Assembly: GCA_964565925.1 (NCBI GenBank)
Contig: CAZMGV010000001.1
Location: 430,618-494,617 of the forward strand
Origin: an uncultured bacterium
GTDB lineage: Bacteria; JAGRBM01; JAHCIT01
Length of the DNA stretch: 64,000 nt
Reading direction: 5' to 3'
The translations under genes were made by a program, and so were the position numbers. The notes below the pieces were generated by a model that was not told where the DNA came from, ran no database searches, and was given only the letters and a program-made list of their open reading frames with translations. Below are positions 1 to 64,000 of the stretch, in pieces (position 1 is the first letter of the stretch; the number at the start of each line of letters is the position of its first letter).

Positions 1-152
1 GCATACCGGCCCCTCTCGGTTTAAATTACAGGCTATCACCCGCCCGAAATATCTACCAGCCCAAACCTGTATCTGCGAAGCATCGCCTGCCTCCCAAAGC
101 TCGTTTGATTTCCTCACTTGGGAACAACCCCAAAACTGGCTAGAATAGCCCC

Positions 153-410
153 ATGAGTAACCGCACCACTCAGCTGAAGAATACAAGCACAAAGGGCACT
201 CCCGTTGCCTACGTGCGTGACTCGAAGGGCAAACCGGTGGCGGCGATTGTCGATCTACGCATCTACCGCCAGTTCCAGAAATTCCAGAGACAGTTCGGCT
301 CGCAACTGGATCAACTGGCCAAAACTTACCGAGACGTCCCCGCTGAGACAGCGATCCGCGAGATTGACGCTGCTGTCCGCCACGCACAAAAAACGACGCG
401 CGCCCGGTAG
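153..410 (+). CDS. putative type II antitoxin of a VapBC-like pair (85 aa)
   Basis: Small basic ORF immediately upstream (11-nt gap) of a PIN-domain gene. Size and operon position are typical of a Phd/VapB-type antitoxin. I recognise no named domain with certainty. Confidence 0.5.
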   Translation: MSNRTTQLKNTSTKGTPVAYVRDSKGKPVAAIVDLRIYRQFQKFQRQFGSQLDQLAKTYRDVPAETAIREIDAAVRHAQKTTRAR

Positions 411-421
411 CCTGATCCCTC

Positions 422-835
422 TTGAAAGCCGTACTGGATACCAACGTGTTCATGTCGGGCCTCATGCTGCCCGATAGTATTCCCGGCAAAATTATCAGCG
501 GGTGGCGTAGCCAGCTCTTTCATCTCGCCACGAGCGGACCGCAGCTCGCAGAAATAGAGCGAGTATTGTCCTACCCCCGAATCCGTAAACGGCTGCACTG
601 GGGTCATGAACAGGTAAGCAGTTTCATCGAAGGTCTTCATGTTTTTGCCGAATTGGTCGAACCGGATACTGTAAACGTGACCCAACTCGATGATGCCGAC
701 CGCGCAATCCTCGGAACTTTCACAGCCTCCAAAGCCCGCTGGCTGGTCACCGGCGACAACGATCTGCTCGTGCTTTCAGGCCGGTATTCCGTCATCACCC
801 CGGCCCGGTTCCTGCCGAAACTTTCGCGCCGCTAA
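422..835 (+). CDS. vapC: PIN-domain ribonuclease toxin (VapC-like)
   Basis: TTG start. N-terminal LKAVLDTNVF motif (conserved Asp of PIN), acidic residues further on, about 137 aa. Tightly follows the small upstream ORF. Confidence 0.7.
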   Translation: MKAVLDTNVFMSGLMLPDSIPGKIISGWRSQLFHLATSGPQLAEIERVLSYPRIRKRLHWGHEQVSSFIEGLHVFAELVEPDTVNVTQLDDADRAILGTFTASKARWLVTGDNDLLVLSGRYSVITPARFLPKLSRR

Positions 836-940
836 AGCCCTCTTGACTCCCCCTCCTCCATCAGCCACAACTTGCGCCTTCCGGGGGTAGCCCGGCGGGG
901 TTCGCTTAGGCGGTTTCCCCAAGGATTACGGAGAGTTATC

Positions 941-1255
941 ATGCACGCGGTCATCGAGACAAACGGCAAGCAGTTCCGGGTCGCCCAGGGCGACAAGCTG
1001 GTGTTGGACCGGCTGGCGGCCAAAGTCGGCTCGGAAGTCGTCATCGACAAGGTCCTTTTCATCGAGAAGGACGGCGGCGAGACCGTCGTGGGCAAGCCCT
1101 ACGTGAGCGGCGCGAAGGTCACCTTCAAGGTGGTCGAAGAGATGCGCGGCCCCAAGCTCCTCATCTGGAAGCACCGCCGGCGCAAGAACTCGCGCAAGCG
1201 CCAGGGCCACCGTGCGGACCAGTCCCGCGTGGAAATCACCGGGATCTCGGCCTGA
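941..1255 (+). CDS. rplU: 50S ribosomal protein L21
   Basis: MHAVIETNGKQFRV...KFKVVEE...IWKHRRRKNSRKRQGHR is the L21 signature. Conserved L21-L27-Obg order. ATG at 941 lies within the longer ORF 872-1255. Confidence 0.9.
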   Translation: MHAVIETNGKQFRVAQGDKLVLDRLAAKVGSEVVIDKVLFIEKDGGETVVGKPYVSGAKVTFKVVEEMRGPKLLIWKHRRRKNSRKRQGHRADQSRVEITGISA

Positions 1256-1302
1256 CCGCCGACGCCTGTAGTCGAAGCCTGTAAAGGAAGGATTCAAGAG
1301 TC

Positions 1303-1563
1303 ATGGCAGACAGACCAAATGGACGCGATTCCCACGGCCAGCGGCGCGAGGTCAAGCGCGCGGACGGCCAGAAGGTGATCGCCGGAAACATCATCGTCCG
1401 CCAGGTGGGCACGCGCGTGCACCCCGGCAAGAACGTGGCGATGGGCCGCGACTACACGATCTTCGCGACCGCCGAAGGCACCGTGAAGTTTACCCGCTGG
1501 GGCAAGGACCGCAAGCGCGTCCATGTGATCCCGGCCGAGGAGAAGGCGGCCGCGAAGAACTGA
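1303..1563 (+). CDS. rpmA: 50S ribosomal protein L27
   Basis: [44 protein letters not shown] is the L27 signature. Confidence 0.9.
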
Positions 1564-1584
1564 CGCAGTCAGATCAGCCTCTGT

Positions 1585-1625
1585 AAGATTCGCGCCCCCT
1601 TGACGGTCACCCCGGCAAGGGGGCG
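1585..1625 (+). terminator. GC-rich hairpin after rpmA (GCGCCCCCTT-N15-AAGGGGGCGC)
   Basis: Perfect 10-bp stem between rpmA and obg, with no U-tract. May act as an attenuator or processing site. Confidence 0.35.
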
Positions 1626-1644
1626 CAGTTCATAGGACCCATTT

Positions 1645-2709
1645 ATGAAGTTCGTCGACGAGGTCGTAATCCACGTCTCTTCCGGCCACGGCGGGAAGGG
1701 TGCGGTCGCGTTTCTGCGCGAGAAGTTCCGGCCCCGCGGCGGCCCCGCCGGCGGCAACGGCGGCGACGGCGGCAGCGTCATCCTGCGGGCCACGACCCGC
1801 AAGCAGACGCTGCTCGACTTCCGGTACTCGCCCAACGCCTTCGCCAAGGACGGCCAGGGCGGACTCGGCAATGAAATGTACGGCAAAGCTTCGCCCGATC
1901 TCGTGCTCGAGGTCCCCGTCGGCACCCGCGCCTACAAGCTGCCCGACAACTCGATTCTGTGCGACCTCACGAAAGACGGCGAGGAAGTGGTGATCGCCAA
2001 GGGCGGGCGCGGCGGCATGGGCAACATGCACTTCGCCACCTCGCGCAACCAGGCGCCCCGCTACGCGCAACCCGGCCTGCCGGGCGAGGCGTTCGACATG
2101 CGGCTGGAACTGCAACTGCTGGCGGATGTGGGCCTTGTGGGCCTGCCCAACGCCGGCAAGTCGACGCTCATCAGCCGCATCTCGGCCGCCAAGCCCAAGA
2201 TCGCCGACTATCCGTTCACGACGCTGGTGCCGAACCTGGGCGTCGTGCAGTGGGGCGACTTCAAGACCTACGTCGTCGCCGATCTGCCCGGCATCATCGA
2301 GGGCGCCCACGAGGGCGCGGGCCTGGGCATCCGGTTTTTGAAGCACGCCCGCCGCTCGCGCGTGCTGTTATTCGTAATCGACATGGCGGCGCCCGAAGAT
2401 CCCGCGAAGACCTACGACCTGCTGCTCAGGGAGATCAAGGCATTCGACAAGTCGATGCTGGACAAGCCCCGTCTCGTGGCGCTGAACAAGATGGACACGC
2501 GGCCCGACGAGAAGCTCCTGAAGACGACGCTCCAGAAGCTCAAGCGCAAGAAGGTCGAAGTCATGACGATCTCCGGCGTGTCGGGCGAGAACATCCCCCA
2601 GCTCAAGATCCGGCTCGGCCAGATACTCCTCGAACTGGGCATGCGCCGCCCCGAAGAAACTCCGGCCGGAGACAGCGGCGCGGAGGCGGGCGAGGGAGAC
2701 GACTGGTGA
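1645..2709 (+). CDS. obg: GTPase Obg/CgtA
   Basis: MKFVDEVVIHVSSGHGGKGAVAFLREKF...GGNGGDGGSV is the Obg fold. G-domain motifs GLPNAGKST, DLPGIIEGA and NKMD. Confidence 0.9.
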   Translation: MKFVDEVVIHVSSGHGGKGAVAFLREKFRPRGGPAGGNGGDGGSVILRATTRKQTLLDFRYSPNAFAKDGQGGLGNEMYGKASPDLVLEVPVGTRAYKLPDNSILCDLTKDGEEVVIAKGGRGGMGNMHFATSRNQAPRYAQPGLPGEAFDMRLELQLLADVGLVGLPNAGKSTLISRISAAKPKIADYPFTTLVPNLGVVQWGDFKTYVVADLPGIIEGAHEGAGLGIRFLKHARRSRVLLFVIDMAAPEDPAKTYDLLLREIKAFDKSMLDKPRLVALNKMDTRPDEKLLKTTLQKLKRKKVEVMTISGVSGENIPQLKIRLGQILLELGMRRPEETPAGDSGAEAGEGDDW

Positions 2710-3830
2710 GCCGCGACCTCATCAAGAACGTGAAGCGGGCGGTGATCAAGCTCGGCTCGCGCGTGCTCGTGAGCGGCGACCGGATCGACGCCGAACGGCT
2801 CGCGCGCATCGTCGACGAGATCGCCGCGCTCAAAAAGCGCGGGGTGCAGGTGGCCATTGTGACCTCCGGCGCCGTCGCCTCGGGACGCTCGCGGCTCGGT
2901 CTCAAGGAAAAGCCCCGCACCATTCCGCTCAAGCAGGCGGTCGCTGCTGTGGGCCAGAGCCTGCTCATGCACACCTACGCCACCGAGTTCGACCGCCACA
3001 GCGTCGCCGTGGGCCAGGTGCTGCTCACGCAGCAGGTGGTCAACAACCGCCAGCTTTTCCTGAACGCCCGCAACACGCTCGAGACCCTGTTCGAGCTGGG
3101 CGTCATTCCGATCATCAACGAGAACGACACGGTGGCCGTGGAAGAGATCAAGCTGGGCGACAACGACCGGCTCTCCTCCATCGTGGCAGGGCTGTTGAAA
3201 GCCGACCTGCTCGTGATCCTCACCGATGTGGACGGGCTCTACGACAAGAACCCCAACGACCACAAGGACGCCCGGCGCATCGGGTTTGTCCCGCAGATTA
3301 CGTCCGAACTCAGAGCCGCCGCCGGCGGCACCGGCTCGGACGTGGGCCTGGGCGGCATGCGGACCAAACTCGATGCCGCCGAGACGGCCACCCGCGCCGG
3401 CACGGCGACGGTGGTGGCGGCCGGAGTGAAACCAGGCTCGATCACCCGGATCCTCGAAGGAGCCGACGAGGGGACGTTTTTCGCGCCGGACCCCAAGGGG
3501 GTATCATCGCGCCAGCAGTGGATCGGCTATTCGCTGCAGGTAAAGGGCGAACTGGTCTTGGACGCAGGGGCGATGCAGGCCTTGAAGGGCGGCAAGAAGT
3601 CGCTGCTTCCGGCCGGAGTGAAAGAAGTGCGCGGCGAATTCGAGGCCGGGGACTGCGTCAAATGCTCGGGCCCCGACGGTACCGAATTCGCCCGCGGGCT
3701 CGTCACCTACAGTTCGCGGGACATCCAGAAACTGGCGGGGCATCGCACCGACGACATCGAAAAGCTGCTCGGATACCGCAGTGTGGACGAGATCATCCAA
3801 CGGGATGACCTCGTGATCCTGAACGGTTAG
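2706..3830 (+). CDS. proB: glutamate 5-kinase (with C-terminal PUA domain)
   Basis: GTG start overlapping the obg stop (GTGA). VIKLGSRVL...VAIVTSGAV...IINENDTVAVEEIKLGDNDRLS is the ProB core. PUA-like C-terminus. Followed by proA. Confidence 0.85.
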   Translation: MSRDLIKNVKRAVIKLGSRVLVSGDRIDAERLARIVDEIAALKKRGVQVAIVTSGAVASGRSRLGLKEKPRTIPLKQAVAAVGQSLLMHTYATEFDRHSVAVGQVLLTQQVVNNRQLFLNARNTLETLFELGVIPIINENDTVAVEEIKLGDNDRLSSIVAGLLKADLLVILTDVDGLYDKNPNDHKDARRIGFVPQITSELRAAAGGTGSDVGLGGMRTKLDAAETATRAGTATVVAAGVKPGSITRILEGADEGTFFAPDPKGVSSRQQWIGYSLQVKGELVLDAGAMQALKGGKKSLLPAGVKEVRGEFEAGDCVKCSGPDGTEFARGLVTYSSRDIQKLAGHRTDDIEKLLGYRSVDEIIQRDDLVILNG

Positions 3831-3864
3831 ATTCAGAAGGACCTGCTCTCCAAGGGAGTTCATC

Positions 3865-5145
<1,281 letters not shown>

Positions 5146-5187
5146 TCCACAGACTGATTACCGAACCGATCGCACATAAAGGACAGC

Positions 5188-5844
5188 ATGGCGAAGACGA
5201 CGAAAAAGACGACGAAGAAAGCCCCGGCAAAATCCGCGAAAGCGGCCGCGAAGAAGCCCGCCCCAAAGCCGGTGAAGAAACCGGCCGCGCCCGCAAAGGG
5301 CTCGAAGAAACCCATCAGGACAGCCTCGAAAGCGGCGTCGAAGGCACCGGTGAAGCGTCCGGCCCCGAAGCCGGCGGCTAAACCGGTGGCAAAGGCGGCC
5401 CTCAAAACGGCGCCTGCGGCCACCGGAAAACCCGCCCCCAAAGCGCCGCCCAAGCCTGATCCCTCCCGCGAACAGCTCCACCGGCTCGTCAAAGCGCTGC
5501 TGGACAAGAAGGGCCAGGCGGTGACGAGTATCGAGGTGGGCGACATTGTCGGTTACACCGAATTCTATCTCATCGCGACCGGGACCTCGACCAAGCATAA
5601 CCAGACCCTCTGCGACGCCATTGTCGAGTCGGAAACGAAGACCGGCCACCAGAAACCGCGCCGCGAGGGGTACAACTTCGGCAACTGGATCGTCGTCGAC
5701 GCCGGGGACGTGATCGTCCACCTGTTCGACGACGCCTCCCGCCACCATTACGACCTGGAGCGCCTGTTCCTGGAATCCGAACGCAAGCTCTACGGCGAGG
5801 ACGGCAAGATCGTCGACCTGCCACGGATGAACCGGGGGGCCTGA
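5188..5844 (+). CDS. rsfS: ribosome silencing factor RsfS (Iojap) with an N-terminal lysine/alanine/proline-rich histone-H1-like extension of about 95 aa
   Basis: The C-terminal about 115 aa match RsfS (GDIVGYTEFYLIATGTSTKHNQTLCDAIVE...NWIVVDAGDVIVHLF...YDLERLF). The N-terminus is AKKPAPKPVKKPAAPAKG-type repeats. It is one continuous ORF. Confidence 0.8.
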   Translation: MAKTTKKTTKKAPAKSAKAAAKKPAPKPVKKPAAPAKGSKKPIRTASKAASKAPVKRPAPKPAAKPVAKAALKTAPAATGKPAPKAPPKPDPSREQLHRLVKALLDKKGQAVTSIEVGDIVGYTEFYLIATGTSTKHNQTLCDAIVESETKTGHQKPRREGYNFGNWIVVDAGDVIVHLFDDASRHHYDLERLFLESERKLYGEDGKIVDLPRMNRGA

Positions 5845-5862
5845 GGCCGCCACAGGCAATCT

Positions 5863-6336
5863 GTGAAACTGATCCTCGCCGCTGTCGGGAAGATGAAATC
5901 CGCCCCGCTCAAGGAACTGGCGCAGGATTATGCCGGACGGGTCGGGCGCTTCGCCTCCCTGGATATCCGGGAGGCCGCCGAGACGAAAATCGAGGCCCGC
6001 TCGCCATCGGATAACGACCGGAAACGGGCCGTCCAGGAAGAAGGTGCAAGACTTCTGGCAAAAAGCGACGGGGCCGTCTATGCACTGTCTCCCGACGGGA
6101 AGCCCCTGTCGACGGAAGAGTGGAAAAATCTGCTCGACCGGATCGAACAGGAGGCCCGGCCCGCCACTTTCGTGATCGGAGGGGCGTTCGGGCTCTCGGA
6201 GGAAGTCAAAAAAAAGGCTTCCAGGATCGTTTCCCTGTCCCCGGCCACCTTTACCCATGAACTTGCCCGCGTGCTCGTTCTCGAACAACTCTACAGGGCC
6301 TGGACGCTGAAAAAGGGCGTCCCGTACCACTACTAG
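5863..6336 (+). CDS. rlmH: 23S rRNA (pseudouridine1915-N3)-methyltransferase RlmH
   Basis: SPOUT-fold RlmH pattern (KLILAAVGK...FVIGGAFGLSEEV...SLSPATFTHELARVLVLEQLYRAW). Conserved rsfS-rlmH adjacency. GTG start. Confidence 0.85.
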   Translation: MKLILAAVGKMKSAPLKELAQDYAGRVGRFASLDIREAAETKIEARSPSDNDRKRAVQEEGARLLAKSDGAVYALSPDGKPLSTEEWKNLLDRIEQEARPATFVIGGAFGLSEEVKKKASRIVSLSPATFTHELARVLVLEQLYRAWTLKKGVPYHY

Positions 6337-6350
6337 GAAAGCCGACCAAC

Positions 6351-6758
6351 ATGCTCACGCCCGACCAGACCCGCCAGTGCAAGGCCAAACTGAACGAAAT
6401 CCGTGAAGGCCTGCTCGCCGAAGTGGCCAGCATCCGCGAATCGGCCGAAGCCCTCGACGAAGGCCAGGGCGCGGCCGACCTCGCCGACGCCTCTACGTCG
6501 CAGTACGACCGGGCGTTCCTGGGCCGGATGTCAGAAGCCGACCAGAAGCTGCTGGAGCGGGTCGACAATGCGCTCCAGCGCATTAACGGCAAGGATTACG
6601 GGATCTGCGAGGACTGCAGCGAAGAGATTCCGTTCAAGCGTCTCCTGACGGTCCCCTACGGCGAACGCTGCATCGCGTGCCAGGAAATCCTGGAGCGCGA
6701 CGAGAAGAACCGCAGCTCCGGCCGGGCGAGCGAGACCGGAACCGGATTCGAAGAGTAA
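6351..6758 (+). CDS. DksA/TraR-family C4 zinc-finger protein
   Basis: Coiled-coil N-terminal part and a C-terminal CEDCSEEIPFKRLLTVPYGERCIACQ four-Cys zinc finger typical of the DksA/TraR family. Confidence 0.7.
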   Translation: MLTPDQTRQCKAKLNEIREGLLAEVASIRESAEALDEGQGAADLADASTSQYDRAFLGRMSEADQKLLERVDNALQRINGKDYGICEDCSEEIPFKRLLTVPYGERCIACQEILERDEKNRSSGRASETGTGFEE

Positions 6759-6794
6759 CGGCCATCCACGGGCGGATGTGACGAGGTATCTGCG

Positions 6795-8354
6795 ATGGGG
6801 ACGAAAAACCCTGTACTGCTTATCATCATGGACGGCTGGGGGCTGGGCAAAGACGAGCCCACCAATGCCGTGAAGGCCGCCAATACCCCGGTCGTGAACG
6901 CCCTTTTCGCCAACAATCCGTGGGTGCCGGTGAAAACCTCCGGCGAGGACGTGGGCCTTCCCAAGGGCCAGATGGGCAACTCCGAAGTCGGTCATCTGAA
7001 CATCGGTGCCGGCCGGATCGTTTACCAGAGCCTCTCGCTCATCTACCGCGACATTGAAAACGGCAGCTTCTTCGAGAACAGGGAACTGGTTGCGGTCTGC
7101 GACAAGGTGAAGGCCGAAAAGGGAGCCCTGCATCTCATGGGGCTCGTCTCCGACGGCGGCGTACACAGCCACGTCGATCACCTGGTCGCCCTGATGAAGC
7201 TCGCCAGGCAGCAGCATATCGAGCGGGTGTATATCCATGCATTCCTGGACGGGCGCGATACGGCCCCCAAGAGCGCTCTGGAGTTCATCCAGACGGTTGA
7301 AACGGCCATCAAGGCGTTGGAAATCGGACGCATCGTCACCGTATCGGGCCGGTTCTACGCCATGGACCGTGACAAGCGCTGGGACCGCCTGAAGCTGGCC
7401 TATGACGCCATGGTGAGCGGCCGCTCCGACTTTGTTGCCGGCTCGGCGCAGGAGGCGGTCGTCGCCGCCTACGCTCGCGGCGAAACCGACGAGTTCGTCA
7501 AACCCACGATCATCTGCAACGAAAAAAAGAACTTCATCGGCCAGATCAACGACCGCGACGGCGTGATATTTTTCAACTTCCGTGCAGACCGTGCGCGCCA
7601 GATCTCCCGCGCGCTGACGGACCCGAAGTTCCAGGAGTTCGACCGGGGCCGGGTACCGAAGCTGAGCGGGTTCGTCTGCTTCACCGAATACGACGCGACG
7701 CTGAAGCTCCCCTATGCGTTCACCAACGAGGAGCCGAAGAATACTCTCGGTGAAATACTGTCGAGATCGAAGCTGCTGCAGTTGCGGGCCGCCGAAACGG
7801 AAAAGTACGCCCACGTGACCTACTTCTTCAACGGCGGACAGGAAAAGGTGTTCGAGGGCGAGGACCGGATCATGGTGCCCTCCCCCAAGGACGTGAAGAC
7901 GTACGACCAGAAGCCGGAGATGAGCTGCGCCGAACTGACCGACAAGGTGATCGAGGCGATCCAGAAGAAGGATTATTCCTTCATCGCGCTCAACTACGCC
8001 AACTCCGACCAGGTGGGGCATACCGGCGTGCTGCCGGCGGCGATCCAGGCGAACGAGGCGATGGACAAGTGTCTCGCCCGCCTCGTCCCTGCCGCCAAGG
8101 CCAAGGGCTACAACGTCATCATCACCGCCGATCACGGCAACTCCGAGCAGATGCTCGACACCGCGACGGGCCGCCCCTACACGCAGCATACGACCAATCC
8201 GGTCGCTTTCATTCTGGACTCCGCGGGCGGCCAGAAGCTGGAGCTGCGCGAAGGCGGACGCCTGAGCGACATCGCACCGACGGTGCTGGATCTTCTCGGC
8301 ATCAAGCCGCCGCCCGAGATGAGCGGCAAGACCCTGATCGTTCATGGCGGTTGA
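6795..8354 (+). CDS. gpmI: 2,3-bisphosphoglycerate-independent phosphoglycerate mutase
   Basis: LLIIMDGWG...GNSEVGHLNIGAGR...ITADHGN are iPGM metal-site motifs. 519 aa. Confidence 0.9.
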   Translation: MGTKNPVLLIIMDGWGLGKDEPTNAVKAANTPVVNALFANNPWVPVKTSGEDVGLPKGQMGNSEVGHLNIGAGRIVYQSLSLIYRDIENGSFFENRELVAVCDKVKAEKGALHLMGLVSDGGVHSHVDHLVALMKLARQQHIERVYIHAFLDGRDTAPKSALEFIQTVETAIKALEIGRIVTVSGRFYAMDRDKRWDRLKLAYDAMVSGRSDFVAGSAQEAVVAAYARGETDEFVKPTIICNEKKNFIGQINDRDGVIFFNFRADRARQISRALTDPKFQEFDRGRVPKLSGFVCFTEYDATLKLPYAFTNEEPKNTLGEILSRSKLLQLRAAETEKYAHVTYFFNGGQEKVFEGEDRIMVPSPKDVKTYDQKPEMSCAELTDKVIEAIQKKDYSFIALNYANSDQVGHTGVLPAAIQANEAMDKCLARLVPAAKAKGYNVIITADHGNSEQMLDTATGRPYTQHTTNPVAFILDSAGGQKLELREGGRLSDIAPTVLDLLGIKPPPEMSGKTLIVHGG

Positions 8355-8418
8355 CCGGGCTTCCGGCCGGGCCAGCCAGTCCGGTACGTCCGGCTGGAAC
8401 CGGATTTTCCATCCGGCC

Positions 8419-9033
8419 ATGTCCTACTTCCGGAGACGGCGCCTTGCCCGTTTTCTCGCCGCATACCCCGGCCTGCCCGAAATGCAGGTACTCGACATCG
8501 GCGGCACGCCGCAGATCTGGGAAATCCTGAAAGCCGAGTTCGGCACATTCCCGAAACGGGTAGTGCTTCTCAATCTGGAGCCGCTGGCCGACGTCCCGCC
8601 GGGCTACGAGTCGGTCACCGCGTCGGCGCTCGACATCCCGTTTCCCGACAGGGCGTTCGATCTCTCCTTCTCGAACTCGGTAATCGAGCACGTCGGCACT
8701 CCGGCCGATATGGCGAAGTTCGCCAGCGAATGCCGCCGGGTCGGCCGTTCGATTTACCTGCAGACGCCCAACCGGTGGTTCCCGGTCGAACCCCATATCC
8801 TGACCGTCTTTCTGCACTGGCTCCCGCAGAAGCTCTACCGGAACCTGTCGTTCCTGTCGCTGCGGCGGCTTTTCTACCTGGGGGACCCGGACGGGTTTTA
8901 CCGGATTCTCGATACCACGCGGCTGCTCTCGGCGGCCGATGTCGCCCGGTTGTTTCCCGATCTGGCAGGAAACCTGGCACGGGAAAAACTGCTCGGACTC
9001 ACCAAGTCTTTCGTGATCACCGACCGGAAGTAG
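8419..9033 (+). CDS. class I SAM-dependent methyltransferase (Methyltransf_11-like)
   Basis: VLDIGGTPQ (motif I), FDLSFSNSVIEH and SIYLQTPN motifs. Start placed at the internal ATG (MSYFRR) to avoid overlap with gpmI. The longer ORF begins at 8344. Confidence 0.6.
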   Translation: MSYFRRRRLARFLAAYPGLPEMQVLDIGGTPQIWEILKAEFGTFPKRVVLLNLEPLADVPPGYESVTASALDIPFPDRAFDLSFSNSVIEHVGTPADMAKFASECRRVGRSIYLQTPNRWFPVEPHILTVFLHWLPQKLYRNLSFLSLRRLFYLGDPDGFYRILDTTRLLSAADVARLFPDLAGNLAREKLLGLTKSFVITDRK

Positions 9034-10257
9034 TTACGCGGCGGCAGTCCGCGTGAGGCGGCCGAACCAGACCGCACTGATGACGAGCGGTATGCAAATC
9101 GTTGCCGCCAGCCAGATCTGCTGTTCCATTGCGCCGAACCAGAAGGCGGCGGCTCCGATCAGGACCCCGTGACGCACCCATTCGAGCGGCGCCGCCCAGG
9201 ATTTCCCTTCAAACAGCCCTCCCCAGACCACGGTTGTCAGGATAATCATTACCCCGATCGCCGCCTGAACCCAGAGCGGCAGCCCGTCCTTGAACAGCTG
9301 GAGCGAGGTAATACCCGCGCCAATAACCACGAAATGCGAATCCACATATTTCTTGTAGGCCTTGGGAAACTCGGTGTCCCACTTGGTGAACTTGCCGGCG
9401 TCGACGGGCGGTGCCTTCTTCGGACCGCCCAGATCGGCCGGGTTCCACTCGGGATTAGCGAACCAGACCCATAATTTATCGGTGAACTTTTTCGTCTGCA
9501 CCGACCGGTCCCACATCTCTTTCCAGTAGTCGAAGTTCGCCCACGCGGGGTTCCAGCTCGCGTACGGCTTCACTGTCCCGAAGACCGGTGCGGCGCCTTC
9601 AGGTTCAAACGTCCCGAACATCCGGTCCCAGATGATCAGGATACCCGCGTGATTGCGGTCGATGTATTCCGGGTTGATCCCGTGATGGACCCGGTGATGG
9701 GACGGCGTATTCATCACCGACTCGTACCAGCCGGGAAGCCTGTCCACCGTCTGTGTGTGAATCCAGAACTGGTAGAGAAGGCTGATGGCGATATTCCCCG
9801 CGAAGACGAGCGGCGGGACGCCCAGCAGCGCCAGCGGGAAATAGATCGGCGTCGCGGCGAACCCCTGGAACCATGACTGCCGCAGCGCCACCGCCAGATT
9901 GTAGTCCTGACTCTGGTGGTGGACGACATGAAGCGCCCACAGAACGTTGATCTCGTGGCTCAGACGGTGGAACCAGTAGTAGAGAAAATCGACGCCGAAA
10001 AACCCGAGTATCCAGGCCGCCGCCGGATATGGCTCCAGATCGATCAGCCGGTACTGGCTGTATACCCAGGCATACGCCATGAGCGACAGCAGGCCCAGGA
10101 ACACCCGGATGACTTCGGACCCGATACCGCAGCTCAGGCAGGCGATGGAATCGGCGTAGCGGTAGAGGCGCTTGCCCTGCTTGCGCATGACGAGCACTTC
10201 CACGCCGATAAGTCCGAAAAAAGCGGGCACCGCCAGCGCAATGGGGTCGAGTTTCAC
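9034..10257 (-). CDS. fatty acid hydroxylase superfamily / sterol desaturase-family membrane protein
   Basis: Histidine boxes HRLSHE, HVVHH and HHRVHHG within a hydrophobic region, plus a large C-terminal extension. Start assigned to the GTG (VKLDP...) 32 nt after the upstream gene's stop. The unbroken ORF runs to 10329. Confidence 0.65.
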   Translation of the reverse strand: MKLDPIALAVPAFFGLIGVEVLVMRKQGKRLYRYADSIACLSCGIGSEVIRVFLGLLSLMAYAWVYSQYRLIDLEPYPAAAWILGFFGVDFLYYWFHRLSHEINVLWALHVVHHQSQDYNLAVALRQSWFQGFAATPIYFPLALLGVPPLVFAGNIAISLLYQFWIHTQTVDRLPGWYESVMNTPSHHRVHHGINPEYIDRNHAGILIIWDRMFGTFEPEGAAPVFGTVKPYASWNPAWANFDYWKEMWDRSVQTKKFTDKLWVWFANPEWNPADLGGPKKAPPVDAGKFTKWDTEFPKAYKKYVDSHFVVIGAGITSLQLFKDGLPLWVQAAIGVMIILTTVVWGGLFEGKSWAAPLEWVRHGVLIGAAAFWFGAMEQQIWLAATICIPLVISAVWFGRLTRTAAA

Positions 10258-10288
10258 GCGAATGACTCCGTCAGGTCTTGATACCGGA

Positions 10289-11770
10289 TCATAGCCGCCA
10301 GCGGAACCAGAGAACCAGCACCACGACACCGATAATGTCCATGACGAGCCCCGTCCGGAACATCCGTTTCAGGGGGACTTCACCGGTCGCATAGACCATC
10401 GCATTCAGCGGGGTCGATACCGGCAGCAGGAACCCCAGTGTACAGGCGGCCGTGGCGGCGAGCATGAGAGTCCCCGTGGGAACCGAAAACGCACCCGCAG
10501 CCGCCGCGATAATCGGCGCGATGATGTTGGCGGATGCCGTGTTGGAGGCGAACTCGCTCATCACGACTGCGAGCACCACCGCCGCCGCCAGAATCAGAAC
10601 GGTCGAATCCAGCGGGAGCCGGGAGAACGCCGCGCTGATCACGCCCGACAGGCCGCTCTTCTCGATCAGCACGCCGATACAGAGTCCGCCGCCGTATAGA
10701 AAAACCGTATTCCAGTCGAGCACGGCGAAATCGTCCGCGGTGAGTGCCGGTTCACCTTTCTTCTGGCCGCCGATCATGAACAACGGGAAGGCGAAAAATA
10801 CCGGCACAAACGGTTCGGCAAACAGCCGGTCCAGCATCGACGAAGCGCCCTCTCCCACGAGCTCAAGCGCCTGGATCGCCGGAGGGACAATCCAGCCCAG
10901 AATCGTGAGGGCGAGCATGGCGAGTGTCCACTTTTCATTCCGCCCCATGGGACCCAGCGCGTCCAGCTGCTCACGGGCAAACGACGGATCGAGCTTCAGG
11001 GTCCGGCATTCCTTCGCAATCTGCCGGTCGAGCCAGGCGCAACCGAGCAGCCAGATAACGATCGCCGGCGGCGATACCGCCGCGAACCAGTCGAAAAAGG
11101 TCACCTTCGCGCCGGTGATCCGTTCGAGCTGTCCGATCCCGATGAGGTTCGGGGGCGTGCCGACCGGTGTCATCAGGCCGCCGATGCTCGCCGAAAAAGC
11201 ACAGGTGAACGCCAGCGCAAACCCGAAGTCGCGGGTGGCGTCCTTCCCGGCGCCCGCACGCACCCGCGCGATGATGCTCATGGCGATGGGCAGCATCATG
11301 GCGCAGGTGGCCGTGTTAGACACCCACGCCGAGATGCCGAAGTTCACCGCCGACACGGCCCAGAAAACGAGCCGTGGCGAGTTCCCGATGGCCGGCAGCG
11401 ACAGTACGCTGTAGGCGATCCGGCGCGAGAGGCCATGTTTCTCGATCGCGTGCGCGATCAGGAAACTGCCGATGAACAGGATAATGATCTTGTCGGCCAG
11501 CGGGTTGAAGGCTTCCTTCATCGGGACGATACCGGCGGTGACAGCGACTGCCGTCCCGACAATCCCGGGGATAGCCAGCGGGACGGCCTCGGTCAGCCAG
11601 AGCATGATGACGGCGGCAAGGATCCCCAGCATCCGGGCGGCGCGGGGTTCCAGCGCGGACTGCGCCACAAGCCAGACCGCTATCCCTGAAAAAATCGAAA
11701 TGAGCACCCACAGGGGAGCCGCCGATCGGGGCGGATCCTCAGCATCAAGAATGAGTTTTACCTCGCTCAA
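10289..11770 (-). CDS. DASS (SLC13) family anion:Na+ symporter
   Basis: 493 aa polytopic protein with the duplicated SNTATCAMMLPI / SNTASANIIAPI motifs characteristic of divalent-anion sodium symporters. Confidence 0.7.
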   Translation of the reverse strand: MSEVKLILDAEDPPRSAAPLWVLISIFSGIAVWLVAQSALEPRAARMLGILAAVIMLWLTEAVPLAIPGIVGTAVAVTAGIVPMKEAFNPLADKIIILFIGSFLIAHAIEKHGLSRRIAYSVLSLPAIGNSPRLVFWAVSAVNFGISAWVSNTATCAMMLPIAMSIIARVRAGAGKDATRDFGFALAFTCAFSASIGGLMTPVGTPPNLIGIGQLERITGAKVTFFDWFAAVSPPAIVIWLLGCAWLDRQIAKECRTLKLDPSFAREQLDALGPMGRNEKWTLAMLALTILGWIVPPAIQALELVGEGASSMLDRLFAEPFVPVFFAFPLFMIGGQKKGEPALTADDFAVLDWNTVFLYGGGLCIGVLIEKSGLSGVISAAFSRLPLDSTVLILAAAVVLAVVMSEFASNTASANIIAPIIAAAAGAFSVPTGTLMLAATAACTLGFLLPVSTPLNAMVYATGEVPLKRMFRTGLVMDIIGVVVLVLWFRWRL

Positions 11771-11782
11771 TCGTTCGTCCGT

Positions 11783-13180
11783 TCAGGACCCGGATAATCC
11801 GGCCGCAGGCCCGCCCAGCCGCGTGACCGGTGCCGACGGTGCTGTCGGAGGAACCGGCGCCGGAACCGGCTGCGGAGGCGGCGTCTTCCGCAGACTGTCC
11901 TGATCGTCCTGGATGATCTGGAGCATCCATTCCCAGAGATTATTGGGCTCCGACGAACCGGCGCCTGGCGGAATCGGCGGGGCTTCGCCCTGCTGCCACT
12001 TGCGCATCGTCTCCGTAATCAGCGGTTCCTTGTCGATGTCGTCGTACGAGAAGATCACGACTCCGTCGGGGTCAGCCTTCCCGGCCGTATCCAGTTCCCG
12101 GTGGAGCGCCGCCCGGTCGGCGCCGATGTCCCACGCACCGAGACCGACCCACACCCGGGGACTGCCGCGTGACCGCTCCGGACGGGCGGCTACGGCGCTC
12201 TTGACGAGATAGCGGTAGAACCGCTCGTCACGCGAATAGCTCATGGAAACAACGAAGTTCACGGTGCCGTCTTCGAGCCAGCGCCGCCAGTCCTGAAACG
12301 ACGACAGGTACGCCCGGTCCGCCCAGGCGACCACGGCCGCCGACAGCTGCATCTTCTCCGGCAGCGTATCGCGGGTTTTCTTCACGAGCCCGTTCACCTG
12401 TTCCCGCCGCCAGACTGCGAAATCGCGGGCCACATCACCCGTGGTACCCTTGAACGGTACGTCCTTTTCTTTTTCCGCCTTGAACCGCTCGATGGCTGTC
12501 TCGCCGAATCCGAACTCAATTCCACGGGCGAGGTTAGGAGCCGGCTTCGTCGGAATCGCATACGGGTAGCGGACGAAATCCAGATGTACCCCGGCGAGCG
12601 ACGGATATCTGGTGGCCAGTTCACGGACCGCCTTCAGAACAAAGTCATTCGCCTCCGGCGACGAGGGGTCGAGCCACACGCCCGGCGTATCGAGTTCGGC
12701 CTCCAGCGCGTCCTTACCCTCGCCCAGATATGTCACGATGTTGCGGCCTTCGTTATCGCGTGTGATTGCCGTATCGGGCAGCATCGCCATCGCCCTGGCG
12801 GACGGCTTCGTGCCGAGGTTGTAGACATTCACCCACGCATGAACCCGGATACCTGCCGCGCCGGCCCGGGCGAGCAGTTCGCCCAGCGGATCCCGGGCCC
12901 CCGGAATCGCATGCTCAAATATGTCCGACGCCCACCATGCCCGGCCGCCGCGGAACACCTGAACGAACAGGTCTTTGGCCCCGGCCGCCCTGGCGCGGTC
13001 GAGCAGTGTGTCCAGTTTTTCGTCCGACTGCAGCGGCCGGCTGTCGCCCTCCGCCGGGACCCAGATTCCCAGCTTCGGCCTGGCCGATCCCAGCGCGCAG
13101 CCTCCGGTGACGGACAATGCGACGGCCAGCGACACGGCGGCCGCGAGTTGGCGTGTTTTCAAAGTAATCTTCCCCGGCAT
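11783..13180 (-). CDS. lipoprotein, glycoside-hydrolase-like family 10 (GHL10/DUF187-type)
   Basis: Signal peptide with lipobox (LSVTGGCA). Central (beta/alpha)8-like region resembling GHL10 proteins. Pro-rich C-terminal tail. Confidence 0.5.
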   Translation of the reverse strand: MPGKITLKTRQLAAAVSLAVALSVTGGCALGSARPKLGIWVPAEGDSRPLQSDEKLDTLLDRARAAGAKDLFVQVFRGGRAWWASDIFEHAIPGARDPLGELLARAGAAGIRVHAWVNVYNLGTKPSARAMAMLPDTAITRDNEGRNIVTYLGEGKDALEAELDTPGVWLDPSSPEANDFVLKAVRELATRYPSLAGVHLDFVRYPYAIPTKPAPNLARGIEFGFGETAIERFKAEKEKDVPFKGTTGDVARDFAVWRREQVNGLVKKTRDTLPEKMQLSAAVVAWADRAYLSSFQDWRRWLEDGTVNFVVSMSYSRDERFYRYLVKSAVAARPERSRGSPRVWVGLGAWDIGADRAALHRELDTAGKADPDGVVIFSYDDIDKEPLITETMRKWQQGEAPPIPPGAGSSEPNNLWEWMLQIIQDDQDSLRKTPPPQPVPAPVPPTAPSAPVTRLGGPAAGLSGS

Positions 13181-13188
13181 GTTGGTTC

Positions 13189-13806
13189 TCAGCTTGTGGG
13201 CTCGGTTTTGGACGGAGCGTTCAGCCAGTTGAGCAGCCTTGAAAACCGTCCCGAAAACCGCGGACCGGCGAAATCCTGCAGGGCGCCCATCGCCCCCTGG
13301 ATGGTCTCCAGCAGGTCGTTATCGCCCGCCCAGTGTTCCTTCAGGATCCCGTGGTCGATCCGGTTCACGATCCGGTCCACGACGAACAGGACGATCAGGA
13401 TGTCGTCGATGTAGCCGATCGGCCCGAGCAGCATCTCGGCCGCCAGATCGATCGGCAGGGCGAAGTAGGCGATGGCGCCGCCGATCAGCACCTTTTCCCG
13501 GAGCGCCACCCGCGAATCCATCATCAGCTTCACCAGCAGGTGCACGAAATCGGGCAATAGCAGGATCAGATCGGCGAGTTTGGGCGTGACGTTCTTGGCC
13601 CGGACCCAGTCGCGCAGCTGGGTACGCCAGCGGACATAGTAGTCCGCATCGGCGGTCGGGAAACGGGGCTTCTTTTCGTGATGCGGACCGGGCGGGGCGC
13701 CGTCGGCGCCTGCGTCCGCGCCATTACCCGTCACTTCACGGGCGGTAGTCGGGACGACCTTGTGGGTTCGCTTACGGGTGGACCCCGGTGATTTCTTTTC
13801 CGTCAC
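13189..13806 (-). CDS. DUF1232 (YkvA-like) membrane protein
   Basis: Low-complexity N-terminus, then a hydrophobic segment and the PIDLAAEMLLGPIGYIDDILIV-type motif seen in DUF1232 proteins. The 5' end may be shorter than the ORF. Confidence 0.45.
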   Translation of the reverse strand: MTEKKSPGSTRKRTHKVVPTTAREVTGNGADAGADGAPPGPHHEKKPRFPTADADYYVRWRTQLRDWVRAKNVTPKLADLILLLPDFVHLLVKLMMDSRVALREKVLIGGAIAYFALPIDLAAEMLLGPIGYIDDILIVLFVVDRIVNRIDHGILKEHWAGDNDLLETIQGAMGALQDFAGPRFSGRFSRLLNWLNAPSKTEPTS

Positions 13807-15025
13807 AATGAGCAGAGGCTATCCGGGCGGAGGGCTCCGGGTAAAGCGCCGCTTCACGTTCGAAACGGACGGCGGCGTCCTTCTGGCCCAGCTTCTTCAG
13901 GGTCCGGTAGTGGGACCTGACTGCGTCGGCAAACGTGGGGAATTCGGTGTAGGTCACGCCGAACTCTTCAGCGGTCTTTTTCACGATCGGCGCCAGGTTG
14001 CGGTAGTGGATGTGGCAGATGCGCGGAAACAGGTGATGCTCGATCTGGCAGTTCAGGCCGCCGGTGATCCACTGGGCCAGGAAACCGTCCACGGAGAAGT
14101 TCGCCGACGTGCGGCACTGGTGCGCGGCAAACGATTCGGCGATCCGGCCATCGGTAAGCGACGGATAGACGGTGCCCTCCACGAGGTGACCGAGCTGGAA
14201 GATGAACGCCAGCATGAACCCCGCCACGAGGTGCATCGCCACGAATCCGATGGCGACTTTCCAGAACGGGAGCCCGAGAAGGGCCATCGGCAGGCCGAAG
14301 ATCATCAGGTAGTAACCGATCTTGCCGCCGAACAGGATGGCGATCTCGGAGGCCGCGGGTTTCGGCTTCTCGTAGATCACCAGCTTGTCCTGGAACATGT
14401 GACGGAAATCCTTCTTCGTGACCCAGACGAGCGACGTCAGCGTATACAGGAACCAGGCGTAGACGTGCTGGTGCTGGTGGACGTCCCGGTGGGGAGCGTT
14501 CGGCCGGAACCGCATCAGGTCGGCCGGGTAGAGATCGCCGTCGGCCTCGGGGATATTCGTATACGTGTGGTGGACGACGTTATGCGAGATGCCCCAGTTG
14601 TAGGCGTTGGCGCCGATCAGTGTGAATGAATGCGCAAACAGGCGGTTCACCCAGGGAGTGCCCGACAGGCCGCCGTGGCTCGCATCGTGGCTGACATTGA
14701 ACCCGATTCCCGAGACGAAAAAACCCATGCAGATTGCCATGAGCAGCATGACCGGCTCACTGAACCATCCGGTGAGGATGAGCGCGAACAGGCCCAGATA
14801 GCCGCCCAGATAGAAAGCGACTTTCGCCATCATGAACGGGGTCCAGAACTTCGTCAGATGATTTTCCGCGAAATAGGCATCAACCCGCTGTTTTACAGCG
14901 GTCGCGAAATCACAGTCACTGGAACTGCCGAAACCAACCTTGACGGCCAAAAGAGGACTCGTTTCTGTTCCGCATCCAGGGGACTTGCTGGCGGGGGCAG
15001 CCTTCGTATTAACGAGGCGGGCCAA
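13772..15025 (-). CDS. membrane fatty-acid (acyl-lipid/acyl-CoA) desaturase
   Basis: Three His boxes (HDASH, HNVVHH and QIEHHLFP) with four hydrophobic spans. Non-ATG (TTG) start, so the precise 5' end is uncertain. Confidence 0.75.
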   Translation of the reverse strand: MARLVNTKAAPASKSPGCGTETSPLLAVKVGFGSSSDCDFATAVKQRVDAYFAENHLTKFWTPFMMAKVAFYLGGYLGLFALILTGWFSEPVMLLMAICMGFFVSGIGFNVSHDASHGGLSGTPWVNRLFAHSFTLIGANAYNWGISHNVVHHTYTNIPEADGDLYPADLMRFRPNAPHRDVHQHQHVYAWFLYTLTSLVWVTKKDFRHMFQDKLVIYEKPKPAASEIAILFGGKIGYYLMIFGLPMALLGLPFWKVAIGFVAMHLVAGFMLAFIFQLGHLVEGTVYPSLTDGRIAESFAAHQCRTSANFSVDGFLAQWITGGLNCQIEHHLFPRICHIHYRNLAPIVKKTAEEFGVTYTEFPTFADAVRSHYRTLKKLGQKDAAVRFEREAALYPEPSARIASAHCDGKEITGVHP

Positions 15026-15159
15026 TGCCGAACGGCCATGGTTTTAATGAGTTCAGAGGCCCGCCGCAAGCATTTAGAAGGCCTTCTACCGTCTTTTCAC
15101 AATGTGACCTGGGTCATTTAAATAGCTGAAATCAGGCGCTATTTCCGGCGAAAACCCGC

Positions 15160-16050
15160 CTAGACACCCTTGCCCCGGCGGACCAGCTCTTCCTGGAGCA
15201 TCCCCTCAAGCCGTTCTTTAATACTTGCCTGCACTTCCGCCAGCGCGTCCTCATCGTCCGCCTTCCAGGGCGGGAGGCGCACTTCGATAGGCTCGCCGAT
15301 CACGAACCGGAGTTTTACCGGCAGCGGCAGGGGGCCCAGCCCCAGGTAGAGCGGCATCTTGTATTTATCGCTACCAATCAGTTTCTGCAGATAGACGTTG
15401 TTGTCGAGCAGACTCACGTAGGCGTTATCGCCTCCGATGCTCGCCACCGGAACGATCGGTACGCCGGCGGCGATCGCGCACCGGATAAACCCGTACGACT
15501 TGTCCCAGTAGAGGGCATACCGGTCGCGGGTGGGCTTGAGCGCCTCGCGGGCGCCGCCCGGATACGACAGCACGAGATTGCCCTGCTTCAGGAGTTCGAT
15601 GGCGTTCTCCCGCTTGCCGTAGATCGCCCCGACCCGCTGCAGCCACTGGCGGTAGTACGGCATCCGGATCGCGTTCTTGTCCACGGTGGGCCGGATAAAA
15701 CGGCCGGTGACGTGGTAGACGCGCTCGAACAGGAACAGCGAGTCGAGCGCGAGTATCGCGTGGTTGGAGACCAGCACCGCGCCCTGCCCCTCGCCCGGCA
15801 GGTTTTCGGCGCCGGAGAGTTCCGGACGGAACCAGATCTTTGCGAACGGTTCGATCCGGTCGTACTGCTCGCGCGCGAACTCAGGGTCGAAGAGATCGAG
15901 CCGGTCGTCGTCGGCCTCGTTGAGCGGAGCGCCGACCATTTCGCTGAACTCGCGGATCTTGTCGTCCACGGACACGTCGGGAGACAGCAGCCGCTCGCCC
16001 GCCTTTTTCAGCTCCCGCCAGATGTCCCGTATGGGGTTGTCGTCGCTCAT
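15160..16050 (-). CDS. PlsC-like glycerolipid acyltransferase (lysophospholipid acyltransferase family)
   Basis: VLVSNHAILALD contains the H(X4)D acyltransferase motif. Downstream PGGARE-like motif. About 296 aa. Confidence 0.65.
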   Translation of the reverse strand: MSDDNPIRDIWRELKKAGERLLSPDVSVDDKIREFSEMVGAPLNEADDDRLDLFDPEFAREQYDRIEPFAKIWFRPELSGAENLPGEGQGAVLVSNHAILALDSLFLFERVYHVTGRFIRPTVDKNAIRMPYYRQWLQRVGAIYGKRENAIELLKQGNLVLSYPGGAREALKPTRDRYALYWDKSYGFIRCAIAAGVPIVPVASIGGDNAYVSLLDNNVYLQKLIGSDKYKMPLYLGLGPLPLPVKLRFVIGEPIEVRLPPWKADDEDALAEVQASIKERLEGMLQEELVRRGKGV

Positions 16051-16084
16051 GCTGCCTCAAGCTAGCACGCCTGCCGGGCCCGCC

Positions 16085-17233
16085 CTAGACGCCCCGTTCG
16101 GGCGGCGGTTCCGTTTCCACCGATTCGAAAAACACCTTGATGCCGAAGATGAGCGCGATCACGACGCAGGTACCGGCGCCAGCCAGCAGGAGGTCGCCGC
16201 CCGTCCAGCCGGCCGCGCGGACGATAAACCCGGTTACGAGCAGCGCCGCCCCGCCCGTGAGCGCGCGGATCGAGAGCACCGCCGCGGCCCCCGGAGACCC
16301 GGCTGCGCCGAACGCGTGGCCGAGCAGCAGCGGCAGCACGAAGCCCAGAATGATCCCGTGGTGAGCGGCGCGGCGGATGTCGTCGCCGCCTGTCTGCTGG
16401 TAGCGGTACAGGAGCACGGTCGAGGTCAGGAACAGGATGCCGATGGCCCAGGCGGTGAACTGCTCGGAGGACCTCCTGGGCAGAAGCGTGGCCAGATGCA
16501 GGAGGCTCAGGACGCCGAGCATCAGGGTCGGGACCGCGAGGTGGTCGGCCTGCCCGTAGAGGGAGAGCACGGCGCTCGAGACCGACGCCAGTACGGCCAG
16601 GATCAGTTCGAGAGCCGGCTGCCAGCCGAGTATGTGCCCCGGCTCGCCCGGCGACGGGAAGTGATCGACCGACAGGGCCGCCAGCAGCAGCCCGCCGAAC
16701 ACGCCGAGCATCGTGTGGGCGGATTTGTATTCGAACCGGAATCCGCCGTTCCACATGACGAGCGCCATCCAGGCAGCCCCCCCGAGGAGCAGCAGCGCAG
16801 CGGTGCCATGCATAAGCGCCCCGCTGTGGGGTCTCGGGCGGCCGGAGTCGGGCTTGAACCCGCCCGTGTGCATGAACGCCCGCCAGCAGAGCGCCCCGTA
16901 GAAGAGCAGCGCCAGCAGCAGGCACACAGGGCCGGCGGCGAGCAGTTCGTAGCGCCACAGAAGCCCCGCCGAGAACGCGGCCAGCGTGCCGTGCGTGAGG
17001 CCGAGCAGCGTAAACCCCGCCGCCCGCACCGGAAATACGCCGCCCATGCGTTCGGAAAACAGGCCCATCCAGAGATGCAGGATACCGCCGAGAATTGCCG
17101 CGTGGATGTGGAACTTTAGCGCGAAGTGAGGGACACCGTCCGCGCCCACGATGGCGATCGTGAAGCCGAGCATGGCCGCGGCGAGCAGCCAGAACAGTCC
17201 GACAGTGACAAACAGCCGTTCGGTCCGGGTCAT
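16085..17233 (-). CDS. polytopic integral membrane protein, function unknown
   Basis: About 12 predicted hydrophobic spans with many conserved His. Positioned within the lipid-enzyme gene string. No confident family assignment. Confidence 0.45.
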   Translation of the reverse strand: MTRTERLFVTVGLFWLLAAAMLGFTIAIVGADGVPHFALKFHIHAAILGGILHLWMGLFSERMGGVFPVRAAGFTLLGLTHGTLAAFSAGLLWRYELLAAGPVCLLLALLFYGALCWRAFMHTGGFKPDSGRPRPHSGALMHGTAALLLLGGAAWMALVMWNGGFRFEYKSAHTMLGVFGGLLLAALSVDHFPSPGEPGHILGWQPALELILAVLASVSSAVLSLYGQADHLAVPTLMLGVLSLLHLATLLPRRSSEQFTAWAIGILFLTSTVLLYRYQQTGGDDIRRAAHHGIILGFVLPLLLGHAFGAAGSPGAAAVLSIRALTGGAALLVTGFIVRAAGWTGGDLLLAGAGTCVVIALIFGIKVFFESVETEPPPERGV

Positions 17234-17239
17234 GGATGC

Positions 17240-17884
17240 TCAGGCCTTCCTCATGCCCACGGTGACGGAGGCCAGTTCCTGTTTCCAGAGCAGGTCGACG
17301 TTGGAGAGCGAGACCGCCTCCAGGCATTTGCGGATGTGCTCGGCCGCCATCCGGGGATTTCTCCCCTTCTGCCGGTCGGGGACTGACGGAGCCGGACTCA
17401 AAGATACCGACTGGCGGTATTCGCCCAGGCGCCGCACGTAGTCGGCTTCCAGCTCCTTCGACGACGCCGCCAGTTCCGTTCCCCAGAACAGCATCCCCCC
17501 CTCGCGCAGTTTCGCGGAGAGGCGGCCGATCAGCAGCAGCGGCATGTCGGCCGTGGCGCTGTCGGCGACAAACGGCGCCCAGATCACGTGGAACCCGCCC
17601 GGAAGTTTCGTCTCCCAGGCGCCGGAGAACCACTCGGCCCGGATGAACCGCACGCGCCCGGCGATGGCGGCCGTGGCGGCGCGAGCCGCCTGCTCCGACG
17701 GTTCGTCGCGGCAGAACACAATGAACCGGGCGTTCGGGCGAAGCCGCGCGAACTCGGGCGCCCAGAGGGGCCCCAGACCGTTCTCGAACAGTTCCAGCAC
17801 AAGCACCGGCTCATCCCCCGAATAGGGAAAGTGCGAGACGATCAGTTCGGGGGTGAGACCCGGATACGGGGATTTGAAGTCCAA
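17240..17884 (-). CDS. hypothetical protein (weak Rossmann/methyltransferase-like pattern)
   Basis: 6-nt gap to the downstream membrane gene. VLVLELFENGLG and RFIVFCRD faintly resemble MTase motifs I/II. Assignment is weak. Confidence 0.4.
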   Translation of the reverse strand: MDFKSPYPGLTPELIVSHFPYSGDEPVLVLELFENGLGPLWAPEFARLRPNARFIVFCRDEPSEQAARAATAAIAGRVRFIRAEWFSGAWETKLPGGFHVIWAPFVADSATADMPLLLIGRLSAKLREGGMLFWGTELAASSKELEADYVRRLGEYRQSVSLSPAPSVPDRQKGRNPRMAAEHIRKCLEAVSLSNVDLLWKQELASVTVGMRKA

Positions 17885-17917
17885 CAGGGAGCCGCCTGTG
17901 CGTTCGTTCAGCGCCGG

Positions 17918-18199
17918 TTAGTGATAAGTGAAGCCGGGGCGCATCTTCGGTTTCGAGTCGCCCAGCAGCGCGTCCAGCAGAATGACCGCCGCCGCGCCGA
18001 AAATCGCCGCCGCGAGCAGCCCCAGGACCGCGATTCCCGCCGTCGCAAAGAGCAGCGGCGCGGCCACCGCGATCTGCGCCGGCTCCATCCGCCGGAGCCG
18101 TTCCCACAGGTCCGCCAGCGTCCGCCCCTCGGTCTCGCCGCCGGGGTTCTGGTCGGGGTCCGGCATCATGCCATTCAGGATCTCGTCGAAACGGGACAT
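17918..18199 (-). CDS. small membrane protein (93 aa)
   Basis: One long hydrophobic helix (IAVAAPLLFATAGIAVLGLLAAAIFGAAAVILL). First gene after the long ORF-free region. Confidence 0.35.
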   Translation of the reverse strand: MSRFDEILNGMMPDPDQNPGGETEGRTLADLWERLRRMEPAQIAVAAPLLFATAGIAVLGLLAAAIFGAAAVILLDALLGDSKPKMRPGFTYH

Positions 18200-19508
18200 A
18201 GCGAATCGCCTCCGGTGACCGGACCATATGATTTATGGGGAGCCGGGGGCAAGGGCGGGCGTACCTGACGAAAATCGCAGGTTTAATACTCACCACACCC
18301 CCGGCCGCTTTCGCGGCCTTCCCCCTCTCCGTGACTACGGAGAGGGGGCTGGGGGAGTGGTGCGGTACCCTAAACCCCTGTTGCCGGCAGCGGGTTTAGG
18401 GCTATTCAGTTTTCAAACACCTATCGCGGCATGCGTGGTTTCAGGCCACCGAGCCGCCTTTTCGGTTCCACCACTCGCTTTCCACCGGTCTGCGGGCGCC
18501 TGGTCTGTGCGCACCCCGGCTCGTGGAGCGAGAAGGGGGGTGCGACAGCCGTAGCGGCGCTAAACCGGAAGATCCATCGAATGGCGGGAACCTGCCCTCT
18601 CCGGGGAGACCCGCCCCTGCTCACGTGGTGGACCCACGCGACAGCGGCGCGACCGGGAAGGACTTCACTGGATCCAGGGCCCGCTCATCACGGTCGCCCG
18701 GACCTGAGCTCACTTCCGGCTTCTGAAACGGAACCCTTTCGGGTTCCGTCGTTTACCTCCGGGCCCCTTATCAGGACCATCGGGTTCGTCCGCCGGACGG
18801 AGACTTACCTTCACCCACTATTAATAGCGGCTATAAAAACGCGATCCAGAGCGTGGACCTAAATGGCCCTAAATGAGCCTAAATGAACCCATTTGACCCA
18901 AGTTTTTCAGCGTATTTTGCGAATCTACTGACGCTAGTTAAGACGTTAAATCTGACAACGGAACTCGCGGATCGAACTGAAGAATCTCTGAATCGGGACC
19001 ACCGGGACGGACCCGCAAAAACCGCCAAAATTATTTTCCCATTAACGCGACTTTTAATCTTCAGATTCCGGAATCCCGAGCGGCTCCAGCGGGTTAGCGT
19101 TTTCAGGGCCTTTCACAGCTTGGTCCATTTAGGGCCAAAACGGCGGTTTTATGCGGAAGGAGGGGTTAATATAAATGGCAAGTCGAACTCGCCCCTGCCC
19201 GGACGGAATCCGAAAACCGCTCGTCCTGAGGAGGCTTGCTGTGCAAGCCGTCTCGAAGGACGCGGTTCGAGCCGTTCGACCCTTCGAGACGCTTCGCTCC
19301 TCAGGGCGAACGGCTGTGCGCCCCGGAGCGGCGGGTGAGTCCTGAAACCCCTCCTCCACCTCTCCGTTTGACTTGTCCCGTCAAAAGGCCAATCCTTGCA
19401 GGTGTCCGGTTGCTTATTATCTAGGCTGCACAACCTTTAAGCAATCCGGTTAAATGCCGATGTAACCACGATATTGCCGCGATAAACAGGCAATGAGTCC
19501 GCCCGGAA

Positions 19509-20612
19509 ATGACTACAGAAACGGCAAAAATAACGCAAAACACCCCCTTCCGGATCGGAAAGGTGGAGGTGGCGGGCAATCTCGTGCTCGCCCCCATGTG
19601 CGGCGTGACCGATCTGGCGACGCGGCGGGTGTCCCGCAAGGAGGGCGCGTCGGTCTGCTTTACCGAGATGGTGAGCAGCGTGGCGCTCATGCACGACTCG
19701 AAAAAGACGTTCGACATTCTCCGCACGGCGGCCGACGATTCGCCGCTCGCGGTGCAGGTGTTCGGCGGCGATCCGGAGACTCTCGCCAAAGCGTGCCGGA
19801 TTCTGGAAGGCCTGGGCACGAAGTGGATCGACCTCAACATGGGGTGCCCGGTGCCCAAAGTCGCCAACCACGAGGCGGGCTCCGGCCTGCTGAAAGACCT
19901 GGCGCTCATCGGCCGGATTTTCGGCTCGATGCGGAAAGCGGTGAGCGGCACGTTTACGTGCAAGATCCGCGCGGGCTGGGACGCCAACTCGCTCGTCTTC
20001 ACCGAAGTGGTCCGCATCGCCAATGAAGAAGGGCTCGACGCGCTGGCGTTCCACCCGCGCACCCGCGCCCAGCAGTATACGGGCAAGGCGAACTGGGACT
20101 ATCTGAGGGACGCGCGCAGTATCTCGAAGATTCCGGTCTTCGGCAGCGGTGACCTGTTCTCCCCAACCGACGTGCTCGCCATGAAGAAGCACACGGACGT
20201 GAACGGCTGCTACCTCGCGCGCGGCGCGCAGGGCAATCCGTGGATCTTCCGCCGGGCGGCGGCGCTGCTCAGGGGCGAGCCGGACCCCGGCAGGCCCAAG
20301 GTCGGCGAGATCCGCCAGACAGTGATGGAACATCTGGACGGAAGCTGCTCGCTCTACGGCGAGGACCGGGGCGTGCGGATGTTCAGGAAGCATATCGGCT
20401 GGTACACGAAGGGGCTGCGCAACTCGGCGCAGCTCAGGGCGAAGGCGTTCAATTTCACCCGCCAGACGGACGTGCAGCAGACGCTGACCGAATATTTCGA
20501 TTCGCTCGAAGCGTCGGTTGAGAATCCGTGGTCCGGAACGGCTCGCCAGACAGACGACACTCCGCCAGTAGAAACCCCCGAGGACTGCCTTGCCTATGTC
20601 CAGGAGAGCTAA
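19509..20612 (+). CDS. dusB: tRNA-dihydrouridine synthase B (NifR3 family)
   Basis: VLAPMCGVTD...VCFTEMVSS...DLNMGCP...RAGW are Dus family motifs. Upstream of ntrBC, as in the nifR3-ntrB-ntrC arrangement. Confidence 0.85.
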   Translation: MTTETAKITQNTPFRIGKVEVAGNLVLAPMCGVTDLATRRVSRKEGASVCFTEMVSSVALMHDSKKTFDILRTAADDSPLAVQVFGGDPETLAKACRILEGLGTKWIDLNMGCPVPKVANHEAGSGLLKDLALIGRIFGSMRKAVSGTFTCKIRAGWDANSLVFTEVVRIANEEGLDALAFHPRTRAQQYTGKANWDYLRDARSISKIPVFGSGDLFSPTDVLAMKKHTDVNGCYLARGAQGNPWIFRRAAALLRGEPDPGRPKVGEIRQTVMEHLDGSCSLYGEDRGVRMFRKHIGWYTKGLRNSAQLRAKAFNFTRQTDVQQTLTEYFDSLEASVENPWSGTARQTDDTPPVETPEDCLAYVQES

Positions 20613-21795
20613 GAACGAGACCGCCGGGCGGTTCACCGGCCCCCAGTCCGGGCTCGACTGGCGCGTCGTGCTGGACAGTTTCGAGGACGGCGTGCTGGTG
20701 CTCGACGAAAAAGGCGACGTCGAATACATGAACGACGCCGCCGAGAAGCTGCTGGCCACCTCCCGCCACGCGGCCATCGGGCGCAGCTTCCGGGACGCGA
20801 CCGGCCAGCAGGCGATCAACGCGATGATCGCCACCTCCCGGGATCAGGGGATGAGTCTCGCCGACCAGAGCGCGATGCTGGAGTTCCCGCCCGACCGTCC
20901 CGGGGTCCGTAACCGGATCCCGGTCACCGTGAAGGTGACACCGCTCAACGACGACGAGGGCAGGCGCCGGGGCACCACCGTCACGGTGATCGACCGCACC
21001 CGCACCGTGGAACTGGAACGGGATCTGGTCCGCAGCGACCGCCTGGCGTCGATGGGCACCATCGCCGCGGGCCTCGCCCACGAGATCAAGAACCCGCTGG
21101 GCGGAATCGGCGGCGCCGGGCAGCTGCTGCTGCGCGAGCCGACGCTCTCCGAGACGGGCCGCGAAGCGGCGCAGATCATCCGCCGCGAGGTGGAACGGGT
21201 GAACGGCCTGATCGAGCGGCTGCTGCGCTTTGCCAAGCACCAGCCGCTCGAAACCGAAGAACTCAACATCCACCAGCTGATCGACGAGACCATCGCTCTG
21301 GTGAAGATGGCGAGACCGGGGCAGGAGTTCGTCCGCGAATACGACCCGAGCCTTCCCCCGGTCGCCGGAAACCCCGGCCAGCTCAAGCAGGTGTTTCTCA
21401 ACCTGATACAGAACGCCGTGCAGGCCTCCCCCGACGGCCGGAATGTGATCGTCGGCACACGGCTGGTGAACAAGTTCCGGATGCGGGAGCCGCAGCAGCC
21501 GGCCCGCCACTACCGTCGGCTGATCGAGGTGTCCGTCACCGACCGGGGGGCCGGTATCCCGCCCGAGAACTTCGGCCGCCTGTTTACGCCGTTCTTCACG
21601 ACCAAACCCGAAGGGACTGGTCTAGGACTTGCAACAGCCCATCAGATCGTCCGGGAGCACGACGGTTTCCTCACCGTAACCTCGCAACCCGGCGACGGGA
21701 CGACGTTTTTCGTTCATTTGCCTGAAGCAGGCGCAGCCAGCGGAGCCGGCACAAACAATGGGCAGACCGGCCCGGTAAAGCAGAAAGGCCCCTGA
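20590..21795 (+). CDS. ntrB: nitrogen regulation sensor histidine kinase NtrB (NRII)
   Basis: N-terminal PAS domain. H-box LAHEIKNPLGGIGGAGQLL matches NtrB. HATPase_c motifs (NLIQNAVQA, DRGAGIP, GTGLGLA). Confidence 0.8.
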   Translation: MPMSRRAKNETAGRFTGPQSGLDWRVVLDSFEDGVLVLDEKGDVEYMNDAAEKLLATSRHAAIGRSFRDATGQQAINAMIATSRDQGMSLADQSAMLEFPPDRPGVRNRIPVTVKVTPLNDDEGRRRGTTVTVIDRTRTVELERDLVRSDRLASMGTIAAGLAHEIKNPLGGIGGAGQLLLREPTLSETGREAAQIIRREVERVNGLIERLLRFAKHQPLETEELNIHQLIDETIALVKMARPGQEFVREYDPSLPPVAGNPGQLKQVFLNLIQNAVQASPDGRNVIVGTRLVNKFRMREPQQPARHYRRLIEVSVTDRGAGIPPENFGRLFTPFFTTKPEGTGLGLATAHQIVREHDGFLTVTSQPGDGTTFFVHLPEAGAASGAGTNNGQTGPVKQKGP

Positions 21796-21799
21796 ATCT

Positions 21800-23245
<1,446 letters not shown>

Positions 23246-23246
23246 G

Positions 23247-23846
23247 TCAGACCAGCGGGCTGACCGGCTCGCCGCGGCGAATATTCATGATCAATTCGTG
23301 AACCTTGGCGGCGTCGGGGATCGCATAGAAGCCGATAAACCCGCTTGCTGCGCCGTTCGAGAAGAACTCCAAGCCGGAATCTGCGTACGCCCCCATTCCG
23401 ATTGGTACTGACGAAAAATGGATGGTGCCGGAGCCATCGCGACCGGTTGAACAGTTCAGCGTGGGCAACGCGTTAATAAATGCCGCTTGTACATTATGGC
23501 CCCGGAAGTCGGAAATGCTCATGACTCTTTGGTCAGTTACGACGTATATGGTCTTTTCTCGACGTAGTTTCTTTACAATGAATCGCCCGAAGATGAAGTA
23601 AAGACCCATTCCGACGAACGGAATACCGAACAGCACCATAGGGAATGGGGCCTTGGAACTGAATACGGACGTTTCCCAAAAGATCGCAAACCCGCCCCAC
23701 ACCAGACTGAAGGGGACTAGAAATGCGTCGCCTGGCGAAAACAATCTGGTAGGGTCAGGGCGACCAATCCAGAGAATTTGTTCGCCCTTAACCAGTTCAC
23801 TCTGAAGGTTCTGCTTAAGCTGATGCAGGTCGGTAAATGGGTGCAT
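23247..23846 (-). CDS. membrane protein with bacterial PH-like (DUF304-type) domain
   Basis: Two hydrophobic helices followed by a small beta-rich domain. Locally lower GC (about 52%). Confidence 0.4.
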   Translation of the reverse strand: MHPFTDLHQLKQNLQSELVKGEQILWIGRPDPTRLFSPGDAFLVPFSLVWGGFAIFWETSVFSSKAPFPMVLFGIPFVGMGLYFIFGRFIVKKLRREKTIYVVTDQRVMSISDFRGHNVQAAFINALPTLNCSTGRDGSGTIHFSSVPIGMGAYADSGLEFFSNGAASGFIGFYAIPDAAKVHELIMNIRRGEPVSPLV

Positions 23847-23874
23847 TTAGAAAATTATTCTAAACGTACACCAA

Positions 23875-24357
23875 TCACTCCGCCACAATGATCTCCGGCA
23901 CGTTCTCAATGGGGAAGTTCACGGAGTTGGCGATTATGCAGTGGTGATGGGCCTTCTCGTGAAGCGCCTTCGCCCGGTCCGGGTCCGTGCCGGGTGCGAT
24001 TGTCACCTTCGGGTGCAGGACAATCCGGGTGAACCGGAAGATCCCGCCGGTGCTTTCGATCCAGCCCTCGGGCTCGTCTTCATAGGCGAGCACCTCCAGG
24101 CGGGATTTCGCGCAGACGGCGATGTAGGTCAGGAAGTGGCACGACGTGACCGCCGACATCAGGAAATCTTCCGGATTGTGGAGCTTCGGATCGCCGATAA
24201 ACGACGGCGCCGAGCTGGCTGTCACCGGCACCTTGCCGTCGATGTCGATCCGGTGTTCCCGCGAGTAGGTCTCATAGGTGAACGGCTGGCCGCTCGTGGC
24301 GCCGGTCCAGACCAGCCTGCATCTAAATCCGTGCTTCAGGACAGGTGCGTCAGCCAT
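23875..24357 (-). CDS. OsmC/Ohr-family peroxiredoxin
   Basis: About 160 aa with the two conserved Cys (SAVTSCHF and HHHCIIANS), the OsmC pattern. Confidence 0.75.
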   Translation of the reverse strand: MADAPVLKHGFRCRLVWTGATSGQPFTYETYSREHRIDIDGKVPVTASSAPSFIGDPKLHNPEDFLMSAVTSCHFLTYIAVCAKSRLEVLAYEDEPEGWIESTGGIFRFTRIVLHPKVTIAPGTDPDRAKALHEKAHHHCIIANSVNFPIENVPEIIVAE

Positions 24358-24368
24358 TGTAATCTCCT

Positions 24369-24917
24369 TCAGGCCGCTTCGCCCTCGGCGTCCGCCTCTT
24401 TGAGCCGGCGGCGCATCTCGGTCGAAGGGCCCGCTCCGCGGGCTACTGCTACCTTACCCGTCCGGACGATTTCACGCACGCCGAAAGGGCGCAACAGATT
24501 AATGACCGCGTCGATCTTCTCTTCGACGCCGGTGAACTCGAACGTGTAGGACGTGGGCGACACGTCCACGACCTTGCCGCGGAAGATATCCCCGATCCGC
24601 AGCACTTCGGCCCGGCCTTCGCCCTCCGCATGGACCTTGATGAGCGCCATCTCGCGCTCCACATGGTCCAGTTCCGTAAGGTCCACCACCTTGATCACGC
24701 TGATCAGCTTGTTGAGCTGCTTGGTGATCTGCTCGATGATCTTTTCTTCGCCCCGCGTGACGATGGTCATGCGGGAGACCTTGGGGTCCAGCGTCTCGGC
24801 GACGGTGAGGCTCTCGATGTTGTAGCCGCGGGCCGAGAACAGCCCCGCCACGCGCGAGAGGACGCCGAATTCGTTCTGCACCAGCACGGCAAGCGTGTGT
24901 TTCATCTGGGTAGTCAT
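24369..24917 (-). CDS. ilvN: acetolactate synthase small (regulatory) subunit
   Basis: ACT domain [29 protein letters not shown]. Immediately downstream of the large subunit. Confidence 0.85.
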
Positions 24918-24949
24918 GTCTGTCTTTCCTTCTACTGCTCAGGCCTGAT

Positions 24950-26718
24950 TCAGGACAGCGACGCCGAGTTGGGGTCGTCGGTCACCTTGGTCTTCTTGTA
25001 GACCTCGTCGGCCACGATCGGGTTGGCGATGCTCCCGCCGGCGGGGATCATCGGGAAGACGCTTTCCTTGGGGTCCACGCGGATATCCACCAGCGCGGGC
25101 TTGGAGGACGACAGCGCCTCGTCGATCACGCCGGGCAGCTTCGACTTCTCCGACACGCGGAATCCGGCCGACGACATCGAATCGGCGAGCTTCACCCAGT
25201 CGGGCTGGAGCGGGATGTGCACGGCCGTATAGCGGTCGTCGTAGAACATCTCCTGCCACTGGCGGACCATGCCCAGGTACACGTTATTGATGATGAACAC
25301 CTTGACCGGCAGCTTGTGCTCGGCGGCGACGATCAGTTCCTGGATGCACATCTGCACCGAGGCGTCGCCCACGATGGCGACCACGAGGTCCTTGGGATTT
25401 CCGAACTGCGCGCCGATGGCGGCCGGCAGGCCGAAGCCCATCGTGCCGAGGCCGCCCGAGGTGACCCACTTGAAGGGCTTGTCGAACGGGAAATACTGCG
25501 CGGCCCACATCTGGTGCTGGCCCACGTCGGTCGTGACGATCGGCGACCGGGCGCGGGTTTTCCGGTAAATCTCCTGGATCGCCCACTGCGGCTTGATCAC
25601 TTCGCCCGGGCTGCCGGGTTCCCAGCCGTTGTAGTAGAGCGGGTGCTGGCGCTCCCAGTCGGCGATCTGCGCGTGCCAGGGCGCCATCGAGCGGCGGAAC
25701 TTCGCCAGTTCCGCCTCGGGCGGGAGGCATTCCAGCATCTTGCGGGCGACTTTCCTGGCGTCACCCACGATCGGGATATCCACTTCGATGTTTTTCGAGA
25801 TCGACGAGGGGTCGATGTCCACATGAATCTTCTTCGCCCCGCGGCAGAACTCGTCCAGCTTGCCGGTCACGCGGTCGTCGAACCGCGCGCCGATGGCGAT
25901 CAGCACGTCCGAGTTGGTCATGGCGAGATTCGCCCGGTACGTGCCGTGCATGCCGAGCATGTCGAGCGACAGCGGGTCGCTCATGGGGAACGCACCCAGT
26001 CCCATCAGCGTCTGCGTCACCGGGATGCCGAGCCTGCGGGCCAGCTCCGTCACTTCGTCGTGCGCGTGCGACCAGATGCAGCCGCCGCCCAGGTACAGCA
26101 CCGGACGCTTGGCGGTCATGATCAGGTCGACCGCCTTCTTGATCTGCTTCATGTGCCCTTCGGTGGACGGCCGGTACGACGGGATGTCGATCTTCTCGGG
26201 CCACACGAACTTGCACTTCTGCGCGGTCACGTCCTTGGGGATGTCCACCAGCACGGGGCCGGGCCGCCCGCTTGTGGCGATGTAGTGGGCCTCGGCCATC
26301 ACGCGTGCCAGGTCCCGCACGTCCTTCACGAGGAAGTTGTGCTTGGTGCACGGGCGGGTGATTCCGACCACGTCGGCTTCCTGGAAAGCGTCGTTGCCGA
26401 TCAGGTGCGTGGGCACCTGCCCGGTGATGACGACCATGGGGATCGAATCCATATACGCCGTCGCGATGCCGGTGACGCCGTTCGTGGCGCCCGGGCCGGA
26501 AGTGAGCAGCGCGAATCCGCACTTGCCGGTCGACCGGGCGAAACCGTCCGCCATGTGGACGGCACCCTGCTCGTGCCGCACGAGGATGTGCTTGATCGAC
26601 CCGTCCTTCTCGGCGAAGTGGAGCGCGTCGTAGATATGAAGAACCGCACCGCCCGGATAACCGAACAGGGCCTCCACCTTCAGCTTTTTGAGGGATTCAA
26701 CGAAGATCTGTGCGCCTG
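24950..26718 (-). CDS. ilvB: acetolactate synthase large (catalytic) subunit
   Basis: ThDP and FAD motifs (GYPGGAVLHIYDAL, GPGATN, GDASVQM). GTG start at 26718 preceded by GGAGGTG. The upstream in-frame extension to 26836 is judged non-coding. Confidence 0.85.
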
Positions 26719-26987
26719 TGAGTTCCACAGCAGCACCTCCATGAGTGCACACGCGCCGGGGTCCGCCGGTCACGGGCTTCAAGGTGTAACGAACCGGGTT
26801 TAAATCCCGGCCGGCTGTTCCGTCCGCTCCCCTCATTGTTCCGGCCGCCTGTAGGTAGGCACCGGGACCTTCGGGTAGTTGTCGGCGGACGGCCGCCGAA
26901 TCGCCTGCGTGACGGACGGGGATGTGGCCCGCACTTCACGCGACAAAGGCAATTATGGGGAGGGCTGTGGATAAGTCAAATTCGGAC

Positions 26988-27347
26988 TTATTGAAGCGCG
27001 TTCTCGAGATCGAGGACGTAACGGAGGCCGTTGTCGACTTCGTTCATAATATCGGCATGCAGCGTTCCGACCAGATCCCTGAACTGGGAGTTATCCATCG
27101 CCAATATCTGCGTCACATTGGCGACCGAATCCTTCGGAAGACCGCTGTCTTTCTTGCGGACAAGCACGTTCCCGGGAATTTCCGCCAGACTGAGATTGGT
27201 GGTCAGAATGATCCCGATAGTGGTTCGCAATCCCATCCGGTTCAGCTCATCCGCCTGTACGACCAGAACCGGACGGGTGTACCCGGGCTCGGAGCCGATC
27301 GGCGGAGGCAGGTCGGCCCACCATACCTGGCCACGAACGATCACCAC
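26988..27347 (-). CDS. mazF: MazF/PemK-family mRNA interferase toxin
   Basis: IVRGQVWWADL...RPVLVVQAD is the PemK/MazF fold signature. Overlaps upstream antitoxin by 7 nt. Confidence 0.75.
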   Translation of the reverse strand: MVIVRGQVWWADLPPPIGSEPGYTRPVLVVQADELNRMGLRTTIGIILTTNLSLAEIPGNVLVRKKDSGLPKDSVANVTQILAMDNSQFRDLVGTLHADIMNEVDNGLRYVLDLENALQ

Positions 27348-27586
27348 TCATTCCTCTTGAAAGTTTCGCGGGTCGCCGCAGCGACGAATGGATCGAGGCC
27401 CTTATCCGCCTCGTCCATCTTCGCGTAAACCTCTTTGAGCTTCCTCGCCATCTCCGCATGCTTGAGGTCGCGCAGATACTTCTCGACAGCTTTCGAGACG
27501 AACGCGCTGCGGTTCAGGCCCTCCTTGCGGGCCTGTTTCTCCATCTTGCCAAAGGTTTCGCCGGGTATAGAGACAGCTACTTTCAT
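27341..27586 (-). CDS. mazE: MazE-like antitoxin (ribbon-helix-helix/CopG type)
   Basis: 81 aa. RHH-like N-terminus (MKVAVSIPGETFGKMEKQARKEGLNRSAFVSKAVEKYL). Directly upstream of and overlapping mazF. Confidence 0.65.
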   Translation of the reverse strand: MKVAVSIPGETFGKMEKQARKEGLNRSAFVSKAVEKYLRDLKHAEMARKLKEVYAKMDEADKGLDPFVAAATRETFKRNEW

Positions 27587-27660
27587 ACCGGGAGTATGAC
27601 CCGGGTATGACCATCGGTCAACCGGTAGTCATACCCGGGTACTACCGGAGTATGACCGAG
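27587..27660 (-). promoter_or_regulatory. putative mazEF operator/promoter with GTATGAC repeats and a palindrome
   Basis: Immediately 5' of mazE. Three direct GTATGAC copies plus one inverted copy. Includes the palindrome GGGTATGACC-N15-GGTCATACCC. Confidence 0.45.
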
Positions 27661-27888
27661 GCGGGCTAACTGACGACCCGCAGAAACCGCGCCCGGAAAG
27701 GCTCCCCGTCGCGGGTCATGGCGAGCAGAAAGCCGATAACCGACTCGCACGCCAGCCGGTCGGCGGCGAGTCGGGCCCACTTGAGCTTCTGGGCCTTCTT
27801 CTGTTCGTCCATCGGGAACATGGGGGCAGTTTACCCCGGACCGATCGGGACCCAAAGCGGATTAACGTGACAGATCGGGGATAGCGGG

Positions 27889-28206
27889 TCAGACGAGTTT
27901 AACGGGCTGACCGAGCTTTTTAGACAGCAGGGCTTCCAGGTCGCTCACGAGGTCGCTCCCGCGCTTGTCGCAGAGCCAGCGGCCGTTCTTCTCGCTGTAG
28001 TGCCAGCCGCCGTTGGGTTCGGCGAGCCAGATCTGCGAGACCGCCCGCTGGCGGGAGAGAATGAACTTGGTGCCGTCTTCCATTTCGAGGGCGAGTTTGC
28101 CGTCGCCGGCGTTGAGGTCGATATCCTCGCGGCCAAGACGGTCGACCCGGTCTTCCATCTTGTGGAAGAAGTCGTCGCAGGCGATCAGGAATTCGGACTC
28201 GTTCAT
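27889..28206 (-). CDS. cyaY: iron-sulfur cluster assembly protein CyaY (bacterial frataxin)
   Basis: MNESEFLIACDDFFHKMEDRVD...GGWHYSEKNGRWLCDKRGSDLVSDLEALL aligns along its length with E. coli CyaY. The longer antisense-frame ORF 27889-28908 is rejected. Confidence 0.8.
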   Translation of the reverse strand: MNESEFLIACDDFFHKMEDRVDRLGREDIDLNAGDGKLALEMEDGTKFILSRQRAVSQIWLAEPNGGWHYSEKNGRWLCDKRGSDLVSDLEALLSKKLGQPVKLV

Positions 28207-29462
28207 CAGGTGCTGCGGATTTCTTTCTCGGCGTTCGTGATCCGGCTGATGAGGTCCGGGTTGTGGGCGTTCTTGCGGGCCTGCTTGAGCGCCCTGAGCG
28301 CGCGGCGCTTGTGGCCGAGCGCCTTCTGGACCAGCGCGCGGTAGTAGAACAGCTCGGCGGTCACCGGTGCGAGCGGCGACATCTTGTTCACCGGCAGGAG
28401 GTTCCGCAGCCCTTCCTCGATATTGCGGTCCGCTTCGTCGATGCGGCCTTCCCTGAAGAAGACGGCGCCCAGATAGCCCCGCAGCAGGCCCATGCTGCGG
28501 CTGGAACCGGCGCGCCCGAGCGCTTCCTTGAGCAGTTCCTCGGCGCGGTCGAAATCGCGGCCGGCCTCCAGATACAGGAGCGCCAGTTCCGCACGGAGCA
28601 TCGACGAGGTGGGGTCGATCTCCAGCGCCTTTTTGTAGTTCAGTTCGGCGTCGGCGTACTCTTTCAGCGCACGCAGCACGGTCGCCCGGCGGTACGACAG
28701 AAACGGCTCCGGAAGCCGCGTCGCCTCGGCGCGGCTGATCTCTTCCATAGCACGGGAGCGGTCGCCGTCCATCGCATAAAGAATCGCGAGTTCGCCGTGG
28801 TAGTAGCCCTCCGGCAGCACACGCTTGAGAAACACCGAGCGGGCCCGGGTTTTCTCCAGCATCTCGGCCGCCTTGCGGTACTGGGCCAGGTGGCGAAGCC
28901 GCTGCCACTCGGCGAGCGGGGCCAGGGGGCCCTTGCGGGCGGACCGTACCAGCGCGAACTGGACGATCATCAGCATGATGGCGATGGAAAAGAGCGTCAT
29001 CTGGTCCGGCGGCTTGAGATCGATGAACTCAAGGCCGGCCGCCAGCAGCACGATGATAATTCCGAAGATCGCCGCACGGACCGCCAGGAACCAGAAGGCG
29101 TTGCGGCGCAGCCCCTCCATGACCGCGCGGATCTCGGTGCTTTCGGAGGCCGTGCCGTTGAACCCGCCTTCGAGGTCGAGCCCCGGCGCCGGATTGTCGG
29201 GCCCTTCGACCCGGTCGACTTCGCCGCGGGCGGGACGCGTGGGTTCGCCGCGGGCGAGTTCGCCGCGCGCGAGGTTCGCCGCCTCCACCGGAACCGGCAC
29301 GAACTTCACCGGTTCCTTCTCGGGTTTCACTTCGGCGACCGTGATGGAGGTAAAACCGCGCGCTTCGAGCGTGCGGCGCACTTCCTCCGCGCTGTCGGCG
29401 ACCATGCGGCCATCGTAGGGATGGTCACGGGTGTCTTTTGCTTTGAAATCGTATTGAGGCAT
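28206..29462 (-). CDS. TPR-repeat membrane protein
   Basis: N-terminal soluble part, two TM helices, then multiple TPR-like repeats. Its stop overlaps the cyaY start in TGATG, which suggests translational coupling. Confidence 0.5.
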   Translation of the reverse strand: MPQYDFKAKDTRDHPYDGRMVADSAEEVRRTLEARGFTSITVAEVKPEKEPVKFVPVPVEAANLARGELARGEPTRPARGEVDRVEGPDNPAPGLDLEGGFNGTASESTEIRAVMEGLRRNAFWFLAVRAAIFGIIIVLLAAGLEFIDLKPPDQMTLFSIAIMLMIVQFALVRSARKGPLAPLAEWQRLRHLAQYRKAAEMLEKTRARSVFLKRVLPEGYYHGELAILYAMDGDRSRAMEEISRAEATRLPEPFLSYRRATVLRALKEYADAELNYKKALEIDPTSSMLRAELALLYLEAGRDFDRAEELLKEALGRAGSSRSMGLLRGYLGAVFFREGRIDEADRNIEEGLRNLLPVNKMSPLAPVTAELFYYRALVQKALGHKRRALRALKQARKNAHNPDLISRITNAEKEIRST

Positions 29463-29630
29463 CTTCAGGTTCAGTTTCCCGCGAAAACCTTCAGGTCAGG
29501 ATGACCCAGGTCACGCGGACAGCACTGTAATGTCGCCACTTTTTAACGTTCTGACAAGGGGCAGCCAGATGATGCCCGCAGGCCATAAAGCAGACAGGAG
29601 AACAGGCCAGAGAACGCGATAATGCCGCGT

Positions 29631-30449
29631 TCAGGGCATGAAACGCTTGTAATTCTTAGCCAGCAGTTCGCTGGTGAGCACCGGGAACGCGCGCTTGAGA
29701 TAGTCCGTAATGTAGGTCTCCCGGGCGACCAGCACCCGGGCCTCGTTCTTTTCGATCCCCCGGATGATCGCCTGGGCGACGGACGATGGCGGCAGCGTCT
29801 TCTTTTCGAAGAACTTCACCGCCTTGGCCTTCTGCTTGTCGCCGGTCGCGTGGGTGAACCGGGCGCTTTTCACGATATTGGTGTTGATCCCGCCTGGATG
29901 CACCGACGTCACGCCGATATTGAAGTCCGACAGCTCGGCGCGGATCGACTCGCTGAAGCCGCGCACGGCGAACTTGGTGGCGCAATAAGACGCCTGGGTC
30001 GGCAGGCCGATCAACCCGAACATGCTCGAGATGTTGACGATGTGGCCCTCGCCCGCCTGCTTTAAGTACGGCAGGAAGAACTTGCTCCCGTAGACGACGC
30101 CCCAGAAGTTAATGCCGACGATCCACTCGAAATCCTCGATGGAGTGCTCGTCCAGCGGCGCCGTCACCGACACGCCCGCGTTGTTCACGACGATGTTCAC
30201 CTTGCCGTGGGACTTCGCCACTTCGTCGGCGAACGCCAGCATGAGGTCCTTCTTCGAGACGTCCACGACATGACGGGTCACCTTGACGCCGAACGCGGCC
30301 GCCTGCTTGCCGGTTTCGGCAAGGCCCGCCTCGTTCACGTCCGCGATGGCCAGATGCGCGCCGCGCTTGGCGAGCTCCAGCGAGGTCGCCCGCCCGATAC
30401 CGCTGCCCGCGCCCGTCACTACCGCCACACGTCCCCGGAAATCCTTCAT
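29631..30449 (-). CDS. SDR-family short-chain dehydrogenase/reductase
   Basis: TGAGSGIGR cofactor motif and the catalytic tetrad region NNAG...S...YCATK. Start set to MKDFRGR. The ORF extends to 30509. Confidence 0.75.
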   Translation of the reverse strand: MKDFRGRVAVVTGAGSGIGRATSLELAKRGAHLAIADVNEAGLAETGKQAAAFGVKVTRHVVDVSKKDLMLAFADEVAKSHGKVNIVVNNAGVSVTAPLDEHSIEDFEWIVGINFWGVVYGSKFFLPYLKQAGEGHIVNISSMFGLIGLPTQASYCATKFAVRGFSESIRAELSDFNIGVTSVHPGGINTNIVKSARFTHATGDKQKAKAVKFFEKKTLPPSSVAQAIIRGIEKNEARVLVARETYITDYLKRAFPVLTSELLAKNYKRFMP

Positions 30450-30677
30450 CGTCAGTCCCTTTCGCATTCCCGGTGGCGGCACTCCGCACCGGAAGGCGGA
30501 GTATTCCACGTCTTAAGGAAAGAGCAAAAACAGGGGGTTCACATAGGGTGACCATGCGAGCCTGGCGGTAGGGGCGCTGCTTGCTGCGCCTCTACCGCAA
30601 AGCGGGCCCCTGTCGGGTGAGGACATCGCTGAGCGAAGAAGCGTGCCACGGCGCGTCCGTGTGTTACCCTTTTCTCC

Positions 30678-31613
30678 ATGCCGCAGACGTCCCCTACGCC
30701 AGCCGACCTCGACTCCATCTACCGGGAACACCGCCAGTTCCTGTGGGGGCTCACCTACCGGCTCACCGGCAGCACGGCGGACGCCGACGATATCGTGCAG
30801 GAGACGTTCGTGAAGGCCATCGAGAACCCGCCTCCCGACACGGCCAGACCGTGGCGGCCGTGGCTTGTGCGGGTGGCGACGAACCTCGGCATCGACCGGC
30901 TGCGCCGCCGCAAGGAGTCGCCCTACCCGGGTCCCTGGCTCCCGGCGGTGATCGAGACCGCGCCGGGCGACTTCGATCTGGCCGACACGGCCCCGACCCC
31001 CGACGGCCGGTACACCGAACTGGAAAGCGTCACGCTGGCGTTCCTGCTGGCGCTCGAAGCGTTGAACCCCAAGCAGCGGGCGGTGCTGATCCTGCGCGAC
31101 GTGTTCGACTACTCCGTGGCCGAAACGGCGCAGGCGCTCGAGATATCCGAATCCGACGTCAAAACCACCCATCACCGCGCGCGCGGGCTGATGGAAACCT
31201 ACGACCACGCCCGGGTGATCCCGACCAGGGCGCTCCAGCAGAAGGTGCAGGTGGCGCTCGGTAATTTCCTGTCGTGCCTGATGAACCGCGACGCGGCGGG
31301 TATCGAGAAGCTGCTCGCGGCGGACGTGCGGGTGCTCTCCGACGGCGGCGGCGAGTACAGCGCCGCGCGGGTGCCGATTGTCGGCGCCGCCAAGGTGGCG
31401 AAGTTCTACGTCAGCATCAGCGAGCAGAAGGCCGAGGGGATGAACCTGCAGCTGACGTATCTGAACGGCCTGCCCGCCATCGTCATCCGTACCGAGAACC
31501 CGGAGGACGGCACCGCGCCGGTACTGGTCTGGCAGTGCGTGATAGATCAGTCAGGGAAGATCAAAGAGTTTCACAGCGTCATGGCGACGGAGAAGGTGCT
31601 GAGTTTAAAGTAA
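30678..31613 (+). CDS. ECF sigma factor with C-terminal SnoaL-like extension (ECF41/SigJ-type)
   Basis: Sigma2 (DADDIVQETFVKA) and sigma4 (VLILRDVFDYSVAETAQALEISESDVKTTHHRAR) regions. YPGPWLP motif resembling the ECF41 YVGPWLPEP linker. About 110-aa C-terminal extension. No adjacent anti-sigma gene. Confidence 0.7.
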   Translation: MPQTSPTPADLDSIYREHRQFLWGLTYRLTGSTADADDIVQETFVKAIENPPPDTARPWRPWLVRVATNLGIDRLRRRKESPYPGPWLPAVIETAPGDFDLADTAPTPDGRYTELESVTLAFLLALEALNPKQRAVLILRDVFDYSVAETAQALEISESDVKTTHHRARGLMETYDHARVIPTRALQQKVQVALGNFLSCLMNRDAAGIEKLLAADVRVLSDGGGEYSAARVPIVGAAKVAKFYVSISEQKAEGMNLQLTYLNGLPAIVIRTENPEDGTAPVLVWQCVIDQSGKIKEFHSVMATEKVLSLK

Positions 31614-31638
31614 CTCAACCGCTGCTTCGCGGTATATT

Positions 31639-32727
31639 TCATGTGCCCGCCAACTGCCTCTCATCAAAAAGCTGTTCTGGCTTCCGCCATCCGTTTGGGT
31701 ATTCAACTACAGGAGGGAATCCATTGGTTTCGTCCGAAACGCAATTGACGAATGTTTCCTTAGAGATACCTTGCACGTTGCTGAAACCTTGGTATCTAAA
31801 TTGACACATATAAAATCTTGCATTTGTTAAGTTGGCACCGGCGATCGATGTTGAATCCATAGTCACGCCGCTCATTGTGCAATCAGTAAGGTTCGAGCCG
31901 TTGAAATCGACTCCGTACATTACCGCACCAATGAAACTAGCCCCAGTAAAATCGCAATTAGTTAATTTCGCTAACGCCATAATGCATTGTGAAAATTGCA
32001 CATTACGGAAACATAAGCCGTCGAGACGGCCATTCACGATCAGGACTTCTTTTAATTCTGGGCGATATCCGATCGGGTCATTCGCAATATTTCGTCTACC
32101 AATCACAGTTAAGGCGAACTTGATCGCTTCCGGCATTTCGGTTTCAAAAATACTATCTGAATAAACGTCGACGTAATTCAATTCAGTGAGTACTGCACCA
32201 GAGGGTCGCTTGAAAACCTCATGATGGATGTCATCCCATATTCTCCGGTTCCACGACGACTTCCGTCGCACGAATGACGAGAGCACTTCCATGGATGGGA
32301 CATGAAAATCCGTAGCCGATTTTGCGATATGTTCAATTACAAAAATTGCTCCGATTACTTCATCGATTTTATCGCTCGTCAGCATCCGAACGGCTGACTG
32401 AAATTGCTCCGATAATAGTCGACGCTCAGATAACCGATTGTTTTCGACGGCAACGGCAGCCTGGCTAAGTGCGGCAGCAGCCTGCTGCTCCGCAGCTTTT
32501 ATCCGTCTCCAAGCAAACACGAAACCGATTAGTGCAGCTATTACTCCAAGGACTTTCAAGTAGAAATCCATGAAGTCTTTCAGCGTGATTTTTTCGGAAT
32601 CGACCGGCCCGATTATGGACTGCAAAACGAACCAAAGAAGAAGAACGACGCAGATCAAGAAAAACCCGACCAACAAGGTCTGGGATAAATCGATTTTGAC
32701 GTTATTTTGATCTCTTTGCTCTACCAT
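31639..32727 (-). CDS. membrane-anchored pentapeptide-repeat protein (low-GC island)
   Basis: N-terminal TM helices, a central domain of unknown type, then C-terminal A(D/N)LXX pentapeptide repeats (CDFTGASFIGAVMYGVDFNGSNLTDCTMSGVTM...). Local GC about 47% against about 64% in flanks. Confidence 0.5.
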   Translation of the reverse strand: MVEQRDQNNVKIDLSQTLLVGFFLICVVLLLWFVLQSIIGPVDSEKITLKDFMDFYLKVLGVIAALIGFVFAWRRIKAAEQQAAAALSQAAVAVENNRLSERRLLSEQFQSAVRMLTSDKIDEVIGAIFVIEHIAKSATDFHVPSMEVLSSFVRRKSSWNRRIWDDIHHEVFKRPSGAVLTELNYVDVYSDSIFETEMPEAIKFALTVIGRRNIANDPIGYRPELKEVLIVNGRLDGLCFRNVQFSQCIMALAKLTNCDFTGASFIGAVMYGVDFNGSNLTDCTMSGVTMDSTSIAGANLTNARFYMCQFRYQGFSNVQGISKETFVNCVSDETNGFPPVVEYPNGWRKPEQLFDERQLAGT

Positions 32728-32852
32728 TGCCCATCACTCACGTATCCAAGCTGCTTACGAGGCTGAAACGATATCGCGATCGGTGACTCCGTAATGAAAC
32801 GCAAATAGGTGCGTAAGCAATGCCTAACTAATTCCCAGGTAAAATAGGCATT

Positions 32853-33221
32853 TCAGGAAGGGCTACGTTGCATAAAGCCGAAATCCATAATCCACCGATC
32901 TGGGTCGAAATGGCCTACGAGGTCTCGATTCGCAAGATTAAATACAAAGTCCTGAAGCAACCCTTCATAGCCCGCTTCAAACCCAATATCTTCGCGATTT
33001 TCTACAACCTCGGCCCAGTCGCGTAGATAATCCTCAGTAATGTCACGATCCGTCAATCGCATGAGAAGATTTCTCGCGTCCTTACGAGTGAATAGAACTA
33101 AATCAGCCCTCGAATCCCAACCAAACGATGCCAACTCCTCTTCAATTTCCGAAGGCGGCCTTCGTAAATTGATCAACTCCTCAAGAAGGAGCGTGCGCCT
33201 TGCTAAATCGATGCCATTCAT
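32853..33221 (-). CDS. hypothetical acidic protein (122 aa) in low-GC island
   Basis: Start overlaps the stop of the upstream 82-aa ORF (ATGA). No recognisable domain. Confidence 0.35.
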   Translation of the reverse strand: MNGIDLARRTLLLEELINLRRPPSEIEEELASFGWDSRADLVLFTRKDARNLLMRLTDRDITEDYLRDWAEVVENREDIGFEAGYEGLLQDFVFNLANRDLVGHFDPDRWIMDFGFMQRSPS

Positions 33222-33466
33222 GGGTACTTCTGCTTAACGTGAACGACATTCCCACTAGGGTCATACGTCGTTTTTATATATTTTAGCGTAATACCTGCTC
33301 CATCTACAGTTTTTTCGTAAATTGCCTTAGAGCCGGGGACGATTCCATTTACAGTCGCCTCAAAAACGACACTTCCGTTTGGCAGAGCGTAATTACGGAC
33401 GGATGCGACTGCGTTCGGCAGTTTCGAAACGAAGCGCTTATAATTATTGGTTTGCTGGCTGTTCAA
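33218..33466 (-). CDS. hypothetical small protein (82 aa) in low-GC island
   Basis: TTG start with the palindrome AATTGGC-A-GCCAATT overlapping the start/RBS. No recognisable domain. The coding call is tentative. Confidence 0.3.
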   Translation of the reverse strand: MNSQQTNNYKRFVSKLPNAVASVRNYALPNGSVVFEATVNGIVPGSKAIYEKTVDGAGITLKYIKTTYDPSGNVVHVKQKYP

Positions 33467-33613
33467 TTGGCTGCCAATTCATTCCCGCAATTATTTCGCT
33501 TATATCATATCTGTATATTGTGCGCTAATAAATTCAAGAAGCGCTCAATCCCCTCTCTGTGCGATCCGGCGAGGATAATCCGGTTCCAGCTCGTTCCTTG
33601 GCCGGTTGAGTGC

Positions 33614-34396
33614 CTATCCCGCCGTCAGCAGATCCACGCTCTCTCCGTCGGCGGGAATCTGCACCCGGGAGGCAAGGCCTGCGCTCTCGATACGCGCACT
33701 GAGTTCCGCCCGCGTCACGGGGCAGTGGTTGAGCGCCTCCAGATGGGTCGCGACGACGGCTCCGGGTGAGAGCCGGATAAATTCAAGTATCTCATCAATC
33801 GTCATCAGGATCGGGCGGCCCACATCGAGCTGCGCGCCGCCCGCATGAACAACCGCCACGTCGGGGCGTTCCTGACGGAGCGTCTCTTTCACGCTGCCGG
33901 TCAGAACCGTGTCGCCGCTCAGGTAAAGACTGGGCTCGCCGGGCAGCCGGATCACGTAACCGACACCCGCGCCCATCACGCTGCCGATCCAGCCGTGGCC
34001 GTGGGTGGCCGGTACCGGCAGGATCGTTCCGCCCAGAAACGGGCTGGGGCGGCCAGGCGGCAGTCCAGTGACACGCAGGCCTTTGCCCTTCAGATAGTTC
34101 GCGTCATGGGCGCTGCAGAAGACGGGGATATGGTTGTTAACCAGAAACGATATTCCGTCACCGTCCAGATGATCCTTGTGCCCGCGCTGGCAGTGGGTGA
34201 TGAGGCCGGTCGTCACCATGGGCAGCAGTTTTTCGGCCTGCGGAGGCAGCGGCACGGTCGGATTCCATTTGGGGCTGTGGCGCAGGAACGAGAACGGCGG
34301 AATCCCTCCGGCGTCCGAGAGCATCGGATCGACGAGGATCCGCACACCGGCGGCTTCGACGATGATCGTGGCGTTCCTGAGGTGATGGATTTTCAT
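33614..34396 (-). CDS. MBL-fold metallo-hydrolase
   Basis: HxHxDH-type motif region (THCQRGHKDHLDG) and downstream His/Asp ligands (ATHGHGW, HAGG). About 260 aa. Confidence 0.7.
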   Translation of the reverse strand: MKIHHLRNATIIVEAAGVRILVDPMLSDAGGIPPFSFLRHSPKWNPTVPLPPQAEKLLPMVTTGLITHCQRGHKDHLDGDGISFLVNNHIPVFCSAHDANYLKGKGLRVTGLPPGRPSPFLGGTILPVPATHGHGWIGSVMGAGVGYVIRLPGEPSLYLSGDTVLTGSVKETLRQERPDVAVVHAGGAQLDVGRPILMTIDEILEFIRLSPGAVVATHLEALNHCPVTRAELSARIESAGLASRVQIPADGESVDLLTAG

Positions 34397-34419
34397 TCCG
34401 GCTCCGTATCTGGCTGAAG

Positions 34420-35658
34420 CTAGATCCCCTCGCCCTGCGATCCGGCGAGGATGATCCGGTTGCGGCCCGCTGCCTTCGCCTTGTAGAGCGCCTCGTCGGC
34501 GAGGCGGATCAGGTCGTCGACGCGTTCAACCGGCGCGGCATCACTGGAGGCACCGGCGACCGGAAAACGCACGAGGCCCAGGCTCACCGTCACATGGAAC
34601 GACGTGTGGCCGCCCACGACGATCTGGGTGGTCTCGACACTCTGGCGGCACCGCTCGGCGACCGCCTCGGCCGCCTCCAGACCGGTTTCAGGGAGCAGCA
34701 GGACGAACTCCTCGCCGCCGTAGCGGGCGATCACATCCGTCGTGCGGACCGCGCTGTTCAGCACCGAGGCGATGGTCATCAGCACCCGGTCGCCGATCAG
34801 GTGGCCGTACTGGTCGTTGATCCGCTTGAAATAGTCCACGTCCAGCACGGCGAAACTGAGCGGCCGGCCGTAGCGCCGCGCGCGCTCGAACTCCGCCTCG
34901 AACAGCTCCAGGAAGTGCCTGCGGTTGAACAGGCCGGTCAGGCCGTCCTTCGTGGCGAGGTCACGGAACTCGCCCTCGCGCTCGTACCACCGGCGGTACA
35001 TGACGGCCGAAAATATCCAGCAGGGGGCCATGAACCCGATGGCGATTCCCACGAACGCATACCGCCACGCGGGCGCGGCGTGGCCCGAGGCGTCCACCGG
35101 GAACGTATGGAACAGCGGGGCGTAGGGGATGAGCCCCGCTTCCATCGCAAAACCGGCGGCGATCAGCCCCGCGAACGACAGGAATATGGCGGAAGCGACA
35201 AGCCGCTGGTCGTGCAGCGCCAGCGCCGCCGTCCCGGCCGCCGCGAGAAACATCCAGTACGGGGACGAATAGAGCCCGGACCAGTAGAGCAGGAACGCAT
35301 AGGTGAAGGCCCAGGCGTGGGTGAATACGATCTGGAGCGCCCAGGCGCTGCGGGTGCCCTCCGTCACGCGGCGGGCGGCCACGGCGAGCAGCGCCCACAG
35401 GGCGATGACCGCGACCGACAGGATATAGACGACGTTGAGACCCTGCTGCGAAAAGTGCGCGCCGCCGTCAAGCCTCGCCAGCCACAGGATCAGCAGCAGC
35501 GAACTCAGATGCCCGCCGACCGAGATGTCGCACATGATCGCGCAGCGGCGGGCCGGGGTTTCCTCCAGCAGCCCCTCGACGTACTTCCGTATCCGCGACC
35601 AGAGCCCGCTGGCTGGCTCCGGTCCGGATTCGATGGGCACTTCGTGAACCGGTGTCAC
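34420..35658 (-). CDS. diguanylate cyclase (GGDEF) with N-terminal integral-membrane sensor domain
   Basis: Six or more TM helices then the GGDEF domain (RYGGEEFVLLL active site; DGLTGLFNRRHF, LDVDYFKRINDQYGH). Confidence 0.8.
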   Translation of the reverse strand: MTPVHEVPIESGPEPASGLWSRIRKYVEGLLEETPARRCAIMCDISVGGHLSSLLLILWLARLDGGAHFSQQGLNVVYILSVAVIALWALLAVAARRVTEGTRSAWALQIVFTHAWAFTYAFLLYWSGLYSSPYWMFLAAAGTAALALHDQRLVASAIFLSFAGLIAAGFAMEAGLIPYAPLFHTFPVDASGHAAPAWRYAFVGIAIGFMAPCWIFSAVMYRRWYEREGEFRDLATKDGLTGLFNRRHFLELFEAEFERARRYGRPLSFAVLDVDYFKRINDQYGHLIGDRVLMTIASVLNSAVRTTDVIARYGGEEFVLLLPETGLEAAEAVAERCRQSVETTQIVVGGHTSFHVTVSLGLVRFPVAGASSDAAPVERVDDLIRLADEALYKAKAAGRNRIILAGSQGEGI

Positions 35659-35659
35659 G

Positions 35660-36142
35660 TCACTTCCCCTGCCGCTTCCACTCGCCGCTGCGGCCCCCGC
35701 TCTTTTCCATTAAATAGATGTCTTCGATGACAATACCACGTTCGACCGCTTTCAGCATGTCGTAGACCGTGAGAGCGGCCGCCGATACGGCGGTCAGCGC
35801 CTCCATCTCGACCCCTGTCTCGCCGGTGGTCCGGACGGTCGCCTCGATGGTGACGATCCCTTTTTTATCGATGCTCGCGTCCACCTCGACCCCGGTAATG
35901 GGGATCGGATGGCAGAGCGGGATCAGGTCGGAGGTTCTTTTCGTCGCCTGGATGCCGGCCAGTATCGCCACCTGCAGGACGTCGCCCTTTTTCGCCTTCC
36001 GGGTACGGACAAGATCAGCGGTGGTTTTGGACAGCCGCACATGGGCGACGGCCCGGGCGATCCGCCGGGTTTTCTGCTTCTCCGAGACGTCCACCATCCG
36101 GGGTTTGCCGCGCGAGTCCATATGGGTGAGCTTTTTTGCCAT
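35660..36142 (-). CDS. moaC: cyclic pyranopterin monophosphate synthase
   Basis: MoaC signature ([16 protein letters not shown]...IPLCHPIP...[27 protein letters not shown]). Confidence 0.85.
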
Positions 36143-36207
36143 GCCGGTTCGTACCCCTGCCCCCAGCCTCGCGGCAAGCGGTGGAAATCAGGGCGCTTTG
36201 GCGTTAT

Positions 36208-39200
36208 ATGGCAGGGCCCCGGGTCGGAGCCCGGTCCGGAGTATCCGCCCTGAAGAACGTGGTTAAAAACTCGCCCTTCCTCGACGCCCTGAACTCCCGC
36301 GTGCTCGTGTTCGACGGCGCCATGGGCACGATGATCCAGACCTATCATCTCACGAAGGACGACTTCGGCGGCAAGCAGGGGGCGAACGACTACCTTGTCC
36401 TGACGAAACCCGCCGTCATCCAGGAGATCCACTCCAAATACCTGGAAGCCGGCGCCGACGTGGTCGAGACCTGCACGTTCCAGTCGACCCGCCCGCGACT
36501 CGAAGAGTGGGGCCTGGGCGACAAGGTGGCCGAGATCAACATCAAGGCGGCGCGGCTCGCCCGCGAAGCGGCCGACAAGTTCTCCACCCCGGACAAGCGC
36601 CGGTTCGTGGCGGGCTCCATGGGACCGACCGGGTTCCTGCCCAGTTCGTCCGACCCGACGCTGTCGAACATCACCTTCGACCAGCTCGAGGAGATTTTCC
36701 GCGAACAGGCGGCGGCACTGGCGGAGGGCGGCGTGCACGCGTTCCTGATCGAGACGTCGCAGGACATCCTCGAAGTGAAGGCGGCCGTCGCCGGCTGCGA
36801 GCGGTTCCGCAGGGAGTCGGGCCGCTACGACATTCCGGTCATGGCCCAGATCACGCTGGACCAGTCCGGGCGTATGCTGCTCGGCACGGACGTGGCGACG
36901 GCGCTCGCGATCCTCGAAGAGCTGCCGATCTCCGTCATCGGCATGAACTGCTCGACCGGCCCGCAGGAGATGCGGGAATCTGTGCGGTACCTGGGCGAGT
37001 TCTCCACCGTACCTATATCCGTCATTCCGAACGCCGGTATGCCGGAGAACGTGGACGGCGAGGCCCACTACAACCTGAAGCCGGACGCGCTGGCGTCCGA
37101 GCTGCACGATTTCGTTACGAAGCACGGCATTGCCATCGTGGGCGGCTGCTGCGGCACGACGCCGGAACATATCCGCAAGCTCAGCCAGTCGGTGGCGGGG
37201 CTCAAGCCCGGCAAGCGGCCCAGCTTCCAGCTCCATGTGGTGGCCTCCCCGATCAAGCCGCTGAAACTGGATATCGACAACCCGCCGGTGGTGGTGGGCG
37301 AGCGGCTGAACGCGCAGGGATCGCGCAAGGCCAAGGACGTCATGCTCACCCGGGACTACGACGCGCTCGTGGCGCTGGGCAAGGAACAGGTGGACGACGG
37401 CGCGCACATGCTCGACATCTGCACCGCCATGACCGAAGCGCCGCTTGAGAAAGAACTGATGCTCACGCTGGTCAGGCGGCTGTCGCAGGAAACCGACGCG
37501 CCGCTCATGGTGGACTCCACCGAAGTGGACGTGATCGAGGCGGCGCTGAAGGTGATCCCCGGCCGGGCGATCGTGAACTCGATCAACCTGGAGGGCGACG
37601 GCTCGCGCCTGCACAAGATCTCGCCGCTGATCGCCAAATACGGGGCGGTCACGGTCGCCATGACCATCGACGACTCGGACCCCGAGATCAAAGGCATGGC
37701 GAAGACGGCGGCGCACAAGCTGCGGGTCGCGCAGAAGATCACGAAACTGTGCTCCGAGCAGTACGGCCTCGAACGCGACCAGCTCGTCTTCGACGTGCTG
37801 ACGTTCACGCTCGCCACGGGCGAGCCGGAGTTCCGCCGCTCCGCCATGGAGACCATCGAGGGCATCCGGGCGATCAAGAAGGAGCTGCCGGGCGTCTTTA
37901 CGGTGCTCGGCGTCTCGAACGTATCGTTCGGACTCACGCCGCCGGCCCGCCGGGTGCTGAACTCGACCTTCCTCTACCACTGCGTGCAGGCGGGGTTAGA
38001 CCTCGCCATCGTGAACGCCAAGGAGATCATCCCCTATACGGAGATCCCGAAAGAGGCGCGCGACATCGCCGAGGAGATGATTTTCGACAAGGCGGAAGAC
38101 GCGCTCCCCCGCTACATCAAGCATTTCGAAGGCGCCGCCGGGGCACCGGCCACCGACCCCCGCAAGGCGAAGATCGACCCGTCGCTGCCCGTCGAGCAGC
38201 GGATTCACGAGCATATTCTGAAGCGCGTGAAAGAAGGGGTGATTGAGGCGCTCGAAGAAGCCCGCACGAAGAAGGGCCTCGCCCCGGTCGAGATCATCAA
38301 TACGATCCTGCTGCCCGCCATGAAGGACGTGGGCGACCGCATGGCGACGGGCGAAATCATCCTGCCGTTCGTGCTCCAGTCGGCGGAGGTGATGAAGCGC
38401 GCGGTCACGCACCTGGAACAGTATCTGGACAAGGACCAGTCGGTGTCGAAGGGCAATGTGGTGATCGCCACCGTCTACGGCGACGTACACGACATCGGCA
38501 AGAATCTCGTAAAGACCATCTGGTCGAACAACGGCTACACGGTACATGACCTCGGCAAACAGGTGCCGCTCAACACGATCCTCGCCAAGGCGCAGGAGGT
38601 GGGCGCGGTCGCCATCGGCCTCTCGGCGCTGCTCGTCACCACCTCCAAGCAGATGCGGTTCTGCATCGAGGAACTGGACAAGCAGAAGCTCCCCTACGTG
38701 CTGATCGTGGGCGGGGCCGCCATCAACCGGGAATACGTCTCGCGGATCTCGATCACCGACGGAGAAAGCCCCTACCGGAACGGCGTCTTCTATTCGAAGG
38801 ATGCCTTCGAAGGGCTCCATCACCTGAACGCGGTCGCCGACAAGAAGACCAAGGCCGCCTATGTCGCCGACAACCTCCGCGACAACCAGGAACGCTACTT
38901 CGCGTCGCTGAAGAAACAGGAGAAGCAGAAGGCGGCGCTGGCGAGCGCCCCCGCCGGAAAGAGCGCCGTCCGCCGCGACGCGCCGGTGCCGAAGCCGCCG
39001 TTCTGGGGGCCGAAGGTGCTGGCCGACGTGGACCTGAAAGAGGTGTTCCCGCTCATCGACAGGAAGGCGCTGTTCGGCCACTCGTGGGGGGTGCTCAAGC
39101 GCAAGCGGTCGCAGGAAGAGTACGAGAAGGATCTGAAAGAAACTTTCGAGCCGCTGCTCGCAGACCTTCAGGCGCAGGTGATCAGGGACAAAACCCTCCA

Positions 39201-39750
39201 GCCCCGCTCGGTGTACGGATATTTCCCCGCCTGGGCGGACGGCAATTCGGTCGTCGTGTTCGATCCGAAGAACCCCGACAGGGAGCTGGGCCGGTTCAGC
39301 TTCCCCCGGCAGCCGGACCGTGAATACCTCTGCCTGTCCGATTTCCTCTCACCGAAAGAGCGCGGCGTGAAAGACGTGCTGGCGCTGGACGTGGTCACCG
39401 TCGGCGACCGGGTGAGCGAAGTGTGCAAGGCGCTGGACGCCAGGGGCGACTACACGGGCAGCCTGTACCTCCACGGCCTCGGCGTGCAGACGGCCGAAGC
39501 GATGGCGGAATACATCCACCAGAAAATCCGGAAGGACCTCGGGATCGCGGGCGGCCAGCGCTACTCGTTCGGCTACCCCGCCTGTCCGGATCTCTCGCAG
39601 CAGAAATTCCTGTTCGACCTGCTCGGCGCCGAGAAGGCCATCGGTACCGTACTGACAGAGGGCTTCCAGATCATCCCCGAGGCCTCCACGGCGGCGTTCG
39701 TGTGCCATCACCCGGAAGCCCGCTATTTCAGCGTGACGAATACCGACTGA
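36208..39750 (+). CDS. metH: cobalamin-dependent methionine synthase (four-module MetH)
   Basis: Hcy-binding (LVFDGAMGTMIQ), pterin-binding, B12-binding (GDVHDIGKN, DxHxxG) and C-terminal AdoMet reactivation modules are all present. Start set at MAGPRVG. The ORF opens at 36136. Confidence 0.85.
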   Translation: MAGPRVGARSGVSALKNVVKNSPFLDALNSRVLVFDGAMGTMIQTYHLTKDDFGGKQGANDYLVLTKPAVIQEIHSKYLEAGADVVETCTFQSTRPRLEEWGLGDKVAEINIKAARLAREAADKFSTPDKRRFVAGSMGPTGFLPSSSDPTLSNITFDQLEEIFREQAAALAEGGVHAFLIETSQDILEVKAAVAGCERFRRESGRYDIPVMAQITLDQSGRMLLGTDVATALAILEELPISVIGMNCSTGPQEMRESVRYLGEFSTVPISVIPNAGMPENVDGEAHYNLKPDALASELHDFVTKHGIAIVGGCCGTTPEHIRKLSQSVAGLKPGKRPSFQLHVVASPIKPLKLDIDNPPVVVGERLNAQGSRKAKDVMLTRDYDALVALGKEQVDDGAHMLDICTAMTEAPLEKELMLTLVRRLSQETDAPLMVDSTEVDVIEAALKVIPGRAIVNSINLEGDGSRLHKISPLIAKYGAVTVAMTIDDSDPEIKGMAKTAAHKLRVAQKITKLCSEQYGLERDQLVFDVLTFTLATGEPEFRRSAMETIEGIRAIKKELPGVFTVLGVSNVSFGLTPPARRVLNSTFLYHCVQAGLDLAIVNAKEIIPYTEIPKEARDIAEEMIFDKAEDALPRYIKHFEGAAGAPATDPRKAKIDPSLPVEQRIHEHILKRVKEGVIEALEEARTKKGLAPVEIINTILLPAMKDVGDRMATGEIILPFVLQSAEVMKRAVTHLEQYLDKDQSVSKGNVVIATVYGDVHDIGKNLVKTIWSNNGYTVHDLGKQVPLNTILAKAQEVGAVAIGLSALLVTTSKQMRFCIEELDKQKLPYVLIVGGAAINREYVSRISITDGESPYRNGVFYSKDAFEGLHHLNAVADKKTKAAYVADNLRDNQERYFASLKKQEKQKAALASAPAGKSAVRRDAPVPKPPFWGPKVLADVDLKEVFPLIDRKALFGHSWGVLKRKRSQEEYEKDLKETFEPLLADLQAQVIRDKTLQPRSVYGYFPAWADGNSVVVFDPKNPDRELGRFSFPRQPDREYLCLSDFLSPKERGVKDVLALDVVTVGDRVSEVCKALDARGDYTGSLYLHGLGVQTAEAMAEYIHQKIRKDLGIAGGQRYSFGYPACPDLSQQKFLFDLLGAEKAIGTVLTEGFQIIPEASTAAFVCHHPEARYFSVTNTD

Positions 39751-39756
39751 ACGACG

Positions 39757-40617
39757 ATGCCGAACCCCGACAAACATACGGACTGGCGCTCCGAGCTGGT
39801 GAAGATCGGGTTCCCCAAATCTCCGCTCAACGACCTGTATGCCTATCTGTTCCGCACACCGTTCCGGGTGCTGCTCACCGTGTTCGTCGCCGTTTATCTC
39901 GCGCTCAACCTGCTGTTCACCGGCGCGTATCTCGCCTGCGGCGACTGCATCCGCAATGCCGGCAGCGGCTCGTTCGCCGACGCCTTCTTCTTCAGCATCG
40001 AGACCTTCTCGACCATCGGCTTTGGCGACATGTATCCCGCCACCACCGCCGGACGGACGATTGTCGCCATTGAAACCATCACCGGACTCATCACGATCGC
40101 CGTGTTAACCGGCATCCTCTTTTCCAAGTTCTCCCGCCCCACGTCGCGGGTGCTGTTCAGCCGGTGCGTGGTCATCACGACGCACGACGGGGTGCCGAGC
40201 CTGATCTTCCGGATCATGAACATCCGCGGCAACGACATCGTCGAGGCCGGCGTGAGCGTCGTCATCTCGAAACTCGACACGCTCGCCGAGGGCGGAACCT
40301 TCCGCCATATGCACGACCTGAAACTCAGGCGCAGTTCGTCGCCGCTGTTCCAGCTCGGCTGGACGATCATTCACACCATCGACGAGACGAGCCCCCTCTG
40401 GGGCGAAACGGCCGAGACGCTGAAGGCGAAAGACGCCAGCATGAACGTGAGCCTGACGGGAATCGACGAAACCTTCTCCCAGACGATCCATGCCTTCCAC
40501 GAGTATTCCGACGACGAATTCCTCTGGGGCCGGAGCTTTGCGGACATCATCACGACGCTGCCCGACGGCCGCACCCAGCTCGATATCACGAAGTTTCACG
40601 AGACGGTGGAAGGGTGA
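39757..40617 (+). CDS. inward-rectifier-type K+ channel (KirBac family)
   Basis: Two TM helices flanking a pore helix with the selectivity filter TIGFGD. C-terminal cytoplasmic Ig-like domain of Kir channels (VISKLDT...HDLKL). Confidence 0.7.
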   Translation: MPNPDKHTDWRSELVKIGFPKSPLNDLYAYLFRTPFRVLLTVFVAVYLALNLLFTGAYLACGDCIRNAGSGSFADAFFFSIETFSTIGFGDMYPATTAGRTIVAIETITGLITIAVLTGILFSKFSRPTSRVLFSRCVVITTHDGVPSLIFRIMNIRGNDIVEAGVSVVISKLDTLAEGGTFRHMHDLKLRRSSSPLFQLGWTIIHTIDETSPLWGETAETLKAKDASMNVSLTGIDETFSQTIHAFHEYSDDEFLWGRSFADIITTLPDGRTQLDITKFHETVEG

Positions 40618-40653
40618 TTTCGCATCGGGCCGAACTCTGATATACTGGGAACC

Positions 40654-40893
40654 GTGAAAACCCTGACCTTCAAGATCGTCATCGAGAAAGAGCCCGAAGA
40701 CGAAGGCTACTACGCCTACGTGCCCGCACTGCCCGGCTGCTTCAGCAACGGGAAAACGGTGGAAGAGGCAAGGACACACATTGGCACAGCGATTAAGCTC
40801 CATTTGGAAGCGCTGACGGCTCGCGGGGAACAGATTCCAGCGACTCAGCCGAGCATCCAAATAGAAGATATTTCAGTAATATCACCTATTTGA
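40654..40893 (+). CDS. hicB: HicB-family antitoxin (short, UPF0150 type)
   Basis: MKTLTFKIVIEKEPEDEGYYAYVPALPGCFSNGKTVEEA is the HicB N-terminal RNase-H-like fold. Confidence 0.6.
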   Translation: MKTLTFKIVIEKEPEDEGYYAYVPALPGCFSNGKTVEEARTHIGTAIKLHLEALTARGEQIPATQPSIQIEDISVISPI

Positions 40894-41033
40894 GTATCTC
40901 CCCACGCCTATCACTCCATTTTAATGATTTCACAGAAATAACTTCTTCTGGACAGGTTATCCCCATCCTATCTGCAACCCGCAAAGCCCGCTTCCGTCAG
41001 AATGGTTATAGGGGCTGATTAGGAGACTCCACT

Positions 41034-41261
41034 GTGAGTCGAATGCCGCAGATAACCGCGAAAGAACTTCTACGGTTTCTAAAATCCCAGGGATTTCGCG
41101 AGGACCGTCAGGCGGGAAGCCATCTCGTGTTGATTCATCCAGATAGTGGAATTCAGCTGACAATTCCCATGCACTTCGGAACTGACCTCGGCCGGGGCCT
41201 CGCTGTCCGTATCCTCAAAGATGCTGGATTCAGCGTCGACGACTACCTGCGGCTCCGCTAG
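41034..41261 (+). CDS. hicA: HicA-family mRNA interferase toxin
   Basis: LLRFLKSQGFREDRQAGSHLVL is the YcfA/HicA motif with the catalytic His. Confidence 0.65.
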   Translation: MSRMPQITAKELLRFLKSQGFREDRQAGSHLVLIHPDSGIQLTIPMHFGTDLGRGLAVRILKDAGFSVDDYLRLR

Positions 41262-41337
41262 GGCACCCGTCCCGCCTCTTGCTCCGGCTCTATGCGGGAG
41301 CCATCTTTCCGGTCGATCAACTCAACTGGAGCCAGCC

Positions 41338-43053
41338 ATGTCAGCCGATCTCGTCATCCGTAACGGAACCCTTTTCGACGGCACCGGAGCACCGGGCCGG
41401 GTGGCGGATATCGCCTTCAAGGCCGGCCGGGTGGCCGAGACCGGCCAAAAGCTCGCCATCAAGGGGACGACCGAGATCGACGCGTCGGGCTGCTGGGTGA
41501 CGCCGGGTTTTATCGACGTCCACACGCACTATGACGCTGAAGTGGAAGCCCTGCCGGGACTCGAAGAGTCGGTGCGCCACGGCGTCACGACGATGATCTT
41601 CGGCAACTGCTCGCTGTCGGCGGCGCTGGGCTCGGAGGCGGAAATCCTGGACCTCTTCTGCCGCGTCGAGAGCCTGCCCCGTGACCTCATGTCGAAATGG
41701 ATGACCGGCCGGGTCACCTGGAAATCGGTCGGCGAGTATTACGACCACCTGGACAAGCTGCCGCTCGGGCCCAACGTGGCGACGTTCCTTGGACATTCGA
41801 ACGTCAGGATCGCCGCCATGGGGCTCGACCGGAGCCTGAAAGTGCCCAAGGCGAGCCGCGACGAAATCACCCGCATGAAGAAGATCGTCGCTGAAGCGAT
41901 GGAGGCCGGATACCTGGGCCTCTCGGTGGACATGCTCCCGTGGCACCGCATGGACGGCGACGCCTACCGGGGGATTTCGGTTCCGTCGCAGCAGGCGGAC
42001 GTGAGCGAATACCGCGCGCTGGCCGAAGTGGTCCGCAAGGCCGGGCGCATCCTCCAGGCGACTCCCAACGCGCTCATGAAGAAGACCGTCGTCGATATTA
42101 TCCGGATGTCGATAGGGATCGGCCGCCGGCCGCTCAAGGCGACGATGATCGCCGCCATGGACGTCAAAACCAACCGCAACATCTGGAAGCTGGCCACCAC
42201 GATGGCCCGCACCGCGAACACACTGCTGAACGCCGACTTCAAGTGGCAGGCGCTCGCGGACCCGTTCACCAACTACTGCGACGGCGTGAACACGCCGCTG
42301 TTCGAGGAGTTCCCGGCCGGGGTGGAACTGATCAGCGCGTCCCCTGAGGGCCGCCGGGCGCTGCTCCACAGCCACCAGTTCCGCCAGCAGTTCACCCATG
42401 AGTGGAACGACAGCAGACAGAAGGTGTTTCACCGCAACTTCGCCGAGATGTACGTGGTGTCGTCGCCCGATCCGAAACACAAAGGGAAGTCGGTCGCTGA
42501 CATTGCAAAAGACCGCCGCCAGGGCGCGCTCGAATGTTTCCTCGACCTCATCGCCGAGCACGACAGCGCGTTCCGCTGGAAGACGGTGGTCTCGAACGAC
42601 CGGGACGAGATCCGCGCGAAGCTGCTCGCCCACCCGGACACGATCCCGGGCTTCAACGATTCGGGCGCCCACAACCGGAACATGGCGTTCCAGGACGGCG
42701 CGCTCCGCACGCTTCAGCAGGCGCTGGAGCTGCCGGAAATCCTGCCGGTCGAGACCGCCGTCCGCAAACTCACCAAAGAGACCGCCGACTGGATGGGCAT
42801 AGATACCGGTTCGCTCGTGACGGGCTCGGCCGCCGACGCGGTGGTGATCGATCCGGCAAAGCTGAAGTCATGGAAATCCGAGGCGGTCGAGTTCAACGAC
42901 CCCAAACTGGGCGGCGCCATGCGGATGGTGAAACGGTCCGAAGGCGTTGTCAGGAATGTAGTGATCGGCGGCAAGATCGCGTTCGAACGCGGCCAGTTCG
43001 TCAAAACCTACGGCGAACAGAAGTTCGGCCGTCTGCTCAGGGCTTTGAAGTAG
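41338..43053 (+). CDS. amidohydrolase, N-acyl-D-amino-acid deacylase (D-aminoacylase) family
   Basis: N-terminal VIRNGTLFDG...GFIDVHTHYD metal-binding start of the amidohydrolase superfamily. About 570 aa with the D-aminoacylase-like C-terminal beta domain. Start at MSADLV. Confidence 0.65.
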   Translation: MSADLVIRNGTLFDGTGAPGRVADIAFKAGRVAETGQKLAIKGTTEIDASGCWVTPGFIDVHTHYDAEVEALPGLEESVRHGVTTMIFGNCSLSAALGSEAEILDLFCRVESLPRDLMSKWMTGRVTWKSVGEYYDHLDKLPLGPNVATFLGHSNVRIAAMGLDRSLKVPKASRDEITRMKKIVAEAMEAGYLGLSVDMLPWHRMDGDAYRGISVPSQQADVSEYRALAEVVRKAGRILQATPNALMKKTVVDIIRMSIGIGRRPLKATMIAAMDVKTNRNIWKLATTMARTANTLLNADFKWQALADPFTNYCDGVNTPLFEEFPAGVELISASPEGRRALLHSHQFRQQFTHEWNDSRQKVFHRNFAEMYVVSSPDPKHKGKSVADIAKDRRQGALECFLDLIAEHDSAFRWKTVVSNDRDEIRAKLLAHPDTIPGFNDSGAHNRNMAFQDGALRTLQQALELPEILPVETAVRKLTKETADWMGIDTGSLVTGSAADAVVIDPAKLKSWKSEAVEFNDPKLGGAMRMVKRSEGVVRNVVIGGKIAFERGQFVKTYGEQKFGRLLRALK

Positions 43054-43077
43054 AATCACCCCGCTCCGGCGGAGCGA

Positions 43078-43158
43078 CCCTCTCTACCATGTAGAGAGGG
43101 TGGGCCTTAAGTAATCTGCAATAGCTGCAAGTTCCCCTCTCTGCGTGACAGAGAGGGG
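43078..43158. terminator. pair of convergent GC-rich hairpins (CCCTCTCTAC-N3-GTAGAGAGGG and CCCCTCTCTG-N5-CAGAGAGGGG)
   Basis: Located between the stop of the + strand amidohydrolase gene and the stop of the - strand aldolase gene. Perfect 10-bp stems. Confidence 0.5.
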
Positions 43159-43183
43159 TGGCGCGTCAGCGCCGGGGCGAGTG

Positions 43184-43828
43184 TCACTTCGGGGTTTTCT
43201 TGGCGTCTTCCAGGAACTGCTTGAGGCCCGCATCGGTGAGCGGGTGCTTGATGAGCTGCTTGATCACCTTCAGCGGGCAGGTGGCGACGTCCGCCCCGGC
43301 CATGGCCGACTGCACCACATGAATGGGGTGACGGATCGACGCGGCCAGGATCTGCGTCTCGAACCCGTAGTTGTCGTAGATCGCCCGGATCTGGCCGATC
43401 AGCTCCATGCCGTCCTGCGACACGTCGTCCAGACGGCCGATGAACGGGCTGATATAGGTCGCGCCGACTTTCGCGGCGAGCAGCGCCTGCGTCGGCGAGA
43501 AGCAGAGCGTGACGTTGGTCTTGATGCCCTCGGCGGTGAAGATTTTCGTCGTCTTGATGCCGTCCTCGATCAGCGGGACCTTCACGACGATGTTCTTGTG
43601 GATCTTCGCCAGTTCGCGGCCTTCCTTGAGAATCCCGTCCTTGTCCACCGCGGTGACTTCCGCCGAGATCGGGCCGTCCACGATCTTCACGATGTCGTGG
43701 ATCACGTCCAGGAACTTGCGGCCCGTCTTGGCGATCAGCGACGGGTTCGTCGTCACTCCGTCCAGCACGCCGAAGTCGTTGGCGTCCTTGATCTCGGCGA
43801 TGTCGGCGGTGTCCACGAAAAATTTCAC
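43184..43828 (-). CDS. fructose-6-phosphate aldolase / transaldolase-family protein (TalC/Fsa type)
   Basis: [14 protein letters not shown]...GVTTNPSL...SAEV...KVP Schiff-base Lys region. About 214 aa, typical of the short Fsa/TalC subfamily. Confidence 0.8.
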
Positions 43829-43906
43829 GTCAGGCTCTCCCCTTCGAAAACGGAATCAGGTGCAGGGATGCTACGAAGCGGCCGGTAGCGCCGCAAGCGG
43901 TCAGGG

Positions 43907-44949
43907 CTATTTTTTTGGAGATTCGGGAGGCGGGTTATCCACAGACGCAGGGTCTGCGGCGGATGAACCGGCGACCGGTGCGCCGTCCACCGTGATCTGG
44001 GCCGGCCGGTACTGGAACGACGCGCTCAGGCCCATCAGCACCGACATCGCGAAGTCGTTGGCCCCGTCCTTCGCCAGCAGGCCGGTCCCCGGCTGGAACA
44101 TGCGGGCCAGATCCGTGTCCAGCTGCTTCAGCACATCCTGCCGCTGGCATCTAGCGGCACCAACCAGCGCGTTGGCCACACGGAGATGCAGTTCCGAATC
44201 GGTGACGACGGAGATCACACACGGATGCAGGCTGCCTCCCGAACGCGCCAGCTTGCGAAGCTCTGAAAACAGCGGAGCCAGGGAATCCAGTGTTTCATAG
44301 CCTTCACTGCTGCGGCCCGCATACGACGTGGCCATCCGCCCCAGCCGGTGGAACAGCCTCGACCCGATCGGCGAACTCCAGGCGGAGCGTTCCAGAGGGG
44401 CCGGCGCCGGGCCGAGATCGTCGTCCCGGATCACCAGCACCCAGTCGAAGGGTTTTCCGGTCCTGAGCTGCGCGAGCACCCGCTCCAGAGACAGCCGCAG
44501 GTTGTATCCGGGCACTCCGGCATTATGGACCCGGTACGGTTCCTTGTAGCGGTTGCGGTAGACCCGCTCGAACTCCACCTCGAACGTCTCGTCCGCTTCA
44601 AGCCCCTCACCGGTCACGAACTCGTCGCCGAACACATACATCTCGTAGGGCGACGCCGTATCCACGTCGCTCGGGCTGACGCGGAAGCCGCGGGAATCGG
44701 TCAGGAGGCGCACCGGTCTGGCCGGTGCCGAGTAGCCCGAGAACACCGTGTCCAGTCCGGGCCTGAGCCGGTAGAGATATTTCTCGCCCGGTGCGGGTTC
44801 GAGGATCGGCTGTCCGGGCAGCGGAGCGATTCCGATTCCGGCGAGAAGTTCGAAGGCAGCCAGCGCGGCCACGGCGGCAGCGGCAATCAGCGCCGGGCGG
44901 CGGATTCGTTTCCGGCCGGACGCATCTGCGGACCCATCCGCCGGCGCGT
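43907..44949 (-). CDS. hypothetical exported protein; 5' end unresolved (no canonical start after mnmG stop)
   Basis: A signal-peptide-like RKRIRRPALIAAAAVAALAAF begins right after the mnmG stop, but with no in-frame ATG/GTG/TTG before it. The formal ORF runs into mnmG. Confidence 0.4.
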
Positions 44950-46839
44950 TCAGCGGAGCGCCCCCTGCTGGTGCAGGTGAACCATGAGCACGCTGATCGC
45001 CGCCGGGGTGACGCCCGAGATGCGGCTTGCCTGGCCGAGCGAACGCGGGCGGATCTTTTCCAGTTTCTGGCGGACTTCCGTCGAAAGCCCGCGGACGGCG
45101 CCGTAGTCGACGGTCGCCGGGATCTCGGAATCCTCGTAGCGGCGGGACTTCTCGATCTGCTCTTCCTGCAGTTTCAGGTAGCCGCAGTAGGTGGCTTCCA
45201 CTTCCAGCTCGATCTCCACCCAGCGGCGGTCCCTCTCCGACAGCGTGCCCAGCGCGTCCTCGAAATCCTCCACGAGCGAGGTCGCCCGCCGGTAGTTGAA
45301 CTCGTCGCGCCGCAGGATGTCCCACAGGGACTGAGGCTTGCGGATTTCGGCCGCCCCCAGCTCAAGGAACTTCTGCCGGATCTTCTCGCTCGGCGTGACC
45401 GTCGTGGAACGCAGCCGCTCCGCTTCGCGCTCCATCGCGCCGCGCTTGCGCAGAAACCGGTTGTACTGCGAGTCATGCACCGTGCCCACGCTGCGGCCTG
45501 TTTCGGTGAGGCGCAGCTCGGCGTTGTCTTCGCGCAGCAGCAGCCGGTATTCGGCCCGCGACGTGAACATCCGGTAGGGCTCGTCGACGCCCTTGGTGAC
45601 AAGGTCGTCCGCCATGACGCCCAGATACGCCTCGTCGCGGCGGAGCACCAGCGGCGGTTCGCCTTTGACGTACAGCCCGGCGTTGATACCGGCCATGATC
45701 CCCTGCCCGCCCGCTTCCTCATAACCCGACGTGCCGTTGATCTGCCCGGCGTGGAACAGGCCCGGGACCTTCTTCACCTCGTAGGTGGATTTCAGTTCCG
45801 TGGGCGGCACGTAGTCGTATTCGACCGCGTAGCCCCACCGGACGACCTCGACCTTTTCGAGGCCCGGGATCGTCCGCAGGAACTTCAGCTGCGTCTCGGC
45901 GGGCAGCGACGTGGAGAGGCCGTTGGGATAAATCTCGATCGTGTCCAGACCGTCCGGCTCCAGGAAGATCTGGTGGCGGTCCTTGTCCCTGAACCGCACC
46001 ACCTTGTCCTCGATCGACGGGCAGTAGCGGGGCCCCACGCCCTTGATCACGCCGGTAAAGAGCGGCGATTCGTCGAGACCTGCGAGGATGGAGTCGTGCG
46101 TCTCCCTGTTCGTGTAGGTCACGTAACAGGGGAGCTGTTCGCGGTCGATCCGTTCCGTTTCGTACGAGAACGGCATCGGCGGCGTGTCGCCGTCCTGGCG
46201 TTCCAGAACCGAGTAGTCGATGGTGCGGGTATCGAGTCTGGGGCAGGTGCCGGTCTTGAGGCGCCCGACCGGGAGGCCCAGGTCGCGCAGCGAATCGGAC
46301 AGCGTCCGGCAGGCCGTGTCGCCCACGCGGCCGCCGTCGGTCTGGTGGCGCCCGGTATGCATGAGACCGTTCAGAAAAGTCCCGGTCGTGATGATCACGG
46401 CCCGCGAACTGAACCGATCGCCCGCTTCAGTTTCGATTCCGCCCGCCCGCCCGCCGTCGGTAAGGATCCGCCGGACCATCCCTTCGTGAACCGTGACGCC
46501 CGGTTCGGTAGTGAGCCGCCTGGTCATCTCGGCGTTGTACAGCTTGCGGCAGCACTGGGTGCGGGAACCCCAGACCGCCGGGCCCTTCGAGAGGTTCAGG
46601 GTGCGGAACTGGATACCGGCAGCGTCGGTGGCCTTCGCCATTTCGCCGCCCAGCGCGTCGATCTCCTTGACAAGATTTCCCTTGCCGAGACCTCCGATCG
46701 CCGGGTTGCAGCTCATGAGACCGATCCGGTCGGCACGCGACGTCACGACGAGAACGCGCAACCCCATCCGGGCCGGAGCCAGAGCCGCTTCGATACCGGC
46801 ATGCCCGGCTCCCACTACAATGACGTCGTAACTGCTCAT
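44950..46839 (-). CDS. mnmG: tRNA uridine-5-carboxymethylaminomethyl synthesis enzyme MnmG (GidA)
   Basis: YDVIVVGAGHAGIEAA FAD motif. Full-length 629 aa with MnmG-specific regions (GPRYCPSIEDK). Confidence 0.9.
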   Translation of the reverse strand: MSSYDVIVVGAGHAGIEAALAPARMGLRVLVVTSRADRIGLMSCNPAIGGLGKGNLVKEIDALGGEMAKATDAAGIQFRTLNLSKGPAVWGSRTQCCRKLYNAEMTRRLTTEPGVTVHEGMVRRILTDGGRAGGIETEAGDRFSSRAVIITTGTFLNGLMHTGRHQTDGGRVGDTACRTLSDSLRDLGLPVGRLKTGTCPRLDTRTIDYSVLERQDGDTPPMPFSYETERIDREQLPCYVTYTNRETHDSILAGLDESPLFTGVIKGVGPRYCPSIEDKVVRFRDKDRHQIFLEPDGLDTIEIYPNGLSTSLPAETQLKFLRTIPGLEKVEVVRWGYAVEYDYVPPTELKSTYEVKKVPGLFHAGQINGTSGYEEAGGQGIMAGINAGLYVKGEPPLVLRRDEAYLGVMADDLVTKGVDEPYRMFTSRAEYRLLLREDNAELRLTETGRSVGTVHDSQYNRFLRKRGAMEREAERLRSTTVTPSEKIRQKFLELGAAEIRKPQSLWDILRRDEFNYRRATSLVEDFEDALGTLSERDRRWVEIELEVEATYCGYLKLQEEQIEKSRRYEDSEIPATVDYGAVRGLSTEVRQKLEKIRPRSLGQASRISGVTPAAISVLMVHLHQQGALR

Positions 46840-47137
46840 TAAAATTCAGGTTTCCCGTTTCAGGGACGGTTCCTATGCGCTGCCGGGACCCGTTGCAAAG
46901 GGGCACCGGGGAACCTCCAGTAGTTCACCGGTCGGCCCTTCCGGGTCAAGTCCGAAACCGGCCTTGACAGGAGGGGGGCGGAACCCTTAAGGAACCCCCG
47001 CAAACCGGGGTATTTTCTAAAGAATCCCACCCCCGGCGGCCACCCCGGACCCGTTCCGGCAGGCCACGAGCGAGGCAGCCATTTCTACGGAACTGATAAA
47101 GAATCTTCTCAACCTGGCCCGCTTCGACGACGAGATC

Positions 47138-47875
47138 GTGGGCCTGGAGAAAACCCTCAAGGAAAGCCCCAGGAAACTCGATGAGTTCGAGACCCAGATC
47201 CGCACCCACGGCCAGGGCGCCGACACGCTGCGCCGCCGCAAGGATTCCCTCCAGAAGAACCGCGAGCAGAAGATACAGTTTCTCCATGCCGAACGCGACA
47301 ACCTGAAGCGCATCGAGGCCAAGCAGCTTGCCATCAAGACCGAGCGCGAGCAGCAGGCCGTGATGAAGGAACTCGACAACTCCAAGCGGATGATCGACAC
47401 CGTCAGCGACGAGATCAAGAAGCTCGAAGTCGATATCGGCATCCAGACTTCCGACCTCGAGAAGCTCGAAGCGGCCATGAACACGGCCCGCGAACAGCTG
47501 ACCCCGCAGATCGAGGCGATCAACAAGGCCGCCGAAGAAGCGAAGAAACAGCTCGACTCCATGTTCGCGGCCCGCAACGAACTGATCAAGAAGGTCGACG
47601 ACCGCTGGTACCGCATCTACGAACGCGTCCGCACTGTGAAGGGCCGCGGTATCGTTCCGGTCGAATACGCCCCGGGCGCCAAGAAGTCCGCCCGCTGCAC
47701 CGGCTGCAACATGACCGTGCAGATGCAGCGCGTGAACCAGGTGCTGAAGAAGCAGGAACTGCAGACCTGCGACTACTGCGGCCGCATCCTCTACTGGGCC
47801 GCGCCGCCCGATGAAGTCGAGGAGACCGAGGCCGAGGCGAAGCCCAAATCGAAGGCCAAGGCCAAGGGCGCCTGA
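47138..47875 (+). CDS. coiled-coil protein with C-terminal C4 zinc ribbon (COG1579-like)
   Basis: Long coiled coil followed by CTGCN...CDYCGR. The coiled coil appears to extend upstream (ISTELIKNLLNLARFDDEI) of the first canonical start, so the true start is uncertain. Confidence 0.55.
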   Translation: MGLEKTLKESPRKLDEFETQIRTHGQGADTLRRRKDSLQKNREQKIQFLHAERDNLKRIEAKQLAIKTEREQQAVMKELDNSKRMIDTVSDEIKKLEVDIGIQTSDLEKLEAAMNTAREQLTPQIEAINKAAEEAKKQLDSMFAARNELIKKVDDRWYRIYERVRTVKGRGIVPVEYAPGAKKSARCTGCNMTVQMQRVNQVLKKQELQTCDYCGRILYWAAPPDEVEETEAEAKPKSKAKAKGA

Positions 47876-47911
47876 TTCTCCGGTCCCGCCGGAAAGAACC
47901 CCACAAACGAC

Positions 47912-48892
47912 GTGCCCGCAGACAAGCCCAGAGCCGGCCTGCTGATCAACCCCAACGCCCGCGGCAACCGCAAGCGTCCGGGGCTGGAACGCCGCGCGCG
48001 CAAGATTCTCGGCGACGACCTCTGCATCATCCGCACCACCCGCGACGTCAGCGAAATCGACAACGTCATCCGCGAATTCATCGACGAGGGCGTGACCGAA
48101 CTGGCCGTCTCGGGCGGGGACGGAGCCATCCACTACCTGTTCGGCCGGTGGCTGGAACTGCACGGCCGTGACAAGCGGATTCCGCCGCTGCTTGTGCTGG
48201 GCGACGGCGGCATGAACATGCTCTACAACGACGTGGAGATGACCGGCTCGCCGGAAGATATACTCGCCCGGTGGGGAAAGGCGCTCCGGAAGAACCGGCC
48301 AATGAAACGCGCCACGCGCAGCCTCATCAAGGTCGAATTCGAGGCCCGTGCGCCGCTCTACTGCTTCACCTTCACCGACGGGTTCATCGCCAAATTCGTG
48401 AAGAAGTATCTTGAGACCGACGGCGGCCCGGTCGAAACCGTCTCGATGATCCTCAAGTTCGTCCAGGAAGCGGTCAGCAACCCCGACGAATCCTACCGGA
48501 ACTGGTACTGGCCGCTCGATGCCGTCTATAAAATCGGCGGCGTCGAACAGCCCGTCACCGGCCAGACCTTCTGCGTCGCCTCGACCATCCAGCGGCTCAT
48601 CCTGGGCTTCCAGCTGTTCGAGCACGCCCCGGTCACCGCCAGCCACATGGGATTCATGACCTACTGGACGAAGAACCTGAACAAGACGGCGGCCTCGCTG
48701 CCGCTCGTGTTCTGGGGCAAGGGGCGGCTGCGCGGCTGGAACGACGAGGTGAAGCTCCAGCAGTTCGGGCCGACCGAAGTCACCATCGAGAAGTGCGGAT
48801 TCACCGTGATCGACGGTGAACCGTACGAACAGGCGGCACCGCTTAACTGCAGGTTGTCGCTGGGCCCCGTGGTGGAAGTCACGGTGGTGTGA
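47912..48892 (+). CDS. lipid kinase, diacylglycerol-kinase catalytic-domain family (YegS/DAGK_cat-like)
   Basis: GTG start. LAVSGGDGAIHYL matches the GGDG motif of the DAGK/NAD-kinase fold. About 326 aa. Confidence 0.55.
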   Translation: MPADKPRAGLLINPNARGNRKRPGLERRARKILGDDLCIIRTTRDVSEIDNVIREFIDEGVTELAVSGGDGAIHYLFGRWLELHGRDKRIPPLLVLGDGGMNMLYNDVEMTGSPEDILARWGKALRKNRPMKRATRSLIKVEFEARAPLYCFTFTDGFIAKFVKKYLETDGGPVETVSMILKFVQEAVSNPDESYRNWYWPLDAVYKIGGVEQPVTGQTFCVASTIQRLILGFQLFEHAPVTASHMGFMTYWTKNLNKTAASLPLVFWGKGRLRGWNDEVKLQQFGPTEVTIEKCGFTVIDGEPYEQAAPLNCRLSLGPVVEVTVV

Positions 48893-48906
48893 GTTAATCT
48901 CCCGCG

Positions 48907-49884
48907 GTGCCCGCGAAATCCGACAAAGCCGTCCATGATACGCTCGCCCGCCGCAGGCTGCTGGCCGGGCGCACCGACGCGTTCCGCGTGTCGCACTACG
49001 AACTCCACCCGGAGATCACGCTCGACTGCTACGCGGGGCATCTGCTCGCGACGGTTTATCCCAAAACGGAGAAGAACCCCGAAGGCGCCGCCCGCTACTG
49101 GTGCGAACAGGCCGCCCAGGGGCTGAAGGCGGTCCTCGGGATCGAGGTCTCCAGCGCCGTCTGGAAGCTGCGCCCCGATAACCTGTCGCACCTCCCGCCT
49201 GACGAGGCAGACAAGGCGTCCGGCGCCAGGACATTATTCGGCGAGCCCCCGGCCGACCGGTTCCAGATTCACGAGAACGGCGTGCCGCTGCTGGTCTCGA
49301 TGCATGCCGGGTTTTCGACCGGGCTGTTTCTGGATATGCGGGACGGCCGGAAAGTGCTCGGCGCCCTCGTCCGCCGCCGGGCCGAATCCGGGAAAGCCCC
49401 GAAGGTCCTGAACCTCTTTTCGTATACCGGGGCGTTCTCGTCCGTCGCCGCCGCGGCGGGTGCCGAGAGCGTCACGGAAGTGGACACGGGCGGCCGCTGG
49501 CTGGACTGGTCGAAGGACAACGCCGCGCTGTCCGGCGCCCAGGACCTGCTCATCCAGAAACAGCGTGACGCCATCGATTACCTGGAATACGCCGCGAGGC
49601 GGAACGAACTGTTCGACGTGATCGTCGCCGATCCGCCGTCTTACTCCACGAACAAGTCGGACCGGTTCACCGTGCGGGACGGTTATCTCAAGATGGTCCC
49701 GCTGTTCCAGAAGGTGCTTGCCAAAGACGGGCAGCTCATCGCCGCCTCCAATCACGGCGGCTGGACCTGGGCCGCGTTCAGACAGGCGCTCACTTCGTTC
49801 CGGCTGGTCGAAAGAATACCGGCGCCGGAGGATTTCCCCGGCGCCGATTATCTGAAAGTCGGGCTGTTTGAGAAGATGCGTTAG
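48907..49884 (+). CDS. class I SAM-dependent RNA methyltransferase (RlmI/RlmK-like)
   Basis: VLNLFSYTGAFS (motif I), the DPPSY catalytic motif and an N-terminal PUA-like/EEHEE region. Confidence 0.6.
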   Translation: MPAKSDKAVHDTLARRRLLAGRTDAFRVSHYELHPEITLDCYAGHLLATVYPKTEKNPEGAARYWCEQAAQGLKAVLGIEVSSAVWKLRPDNLSHLPPDEADKASGARTLFGEPPADRFQIHENGVPLLVSMHAGFSTGLFLDMRDGRKVLGALVRRRAESGKAPKVLNLFSYTGAFSSVAAAAGAESVTEVDTGGRWLDWSKDNAALSGAQDLLIQKQRDAIDYLEYAARRNELFDVIVADPPSYSTNKSDRFTVRDGYLKMVPLFQKVLAKDGQLIAASNHGGWTWAAFRQALTSFRLVERIPAPEDFPGADYLKVGLFEKMR

Positions 49885-49901
49885 AACCCGACCGGGTCCC
49901 C

Positions 49902-51107
49902 CTAGAAACTGACCCAGTCCACCTTCGGCGGATTCTTGGCGAGCTTCTTGAAGTAGTTGCGCGCGATCACCATCCGGTGCACTTCCGACGGTCCGTCGTA
50001 GATCCTGAACGCACGGCCTTCGCGGAAAAACCGTTCCACCGGCGTGTCGCCCGAGTAGCCCAGCCCGCCCATCACCTGCACGGCACGGTCGAACACCCGG
50101 TTCACCGCTTCCGAGGCGTAGAGCTTCGCCATCGAGGTCTCCTCGCGGGCTTCGTCGCCCTGATCGAGCAGCCACGCGGCCTGAAGGGTCACGAGCTTGG
50201 CGGCGTGGAGGTCCAGCACCGAATCGGCCACCGACCACTGCGTGTGCTGGTGATCGGACAGTTTCACCTTGAACGCCTCGCGCTGCGTGGCCCGGAAGGC
50301 CATCAGCTCCAGCGCGCGTTCGGCGGCACCGATCCAGCGCATGCAGTGCGTGAGGCGCGCCGGCCCGAGGCGGATCTGCATCAGCTTGAACCCTTCGCCC
50401 TCTTTGCCGAGCATCGCCGACTGCGGCACCCGGACGTTCTGGATGACCATTTCGCAGTGGCCGCCCGGGCCGTGCGTGCCCAGCACCGGGACCATGCGCT
50501 TCACGGTGAAACCGGGCGTGTTCATCGGGACCAGAAAGAGCGAGACGCCTTCGTGCGCCTTCACGTTCGGATTGGTCACACCCGCGAATATACAGAACCC
50601 GGCGCCCATGGCGCCGGTCGTGAACCACTTGTGGCCGTTCAGCACCCAGTCGTCGCCGTTACGGACGGCGGTGGACTTCACCATGCTGGCGTCGGCGCCC
50701 ACGCCCTGGGCCGGCTCCGTCATGCCGAAGCAGGAGCGGAACTTTCCGTCCACCAGCGGCTTCAGGTACTGCGCCGTCTGCTCGGCGTTGGCCGCCTTGT
50801 GCAGCAGGTGCATGTTCCCTTCGTCCGGGGCGGCGCAGTTCAAGGCCACCGGGCCGATCAGCGAGCGGCCCGCTGCCATGAACACGAACGCCGTCTCGAC
50901 ATGCGAGAGCCCGTGCCCTCCCAGCTCTTTGGGCAGATGCGGCGTGTAAATGCCCGCCGCCTTCGCCTTGCCGCGCATCTCGGCGATCACGTCGTCGGGC
51001 AGATGGTCGGAATCCTCCCGCATTTCGTAGGGGATCACGACGTCGTCGACGAACTTCTTGACCTTGTCGGCGAGCTCGCGGGCGCGCTGGGGAACACTGA
51101 ACTCCAT
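49902..51107 (-). CDS. acyl-CoA dehydrogenase
   Basis: ACAD fold motifs (GMTEPAQGVGADASM, catalytic region YASEAVNRVFDRAVQVMGGLGY). 401 aa. Confidence 0.8.
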   Translation of the reverse strand: MEFSVPQRARELADKVKKFVDDVVIPYEMREDSDHLPDDVIAEMRGKAKAAGIYTPHLPKELGGHGLSHVETAFVFMAAGRSLIGPVALNCAAPDEGNMHLLHKAANAEQTAQYLKPLVDGKFRSCFGMTEPAQGVGADASMVKSTAVRNGDDWVLNGHKWFTTGAMGAGFCIFAGVTNPNVKAHEGVSLFLVPMNTPGFTVKRMVPVLGTHGPGGHCEMVIQNVRVPQSAMLGKEGEGFKLMQIRLGPARLTHCMRWIGAAERALELMAFRATQREAFKVKLSDHQHTQWSVADSVLDLHAAKLVTLQAAWLLDQGDEAREETSMAKLYASEAVNRVFDRAVQVMGGLGYSGDTPVERFFREGRAFRIYDGPSEVHRMVIARNYFKKLAKNPPKVDWVSF

Positions 51108-51190
51108 AAATCACTCCTGTAATAAAGATAGTCGGGGGAACCGGCCGTTATACGGCCGTCAGAATCGCCGGTGAACAGCGAAGCCCGATT

Positions 51191-51724
51191 TCAGTCGAGC
51201 TTCCAGTCCGTTTTCCGGTACCGTTCGAGAATAAAGAAGTTGCTCGGCACGCAGACCGGGCCGAACCGCAGATACGCCTTGCCAATGAACACGTCCGGGT
51301 TCGAGGCGTAGGGCTGGACCATGTAGTCGCGCAGCATCCACGGGTCGAACAGGCCGTTCCGGGCGTTGCTGCCGTAGTTCAGGATCGTGGCGTTCGGGTA
51401 GTAGTTGTCGCTCTCGGACGCCTTCACCGGATAGACGTCGTAGAAGCCGAACCGCTTGGGTTCCGCCCCCTTGTAGTCCCAGGGGCCCTTGAGGCCCACC
51501 TGCTTGACGGAGACGTTATACCCTTCGACCTCGCCCCTGGCGTTCCTGAACATTCCCTTGATGAACTGCTGGATGCCGAGGTATTTCGCGAAAAACGGCG
51601 TGTTGAACCCGCGGAACTCGTACCCGGCGAACAGTTCCGGCGCGGGCAGCTGCCCGGCCCGGAAGATCTTCTCCAGTTCCGCGTTCGACGAAGTCGCCAG
51701 CTCTTCGTATTTCAGGTCGCTCAT
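51191..51724 (-). CDS. hypothetical protein (177 aa), co-directional and likely co-transcribed with the acyl-CoA dehydrogenase
   Basis: Protein-like composition. 83-nt gap to ACAD. No recognised domain. Confidence 0.45.
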   Translation of the reverse strand: MSDLKYEELATSSNAELEKIFRAGQLPAPELFAGYEFRGFNTPFFAKYLGIQQFIKGMFRNARGEVEGYNVSVKQVGLKGPWDYKGAEPKRFGFYDVYPVKASESDNYYPNATILNYGSNARNGLFDPWMLRDYMVQPYASNPDVFIGKAYLRFGPVCVPSNFFILERYRKTDWKLD

Positions 51725-51899
51725 TTGTCATCCCTCCGGGCTGAACATGGTTCACCGCCAGCCACAATCTCCATCCGAATCAGCCGGGTAGTGACGGCCG
51801 CAGTGACAGGCAGGTCAGTTCTTACCGGATAACAATGAAAAGCGGCAAGTGCGTGACCGAAGGTTGGCCGCCACCCCCAACGGTGTTAAAACACCGGCA

Positions 51900-52796
51900 A
51901 TGGACGACTTCCGCCCCATCAAGCTCACGGCCAACGGACTCACCTTCTCGGCGCTGGAGGCGGGCAAGGGACCGCTGGTGCTGCTGCTCCACGGCTTTCC
52001 GGACCACAACCGGACCTGGCATCACCAGCTTCAGGCGCTTGCGGACGCCGGTTACCGGGCCGTAGCCCCGCTTATGCGGGGTTACGAGCCGTCGTCGCAG
52101 CCCGCCGACGGTGACTACCACGTCGTCCGGTTTGCCGAAGACGTGATCGGCTGGATGGATTGCCTGAAAGCCGACCGCTGCCACCTGGTCGGTCACGACT
52201 GGGGCGCGATCACCACCTATGCGGCCGGGACGCTGGCGCCAAGACGCTTCCATTCGCTCTCGACGCTGGCCGTTCCGCACCTGCGGCGGATGCCGCGCGG
52301 CATCCGCGAACTGCCCGGCCAGATGCGCAACTCCTGGTACATGATGTTCTTCCAGCTCCGGTTCGTCGCCGACGCCGTCGTCGAACGCGGCGACTGGGCG
52401 TTTATCGAGAAGCTGTGGCGCGACTGGTCGCCCGGCTGGAACTGGCCGCCCGAGGAGATGGCCGCGCTGAAGAAAACCTTCGCGCAACCGGGCGTCAAGA
52501 AGGCGGCGCTGGGCTACTACCGGGCGTTCTTCGATCCGATTTCGCAGGCCTCCAAAGACACCCGCAAGCTCACGAACTCCAAAGTCACCGTGCCGACGCT
52601 CGCGCTGACGGGTGCGACCGACGGCTGCATGGATACGCGGCTCTACGACATCGTCATGCAGCCTGAAGATTTCCCCAACGGCCTGCGGGTCGTACGTGTG
52701 CAGGGCGCCGGGCATTTCCTCCAGCAGGAGAAACCGGAAGACGTCAACCGGTACCTTCTCGAATGGATCCGGGAACACCACCCGACTGCAGGCTGA
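51900..52796 (+). CDS. alpha/beta hydrolase (epoxide-hydrolase-like)
   Basis: LLLHGFPD...HLVGHDWG nucleophile elbow (GHDWG). C-terminal GAGHF with the catalytic His. ATG at 51900 within the ORF from 51849. Confidence 0.7.
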   Translation: MDDFRPIKLTANGLTFSALEAGKGPLVLLLHGFPDHNRTWHHQLQALADAGYRAVAPLMRGYEPSSQPADGDYHVVRFAEDVIGWMDCLKADRCHLVGHDWGAITTYAAGTLAPRRFHSLSTLAVPHLRRMPRGIRELPGQMRNSWYMMFFQLRFVADAVVERGDWAFIEKLWRDWSPGWNWPPEEMAALKKTFAQPGVKKAALGYYRAFFDPISQASKDTRKLTNSKVTVPTLALTGATDGCMDTRLYDIVMQPEDFPNGLRVVRVQGAGHFLQQEKPEDVNRYLLEWIREHHPTAG

Positions 52797-52841
52797 CCGC
52801 CGGCTGACGGGAAGCGGTCGAGCGCGGATATATAGAAGACT

Positions 52842-54731
52842 ATGCCTTTCACCCCTGAACAACGCCGCCAGCTGCTCGCCCTCGGACAGGCGATTATTCC
52901 GGACGGACGGATCTTTCCGGGTGTGACGGAACGTTCCGCCGAACGGGTGGAGAACTATCTCTCCCACGGCGGGCTGGCGGCCGGTTTCGCGCGGCTGCTC
53001 CAGACGCTCGACCTCTTTACCCGCGCCCGCAAAGGCGTCGGGTTCGCCGACCTGTCCCGTGAAGAGCGCGAAGAGCTGCTCACCGGCTGGAGTTCCGCCG
53101 GTGTCGCCGGCCGGGCGTTGTTCATGGGCCTGACGTCCCCCTTCAAGGCGACCCACTTCGACGACCCCGAGGTCTACACCGCCATGGGGTGCGTCTATGA
53201 ATTTCACGGCAAGCCCGAGCCGCCCGAGCGGTGGCGCCAGCAGGTGATGGCGGGCGATTCGATCTCCGAAGGTGAAGAGATCGAGTGCGACATCGTCGTC
53301 GTCGGCACGGGCGCCGGCGGGGCCGTGTTCGGCAAGGAGCTGGCCGAGAAGGGTTATGCCGTCGCCTTCATCGAAGAAGGCGAATGGCGGGACCGCGACG
53401 CCTTCACCGGCCGTTCGCTCGAGATGCACCGCAAGCACCACCGGGGCGCCGGAGTCACCGGGACCGTTGGCAACGCGTTTATCGCCGTGCCCATGGGCCG
53501 TCTCGTGGGCGGCTCCACCGCGATCAACACCGGCACCTGCTTCCGGACGCCGGACTGGATTCTCGACAAATGGGTCCACGAGTTCGGCCTCAAGGGGTTC
53601 GAGCCCGAGACGATGCGCCCCTATTTCGAACGGGTGGAGCGGGAACTCCAGGTGGAGGACCCCGACCCCAAATACCTGGGCGGCATTCCGAGGGTCATCG
53701 CGCGCGGCTGCGACAAGCTCGGCTGGTCGCACAGGGTCATCAGGCGCAACGCCCCCGGTTGCGACGGTTCCGGCGTGTGCGACTTCGGCTGCCCGACCGA
53801 GGCGCGCCGCTCCACCAATATTTCGTATATTCCTCCGGCGCTTAAATGCGGCGCGGTCCTCTATACCGGCCTTGCCGCCAAACGGGTGCGGATCGAGAAC
53901 GGCAAGGCCGTGGGGATCGAGGCCGTCACCCGCGACGGCAGGGTGAAGAAGTTCCGCTCGCGCGTCACGGCGCTCGCCTGCGGGACGATGCTCACCCCGG
54001 TGCTGCTCGCCGATCAGGGGATCTGCAACAGTTCCGGCTGGCTCGGTCGCAATCTTTCGGTGCATCCGTCGGGCAACGCGTCGGCGCTCTTCGACGAGGA
54101 GATCCGCGCTTACTCGTCGATTCCGTCCGGCTACACCTGCGACCAGTGGCACAAGGACGGCATCCTGATGAACGGCGCCGGGGCGCCGCTCGACATGACC
54201 CCCATGATGTTCCCGTTCATCGGCCGCAAACTGATGGAAGTGATGGAGGCGGCCGACCGGGTCGCCGGGTTCGGCTATCTCATCACCGACAGCAGCAACG
54301 GGCGGCTCGTGAGACTGCCGGGCGGGCGGCGGATCTGGTACAAGAACCTTCTGGAAAAAGACCTGCGCGACCTCAAGACCGGCCTGATCCGGACGGTCGA
54401 GGTGTTCCAGGCGGCCGGCGCCAAAGAGATCTATCCGATGCTTCCCGGCCACGACATCATCAGGACCGACAAGGATTTCGACAAGCTGCGGAAAGCCGAC
54501 ATCAAGCCCTGGCAGTGGACCCCGGTGGGTTTCCACCCCCTGGGGACGACCCGCATGGGCCCGAGCCGCAAGGATTCGGTACTGGATCTGGACCACCAGA
54601 GCTGGGACGTGCCGAACCTCTATGTCGTGGACGGCGGCGCCGCGCCCTCCGCCATCAGCGTGAACTCCCAGGTCACGATCATGACCCTCGCCACACGGGC
54701 GGCATTGCGGCTGGCCGAGAAACTCGGCTGA
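52842..54731 (+). CDS. GMC-family FAD oxidoreductase fused to an N-terminal gluconate-2-dehydrogenase-subunit-3-like domain of about 140 aa
   Basis: DIVVVGTGAGGAVFGKELAEKG Rossmann motif begins only at about residue 147. C-terminal GMC_oxred_C region (HPLGTTRMG, PNLYVVDGG). Confidence 0.7.
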   Translation: MPFTPEQRRQLLALGQAIIPDGRIFPGVTERSAERVENYLSHGGLAAGFARLLQTLDLFTRARKGVGFADLSREEREELLTGWSSAGVAGRALFMGLTSPFKATHFDDPEVYTAMGCVYEFHGKPEPPERWRQQVMAGDSISEGEEIECDIVVVGTGAGGAVFGKELAEKGYAVAFIEEGEWRDRDAFTGRSLEMHRKHHRGAGVTGTVGNAFIAVPMGRLVGGSTAINTGTCFRTPDWILDKWVHEFGLKGFEPETMRPYFERVERELQVEDPDPKYLGGIPRVIARGCDKLGWSHRVIRRNAPGCDGSGVCDFGCPTEARRSTNISYIPPALKCGAVLYTGLAAKRVRIENGKAVGIEAVTRDGRVKKFRSRVTALACGTMLTPVLLADQGICNSSGWLGRNLSVHPSGNASALFDEEIRAYSSIPSGYTCDQWHKDGILMNGAGAPLDMTPMMFPFIGRKLMEVMEAADRVAGFGYLITDSSNGRLVRLPGGRRIWYKNLLEKDLRDLKTGLIRTVEVFQAAGAKEIYPMLPGHDIIRTDKDFDKLRKADIKPWQWTPVGFHPLGTTRMGPSRKDSVLDLDHQSWDVPNLYVVDGGAAPSAISVNSQVTIMTLATRAALRLAEKLG

Positions 54732-54770
54732 AGTTGCCCAAAACCCGGTAAATCCGGTATCCTTTGCACT

Positions 54771-55088
54771 GTGACTGGTTCGCCGAACATCGAAATTCCT
54801 AAAGAACGGATCGCTGATTTCTGCCACCGGTGGAAAGTGGCGGAGCTGTCGCTTTTCGGTTCGGTACTCCGCGACGATTTCAGCCCCGCAAGCGACGTGG
54901 ATGTACTCGTCCAGTTTATTCCGGGATCGACCGTAACCATCGGAACGATGGTTACCATGAAGGAAGAGCTGGAAAGCCTGTTCCGCCGGAAGGTGGACAT
55001 ACTCACCAAAAAGGCCGTTCAGGCGAGCAAAAATCCATTACGCAAGAAGGCGATTCTCGGTGGCGCTCAAATCGTCTATTCTTCGTGA
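54771..55088 (+). CDS. mntA: MntA-type nucleotidyltransferase antitoxin
   Basis: LFGSVLRDDFSPASDVDVLV is the minimal nucleotidyltransferase GS...D.D motif. 105 aa. Overlaps the downstream HEPN gene. Confidence 0.65.
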   Translation: MTGSPNIEIPKERIADFCHRWKVAELSLFGSVLRDDFSPASDVDVLVQFIPGSTVTIGTMVTMKEELESLFRRKVDILTKKAVQASKNPLRKKAILGGAQIVYSS

Positions 55089-55419
55089 TCTCGGATATCT
55101 TGAGGATATTCTCGAATCCGCCCGCAGTATCCGGAAGAATGTGACCAGCATGACAAGGGAGCAGTTCCACCTGGATGAAAATATCCGTGATGCCGTGGTC
55201 AGACGCTTCGAAGTCATCGTCGAAGCCTCCAAGCGGGTAAGCGATACGACAAAAGCGGAGATTCCCGCCAACTGGAAAGAACTGGCGGGATTTCGCGACT
55301 TCCTCGCTCACAATTACGATACCATCGATTACGATATTGTCTGGGATTCTGCGGTTATCGATTTGCCGGATGCCGTAAAGGTCATCGAATCCTATGTAGC
55401 GGCAAAGCAAGGCGATTAA
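55060..55419 (+). CDS. hepT: HepT-type HEPN (DUF86) toxin
   Basis: RDFLAHNY contains the Rx4HxY HEPN motif. 119 aa. Overlaps mntA. Confidence 0.65.
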   Translation: MALKSSILRDLGYLEDILESARSIRKNVTSMTREQFHLDENIRDAVVRRFEVIVEASKRVSDTTKAEIPANWKELAGFRDFLAHNYDTIDYDIVWDSAVIDLPDAVKVIESYVAAKQGD

Positions 55420-55425
55420 AGCAGA

Positions 55426-56430
55426 ATGTCTGAAAACAACGATAACCCCGGCCTCCTGGTCCGCCCGAGACGCCTGCGCCGGTCGCCTGTGCTGCGCGAT
55501 CTGGTGGCCGAAACATCGCTCACGATGAACGACCTGATCCAGGGCGTTTTCGCCGCCCCCGGCAAAGGGGTGAAGCAGGAAATTACGTCCATGCCCGGCG
55601 TCCACCGCATGAGCGTGGACGTGCTGGTGGACTACGCCCGCGAAATCGAAAAGGCGGGCGTCAGAGGGCTGATGGTGTTCGGCATCCCCGAATCGAAAGA
55701 CGAACTGGGCACAGGCGCCCACGCCCACGACGGCATCGTCCAGCGTGCGCTGGAAGCGCTCAAAAAATCCGGCACCAAACTGCTGCTCGTCGCCGACACC
55801 TGCTTCTGCGAATACACGTCGTCGGGCCACTGCGGCGTGATCTCCAAGGACAAGCTGTCGGTAGTCGACAACGACAGGACGCTGACGGAGCTGGAGAAAG
55901 TCGCCGTCTCGCAGGCCAACGCCGGGGCGGACGTCATCGCCCCGAGCGGTATGATGGACGGCACGGTGGCGTCGCTACGGGCCGCTCTGGACGGCGCCGG
56001 CCACAGCCACATCCCGCTCATGATGTATTCGGTGAAATACGCGTCGGCCTACTACGGGCCGTTCCGCGAGGCCGCCGACGGCGCGCCGCAGTTCGGCGAC
56101 CGCCGCAGCTACCAGATGGATTTGCGCAACGGCCGCGAGGCGCTGGTCGAGGCCTCGCTCGATCTCGACGAAGGCGCCGACATCATCATGGTGAAACCGG
56201 CGCTGGCCTATCTGGATATTATCCGGCGCGTGCGCGAGATCTCCGACCGGCCGGTAGCCGCTTACAATGTGTCGGGCGAATATTCGATGGTGAAAGCCGC
56301 CGCGAAAAATGGCTGGATCGACGAGAAGGCCGTCGTCATCGAGAACCTCACCGCCATGAAGCGCGCCGGGACCGACCTCATCATCACGTACCACGCACCG
56401 GACGTCGCCCGGTGGCTCCGGAATGGCTGA
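55426..56430 (+). CDS. hemB: porphobilinogen synthase (delta-aminolevulinate dehydratase)
   Basis: RPRRLRRSPVLRDLV N-terminus, Cys-rich metal site (CFCEYTSSGHCG) and the two Schiff-base Lys regions (MVKPA, YSVKYAS). Confidence 0.9.
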   Translation: MSENNDNPGLLVRPRRLRRSPVLRDLVAETSLTMNDLIQGVFAAPGKGVKQEITSMPGVHRMSVDVLVDYAREIEKAGVRGLMVFGIPESKDELGTGAHAHDGIVQRALEALKKSGTKLLLVADTCFCEYTSSGHCGVISKDKLSVVDNDRTLTELEKVAVSQANAGADVIAPSGMMDGTVASLRAALDGAGHSHIPLMMYSVKYASAYYGPFREAADGAPQFGDRRSYQMDLRNGREALVEASLDLDEGADIIMVKPALAYLDIIRRVREISDRPVAAYNVSGEYSMVKAAAKNGWIDEKAVVIENLTAMKRAGTDLIITYHAPDVARWLRNG

Positions 56431-56989
56431 AGACCTCGTCGTCATCATTTACGGCTGGCAGGCCTCCAATCCGGGCCACTGGCAATGGTGGATCCACGAG
56501 GAGCTGAAGAAGTGCGGCGTGAACGTGCAGTTTCCGCAGCTCTCCGATCCGTTTCACCCGAAAAAAGACGTCTGGATACGCGAACTGCGCAACCTCGTCG
56601 AACCCCATCCGGGGCCGGTCCACGTTCTCACCCATTCGCTGGGGGTGTGGGCCTCCGACTGGCTGGTAAACGAGACAGACCGGAAGTTCGAATCCGTCCT
56701 GCTGGCGGCGCCGCCGTCGCCGGAAATGTTCTTCGAAGACGTCGAGACGTTCTTCCCGCCGCCGCAGAAGGTGGAGCGGTGGAGGTCGCAGGTGAAGCAC
56801 CGCCAGATGGTCTGCGGCGACGACGACCTGTATATCGAACTGGGCGAACTGGAAAAGCTGGCTAAGAACGTCTTTGACTGCCCGATGAACGTGGTGCCCA
56901 ACGGCGGCCACATCAATATCGATTCGGGGTTCGGACCGTTCCCCTATGCGCTGGAATTTTTGAAGAAGGCGGGCGTGAAGGGGCTTTAG
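56423..56989 (+). CDS. RBBP9/YdeN-family serine hydrolase
   Basis: About 188 aa alpha/beta hydrolase with HSLG nucleophile and the YdeN-like layout. Overlaps the hemB stop. Confidence 0.55.
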   Translation: MAEDLVVIIYGWQASNPGHWQWWIHEELKKCGVNVQFPQLSDPFHPKKDVWIRELRNLVEPHPGPVHVLTHSLGVWASDWLVNETDRKFESVLLAAPPSPEMFFEDVETFFPPPQKVERWRSQVKHRQMVCGDDDLYIELGELEKLAKNVFDCPMNVVPNGGHINIDSGFGPFPYALEFLKKAGVKGL

Positions 56990-57021
56990 CGGCTTCCGCG
57001 GTGGTCTTTAGCCCCGCCCGT

Positions 57022-57438
57022 CTACCTGTCCCCTGCTCCCACGGTCTTCAGCCAGATTCCGGCCGCGAGCCCCCAGACCAGGTTGAAGAAGATCACGAAC
57101 ACCGGCGTGAGCGTCCCCAGTTCGAACCCCAGGAACCCTTTTCCCTGCTGAAACGGGAAGAAGTAGAGCAGCGTGGCGATGGTCGGCCCGAAGCTCATCA
57201 CCAGCCCTTTAACGATCACCGACCCTCCGCCCACCGGAAAGAGGAACAGCATTCCCCACATTCCGCCCCAGACGATCCGGGGGTAGAGCCAGCCGGCCGA
57301 CAGCGGCGGGGCCATGTGGACGCCCATCGAGGCGGTGATCCCCTTCCAGCCGAAGAACCAGACGACGAGGCTGTTAATAAGTGCGCCAACGGCGCCGGCC
57401 GTGAAACAGTGGGACAGTTCGGTGATAAATTTCTTCAT
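57022..57438 (-). CDS. small integral membrane protein (four predicted TM helices)
   Basis: Hydrophobic throughout. No recognised family. Confidence 0.4.
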   Translation of the reverse strand: MKKFITELSHCFTAGAVGALINSLVVWFFGWKGITASMGVHMAPPLSAGWLYPRIVWGGMWGMLFLFPVGGGSVIVKGLVMSFGPTIATLLYFFPFQQGKGFLGFELGTLTPVFVIFFNLVWGLAAGIWLKTVGAGDR

Positions 57439-57488
57439 GGATTAAATAAGGAGTCCTGGTAAGCGCCTGGCAGCGAACGTGGTTCCGG

Positions 57489-57851
57489 TCAGCCGATCCC
57501 GAGCAGTTGCGCGGCGCGGGTTTTGAGGTCCGCGGGGCTGTAGGGTTTTGCCAGATAGCCGTCGGCGCCCGCTTTCGTCGCCTCTTTCTCGTCGCCGGTG
57601 GCGGTGAGAATCAGGACCGGAATGTGTTTCGTTTCGGGATCATTCTTGATGGCCCGCGTGGCGTCATAGCCGTTGACCTTGGGCATACCTACATCCATTA
57701 TAATCAGATCGGGATTGGCCGAGCGGGCCATTGAGATAGCCTCGCTGCCATCGGTCGCTTCCAGGAAATCCACATCAAGCGACCTGAGCGAATTCCGGAT
57801 CAGCTTCGAAAGGGTCTCGAAATCTTCTGCTATGAGAATCCGTTTTTTCAC
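57489..57851 (-). CDS. single-domain response regulator (CheY-like receiver)
   Basis: ILIAEDFE...DLIIMDVGMP...LILTA...K receiver motifs. 120 aa with no output domain. Confidence 0.75.
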   Translation of the reverse strand: MKKRILIAEDFETLSKLIRNSLRSLDVDFLEATDGSEAISMARSANPDLIIMDVGMPKVNGYDATRAIKNDPETKHIPVLILTATGDEKEATKAGADGYLAKPYSPADLKTRAAQLLGIG

Positions 57852-57924
57852 GGTTACCCCGTCAAGCCCGTTTGCCCAAGGCTACCACGTAGGTTCGTGG
57901 CGGCAACCCGTCCTCGCCCTGTTC

Positions 57925-59019
57925 GTGCTGATTTCACTCTCGTTCGGCGCCGCCTGCGTGCCGAAGACGCAGCTTCAGCCGGCACTCGCCGATCCTGACG
58001 CTCTGGTCGCCGACGGCCGCCTCTACGACGCCATCGTTCTGCTTCAGAACCATCCGGAGCTCCAGGATTCCGCCGCCAAGACTCAGAAGATCGAAGGCAT
58101 GCTGTCCCGCGAAGTGAAAACCCGCGTCGCGACCGCCGACGGGCTCGCCCAGAAGGGCCGCCTGGCCGAAGCGATCCGGCTCTACCGCGAAGCGATGAAG
58201 TTCGACCCGCGCCGCCAGGATCTCGTGGAACCCGTCTCCAAGCTGAACGCCGAGCTCGATTCCCGCCGGACCAACCTCTTCTCGGTCCTCAACACCCAGA
58301 TGGCGGCCAAAAGCTACCCCGACTCGCACACGACGCTCCTCAAGCTCGAACGGCTCGACCCCTTCAGCGACGACATCGGCAACAAGCTGAACGACGTGGA
58401 ATCACGGCTGTCCGCGCAATACGCCAAGGATATGGAACAGGGCGTGGACCTGTACAAGAAGCGCGAATATTCAAAGGCGCTCGCTGTCTTCAACCGCGTG
58501 CTGAGCGTGTGGCCCGAGCACCCGCAGGCGATCAACTACCGCGACCGCATCAGGGAACTTTTCGCCGAATCGGCGAAAGTGAAGCCCTCGAAGGTGGCGA
58601 AAGCGGGCTCCGGAAAGACCGCCAAGGGCGGAGCCTCCACCTCGTCATCCGACGAACCGGTGCAGGTTTCCGTCGACCAGATCGCAACGGTCCGCATGAC
58701 CGAAGCGGCGATGTTCTTGAACAAGGGCGACCCGGCCAAGGCGCTCGAACGCTATAACAAGGTGCTGGACCTGCAGCCCAACAACCCCGAAGCCATCAAG
58801 GGCCGCCAGACCGCCATCGCCAAGATCGGCCGCAGCACGGAAGACCTTTTCCGCGAAGGCGTCGGCTTTTACCGCAACGAGCAGCTCGACAAGGCCATCG
58901 ACCGCTGGAACCTGGTGCTGCTCATCGATCCGACCCACGACCGCGCCCAGAAATACCTGGAGCGCGCCCAGCGGCTCCTCGAGAAGTTCAAGGAAGTCAC
59001 GACACCGGGCGCCGGCTGA
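57925..59019 (+). CDS. TPR-repeat protein, probably exported
   Basis: Multiple TPR-like repeats (AEAIRLYREAMKFDP, KALAVFNRVLSVWPEHPQA, KALERYNKVLDLQPNNPEA). GTG start chosen to avoid overlap with the divergent regulator. The ORF opens at 57673. Confidence 0.5.
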   Translation: MLISLSFGAACVPKTQLQPALADPDALVADGRLYDAIVLLQNHPELQDSAAKTQKIEGMLSREVKTRVATADGLAQKGRLAEAIRLYREAMKFDPRRQDLVEPVSKLNAELDSRRTNLFSVLNTQMAAKSYPDSHTTLLKLERLDPFSDDIGNKLNDVESRLSAQYAKDMEQGVDLYKKREYSKALAVFNRVLSVWPEHPQAINYRDRIRELFAESAKVKPSKVAKAGSGKTAKGGASTSSSDEPVQVSVDQIATVRMTEAAMFLNKGDPAKALERYNKVLDLQPNNPEAIKGRQTAIAKIGRSTEDLFREGVGFYRNEQLDKAIDRWNLVLLIDPTHDRAQKYLERAQRLLEKFKEVTTPGAG

Positions 59020-59229
59020 CCGGGAATCCCAAAAACCGGGGCCGTTTGGTCCGGCGGCTCCGCTCAGGCTGAGCGGCAGAGGCAGCCCCGGTTCCTTTGC
59101 AGTCCATCCCCTTCCCCCCGGCCCCTACCCCGTCTACGCTGACGCCCGTGTCAGTATATGTGTCCGCCTGCGGCGGGCGTATGCGGACCTGCAGCGAATG
59201 ACTTTCGATTGACCGAGGGGGAATTTTCC

Positions 59230-60201
59230 ATGGCACTGATCGTACCCGAGAGCTACCAGCCTGACGATGACCGGACCCACGAACCGGGGCCCGAGTCCAA
59301 CTACAACGAGTCGATGTATTTCAACTTCTACGACCGCAAGCAGCGGATCGGAGGCTGGTTCCGCCTGGGCAACCGGGTGAACGAAGGCTACGCGGAGATG
59401 ACCTGCACGGTGTATCTTCCGAACGGTCACGTCCTGTTCAAGTACGACCGCCCGGCCATCACGACGAACCGCGAATACAACGCGGGCGGCATGAAGTTCG
59501 AAACGCCGGTCCCGTGGAAGCACCAGACGATCACCTATTCCGGCAAGCTCCACCGGCTCCTGAAACCGCTCGACATGGTCGACCCGAAGAAGGCCTTGAG
59601 CGAATCGGAGCGGATCCCGGTCGAGCTGAAGCTGGATGTGAAGGGGTGGAGCCATATCCACCGCTCCGACCCGGCCGAAACCGCGGCCAGGAAAATGGAT
59701 TTCTACAAGGAACATTACGAGCAGCACTGCGCCGTGACGGGCACGATCACGTTCGACGGCAAGACGATCAGCCTCGACGGACTCGGGCTGCGCGACCACT
59801 CGTGGGGTCCCCGCTACTGGCAGGGCCCGCGCTGGTACCGCTGGTACACGATGGACTACGCCCCCGATTTCGGCGGCATGATCACCGTGCTCTGCTACCC
59901 GGACGGTTCGGTCCGCCGCTACGGCAAGATGTTCAAGGGCGACAAGGAATACACCGTCACGAACTTCACCGAAGAAGAGACCTGGGACAGAGACGGTCCC
60001 GAAAAGATCGTCACCGGATTCCGCCTGAAGGTGGAGAGCACCATGGGCCCCTTCACCGTGGACGGCAAGGTGATGCACATGCTTCCGCTCCGTAACCGCC
60101 GCGAAGGCAAGGTCACCCGGATCACCGAGGGCATGACCGAGTTCCGGATCGGCGATCAGGTGGGCTACGGGCTGGCGGAGTATCTGGACCAGATGGCCTG
60201 A
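59230..60201 (+). CDS. hypothetical protein, possibly CrtC/AttH-like lipocalin-fold hydratase family
   Basis: Trp/Tyr-rich beta protein (RDHSWGPRYWQGPRWYRWY). 19 nt upstream of a fatty-acid hydroxylase gene. Family assignment is tentative. Confidence 0.45.
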   Translation: MALIVPESYQPDDDRTHEPGPESNYNESMYFNFYDRKQRIGGWFRLGNRVNEGYAEMTCTVYLPNGHVLFKYDRPAITTNREYNAGGMKFETPVPWKHQTITYSGKLHRLLKPLDMVDPKKALSESERIPVELKLDVKGWSHIHRSDPAETAARKMDFYKEHYEQHCAVTGTITFDGKTISLDGLGLRDHSWGPRYWQGPRWYRWYTMDYAPDFGGMITVLCYPDGSVRRYGKMFKGDKEYTVTNFTEEETWDRDGPEKIVTGFRLKVESTMGPFTVDGKVMHMLPLRNRREGKVTRITEGMTEFRIGDQVGYGLAEYLDQMA

Positions 60202-60219
60202 GACGGTTCATCCTGTGGA

Positions 60220-61005
60220 ATGACCGCCGAAGTCACCGTCCGTCTGGTTTCGTTCCTTGCGATTTTCGCAACGGTCGTCGCCGCGGAACGGCTCTCCCCC
60301 CGTCGCAGTGCGCCGGTGAAGGACCGCTGGTTCACGAACCTGGGACTCACGGCGCTTAACGCGGCGATCCTGCGGGCCCTTCCTTCGTATACCGCCTACG
60401 CGGCGGCGCTCTCGGCGGAAGGCCTGCACGCGGGGCTGTTCCGCTGGCTGGAACTGCCCCCGTCCGTACAAGTGGTTCTATCGCTCGTCATTCTCGACCT
60501 CGCGATCTACTTCCAGCACCGCCTGTTCCACGCCGTGCCTGCGCTCTGGAATCTCCACAAGGTCCACCACGCCGACACGGCCATCGACGCGACCACGGGC
60601 CTCCGGTTTCACCCGGCGGAAATTATCCTGTCGATGGCGATCAAGGCCGGGATCGTCTGGATCATCGGTGCGTCGCCGATTGCTGTGGTTATTTTCGAAG
60701 TGATCCTGAACGGCTGCTCCGTCTTCAATCACGGTAACTTCCGCTGGCCTGACTGGCTCGAACGGCCGGTCCGCGCCCTGCTCGTAACGCCGGACATGCA
60801 CCGGATCCACCATTCAAAGGATCATCTGGAGATGAACTCCAATTTCGGGTTTTCCGTCCCGTGGTGGGACCGGCTGTGTGGCACCTACCGGAAAGAGCCA
60901 GGAAACGGTCAGATCGGCATGGAAATCGGCCTTTCCGGCTACCCCGCCCCGCTCTCGCTCCTGCAGGCGATCGAACTCCCCTTCCGGGCCGGATACCGCC
61001 GCTAA
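60220..61005 (+). CDS. fatty acid hydroxylase superfamily / sterol desaturase-family membrane enzyme
   Basis: His boxes HRLFH, HKVHH and HRIHH in a four-TM scaffold. Confidence 0.7.
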   Translation: MTAEVTVRLVSFLAIFATVVAAERLSPRRSAPVKDRWFTNLGLTALNAAILRALPSYTAYAAALSAEGLHAGLFRWLELPPSVQVVLSLVILDLAIYFQHRLFHAVPALWNLHKVHHADTAIDATTGLRFHPAEIILSMAIKAGIVWIIGASPIAVVIFEVILNGCSVFNHGNFRWPDWLERPVRALLVTPDMHRIHHSKDHLEMNSNFGFSVPWWDRLCGTYRKEPGNGQIGMEIGLSGYPAPLSLLQAIELPFRAGYRR

Positions 61006-61071
61006 TACCTTCGTCGCCGATACATTTGCCGGCGCCCTTGCCCGCCGCCGGATCGTCACCATTTTAAAGGC

Positions 61072-61686
61072 ATGATCGAGGAACAGATCATATCCCGCGG
61101 CGTGAAAGACCCCCGCGTGCTGGCGGCACTCGAAAAGGTGCCCCGCCATGAATTTGTGCCCGAGAAGCACCGCTCGGCCGCCTACTCGGACCATCCGCTC
61201 CCGATCGGCATGGACCAGACCATCAGCCAGCCCTATATCGTCGCGCTCATGTCGGAACTGGCGGAGGCGGCGCCGGGCCGGAAGATTCTCGAGATCGGCA
61301 CCGGCTCCGGATACCAGACCGCCGTGCTGGCCGAGATGGGTGCCGAGGTATATTCGATCGAGATCATCCCGGAACTCGCCCAGCGGGCCAGAATCATCCT
61401 CGACCGCATGGGCTATACAGCCGTTCACTCCCGGCAGGGCGACGGCTACGCGGGCTGGCCCGAGGCCGCTCCGTTCGATGCAATCATCATTACGGCCGCA
61501 CCGCCGAAGATCCCCGTGCCGCTCCTCGGACAGCTCAAGACCGGCGGCAAGCTGGTCACTCCCGAAGGGGACGAATGGCAGGAACTGGTGGTGGTCACCC
61601 GTACGGGTGAAACCAGTTACGAGCGCAGGCCGGTCATCCCGGTCCGGTTTGTGCCCATGACGGGCGAGGCTCAGCGGGCGCGGTAG
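61072..61686 (+). CDS. pcm: protein-L-isoaspartate O-methyltransferase
   Basis: [24 protein letters not shown] (motif I) and [12 protein letters not shown] are PCMT signatures. Confidence 0.85.
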
Positions 61687-62453
61687 CGGTCCTTCACCAG
61701 CGCCGCCCAGTCGTCAAAAACGGTCCGGCCGACCTTCTCCATCTCAGGCAGATATTTCCCGGCGATCCCTGAAATCGAGTCGGCGCCAATTTTCTCCGCT
61801 TTCAGCTCGCTGGCGAACACCTCCGCCATCATGCCGACCTGCTTGCGGTTCACTTCCAGATGGAACTGGAGCGCATAGGCGCTTTTGCCGTAACGGAACG
61901 CCTGGTTCGGAGTCAGCGCCGAATGGGCCAGCCTCACGGCGCCCTTGGGCAGCTCGAACCGGTCGCCGTGCCAGTGAAAGGCCATGAACTTTTTGGGGAC
62001 CTTGCTGAAAATCGGATCGGCCGTTCCGCCGGCATCGAGCTGTACCGGGTACCAGCCGATCTCCTTCTTCGGTCCGGGTTTCACGTCGCCTGCAAGCGCC
62101 CCCGCCATGAGCTGCGCCCCCAGGCACACGCCCAGCACCGGAATGTCCTGCGCCACGGCCGACTCGATCAGCTTCATCTCGTCTTTCAGATATTTGAACT
62201 TGTCCGATTCATAGACACCCATCGGCCCGCCCATGATCACGACACCGGCAATGCCGTCCGGCGGCGACTGCGGAACGGCGTCCTTCCAGGTCGCTACAAG
62301 TTTCGCCCCGATCCGGGCGCGCGAAAGCGCATCGCTGATCGTGCCTGGGTTTTCGCAGGAGATGTGCTGCAGGACGAGCACTTCGGGCTTGGGCTGCGCC
62401 GGCGCCTTCGCTGTCTTTGCGGGCCTGGCGGGCGGTTTTTGCTTCGAGGGCAT
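61671..62453 (-). CDS. class I glutamine amidotransferase-like protein
   Basis: GVCLGAQL catalytic Cys elbow and the HxE end (FHLE). Start at MPSKQ. The ORF extends to 62513. Confidence 0.6.
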
Positions 62454-62701
62454 CGGGCGGACCTCCGGAGCCGTGACTATAGCCGGTCCTGACCGGGTCT
62501 TCAGCGGACACAAACCGGGGAAATTCCAGGGTTGACTCGACCGTCAGAATTCATCTTATTCCATAATAATATCAGCATCTTATAAATTGATCATTGACTT
62601 ATATTACTTTGTAATACAAATTAATACCCATCGAGGCGCCGGAGGCCATTCAAGTTACCCCGGCAGCCCAAAATCCAAAGGGACCACAGAAGGGAACCCA
62701 C

Positions 62702-63955
62702 ATGCAAACCGAAACCATTAACACCCAGATCAAGGACAACCCCGCACCGATTTCAGCCGGCGCGGTGGGCTTGGCCTCAAACCCCCAGCCGGCCGCTTCC
62801 GCTGCCGCCACCAACCCTGCCGATAGCACCACCGCACCGCGCTGGGCCTCTGATGAAGAGCGCCTGCGCAAGTTCGGCGAAGCCATCGACGCGATCCGCA
62901 CGAAGATCGAGGCGAAGATCGGCGAAGAGGACGTCCACTACATCAAGCGGGTGGACGCTTTCTCCCGCACGATGGAAGTCGCCGGGCGGCTGTTGCTCCA
63001 CTTCAGCTTCGAACCGATCACCTGGAGCATGGGCGTCATCGCCCTGTGGCTGCACAAGCAGCTCCAGGCAACCGAGGTCGGCCACACGGCGCTTCACGGC
63101 GCCTTCGACGGACTGCCCAATGCAGAACGCTACCAGTCGGCGACCTTCAAATGGGATGTACCGATCGACGAAGAGGCCTGGCGCTACGGGCACAACATCC
63201 GCCACCACCAGTTCACCAACATCACCGGCAAGGACCCGGACATCCATTTCGGTCCGATCCGCCTGAACGACCAGACGCCGCACAGCGCAGTCAACTACTT
63301 CCAGATCCCGATCATGGCGGTCGTGGCGACCAACTTCGGCTTCGGAATGAACATGCACTTCACCGGCATGACGGACTACTGGGGCGGCACAGGCCGCGAA
63401 GGAAAGTTCGACTTCATCAAGGACCGCTCGTGGGAGACCGCCAAGGACGTCCACAAGAAGGCGTTCCGCAAGTGGATCCCCTACTACGCCAAGAACTACG
63501 TCCTGTTCCCGCTGCTCGCGGGGCCGGGATTCCTGAAAGTGCTGGCCGGGAACGCGCTGGCCGAAGTGATGCGGGACCTCTACTCCGCCGCGACGATCTA
63601 CTGCGGGCACATCGGCGAAGACGTGAAGGACTACCCGGAGGGCACCAAGGCCCGCAACCGCGGCGAGTGGTACGCCATGCAGGTGGACTCGGCCAACAAC
63701 TTCGACGTGCCGCTTCCGGTCTCCATGCTCTGCGGGGCGCTGGACCTGCAGGTGGAACACCACATGTTCCCCAAGTTCCCCACCAACCGGCTGCGCGAAG
63801 CCGCGCCGCAGGTAAAAAAAGTCTGCGAGGAATACGGCGTGAACTACAAGACCGACACCTGGCCCGGCACGCTCAAGAAGGTCATGAGCCGGCTCTGGCA
63901 GCTCAGCTTCCCGGACAAGAAGTCCGCCGAAGCGGAGCAGCGCCTCGCCGCCTGA
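62702..63955 (+). CDS. membrane fatty-acid desaturase (acyl-CoA/acyl-lipid, DesA3-like)
   Basis: His boxes HTALHGAF, HNIRHHQFTN and QVEHHMFP. Hydrophobic spans. About 50-aa low-complexity N-terminus. Confidence 0.75.
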   Translation: MQTETINTQIKDNPAPISAGAVGLASNPQPAASAAATNPADSTTAPRWASDEERLRKFGEAIDAIRTKIEAKIGEEDVHYIKRVDAFSRTMEVAGRLLLHFSFEPITWSMGVIALWLHKQLQATEVGHTALHGAFDGLPNAERYQSATFKWDVPIDEEAWRYGHNIRHHQFTNITGKDPDIHFGPIRLNDQTPHSAVNYFQIPIMAVVATNFGFGMNMHFTGMTDYWGGTGREGKFDFIKDRSWETAKDVHKKAFRKWIPYYAKNYVLFPLLAGPGFLKVLAGNALAEVMRDLYSAATIYCGHIGEDVKDYPEGTKARNRGEWYAMQVDSANNFDVPLPVSMLCGALDLQVEHHMFPKFPTNRLREAAPQVKKVCEEYGVNYKTDTWPGTLKKVMSRLWQLSFPDKKSAEAEQRLAA

Positions 63956-64000
63956 ATCCCGTTTGACGCTCGCCTGGATCAAGTAACCAGCAGGCAAAAA

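What the first reader, a model, noticed from the sequence alone, without database searches (positions are those of the whole stretch)
31620..33545. Low-GC island of about 2 kb encoding a membrane pentapeptide-repeat protein and two small unknown ORFs
GC drops from about 64% to about 47% across 31.6-33.5 kb. The island carries three minus-strand ORFs of 82, 122 and 362 aa. The first two are translationally coupled by an ATGA overlap. The 362-aa product has N-terminal TM helices, an unassigned central domain and C-terminal pentapeptide repeats. I recognise no domain in the two small proteins. Their size, coupling and foreign composition are reminiscent of orphan toxin/immunity or small defence modules, but this is conjecture. 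No integrase, tRNA or flanking repeat marks the island.
Basis: partly seen in the sequence, partly recalled or inferred. Interest (0 to 1): 0.55.

Follow-up and report, generated by a model that had tools for sequence, protein, structure and literature searches.

The report
Orphan Rhs-type toxin tip plus immunity gene
The two small unknown genes are a stranded "warhead" of a bacterial contact-weapon toxin (Rhs/MuF type) and its matching antidote gene, carried on a 1.9-kb piece of foreign DNA next to an unrelated membrane pentapeptide-repeat gene. This is a known kind of module, but neither protein family is in the domain libraries searched here.

Summary
GC is 0.454 over 31620-33542 against 0.632±0.035 elsewhere (z = -5). 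The three minus-strand ORFs of 82, 122 and 362 aa exist, and the first two share an ATGA overlap.

The two small ORFs are real genes that public gene calls on the same DNA missed. The 122-aa protein belongs to a large family with no Pfam or NCBIfam model: 871 clusters at 50% identity, nearly all 105-125 aa, all acidic. Its AlphaFold model is confident (pLDDT 93) and has no solved structural relative.

In 17-20 of 83 metagenomic or viral loci, and in 12 Leptospira plasmids, the gene just upstream of a family member ends in an ~80-aa domain 37-56% identical to the 82-aa ORF. The stop/start overlap is usually the same 4 nt. Those upstream proteins are RHS-repeat toxins (up to 2541 aa) or phage MuF toxins.

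The pair is therefore an orphan polymorphic-toxin C-terminal domain with its cognate immunity gene. The delivery part is missing: an in-frame stop lies 4 codons upstream, the only start is TTG, and no rhs similarity exists elsewhere in the 64 kb.

The 362-aa membrane pentapeptide protein is a separate passenger. It is never linked to this pair elsewhere. The toxin's activity remains unknown.

The parts
31620..33542 (.). Low-GC (0.454) foreign DNA segment lying between the stop of the ECF sigma gene (31613) and the relic of the GGDEF 3' end (33543)
   Evidence: z = -5.0 against the rest of the window; GC3 0.46-0.48 vs 0.77-0.89 in flanking genes
33218..33466 (-). o82: orphan polymorphic-toxin C-terminal (CT) domain. 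It has a TTG start, and the open frame runs from 33478 after an in-frame TGA at 33481-33479. It is basic (pI 9.7) and has no TM segment or signal peptide
   Evidence: 37-56% identical over its full length to the last ~80 residues of RHS-repeat and MuF toxins; it keeps all 8 invariant positions of alignment A4
33218..33221 (-). ATGA stop/start overlap between o82 and o122
   Evidence: The same 4-nt overlap occurs in 12 of 17 homologous CT/immunity modules
32853..33221 (-). o122: cognate immunity protein. It is acidic (pI 4.45), cytoplasmic and helical
33490..33517 (-). Promoter-like site (TATACA-16 nt-AATAAT) in the 30%-GC stretch upstream of o82. This is a consensus match only
   Evidence: The number of such sites in the region is not above shuffles, so this is a lead, not evidence
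32728..32852 (-). 125-nt spacer between o122 and o362, with island composition (GC 0.46)
31639..32727 (-). o362: two N-terminal TM helices, a conserved helical domain and C-terminal pentapeptide repeats (repeats encoded at about 31735-32058). It is a separate passenger gene
   Evidence: not linked to the CT/immunity pair elsewhere
33543..33593 (.). Relic copy of the 3' end of the GGDEF gene (partner copy at 34419-34469). It marks the left edge of the low-GC DNA
31618..31633 (.). Small hairpin in the 25-nt gap between the convergent stops of the sigma gene and o362. It marks the right edge of the island

Best explanation
The segment is a horizontally acquired 1.9-kb islet with two independent cargoes.

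(1) o82 and o122 form an orphan polymorphic-toxin module. o82 is only the ~80-residue C-terminal 'warhead' that, in other bacteria, ends large RHS-repeat proteins (after the DPxGL self-cleavage motif) or phage MuF proteins. o122 is the cognate cytoplasmic immunity protein that binds and neutralises that warhead.

The RHS shell, the secretion-targeting part and the variable linker that precedes the warhead in full-length toxins are all absent here. The host therefore cannot deliver this toxin to neighbours.

The most likely benefit (inferred) is protection. o122 would make the host immune to competitors that inject toxins carrying this warhead. At most, o82 is made at low level from its TTG codon. 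In that case the pair would also behave as a toxin-antitoxin-like addiction module, and the conserved 4-nt overlap would couple o122 translation to o82.

The target is probably cytoplasmic, because the immunity protein has no signal peptide or TM segment. A nucleic-acid target is a guess from the charges (basic toxin, uniformly acidic immunity family). The activity is not established.

(2) o362 is a divergent member of a widespread family of membrane-anchored pentapeptide-repeat proteins of unknown function. It merely shares the islet.

Shown: the homology, the domain position in full-length toxins, the conserved linkage, the truncation and the foreign composition. Inferred: toxicity, neutralisation, expression and selective benefit.

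The confidence of 0.8 is for the identity of the pair as an orphan toxin tip plus immunity gene. The claim that protection is the selected function is less certain, at about 0.5.
For: o122 is a real, conserved gene. HMMER against 1.84 billion representatives gave 871 hits at E<=1e-3 and 118 at E<=1e-10, with a best identity of 44%. Nearly all hits are 105-125 aa. AF2 with 102 sequences gave pLDDT 93 and pTM 0.85.

o82 is a toxin tip. phmmer against the ORFs upstream of o122 homologues gave 17 hits of 38-79 bits, each aligned at the C-terminus of its ORF, over nearly the whole of o82 in most. An HMM of the domain finds it in 20 loci plus 3 remnants.

The carrier proteins are polymorphic toxins:
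- L157, 1269 aa, has RHS_repeat x10 (E 6e-73).
- L150 has RHS_repeat and the RHS core.
- L092, L093, L164 and L157 show a DPxG(L/F/R)-type motif at the RHS-core end (DPLGL, DPSGL, DPDGR, DPSGF), about 40-75 residues before the domain.
- L148 is Phage_Mu_F.

Named genomes agree. In 12 Leptospira plasmids the domain ends proteins annotated 'RHS repeat-associated core domain-containing protein' or lies under hypothetical or unannotated stretches, and an o122 homologue lies next to it in all 12.

The linkage geometry is conserved. Of 17 adjacent pairs, 12 have the same 4-nt overlap as here. CT and immunity divergences are correlated across 15 modules (Mantel r = 0.58, p = 0.0004).

o122 homologues without a toxin sit in immunity-type arrays: next to Imm40 (PF15569) in L114 and L161, fused to a ComJ domain in L089, and behind a phage-borne toxin fusion in L090.

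Orphan state: an in-frame stop lies 4 codons before the domain start, there is no ATG, and no RHS or MuF similarity exists elsewhere in the 64 kb.

Charges fit a toxin/immunity pair: o82 pI 9.7, o122 pI 4.45, family range 4.1-5.7.

Literature: orphan CT fragments typically lack initiation signals while the orphan immunity genes are expressed and protective (PMC3150448). Orphan Rhs-CT/immunity pairs can act as internal type II TA modules from a non-ATG start (PMC7043789).
Against: - No experiment shows toxicity or neutralisation for any member of either family.
- The CT domain has no relative with known activity. There is no Pfam family and no PDB sequence hit. The only structure model is unreliable (pLDDT 52.6).
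- The module is not in the classical orphan position downstream of a main rhs gene, and it keeps no RHS-core sequence that could recombine with one. The rest of the genome was not available.
- About three quarters of the o122 homologues sampled are not next to this CT. For those members, the family's link to this toxin is inferred.
- o82 has no recognisable Shine-Dalgarno sequence, and public gene calls skip both ORFs. Expression is therefore unproven.
Confidence: 0.8

Rival explanations
1. The pair works mainly in cis as a selfish toxin-antitoxin-like addiction module. o82 is translated from the TTG codon and o122 is translated by coupling. Loss of the islet would then kill or arrest the cell, and this stabilises the foreign DNA. 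This overlaps with the best explanation and differs in which function is selected.
For: - o82 is intact and keeps every invariant residue of the family.
- The 4-nt overlap is conserved in 12 of 17 modules.
- An AT-rich stretch with a promoter-like site lies just upstream.
- In Salmonella, orphan Rhs-CT/immunity pairs are expressed from internal promoters and a CTG start, and they behave as type II TA modules (PMC7043789).
Against: - There is no Shine-Dalgarno-like sequence before the TTG.
- No known TA family matches either protein.
- The promoter-like site is no more than shuffles give.
Confidence: 0.3
2. The pair is a neutral, recently acquired remnant with no function in this host. It is a fragment of a donor's rhs locus that hitch-hiked with o362 and has not yet decayed.
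For: - Composition is completely unameliorated (GC3 0.46-0.48 vs 0.77-0.89), which suggests recent arrival.
- The toxin fragment has no ATG.
- There is no parent rhs gene in 64 kb.
- Degenerate CT remnants next to o122 homologues exist elsewhere (L141, L145, L147), so such modules do decay.
Against: Both ORFs are uninterrupted and keep all family-invariant residues. The cut lies exactly at the domain boundary rather than at a random point. Stand-alone CT+immunity modules of the same size recur in other contigs (L097, L098, L115).
Confidence: 0.25
3. All three genes form one functional system, for example a new membrane-associated abortive-infection or defence module. In it, the TM pentapeptide protein would sense or execute and the small pair would regulate.
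For: - All three genes share a strand, a composition and a 1.9-kb islet.
- Homologues of o362 in cyanobacteria lie directly downstream of HigB/HigA-like pairs (L085, L086) or next to DUF4160/DUF2442 pairs (L082).
- There is a weak sub-threshold NCBIfam hit to the Hailong effector HalA (17 bits vs a cutoff of 250).
Against: - No o362 homologue lies in any of 83 loci with an o122 homologue, and none is annotated in either of the two Leptospira plasmid regions examined.
- The six distinct gene neighbourhoods seen for eight o362 homologues share nothing.
- There are no PADLOC hits.
- The HalA, Qnr and PipB hits rest on the pentapeptide repeats alone and lie far below the cutoffs.
- A 125-nt spacer separates o362 from the coupled pair.
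Confidence: 0.05
4. The two small ORFs are chance open frames in AT-richer DNA and do not code for proteins.
For: - Public gene calls on the same DNA omit them.
- The word-indexed protein search found nothing.
- ORF length alone is only marginally unusual (p about 0.07).
Against: There are 871 homologous clusters for o122. There are 38-79-bit matches of o82 to toxin C-termini in the predicted position. The AF2 model of o122 is confident. The codon-position GC pattern is the same as in o362.
Confidence: 0.01

Closest known systems
Orphan rhs-CT/rhsI and cdiA-CT/cdiI modules (Poole et al. 2011, PMC3150448; Koskiniemi et al. 2014, PMC3967940; Stårsta et al. 2020, PMC7043789)
   Same: It is a toxin C-terminal fragment without a delivery domain and without a normal initiation codon. 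An intact immunity gene with its own ATG follows immediately. The composition is foreign. The CT is shared with full-length RHS toxins in other bacteria.
   Different: Classical orphans lie in arrays just downstream of a main rhs or cdi gene. They keep a piece of the conserved core (PxxxxDPxGL or VENN), which allows recombination onto the main gene. Here there is no rhs gene within 64 kb and no core remnant, and the fragment starts exactly at the warhead. Both protein families have no Pfam or NCBIfam model.
Acquired interbacterial defence / orphan immunity genes (for example in Bacteroidales; PMC10470768 and PMC12247911, listed)
   Same: An immunity gene is kept without a deliverable cognate toxin, on horizontally acquired DNA. 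Homologues of o122 occur in multi-immunity arrays with Imm40.
   Different: Here a single immunity gene is still attached to its toxin fragment. There is no array, recombinase or mobile-element backbone.
MuF polymorphic toxins of temperate phages (covered in the review PMC4436062; the MuF toxin class is recalled from my own knowledge)
   Same: The same CT domain ends proteins with a Phage_Mu_F domain (L148, and L156 by its shared linker).
   Different: There is no MuF domain and no phage gene in the island. No match was found in 50,697 phage records.
Ntox10 toxin with Imm27/Imm53 (Zhang et al. 2012, PMC3482391)
   Same: In the Leptospira noguchii plasmid protein, the o82-like domain directly follows a match to positions 1-81 of the 193-position Ntox10 model.
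   Different: The o82-like domain itself does not match Ntox10. Its immunity partner is not Imm27 or Imm53. The Leptospira protein looks like a chimera with a swapped C-terminal half.
Membrane-anchored pentapeptide-repeat proteins of cyanobacteria and actinomycetes; Qnr/MfpA/McbG-type pentapeptide proteins
   Same: o362 has Pfam pentapeptide repeats. It also shares the TM pair and the central 'TERFTKAIEQLGSDK..RLGGIYALERIA / DIQAALTVIGRR' domain with 50 or more homologues.
   Different: It is a short, divergent member at 21-29% identity. Scores against Qnr, MfpA, HetL, PipB and HalA models are 15-25 bits against cutoffs of 240-460, so it belongs to none of them. No function is known for the membrane-anchored family.

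Membership tests
Polymorphic toxin CT / immunity module (Rhs type) | The toxin piece is homologous to the extreme C-terminal domain of full-length polymorphic toxins, located after the RHS core (DPxGL) or another delivery scaffold | tested here: met
   37-56% identity to the last ~80 residues of RHS-repeat proteins (L157, L150, L092, L093, L164, Leptospira plasmids) and MuF proteins (L148)
Polymorphic toxin CT / immunity module (Rhs type) | A small immunity gene lies immediately downstream, and the linkage is conserved across genomes | tested here: met
   17 adjacent pairs among 83 loci, 12 with the same 4-nt overlap; adjacent in all 12 Leptospira plasmids; correlated divergence (Mantel r 0.58, p 0.0004)
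Polymorphic toxin CT / immunity module (Rhs type) | The CT is toxic when expressed and is specifically neutralised and bound by the immunity protein | not testable with these tools
   This needs expression and pull-down experiments.
Orphan rhs-CT/rhsI module in the strict sense | It lacks the N-terminal delivery region and a normal initiation signal, while the immunity gene has its own start | tested here: met
   in-frame TGA 4 codons upstream, TTG as the only start, ATG for o122; no RHS or MuF similarity elsewhere in the window
Orphan rhs-CT/rhsI module in the strict sense | It lies downstream of a main rhs gene and retains core sequence (PxxxxDPxGL) for recombination | tested here: not met
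   no rhs within 64 kb; homology starts at the warhead and no core motif is present. The rest of the genome was not available
Known toxin domain families (Pfam Ntox/Tox-*, BECR RNases, etc.) | A significant profile or structure match of the CT to a family of known or predicted activity | tested here: not met
Known immunity families (Pfam Imm1-74, SUKH, SMI1, etc.) | A profile match of o122 or its relatives | tested here: not met
   0 of 102 members hit any Imm family; no solved or viral structural relative
Type II toxin-antitoxin system | Membership of a known toxin/antitoxin family, with an antitoxin that has a DNA-binding domain | tested here: not met
   no family hit; no HTH, RHH or AbrB-like structural match for o122
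Anti-phage defence systems (PADLOC-DB 2.0) | Any of the three proteins matches a defence-system model | tested here: not met
   no hit at E<=1 for any of the three; the HalA hit is 17 bits against a cutoff of 250 and rests on the pentapeptide repeats only
Pentapeptide repeat proteins (PF00805) | Tandem A(D/N)LXX repeats above the Pfam gathering score | tested here: met
   PF00805 at 51.1 bits (cutoff 20.2); PF13599 and PF13576 are also above their cutoffs
Qnr / MfpA / McbG-type gyrase-protecting pentapeptide proteins | An equivalog-level match; a soluble ~200-aa all-repeat protein | tested here: not met
   13-25 bits against cutoffs of 240-500. o362 has two TM segments and a 150-residue non-repeat domain
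Integrative genomic island | An integrase or recombinase, insertion at a tRNA or gene 3' end, and flanking direct repeats | tested here: not met
   only three ORFs, none integrase-like; no tRNA; only a one-sided relic of the GGDEF 3' end, with no second copy at the right edge

The most novel reading that the evidence does not exclude
The ~80-residue domain is a new class of polymorphic-toxin warhead, with no Pfam or PDB relative. It consists of one helix plus a five-strand meander whose last hairpins look YD-repeat-like, and its biochemical activity has not been described. Its immunity protein has a fold with no solved relative. In this genome the stand-alone pair, far from any rhs locus, is expressed from the TTG codon. 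It would act as an addiction and immunity module that anchors a minimal, mobility-gene-free islet.
Probability: 0.25. Interest if true: 0.55.

Novelty: new member of a known kind. Interest (0 to 1): 0.36.

Why it matters
First, it identifies two genes that public gene calls on this DNA do not contain.

Second, it defines a toxin-domain family and an immunity family that are both absent from Pfam 2025, NCBIfam 20 and PADLOC. They are nevertheless widespread: the immunity family has at least 871 clusters at 50% identity. The toxin domain is carried by RHS and MuF toxins, including on plasmids of pathogenic Leptospira interrogans, L. weilii and L. noguchii.

At about 80 residues it is a notably small toxin domain, which makes it an easy target for biochemical and structural work.

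For the host genome, the pair is most simply read as acquired protection against competitors. Its position away from any rhs locus, with no mobility genes, is a small, clean example of how such modules spread. It does not change any general picture of polymorphic toxin biology.

Tried and rejected
- The word-indexed protein search found nothing for o122 or o82. The exhaustive HMMER search was needed for o122.
It returned only generic GGDEF domains from unrelated phyla (loci L002-L081 unused). No empty-site comparison or host identification was therefore possible. Looking up the sigma protein's contig also failed.
- The afdb50 library was unavailable.
- The phage collection gave no hit for either small protein.
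- Rfam, tRNA and terminator/promoter scans added nothing decisive.
- The Hailong/HalA lead for o362 was rejected: 17 bits against a cutoff of 250, no PADLOC hit, and no literature support found.
- A T6SS-accessory role for the pentapeptide protein was considered. It was dropped because those proteins are DUF2169-linked and soluble.
- A third copy of the GGDEF-end repeat at the right edge was searched for and not found.
Full report
**1. The observation**

The window averages 62.7% GC. Outside the feature, 500-nt windows average 0.632 (sd 0.035, minimum 0.490). The 14 windows inside 31620-33545 are 0.426-0.474, which gives z = -5.0. The segment 31620-33542 is 0.454, and no other extended stretch of the 64 kb falls below 0.50.

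Three minus-strand ORFs fill the segment:
- 33466..33218, 82 aa, here called o82.
- 33221..32853, 122 aa, here called o122.
- 32727..31639, 362 aa, here called o362.

o82 and o122 share an ATGA at 33221-33218. Third-position GC is 0.46-0.48 in all three. In the flanking host genes it is 0.77-0.89: an SDR, an ECF sigma factor, an MBL-fold hydrolase and a GGDEF protein. There is no tRNA, no Rfam family and no integrase-sized ORF.

o82 starts with TTG, and an in-frame TGA lies four codons upstream. A repeat does mark the left edge (section 6). ORF length alone is only marginally unusual (p about 0.07 in shuffles), so the case for the small genes rests on homology.

**2. The 122-aa ORF is a real, widely conserved protein**

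Pfam, NCBIfam, PADLOC and PHROGs gave nothing for o122. The word-indexed protein search also gave nothing, not even the sequence itself. Gene calls on an identical public contig omit it and call a 52-aa antisense ORF instead.

An exhaustive HMMER search of 1.84 billion cluster representatives changed the picture. It found 871 proteins at E<=1e-3 and 118 at E<=1e-10. The best identity is 44%, and almost all hits are 105-125 aa and align end to end. The family consensus is R...L..L...P......L..F.WDS..ELV.L......L.RYL.G......WA..IE.REDIG.E...E..L...IFELANP.L...LT.

**3. The 82-aa ORF is the C-terminal tip of polymorphic toxins**

I fetched 80 metagenomic and 3 viral loci that encode o122 relatives and extracted the ORF ending just upstream of each.

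phmmer of o82 against those ORFs gave 17 hits of 38-79 bits. Each aligns at the very C-terminus of its ORF, and most cover nearly the whole of o82. An HMM of the domain run on six-frame translations finds it in 20 loci, plus degenerate remnants in 3 more. In the window it finds only o82.

The carriers are polymorphic toxins:
- L157 is 1269 aa with ten RHS repeats (E 6e-73) and DUF6531.
- L150 has RHS repeats and the RHS core.
- L092, L093, L164 and L157 show a DPxG(L/F/R)-type motif at the end of the RHS core (DPLGL, DPSGL, DPDGR, DPSGF), followed by a 40-75-residue variable linker that is hydrophobic or Gly/Ala-rich in several carriers, and then the domain.
- L148 carries a Phage_Mu_F domain.
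- L115 is a 128-aa version with a signal-peptide-like N-terminus.

Annotated genomes agree. In 12 Leptospira plasmids (L. interrogans, L. weilii, L. noguchii) the domain is 45% identical to o82. It ends proteins annotated as RHS repeat-associated core proteins, or lies under hypothetical or unannotated stretches, and an o122 relative lies next to it in all 12. In the L. weilii plasmid it is the last member of a classical rhs array.

**4. The linkage is conserved, so this is a toxin/immunity pair**

Of the 83 loci, 17 have a near-complete domain adjacent to the o122 relative. In 12 of these the stop and start overlap by the same 4 nt as here. Across 15 modules, the pairwise identities of the toxin tips and of the downstream proteins are correlated (Mantel r = 0.58, p = 0.0004). 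The tips are the more conserved partner, at 37-56% against 31-48%.

o82 is basic (pI 9.7). o122 is acidic (pI 4.45), and the whole family is acidic (4.1-5.7). Neither has a hydrophobic segment.

o122 relatives that lack the toxin lie in contexts typical of orphan immunity genes:
- directly after Imm40 (PF15569) in two unrelated loci (L114, L161);
- fused to a ComJ domain (L089);
- behind a phage toxin fusion in an array of small genes (L090);
- next to an IS200 transposase (L139).

**5. Why the pair is an orphan, and what it probably does**

Alignment of 17 tips shows that homology to o82 begins at its TTG-encoded Leu ('LN..Q..N..RF..KLP'). o82 keeps all eight invariant positions: A48, Y50, K52, G58, T60, T67, G72 and K80. 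The in-frame stop four codons upstream removes the linker, the RHS core and everything before it. No RHS or MuF similarity exists elsewhere in the 64 kb. o82 is therefore the warhead alone and cannot be delivered.

In characterised CDI and Rhs systems such orphan fragments usually lack initiation signals. Their immunity genes are expressed and protect against incoming toxin (PMC3150448). In Salmonella, orphan Rhs tips are nevertheless made at low level from an internal promoter and a CTG start, and they act as type II TA modules (PMC7043789).

By analogy, I infer that o122 gives immunity to competitors armed with this tip. Weak TTG-initiated synthesis of o82 may add an addiction effect and drive coupled translation of o122. 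A promoter-like site lies in the 30%-GC stretch just upstream (33517-33490). It is only a consensus match, no more frequent than in shuffles.

The cytoplasmic immunity protein implies a cytoplasmic target. The charge pattern is compatible with a nucleic-acid target, but that is a guess.

Three of the 17 tips weakly match the RHS_repeat profile (best E 0.0045). The last two hairpins (YEKxVDxxGxTxxYTKTTYDPxGNxVHVK) may therefore be YD-like.

The domain is not Ntox10. In the L. noguchii protein only positions 1-81 of that 193-position model match, immediately before the o82-like domain. The partner there is o122-like, not Imm27 or Imm53.

**6. The third gene and the edges**

o362 has two N-terminal hydrophobic segments and pentapeptide repeats above Pfam cutoffs. 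It has 54 relatives at 21-36% identity (those aligning over most of its length are 21-29% identical). The aligned full-length relatives share the TM pair and a conserved helical domain with the motifs 'TERFTKAIEQLGSDK..RLGGIYALERIA' and 'DIQAALTVIGRR'. Relatives occur on the chromosomes and plasmids of cyanobacteria and actinomycetes, and are annotated only as pentapeptide repeat proteins.

Matches to Qnr, MfpA, HetL, PipB and HalA models lie far below their cutoffs and rest on the repeats alone.

o362 is not part of the module. No relative lies in any of the 83 o122 loci. Eight relatives examined show six distinct neighbourhoods, which share nothing: HigB/HigA-like pairs in one cyanobacterial lineage, a DUF4160/DUF2442 pair in another, and otherwise unrelated genes. 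I treat it as a co-transferred passenger of unknown function.

The right edge lies within the 25 nt between the convergent stops of the sigma gene and o362, which hold a small hairpin. The last ~24 codons of the sigma gene have a lower GC3, 0.71 against about 0.92.

The left edge abuts a 51-nt copy (82% identical) of the 3' end of the GGDEF gene, 876 nt away. The copy still reads NRIILAGS in frame and brackets the MBL-fold gene. There are two copies in the window and none expected by chance. No third copy exists at the right edge. How the DNA was inserted therefore remains open.

**7. Comparison, novelty and verdict**

In function and anatomy this is an orphan Rhs-type CT/immunity module. It meets the tests of C-terminal homology, conserved immunity linkage and truncation. 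It fails the stricter test of lying downstream of a main rhs gene with core sequence retained. Toxicity and binding could not be tested.

Neither protein belongs to a described toxin, immunity, TA or defence family in the libraries searched. I therefore rate it a new member of a known kind.

Interest is moderate to low (0.36). The biology is expected. The two families are uncatalogued, widespread and present on plasmids of pathogenic Leptospira, and the warhead is small enough to be an attractive target for experiments.

Noticed in passing
window 33543-33593 and 34419-34469: A 51-nt direct repeat, 82% identical. The downstream copy is a relic of the GGDEF gene's 3' end and still reads NRIILAGS in frame. 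The pair brackets the MBL-fold hydrolase gene (876-nt spacing), and the relic sits exactly at the left edge of the low-GC DNA. There are two copies in the window and 0 expected by chance. This suggests the MBL gene was itself inserted at the GGDEF 3' end, or that this site is an insertion hot spot.
   Followed up: partly
window 31540-31613: The last ~24 codons of the ECF sigma gene have GC3 of 0.71, against about 0.92 in the rest of the gene. The NCBIfam profile still aligns to the end. The foreign DNA may have replaced or influenced the gene's 3' end.
   Followed up: partly
L001 4043-4201 (same DNA as window ~33.0 kb): Public gene calls on the identical Logan contig omit both small genes and call a 52-aa antisense ORF instead. 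The exact o82 and o122 sequences are absent from the 15-billion-protein collection.
   Followed up: yes
L090 3422-6045 (IMG/VR UViG_3300033151_001172): A phage-like contig encodes a 417-aa protein with a prohead protease domain (Peptidase_S78) and a weak, below-cutoff C-terminal DUF4258 match (E 0.006, 17 bits vs cutoff 25) that could be a toxin domain. Four small genes follow, including two o122-like genes. This may be a capsid-protease-borne polymorphic toxin with an immunity array.
   Followed up: partly
L177 1-5637 (Leptospira noguchii plasmid NZ_CP091951.1, 2556-10548): A 2541-aa RHS protein is annotated 'polymorphic toxin type 10'. Only positions 1-81 of the 193-position Ntox10 model match, and the o82-like domain follows immediately. 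The downstream gene is o122-like rather than Imm27 or Imm53. It looks like a chimera made by swapping the C-terminal half.
   Followed up: partly
L176 882-6631 (Leptospira weilii plasmid NZ_CP092208.1): A classical rhs array of three successive RHS-core proteins, each followed by a small gene. The last is a 486-aa fragment with a lipoprotein-like N-terminus, and it carries the o82-like tip and a 123-aa o122-like gene.
   Followed up: partly
alignment A4 (CT domains); window 33221-33300: Three of 17 toxin tips weakly match Pfam RHS_repeat (best E 0.0045). The last two hairpins (…YEKxVDxxGxT..YTKTTYDPxGNxVHVK) look YD-repeat-like, so the warhead may derive from RHS repeats.
   Followed up: no
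L089 4995-5822: An o122-like domain is fused to, or read through into, a ComJ domain (PF11033, E 3e-15) in one 275-aa ORF on a viral contig.
   Followed up: no
L085 3083-5284 and L086 2891-5083: In Lyngbya aestuarii and a related metagenomic contig, the o362 homologue lies directly downstream of a HigB_toxin (PF09907) gene and an overlapping 134-136-aa partner gene. This superficially mimics the small-small-large layout of the window, but with unrelated small proteins.
   Followed up: partly
P0087 (449 aa): An FG-GAP / TcdB_toxin_midN repeat protein hit o122 with E 2e-13 in seven short stretches (query residues 22-72). This is probably a compositional or repeat artefact.
   Followed up: no

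Follow-up and report, generated by a model that had tools for sequence, protein, structure and literature searches.

The question raised by this locus is why the 3' end of a cyclase gene is present twice, once in place and once on the far side of an MBL-fold hydrolase gene. The cyclase gene (34420..35658, minus strand) lies in a 64-kb stretch of DNA, hereafter the window, and encodes a membrane-anchored GGDEF diguanylate cyclase of 412 aa counted from a GTG start (Pfam PF00990, E 1.6e-47); public records give it a later start and 406 aa. Upstream stands moaC (35660..36142, minus strand), the conserved anchor of the block, which is syntenic with metH in all the relatives examined. The final 24 codons of the GGDEF gene together with its stop, i.e. 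EALYKAKAAGRNRIILAGSQGEGI plus TAG, form the copy that we call R2 (34420..34494, minus strand), the working 3' end according to the ORF list, the alignment and the translation. The other copy, R1 (33544..33616, minus strand), spans the corresponding positions and is a degenerate non-coding duplicate of R2, as recognised by alignment, shuffles and repeat search. Over 75 columns the two copies display 57 matches, 16 mismatches and two 1-nt gaps (57/73 aligned bases). The original prediction had described direct repeats of about 42 bp, about 85% identical; the two 43-nt segments concerned do have 36 of 43 bases in common (84%), and the true length is greater. The translations proposed for them, NRIILAGSQGEGI followed by the stop (34421-34463) and NRIILAGSHREGIER (33545-33586), are correct.

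A chance origin of the repeat is rejected: its 26-nt core occurs exactly twice in the 64 kb, for 0 expected from 100 shuffles. The repeat search returned an ungapped direct pair of 51 nt, 33543-33593 / 34419-34469, at 82% identity and with a spacing of 876, and the added 29-nt part is significant alone (0/20000 shuffles and 7/20000 random 29-mers of the window score equally well). By sensitive blastn no third copy was found in the window, and no homology above shuffles extends beyond the repeat, either into the MBL gene or past the position of the stop. On the minus strand the 5' end of R1 overlaps the MBL stop codon (33614-33616), and its 3' end adjoins low-GC DNA. An assembly artefact is rejected as well: the independent Logan assembly for run SRR14271333 (L001, 6182 nt) matches 30887-37068 at 100% identity, so that the arrangement was reproduced by a second assembler from the same reads.

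Relative to R2, R1 carries two 1-nt deletions, both frameshifting; its stop is changed to GAG and its GRNR motif to SWNR. The divergence amounts to about 22% (K about 0.25), the differences are spread 7/2/7 over codon positions 1/2/3, the changes are AT-biased (10 GC>AT vs 2 AT>GC, p = 0.019), and the GC content is 0.59 for R1 vs 0.68 for R2. Because of the frameshifts, the loss of the stop and of GRNR, the AT bias and the spread over codon positions, R1 clearly reads, at the level of sequence, as a dead and drifting copy, and R2 as the functional one. The earlier view of the first copy as an out-of-gene relic thus holds, R1 being non-coding, frameshifted and without stop. The homology takes in sequence coding for the GGDEF domain (EALYKAKAAGRNR), which places its origin in a gene end and not just in a common hairpin.

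Between the copies there is, as had been noted, a single gene and nothing else but a 23-nt spacer (34397..34419, minus strand), which runs from the GGDEF stop to the MBL start and in which the ribosome-binding site GGAG of the MBL gene can be read. This gene (33614..34396, minus strand) encodes a SaxA-like MBL-fold metal-dependent hydrolase of 260 aa (Pfam PF13483), matched over its full length by PDB 6BRM (SaxA) with an E-value of 9e-29. We found 2868 homologues, of which the nearest two have 71% and 62% identity; the genomic contexts of these two are unrelated to our locus and have no synteny in common with it, and no GGDEF relic follows the MBL homologue in either L082 or L083. PHROGs holds one family of unknown function for this protein, and the window contains no paralogue or fragment of it. 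A foreign origin of the gene by composition is unsupported: its GC3 of 0.77 is low, yet inside the range of host genes (0.71-0.90). Two small resemblances may be mentioned here. The 12 nt ahead of the MBL start are similar to the corresponding stretch before the 62% homologue of L083, which is weak evidence. Besides, GAGGCGCTC, 9 nt encoding EAL, is identical at an internal MBL site and at the start of R2; as the trace of a junction this identity was rejected, and we judge it to be the same tripeptide in the same preferred codons.

Is this arrangement old or recent in the lineage? In sister lineages, whose nucleotide sequence is about 80% identical, moaC directly adjoins one of two genes, either SDR or the convergent sigma gene. 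The latter, an ECF-type sigma factor gene by its Pfam match (30678..31613, plus strand), forms here the distal limit of the lineage-specific block, and its orthologue lies 10 nt from moaC in L092-L094. The block of about 4 kb made of GGDEF, MBL, R1 and the island described below is therefore specific to this lineage, and the junctions of moaC with SDR or sigma genes in the sisters designate the site downstream of moaC as a hotspot of gene gain. In L095 the N-terminal part of GGDEF is likewise found conserved downstream of moaC. In the closest relative moaC is followed by the start of GGDEF, and the contig stops before the GGDEF 3' end. The search for an empty site was therefore possible at a coarse level only, at which sister lineages are devoid of the entire block; a GGDEF site free of MBL was not found, the contig of the closest relative ending inside GGDEF. 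Adjacency of GGDEF and MBL was seen in 0/6 other loci (three of MBL relatives or of the same organism, three of GGDEF-family relatives). The closest full-length GGDEF homologue has 53% identity; neither this family relative nor those at about 40% have an MBL gene behind GGDEF or any synteny in common with our locus. A scan of genome contigs with the whole GGDEF protein gave 80 loci, all of them generic GGDEF-domain matches (36-49% identity, residues about 200-410) without an orthologue among them, and scans of metagenome contigs with the GGDEF 5' motif of the subclade and the moaC motif of the clade gave no matches. Direct observation covers the repeat and how far it extends, the direction in which it decays, which genes lie between its copies, and the restriction of the block to this lineage.

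Beyond R1 lies an island of low GC (31600..33543, minus strand, delimited by composition), at about 44-46% vs 65% for the genome. It comprises an orphan Rhs-type C-terminal toxin domain ORF of 82 aa (33218-33466) and an immunity-like ORF of 122 aa (32853-33221), both assigned by homology, and a 2-TM pentapeptide-repeat protein of 362 aa (31639-32727) assigned by pentapeptide Pfam matches, all on the minus strand. The 82-aa ORF matches the C-terminal 80 aa (residues 398-477) of an RHS core protein on the Leptospira weilii plasmid NZ_CP092208.1 at 45% identity (E 4e-20), and the 122-aa ORF matches the gene directly after that RHS gene at 32% identity (E 2e-15). The pair—homologue of an Rhs toxin tip, then directly homologue of its cognate immunity gene—has the order of an orphan Rhs toxin-immunity module. 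In-frame stop codons stand just upstream of the toxin ORF; there is no rhs core at this locus, the neighbour on that side of the ORF being R1/MBL. PADLOC returned no matches; PHROGs gave none for the two small ORFs and weak pentapeptide-repeat matches for the 362-aa protein.

It had been suggested, as one of the options, that this island was inserted together with the hydrolase. We do not retain this part of the original prediction: the island is outside the repeats, no repeat copy, the sign of a tandem att arrangement, is present at its far end, and the compositions are very different (GC3 0.47 for the island vs 0.77 for MBL). For these reasons the island appears to be an acquisition separate from that of MBL; it probably arrived later than the MBL insertion, in the same hotspot.

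For the duplication itself, the explanation that we favour, and hold to be somewhat likelier true than false, is that R1 is a non-functional scar left by the homology-anchored insertion of MBL behind GGDEF. The MBL gene with its own ribosome-binding site would have been placed directly behind the GGDEF stop, the GGDEF 3' sequence serving as homology. Two routes may be conceived. A circular intermediate with MBL joined to a 3' segment of GGDEF could have integrated by a single, Campbell-type crossover, doubling the homologous segment around the insert; or a homologous join on one side could have been combined with an illegitimate one on the other, pushing the old gene end downstream. Afterwards R2 would have been kept under selection as the gene end, and R1 would have drifted toward AT and gained its frameshifts. 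Minimal substrates of RecA-type recombination measure tens of nucleotides, so that 72-75 nt is judged long enough. In favour of this reading stand the unique direct repeat that takes in GGDEF-domain coding sequence, the decay of R1, the spacer and single ORF between the copies, and the lack of any recombinase, terminal inverted repeat or significant fold. The unrelated contexts of the MBL homologues, with no GGDEF relic behind them, the GGDEF-family relatives without a following MBL gene, and the gene-gain hotspot shown by the sister lineages speak for it too. We infer that MBL was inserted rather than ancestral, as we do for the recombination route. Some observations speak against this scar reading. 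No donor or circular intermediate was found; the composition of MBL, within the host range, gives no foreign mark. R1 gives way to the island only a few bases from where the stop once stood, so that either the original spacer was very short or the position is coincidental. Finally, a K of about 0.25 implies the long survival of a useless 72-nt relic.

Among the rivals, the one that survives best, although we regard it as unlikely, is a tandem duplication of a unit formed by the last 72 nt of GGDEF, the spacer and MBL. It would give GGDEF-MBL-R-MBL', of which the second MBL was then deleted or overwritten by the island. The direct repeats are indeed 876 nt apart, exactly one such unit; the AT-biased decay suggests copies that were near-identical at the outset, and the island junction at the end of R1 is a possible deletion endpoint. 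This scenario however takes at least three events: MBL arrives, the unit is duplicated, and a deletion ends exactly where the stop used to be. Behind R1 there is no remnant of another spacer or MBL 5' end, and the window has no MBL paralogue or fragment to offer.

Slightly less credible again is the possibility that R1 is the remnant of another GGDEF gene, whether a second one in tandem (a paralogue) or an older allele since replaced, and that its body was lost by deletion or gave way to MBL; this corresponds to the alternative already raised for the locus, a recombination between duplicated GGDEF genes. R1 holds domain-coding sequence besides the tail, and the identity is about 65% in the domain part vs about 84-90% in the tail (raw percentages), two features that would suit such an origin. 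But the best-matching part is the gene-specific, non-conserved tail (IILAGS..EGI), which indicates that R1 derives from this gene itself or from an allele almost identical to it, rather than from a paralogue that had diverged. Moreover the 7/2/7 distribution and the AT-biased changes are those of post-functional decay, unlike two functional alleles diverging, and no second GGDEF gene is present in the window.

Site-specific integration is, in our opinion, an improbable origin: R1 and R2 would be the attL and attR of an element that inserted at the GGDEF 3' end, brought a replacement gene end with it and was then reduced, like a CIME, to one cargo gene. The geometry is the classic one, direct repeats holding the 3' end of an intact target gene; R2 completes the GGDEF ORF, R1 is the displaced copy, and the tail of R2 contains an imperfect inverted repeat. 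Against this, neither integrase nor excisionase is found between or beside the repeats, and the flanks are housekeeping genes syntenic with the relatives. No recombinase of the tyrosine or serine type was detected there, the neighbours being moaC, GGDEF, the Rhs-CT/immunity pair, the pentapeptide protein, sigma and SDR. The supposed element would measure 800 nt with exactly one RBS and ORF, a third repeat is lacking at the far end of the island, and 22% divergence plus frameshifts would disable the att function. We do not file the locus with the integrase-type elements, whose defining feature is absent. The search for attC- or att-like sites that had been advised revealed no attC-like fold and no recognisable att pair. 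An integron cassette was rejected, for lack of an attC-like fold downstream of MBL (z = -0.5 vs shuffles) and of an integrase among the neighbours. One could go further and imagine that the GGDEF 3' tail with its hairpin is the site of an unknown recombinase acting in trans, which captures single-ORF cassettes behind gene ends and duplicates about 70 nt of target; we give this very little credence. In that case, which we find just as far-fetched, R1 and R2 would genuinely terminate a minimal mobile cassette whose landing pad is the hotspot downstream of moaC.

That R1 and R2 would be functional RNA or DNA elements after consecutive genes, such as stabilising or terminating hairpins of which one overlaps the GGDEF end by chance, is most doubtful: a possible 13-bp stem in the R2 tail does end at the stop codon (z = -1.26, not significant vs shuffles) and two ATC>ATT changes in R1 keep its outer pairs as G-U, but the folds are no better than those of shuffles (z = -0.5 to -1.3; R1 alone z = +0.5), two mismatches affect the stem core in R1, there is no U-tract and no minus-strand terminator call near either copy, Rfam gives no match at E <= 1 over 30500-36500, and a hairpin leaves unexplained the homology into GGDEF-domain coding sequence.

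Under the scar reading, the stretch behind the MBL gene should be annotated as a GGDEF pseudogene fragment, and not as a regulatory element or the end of a mobile element. The operon-like order moaC-GGDEF-MBL would be a derived, lineage-specific assembly within a small hotspot of gene gain. In uncultured bacteria, scars of this kind are useful as a natural archive of gene insertions anchored by homology. Most likely this one is ordinary, and a single instance leaves the current understanding unchanged.

How does the locus compare with known systems? With insertions of transposons or IS it shares direct repeats around an insert. The target-site duplications of these elements are 2-14 bp. A transposon-type target duplication is rejected here, the duplicated segment being 72-75 nt, without terminal inverted repeats or transposase; no inverted repeat pair bounds 33617-34419 either. 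Thus, of the earlier proposal that the hydrolase was inserted with target duplication, insertion behind GGDEF remains the most economical account, and the transposon-type event does not. Integrative elements at gene 3' ends, e.g. e14 and phage 21 at icd or the islands at tRNA and tmRNA genes, are bordered by direct repeats that hold the end of the target gene and restore it. Our locus differs from them by having no integrase or excisionase, a single-gene insert and degenerate repeats.

Closer is the Campbell-type integration: in an E. coli experiment, a circular molecule that integrated by a single crossover ended up flanked by two copies of the homologous segment (109-950 bp; PMC3240628). Likewise, the locus has direct repeats of 72-75 nt on both sides of a 0.8-kb insert, and the upstream gene is intact; on the other hand, the repeat is under the 109-950 bp of the experiment and its copies are about 22% diverged. 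The other parallel is the C-terminal displacement by homology-facilitated illegitimate recombination, a model put forward for rhs, cdi and T6SS effector loci (PMC5361080); in its lines on this model, that article refers to Jackson et al. 2009 (PMC2935791) and de Vries and Wackernagel 2002 (PMC122324). The tips of rhs, cdi and T6SS loci are variable and selectable toxin domains with immunity genes, whereas the tip displaced here duplicates 72 nt from the end of the same gene and the cargo is a hydrolase gene. In both cases, nevertheless, the old 3' end has been moved downstream of new DNA, where it stays as an untranslated remnant: at this locus, R1 immediately behind the MBL stop codon.

The direct repeat of the original prediction is found where it was described (33545-33586 and 34421-34463, 36 of 43 bases identical), and a repeat search recovers the pair, called here R1 and R2, as an ungapped 51 nt at 82% identity with a spacing of 876 nt. 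The 64-kb window contains exactly two copies of its 26-nt core, versus 0 expected from shuffles, and a sensitive blastn of the window gave no third copy. The repeat is real, but its extent had been drawn too short: the similarity reaches 33616 in R1 and 34494 in R2 with two single-base gaps, and the extra 29-nt part is significant alone (matched by 0 of 20000 shuffles and by 7 of 20000 random 29-mers of the window). Of the 75 columns of the full alignment, 57 are matches, 16 mismatches and 2 gaps. On the minus strand R2 (34420-34494) reads EALYKAKAAGRNRIILAGSQGEGI and a stop, which corresponds to the final helix and strand of the GGDEF domain followed by a tail specific to this gene. R1 (33544-33616, minus strand) starts on the stop codon of the MBL-fold hydrolase gene (33614-33616) and ends within few bases of a GC drop from ~65% to ~44%; no similarity was found into the MBL coding region or beyond the stop position. 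Across 30887-37068 the Logan assembly of run SRR14271333 matches the window at 100% identity, so that the arrangement is reproduced by a second assembler from the same reads.

With R2 as its 3' end the diguanylate cyclase gene is intact (412 aa, membrane-anchored; Pfam GGDEF, E 1.6e-47), and the decay lies in R1: two frameshifting deletions, GAG at the stop position, and the invariant GRNR motif turned into SWNR. With R2 as reference, R1 displays 10 GC>AT versus 2 AT>GC changes (binomial p = 0.019) and a GC content of 59% versus 68%; the differences between both copies number 7, 2 and 7 at codon positions 1, 2 and 3 respectively. Judging from these base changes, the pattern of R1 is that of an unselected drift with AT-biased mutation rather than that of a pair of functional alleles, which indicates that most of the divergence arose in R1 after it ceased to be a gene end.

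As originally claimed, the MBL gene is the sole gene between the repeats: one ORF and a 23-nt spacer, the latter carrying a GGAG ribosome-binding site. The ORF encodes a 260-aa MBL-fold hydrolase (Pfam Lactamase_B_3) matching over its full length the isothiocyanate hydrolase SaxA (PDB 6BRM, E 9e-29).

An insertion with target duplication, as first proposed, agrees with the geometry and with the decay of the 3'-end copy; on the other hand the repeat is too long for a transposon target duplication, and terminal repeats and transposase are absent. We infer, as the most economical explanation, that a recombination event anchored on homology to the GGDEF 3' end brought the MBL gene in immediately past the GGDEF stop codon, which would have duplicated the last 72–75 nt of GGDEF. 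The observed geometry is exactly what would result if a circular molecule with a homologous segment entered the chromosome by a single crossover; in E. coli, single-crossover duplications of 109–950 bp have been recovered by experiment (PMC3240628). Otherwise, a one-sided homologous event plus an illegitimate join might have shifted the old gene end downstream, a route proposed for T6SS effector arrays and for the displacement of rhs C-termini (PMC5361080). The AT-biased decay suggests that R1 and R2 were near-identical at the time of the event, which favours a donor in the same or a near-identical genome over a diverged donor.

A tandem duplication of a repeat-MBL unit, after which the second MBL gene was lost, would require more events than this recombination. 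R1 could also be what remains of an additional or earlier GGDEF gene, along the line of the duplicated GGDEF genes initially envisaged; however the gene-specific tail is the best-matching part, and the decay pattern speaks against it as well. A degraded integrase-type element would have an insert of one ORF only and no recombinase: neither transposase nor integrase was found between or around the repeats, and the insert has no pair of inverted repeats at its ends. As for a functional hairpin element, it would leave the homology with a domain-coding sequence unexplained and lacks structural support, since the folds of both repeat regions are no better than shuffles, the terminator search gave nothing on the minus strand beside R1 or R2, and Rfam gave no match. 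An imperfect 13-bp hairpin lies in the R2 tail (GGAUCAUCCUCGCC...GGCGAGGGGAUC, 34421-34458, minus strand), ending exactly at the GGDEF stop codon and indistinguishable from background in shuffles; that of R1 is a weakened version, both ATC>ATT changes retaining pairs as G-U.

The closest MBL homologues (71% identity in a Bdellovibrionota MAG, then 62%) lie in unrelated contexts, and neither is followed by a GGDEF fragment. The nearest full-length homologues of GGDEF (53%, followed by ~40–44%) also occupy other contexts, with neither moaC upstream nor an MBL gene downstream. True relatives were located by a moaC search. In a first group (L088-L091; moaC 82% aa, ~80% nt over metH-moaC), moaC is joined directly to an SDR gene, which in the window is at 29631-30509. 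In a second (L092-L094; moaC 78% aa), one contig of which shares its sample of origin with the window organism, a convergent ECF sigma gene stands 10 nt past moaC, and in the more distant locus L096 a convergent histidine kinase lies downstream. The closest relative, L095, is a 950-nt ENA contig (82% nt identity, moaC 90% aa) in which a clear homologue of our GGDEF gene starts 10 nt after moaC (VTPTIGEV...RIRKYVEGILDEP against VTPVHEVP...RIRKYVEGLLEET). The moaC-GGDEF pairing is therefore older than the split from the L095 lineage; the contig itself stops short of the GGDEF 3' end. Scans of metagenome contigs with a GGDEF 5' motif and a moaC motif gave nothing more. The four neighbours found downstream of moaC in related lineages, i.e. 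SDR, convergent sigma, convergent histidine kinase and GGDEF (window 30532-35671 versus L088-L092, L095 and L096), designate this position as a synteny breakpoint. Compared with the sister lineages, the block formed by GGDEF, MBL, R1 and the adjoining low-GC island (about 31600-35659) is an addition specific to the window genome.

R1 and R2 stand at a Jukes-Cantor distance of ~0.25, with a large error as it covers 73 sites only, and the 4-fold sites of moaC give 0.60 between the window genome and the closest relative sampled. The duplication is old and, within the large error of 73 sites, probably occurred after the split from this relative or near it.

Two other features mark the moaC locus. 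Compared with five relatives, moaC in the window has three extra codons (35660-35671, minus strand): the ancestral stop (TAA/TGA/TAG) is CAG and reading continues to TGA, the extension overlapping a Shine-Dalgarno-like GGGGAAG ahead of the GGDEF GTG start. Besides, the sigma-moaC-metH segment (window 30678-39750) is inverted in the relative GCA_964621525.1 (L092, 6278-11423), in a neighbourhood with HicB- and PemK-type genes.

The proposal that the hydrolase and the low-GC island form one insert does not hold: the island is outside the repeats, and its composition (GC3 0.46–0.48) is far from that of MBL (0.77) and of the host genes GGDEF, sigma and metH (0.87–0.89). It carries an 82-aa ORF and an overlapping 122-aa ORF (32853-33466, minus strand, 44–47% GC). 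Both have homologues on a Leptospira weilii plasmid: the former shares 45% identity (E 4e-20) with the last 80 residues of an RHS repeat-associated core protein, the latter 32% (E 2e-15) with the small gene right after that RHS gene. By these matches they are an orphan toxin-immunity pair of the Rhs type; no rhs core gene exists at the island locus. Where the 82-aa ORF starts there is a perfect inverted repeat of 7 nt, AATTGGC-T-GCCAATT (33466-33480), and just upstream a sigma-70-like promoter match (33517 to 33490, minus strand); the island may have its own promoter and operator. The gene at its far end (31639-32727, minus strand) encodes 362 aa, with two TM helices at the N-terminus and pentapeptide repeats at the C-terminus. 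The protein has plasmid homologues in Streptomyces and cyanobacteria (21–29% identity); its match to the Hailong effector HalA model is weak and far sub-threshold (E 0.0024, 17 bits, cutoff 250), and PADLOC gave no match. Compared with its L092 orthologue, the window sigma gene is short by ~7 codons and finishes with AT-rich codons (CTGAGTTTAAAGTAA; 31598-31640), its original 3' end having probably been replaced by the island insertion. Past the sigma gene comes a hairpin with a T-rich tail (31618-31633), which it shares with the pentapeptide gene in a tail-to-tail arrangement. We regard the island as a separate insertion, probably a later one, into the same hotspot.

The main value of these data is the correct annotation of R1 as a GGDEF pseudogene fragment; they also provide a small record of an operon-like moaC-GGDEF-MBL assembly within a gene-gain hotspot. 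Among known systems, the att-like or attC sites initially suggested found no counterpart: an att pair is not demonstrable as the recombinase is absent, and an integron cassette would call for an attC-like structure and a platform, neither being found. R1 and R2 behave like the scar of an insertion-duplication or C-terminal displacement, of which they are a further instance, real but ordinary.
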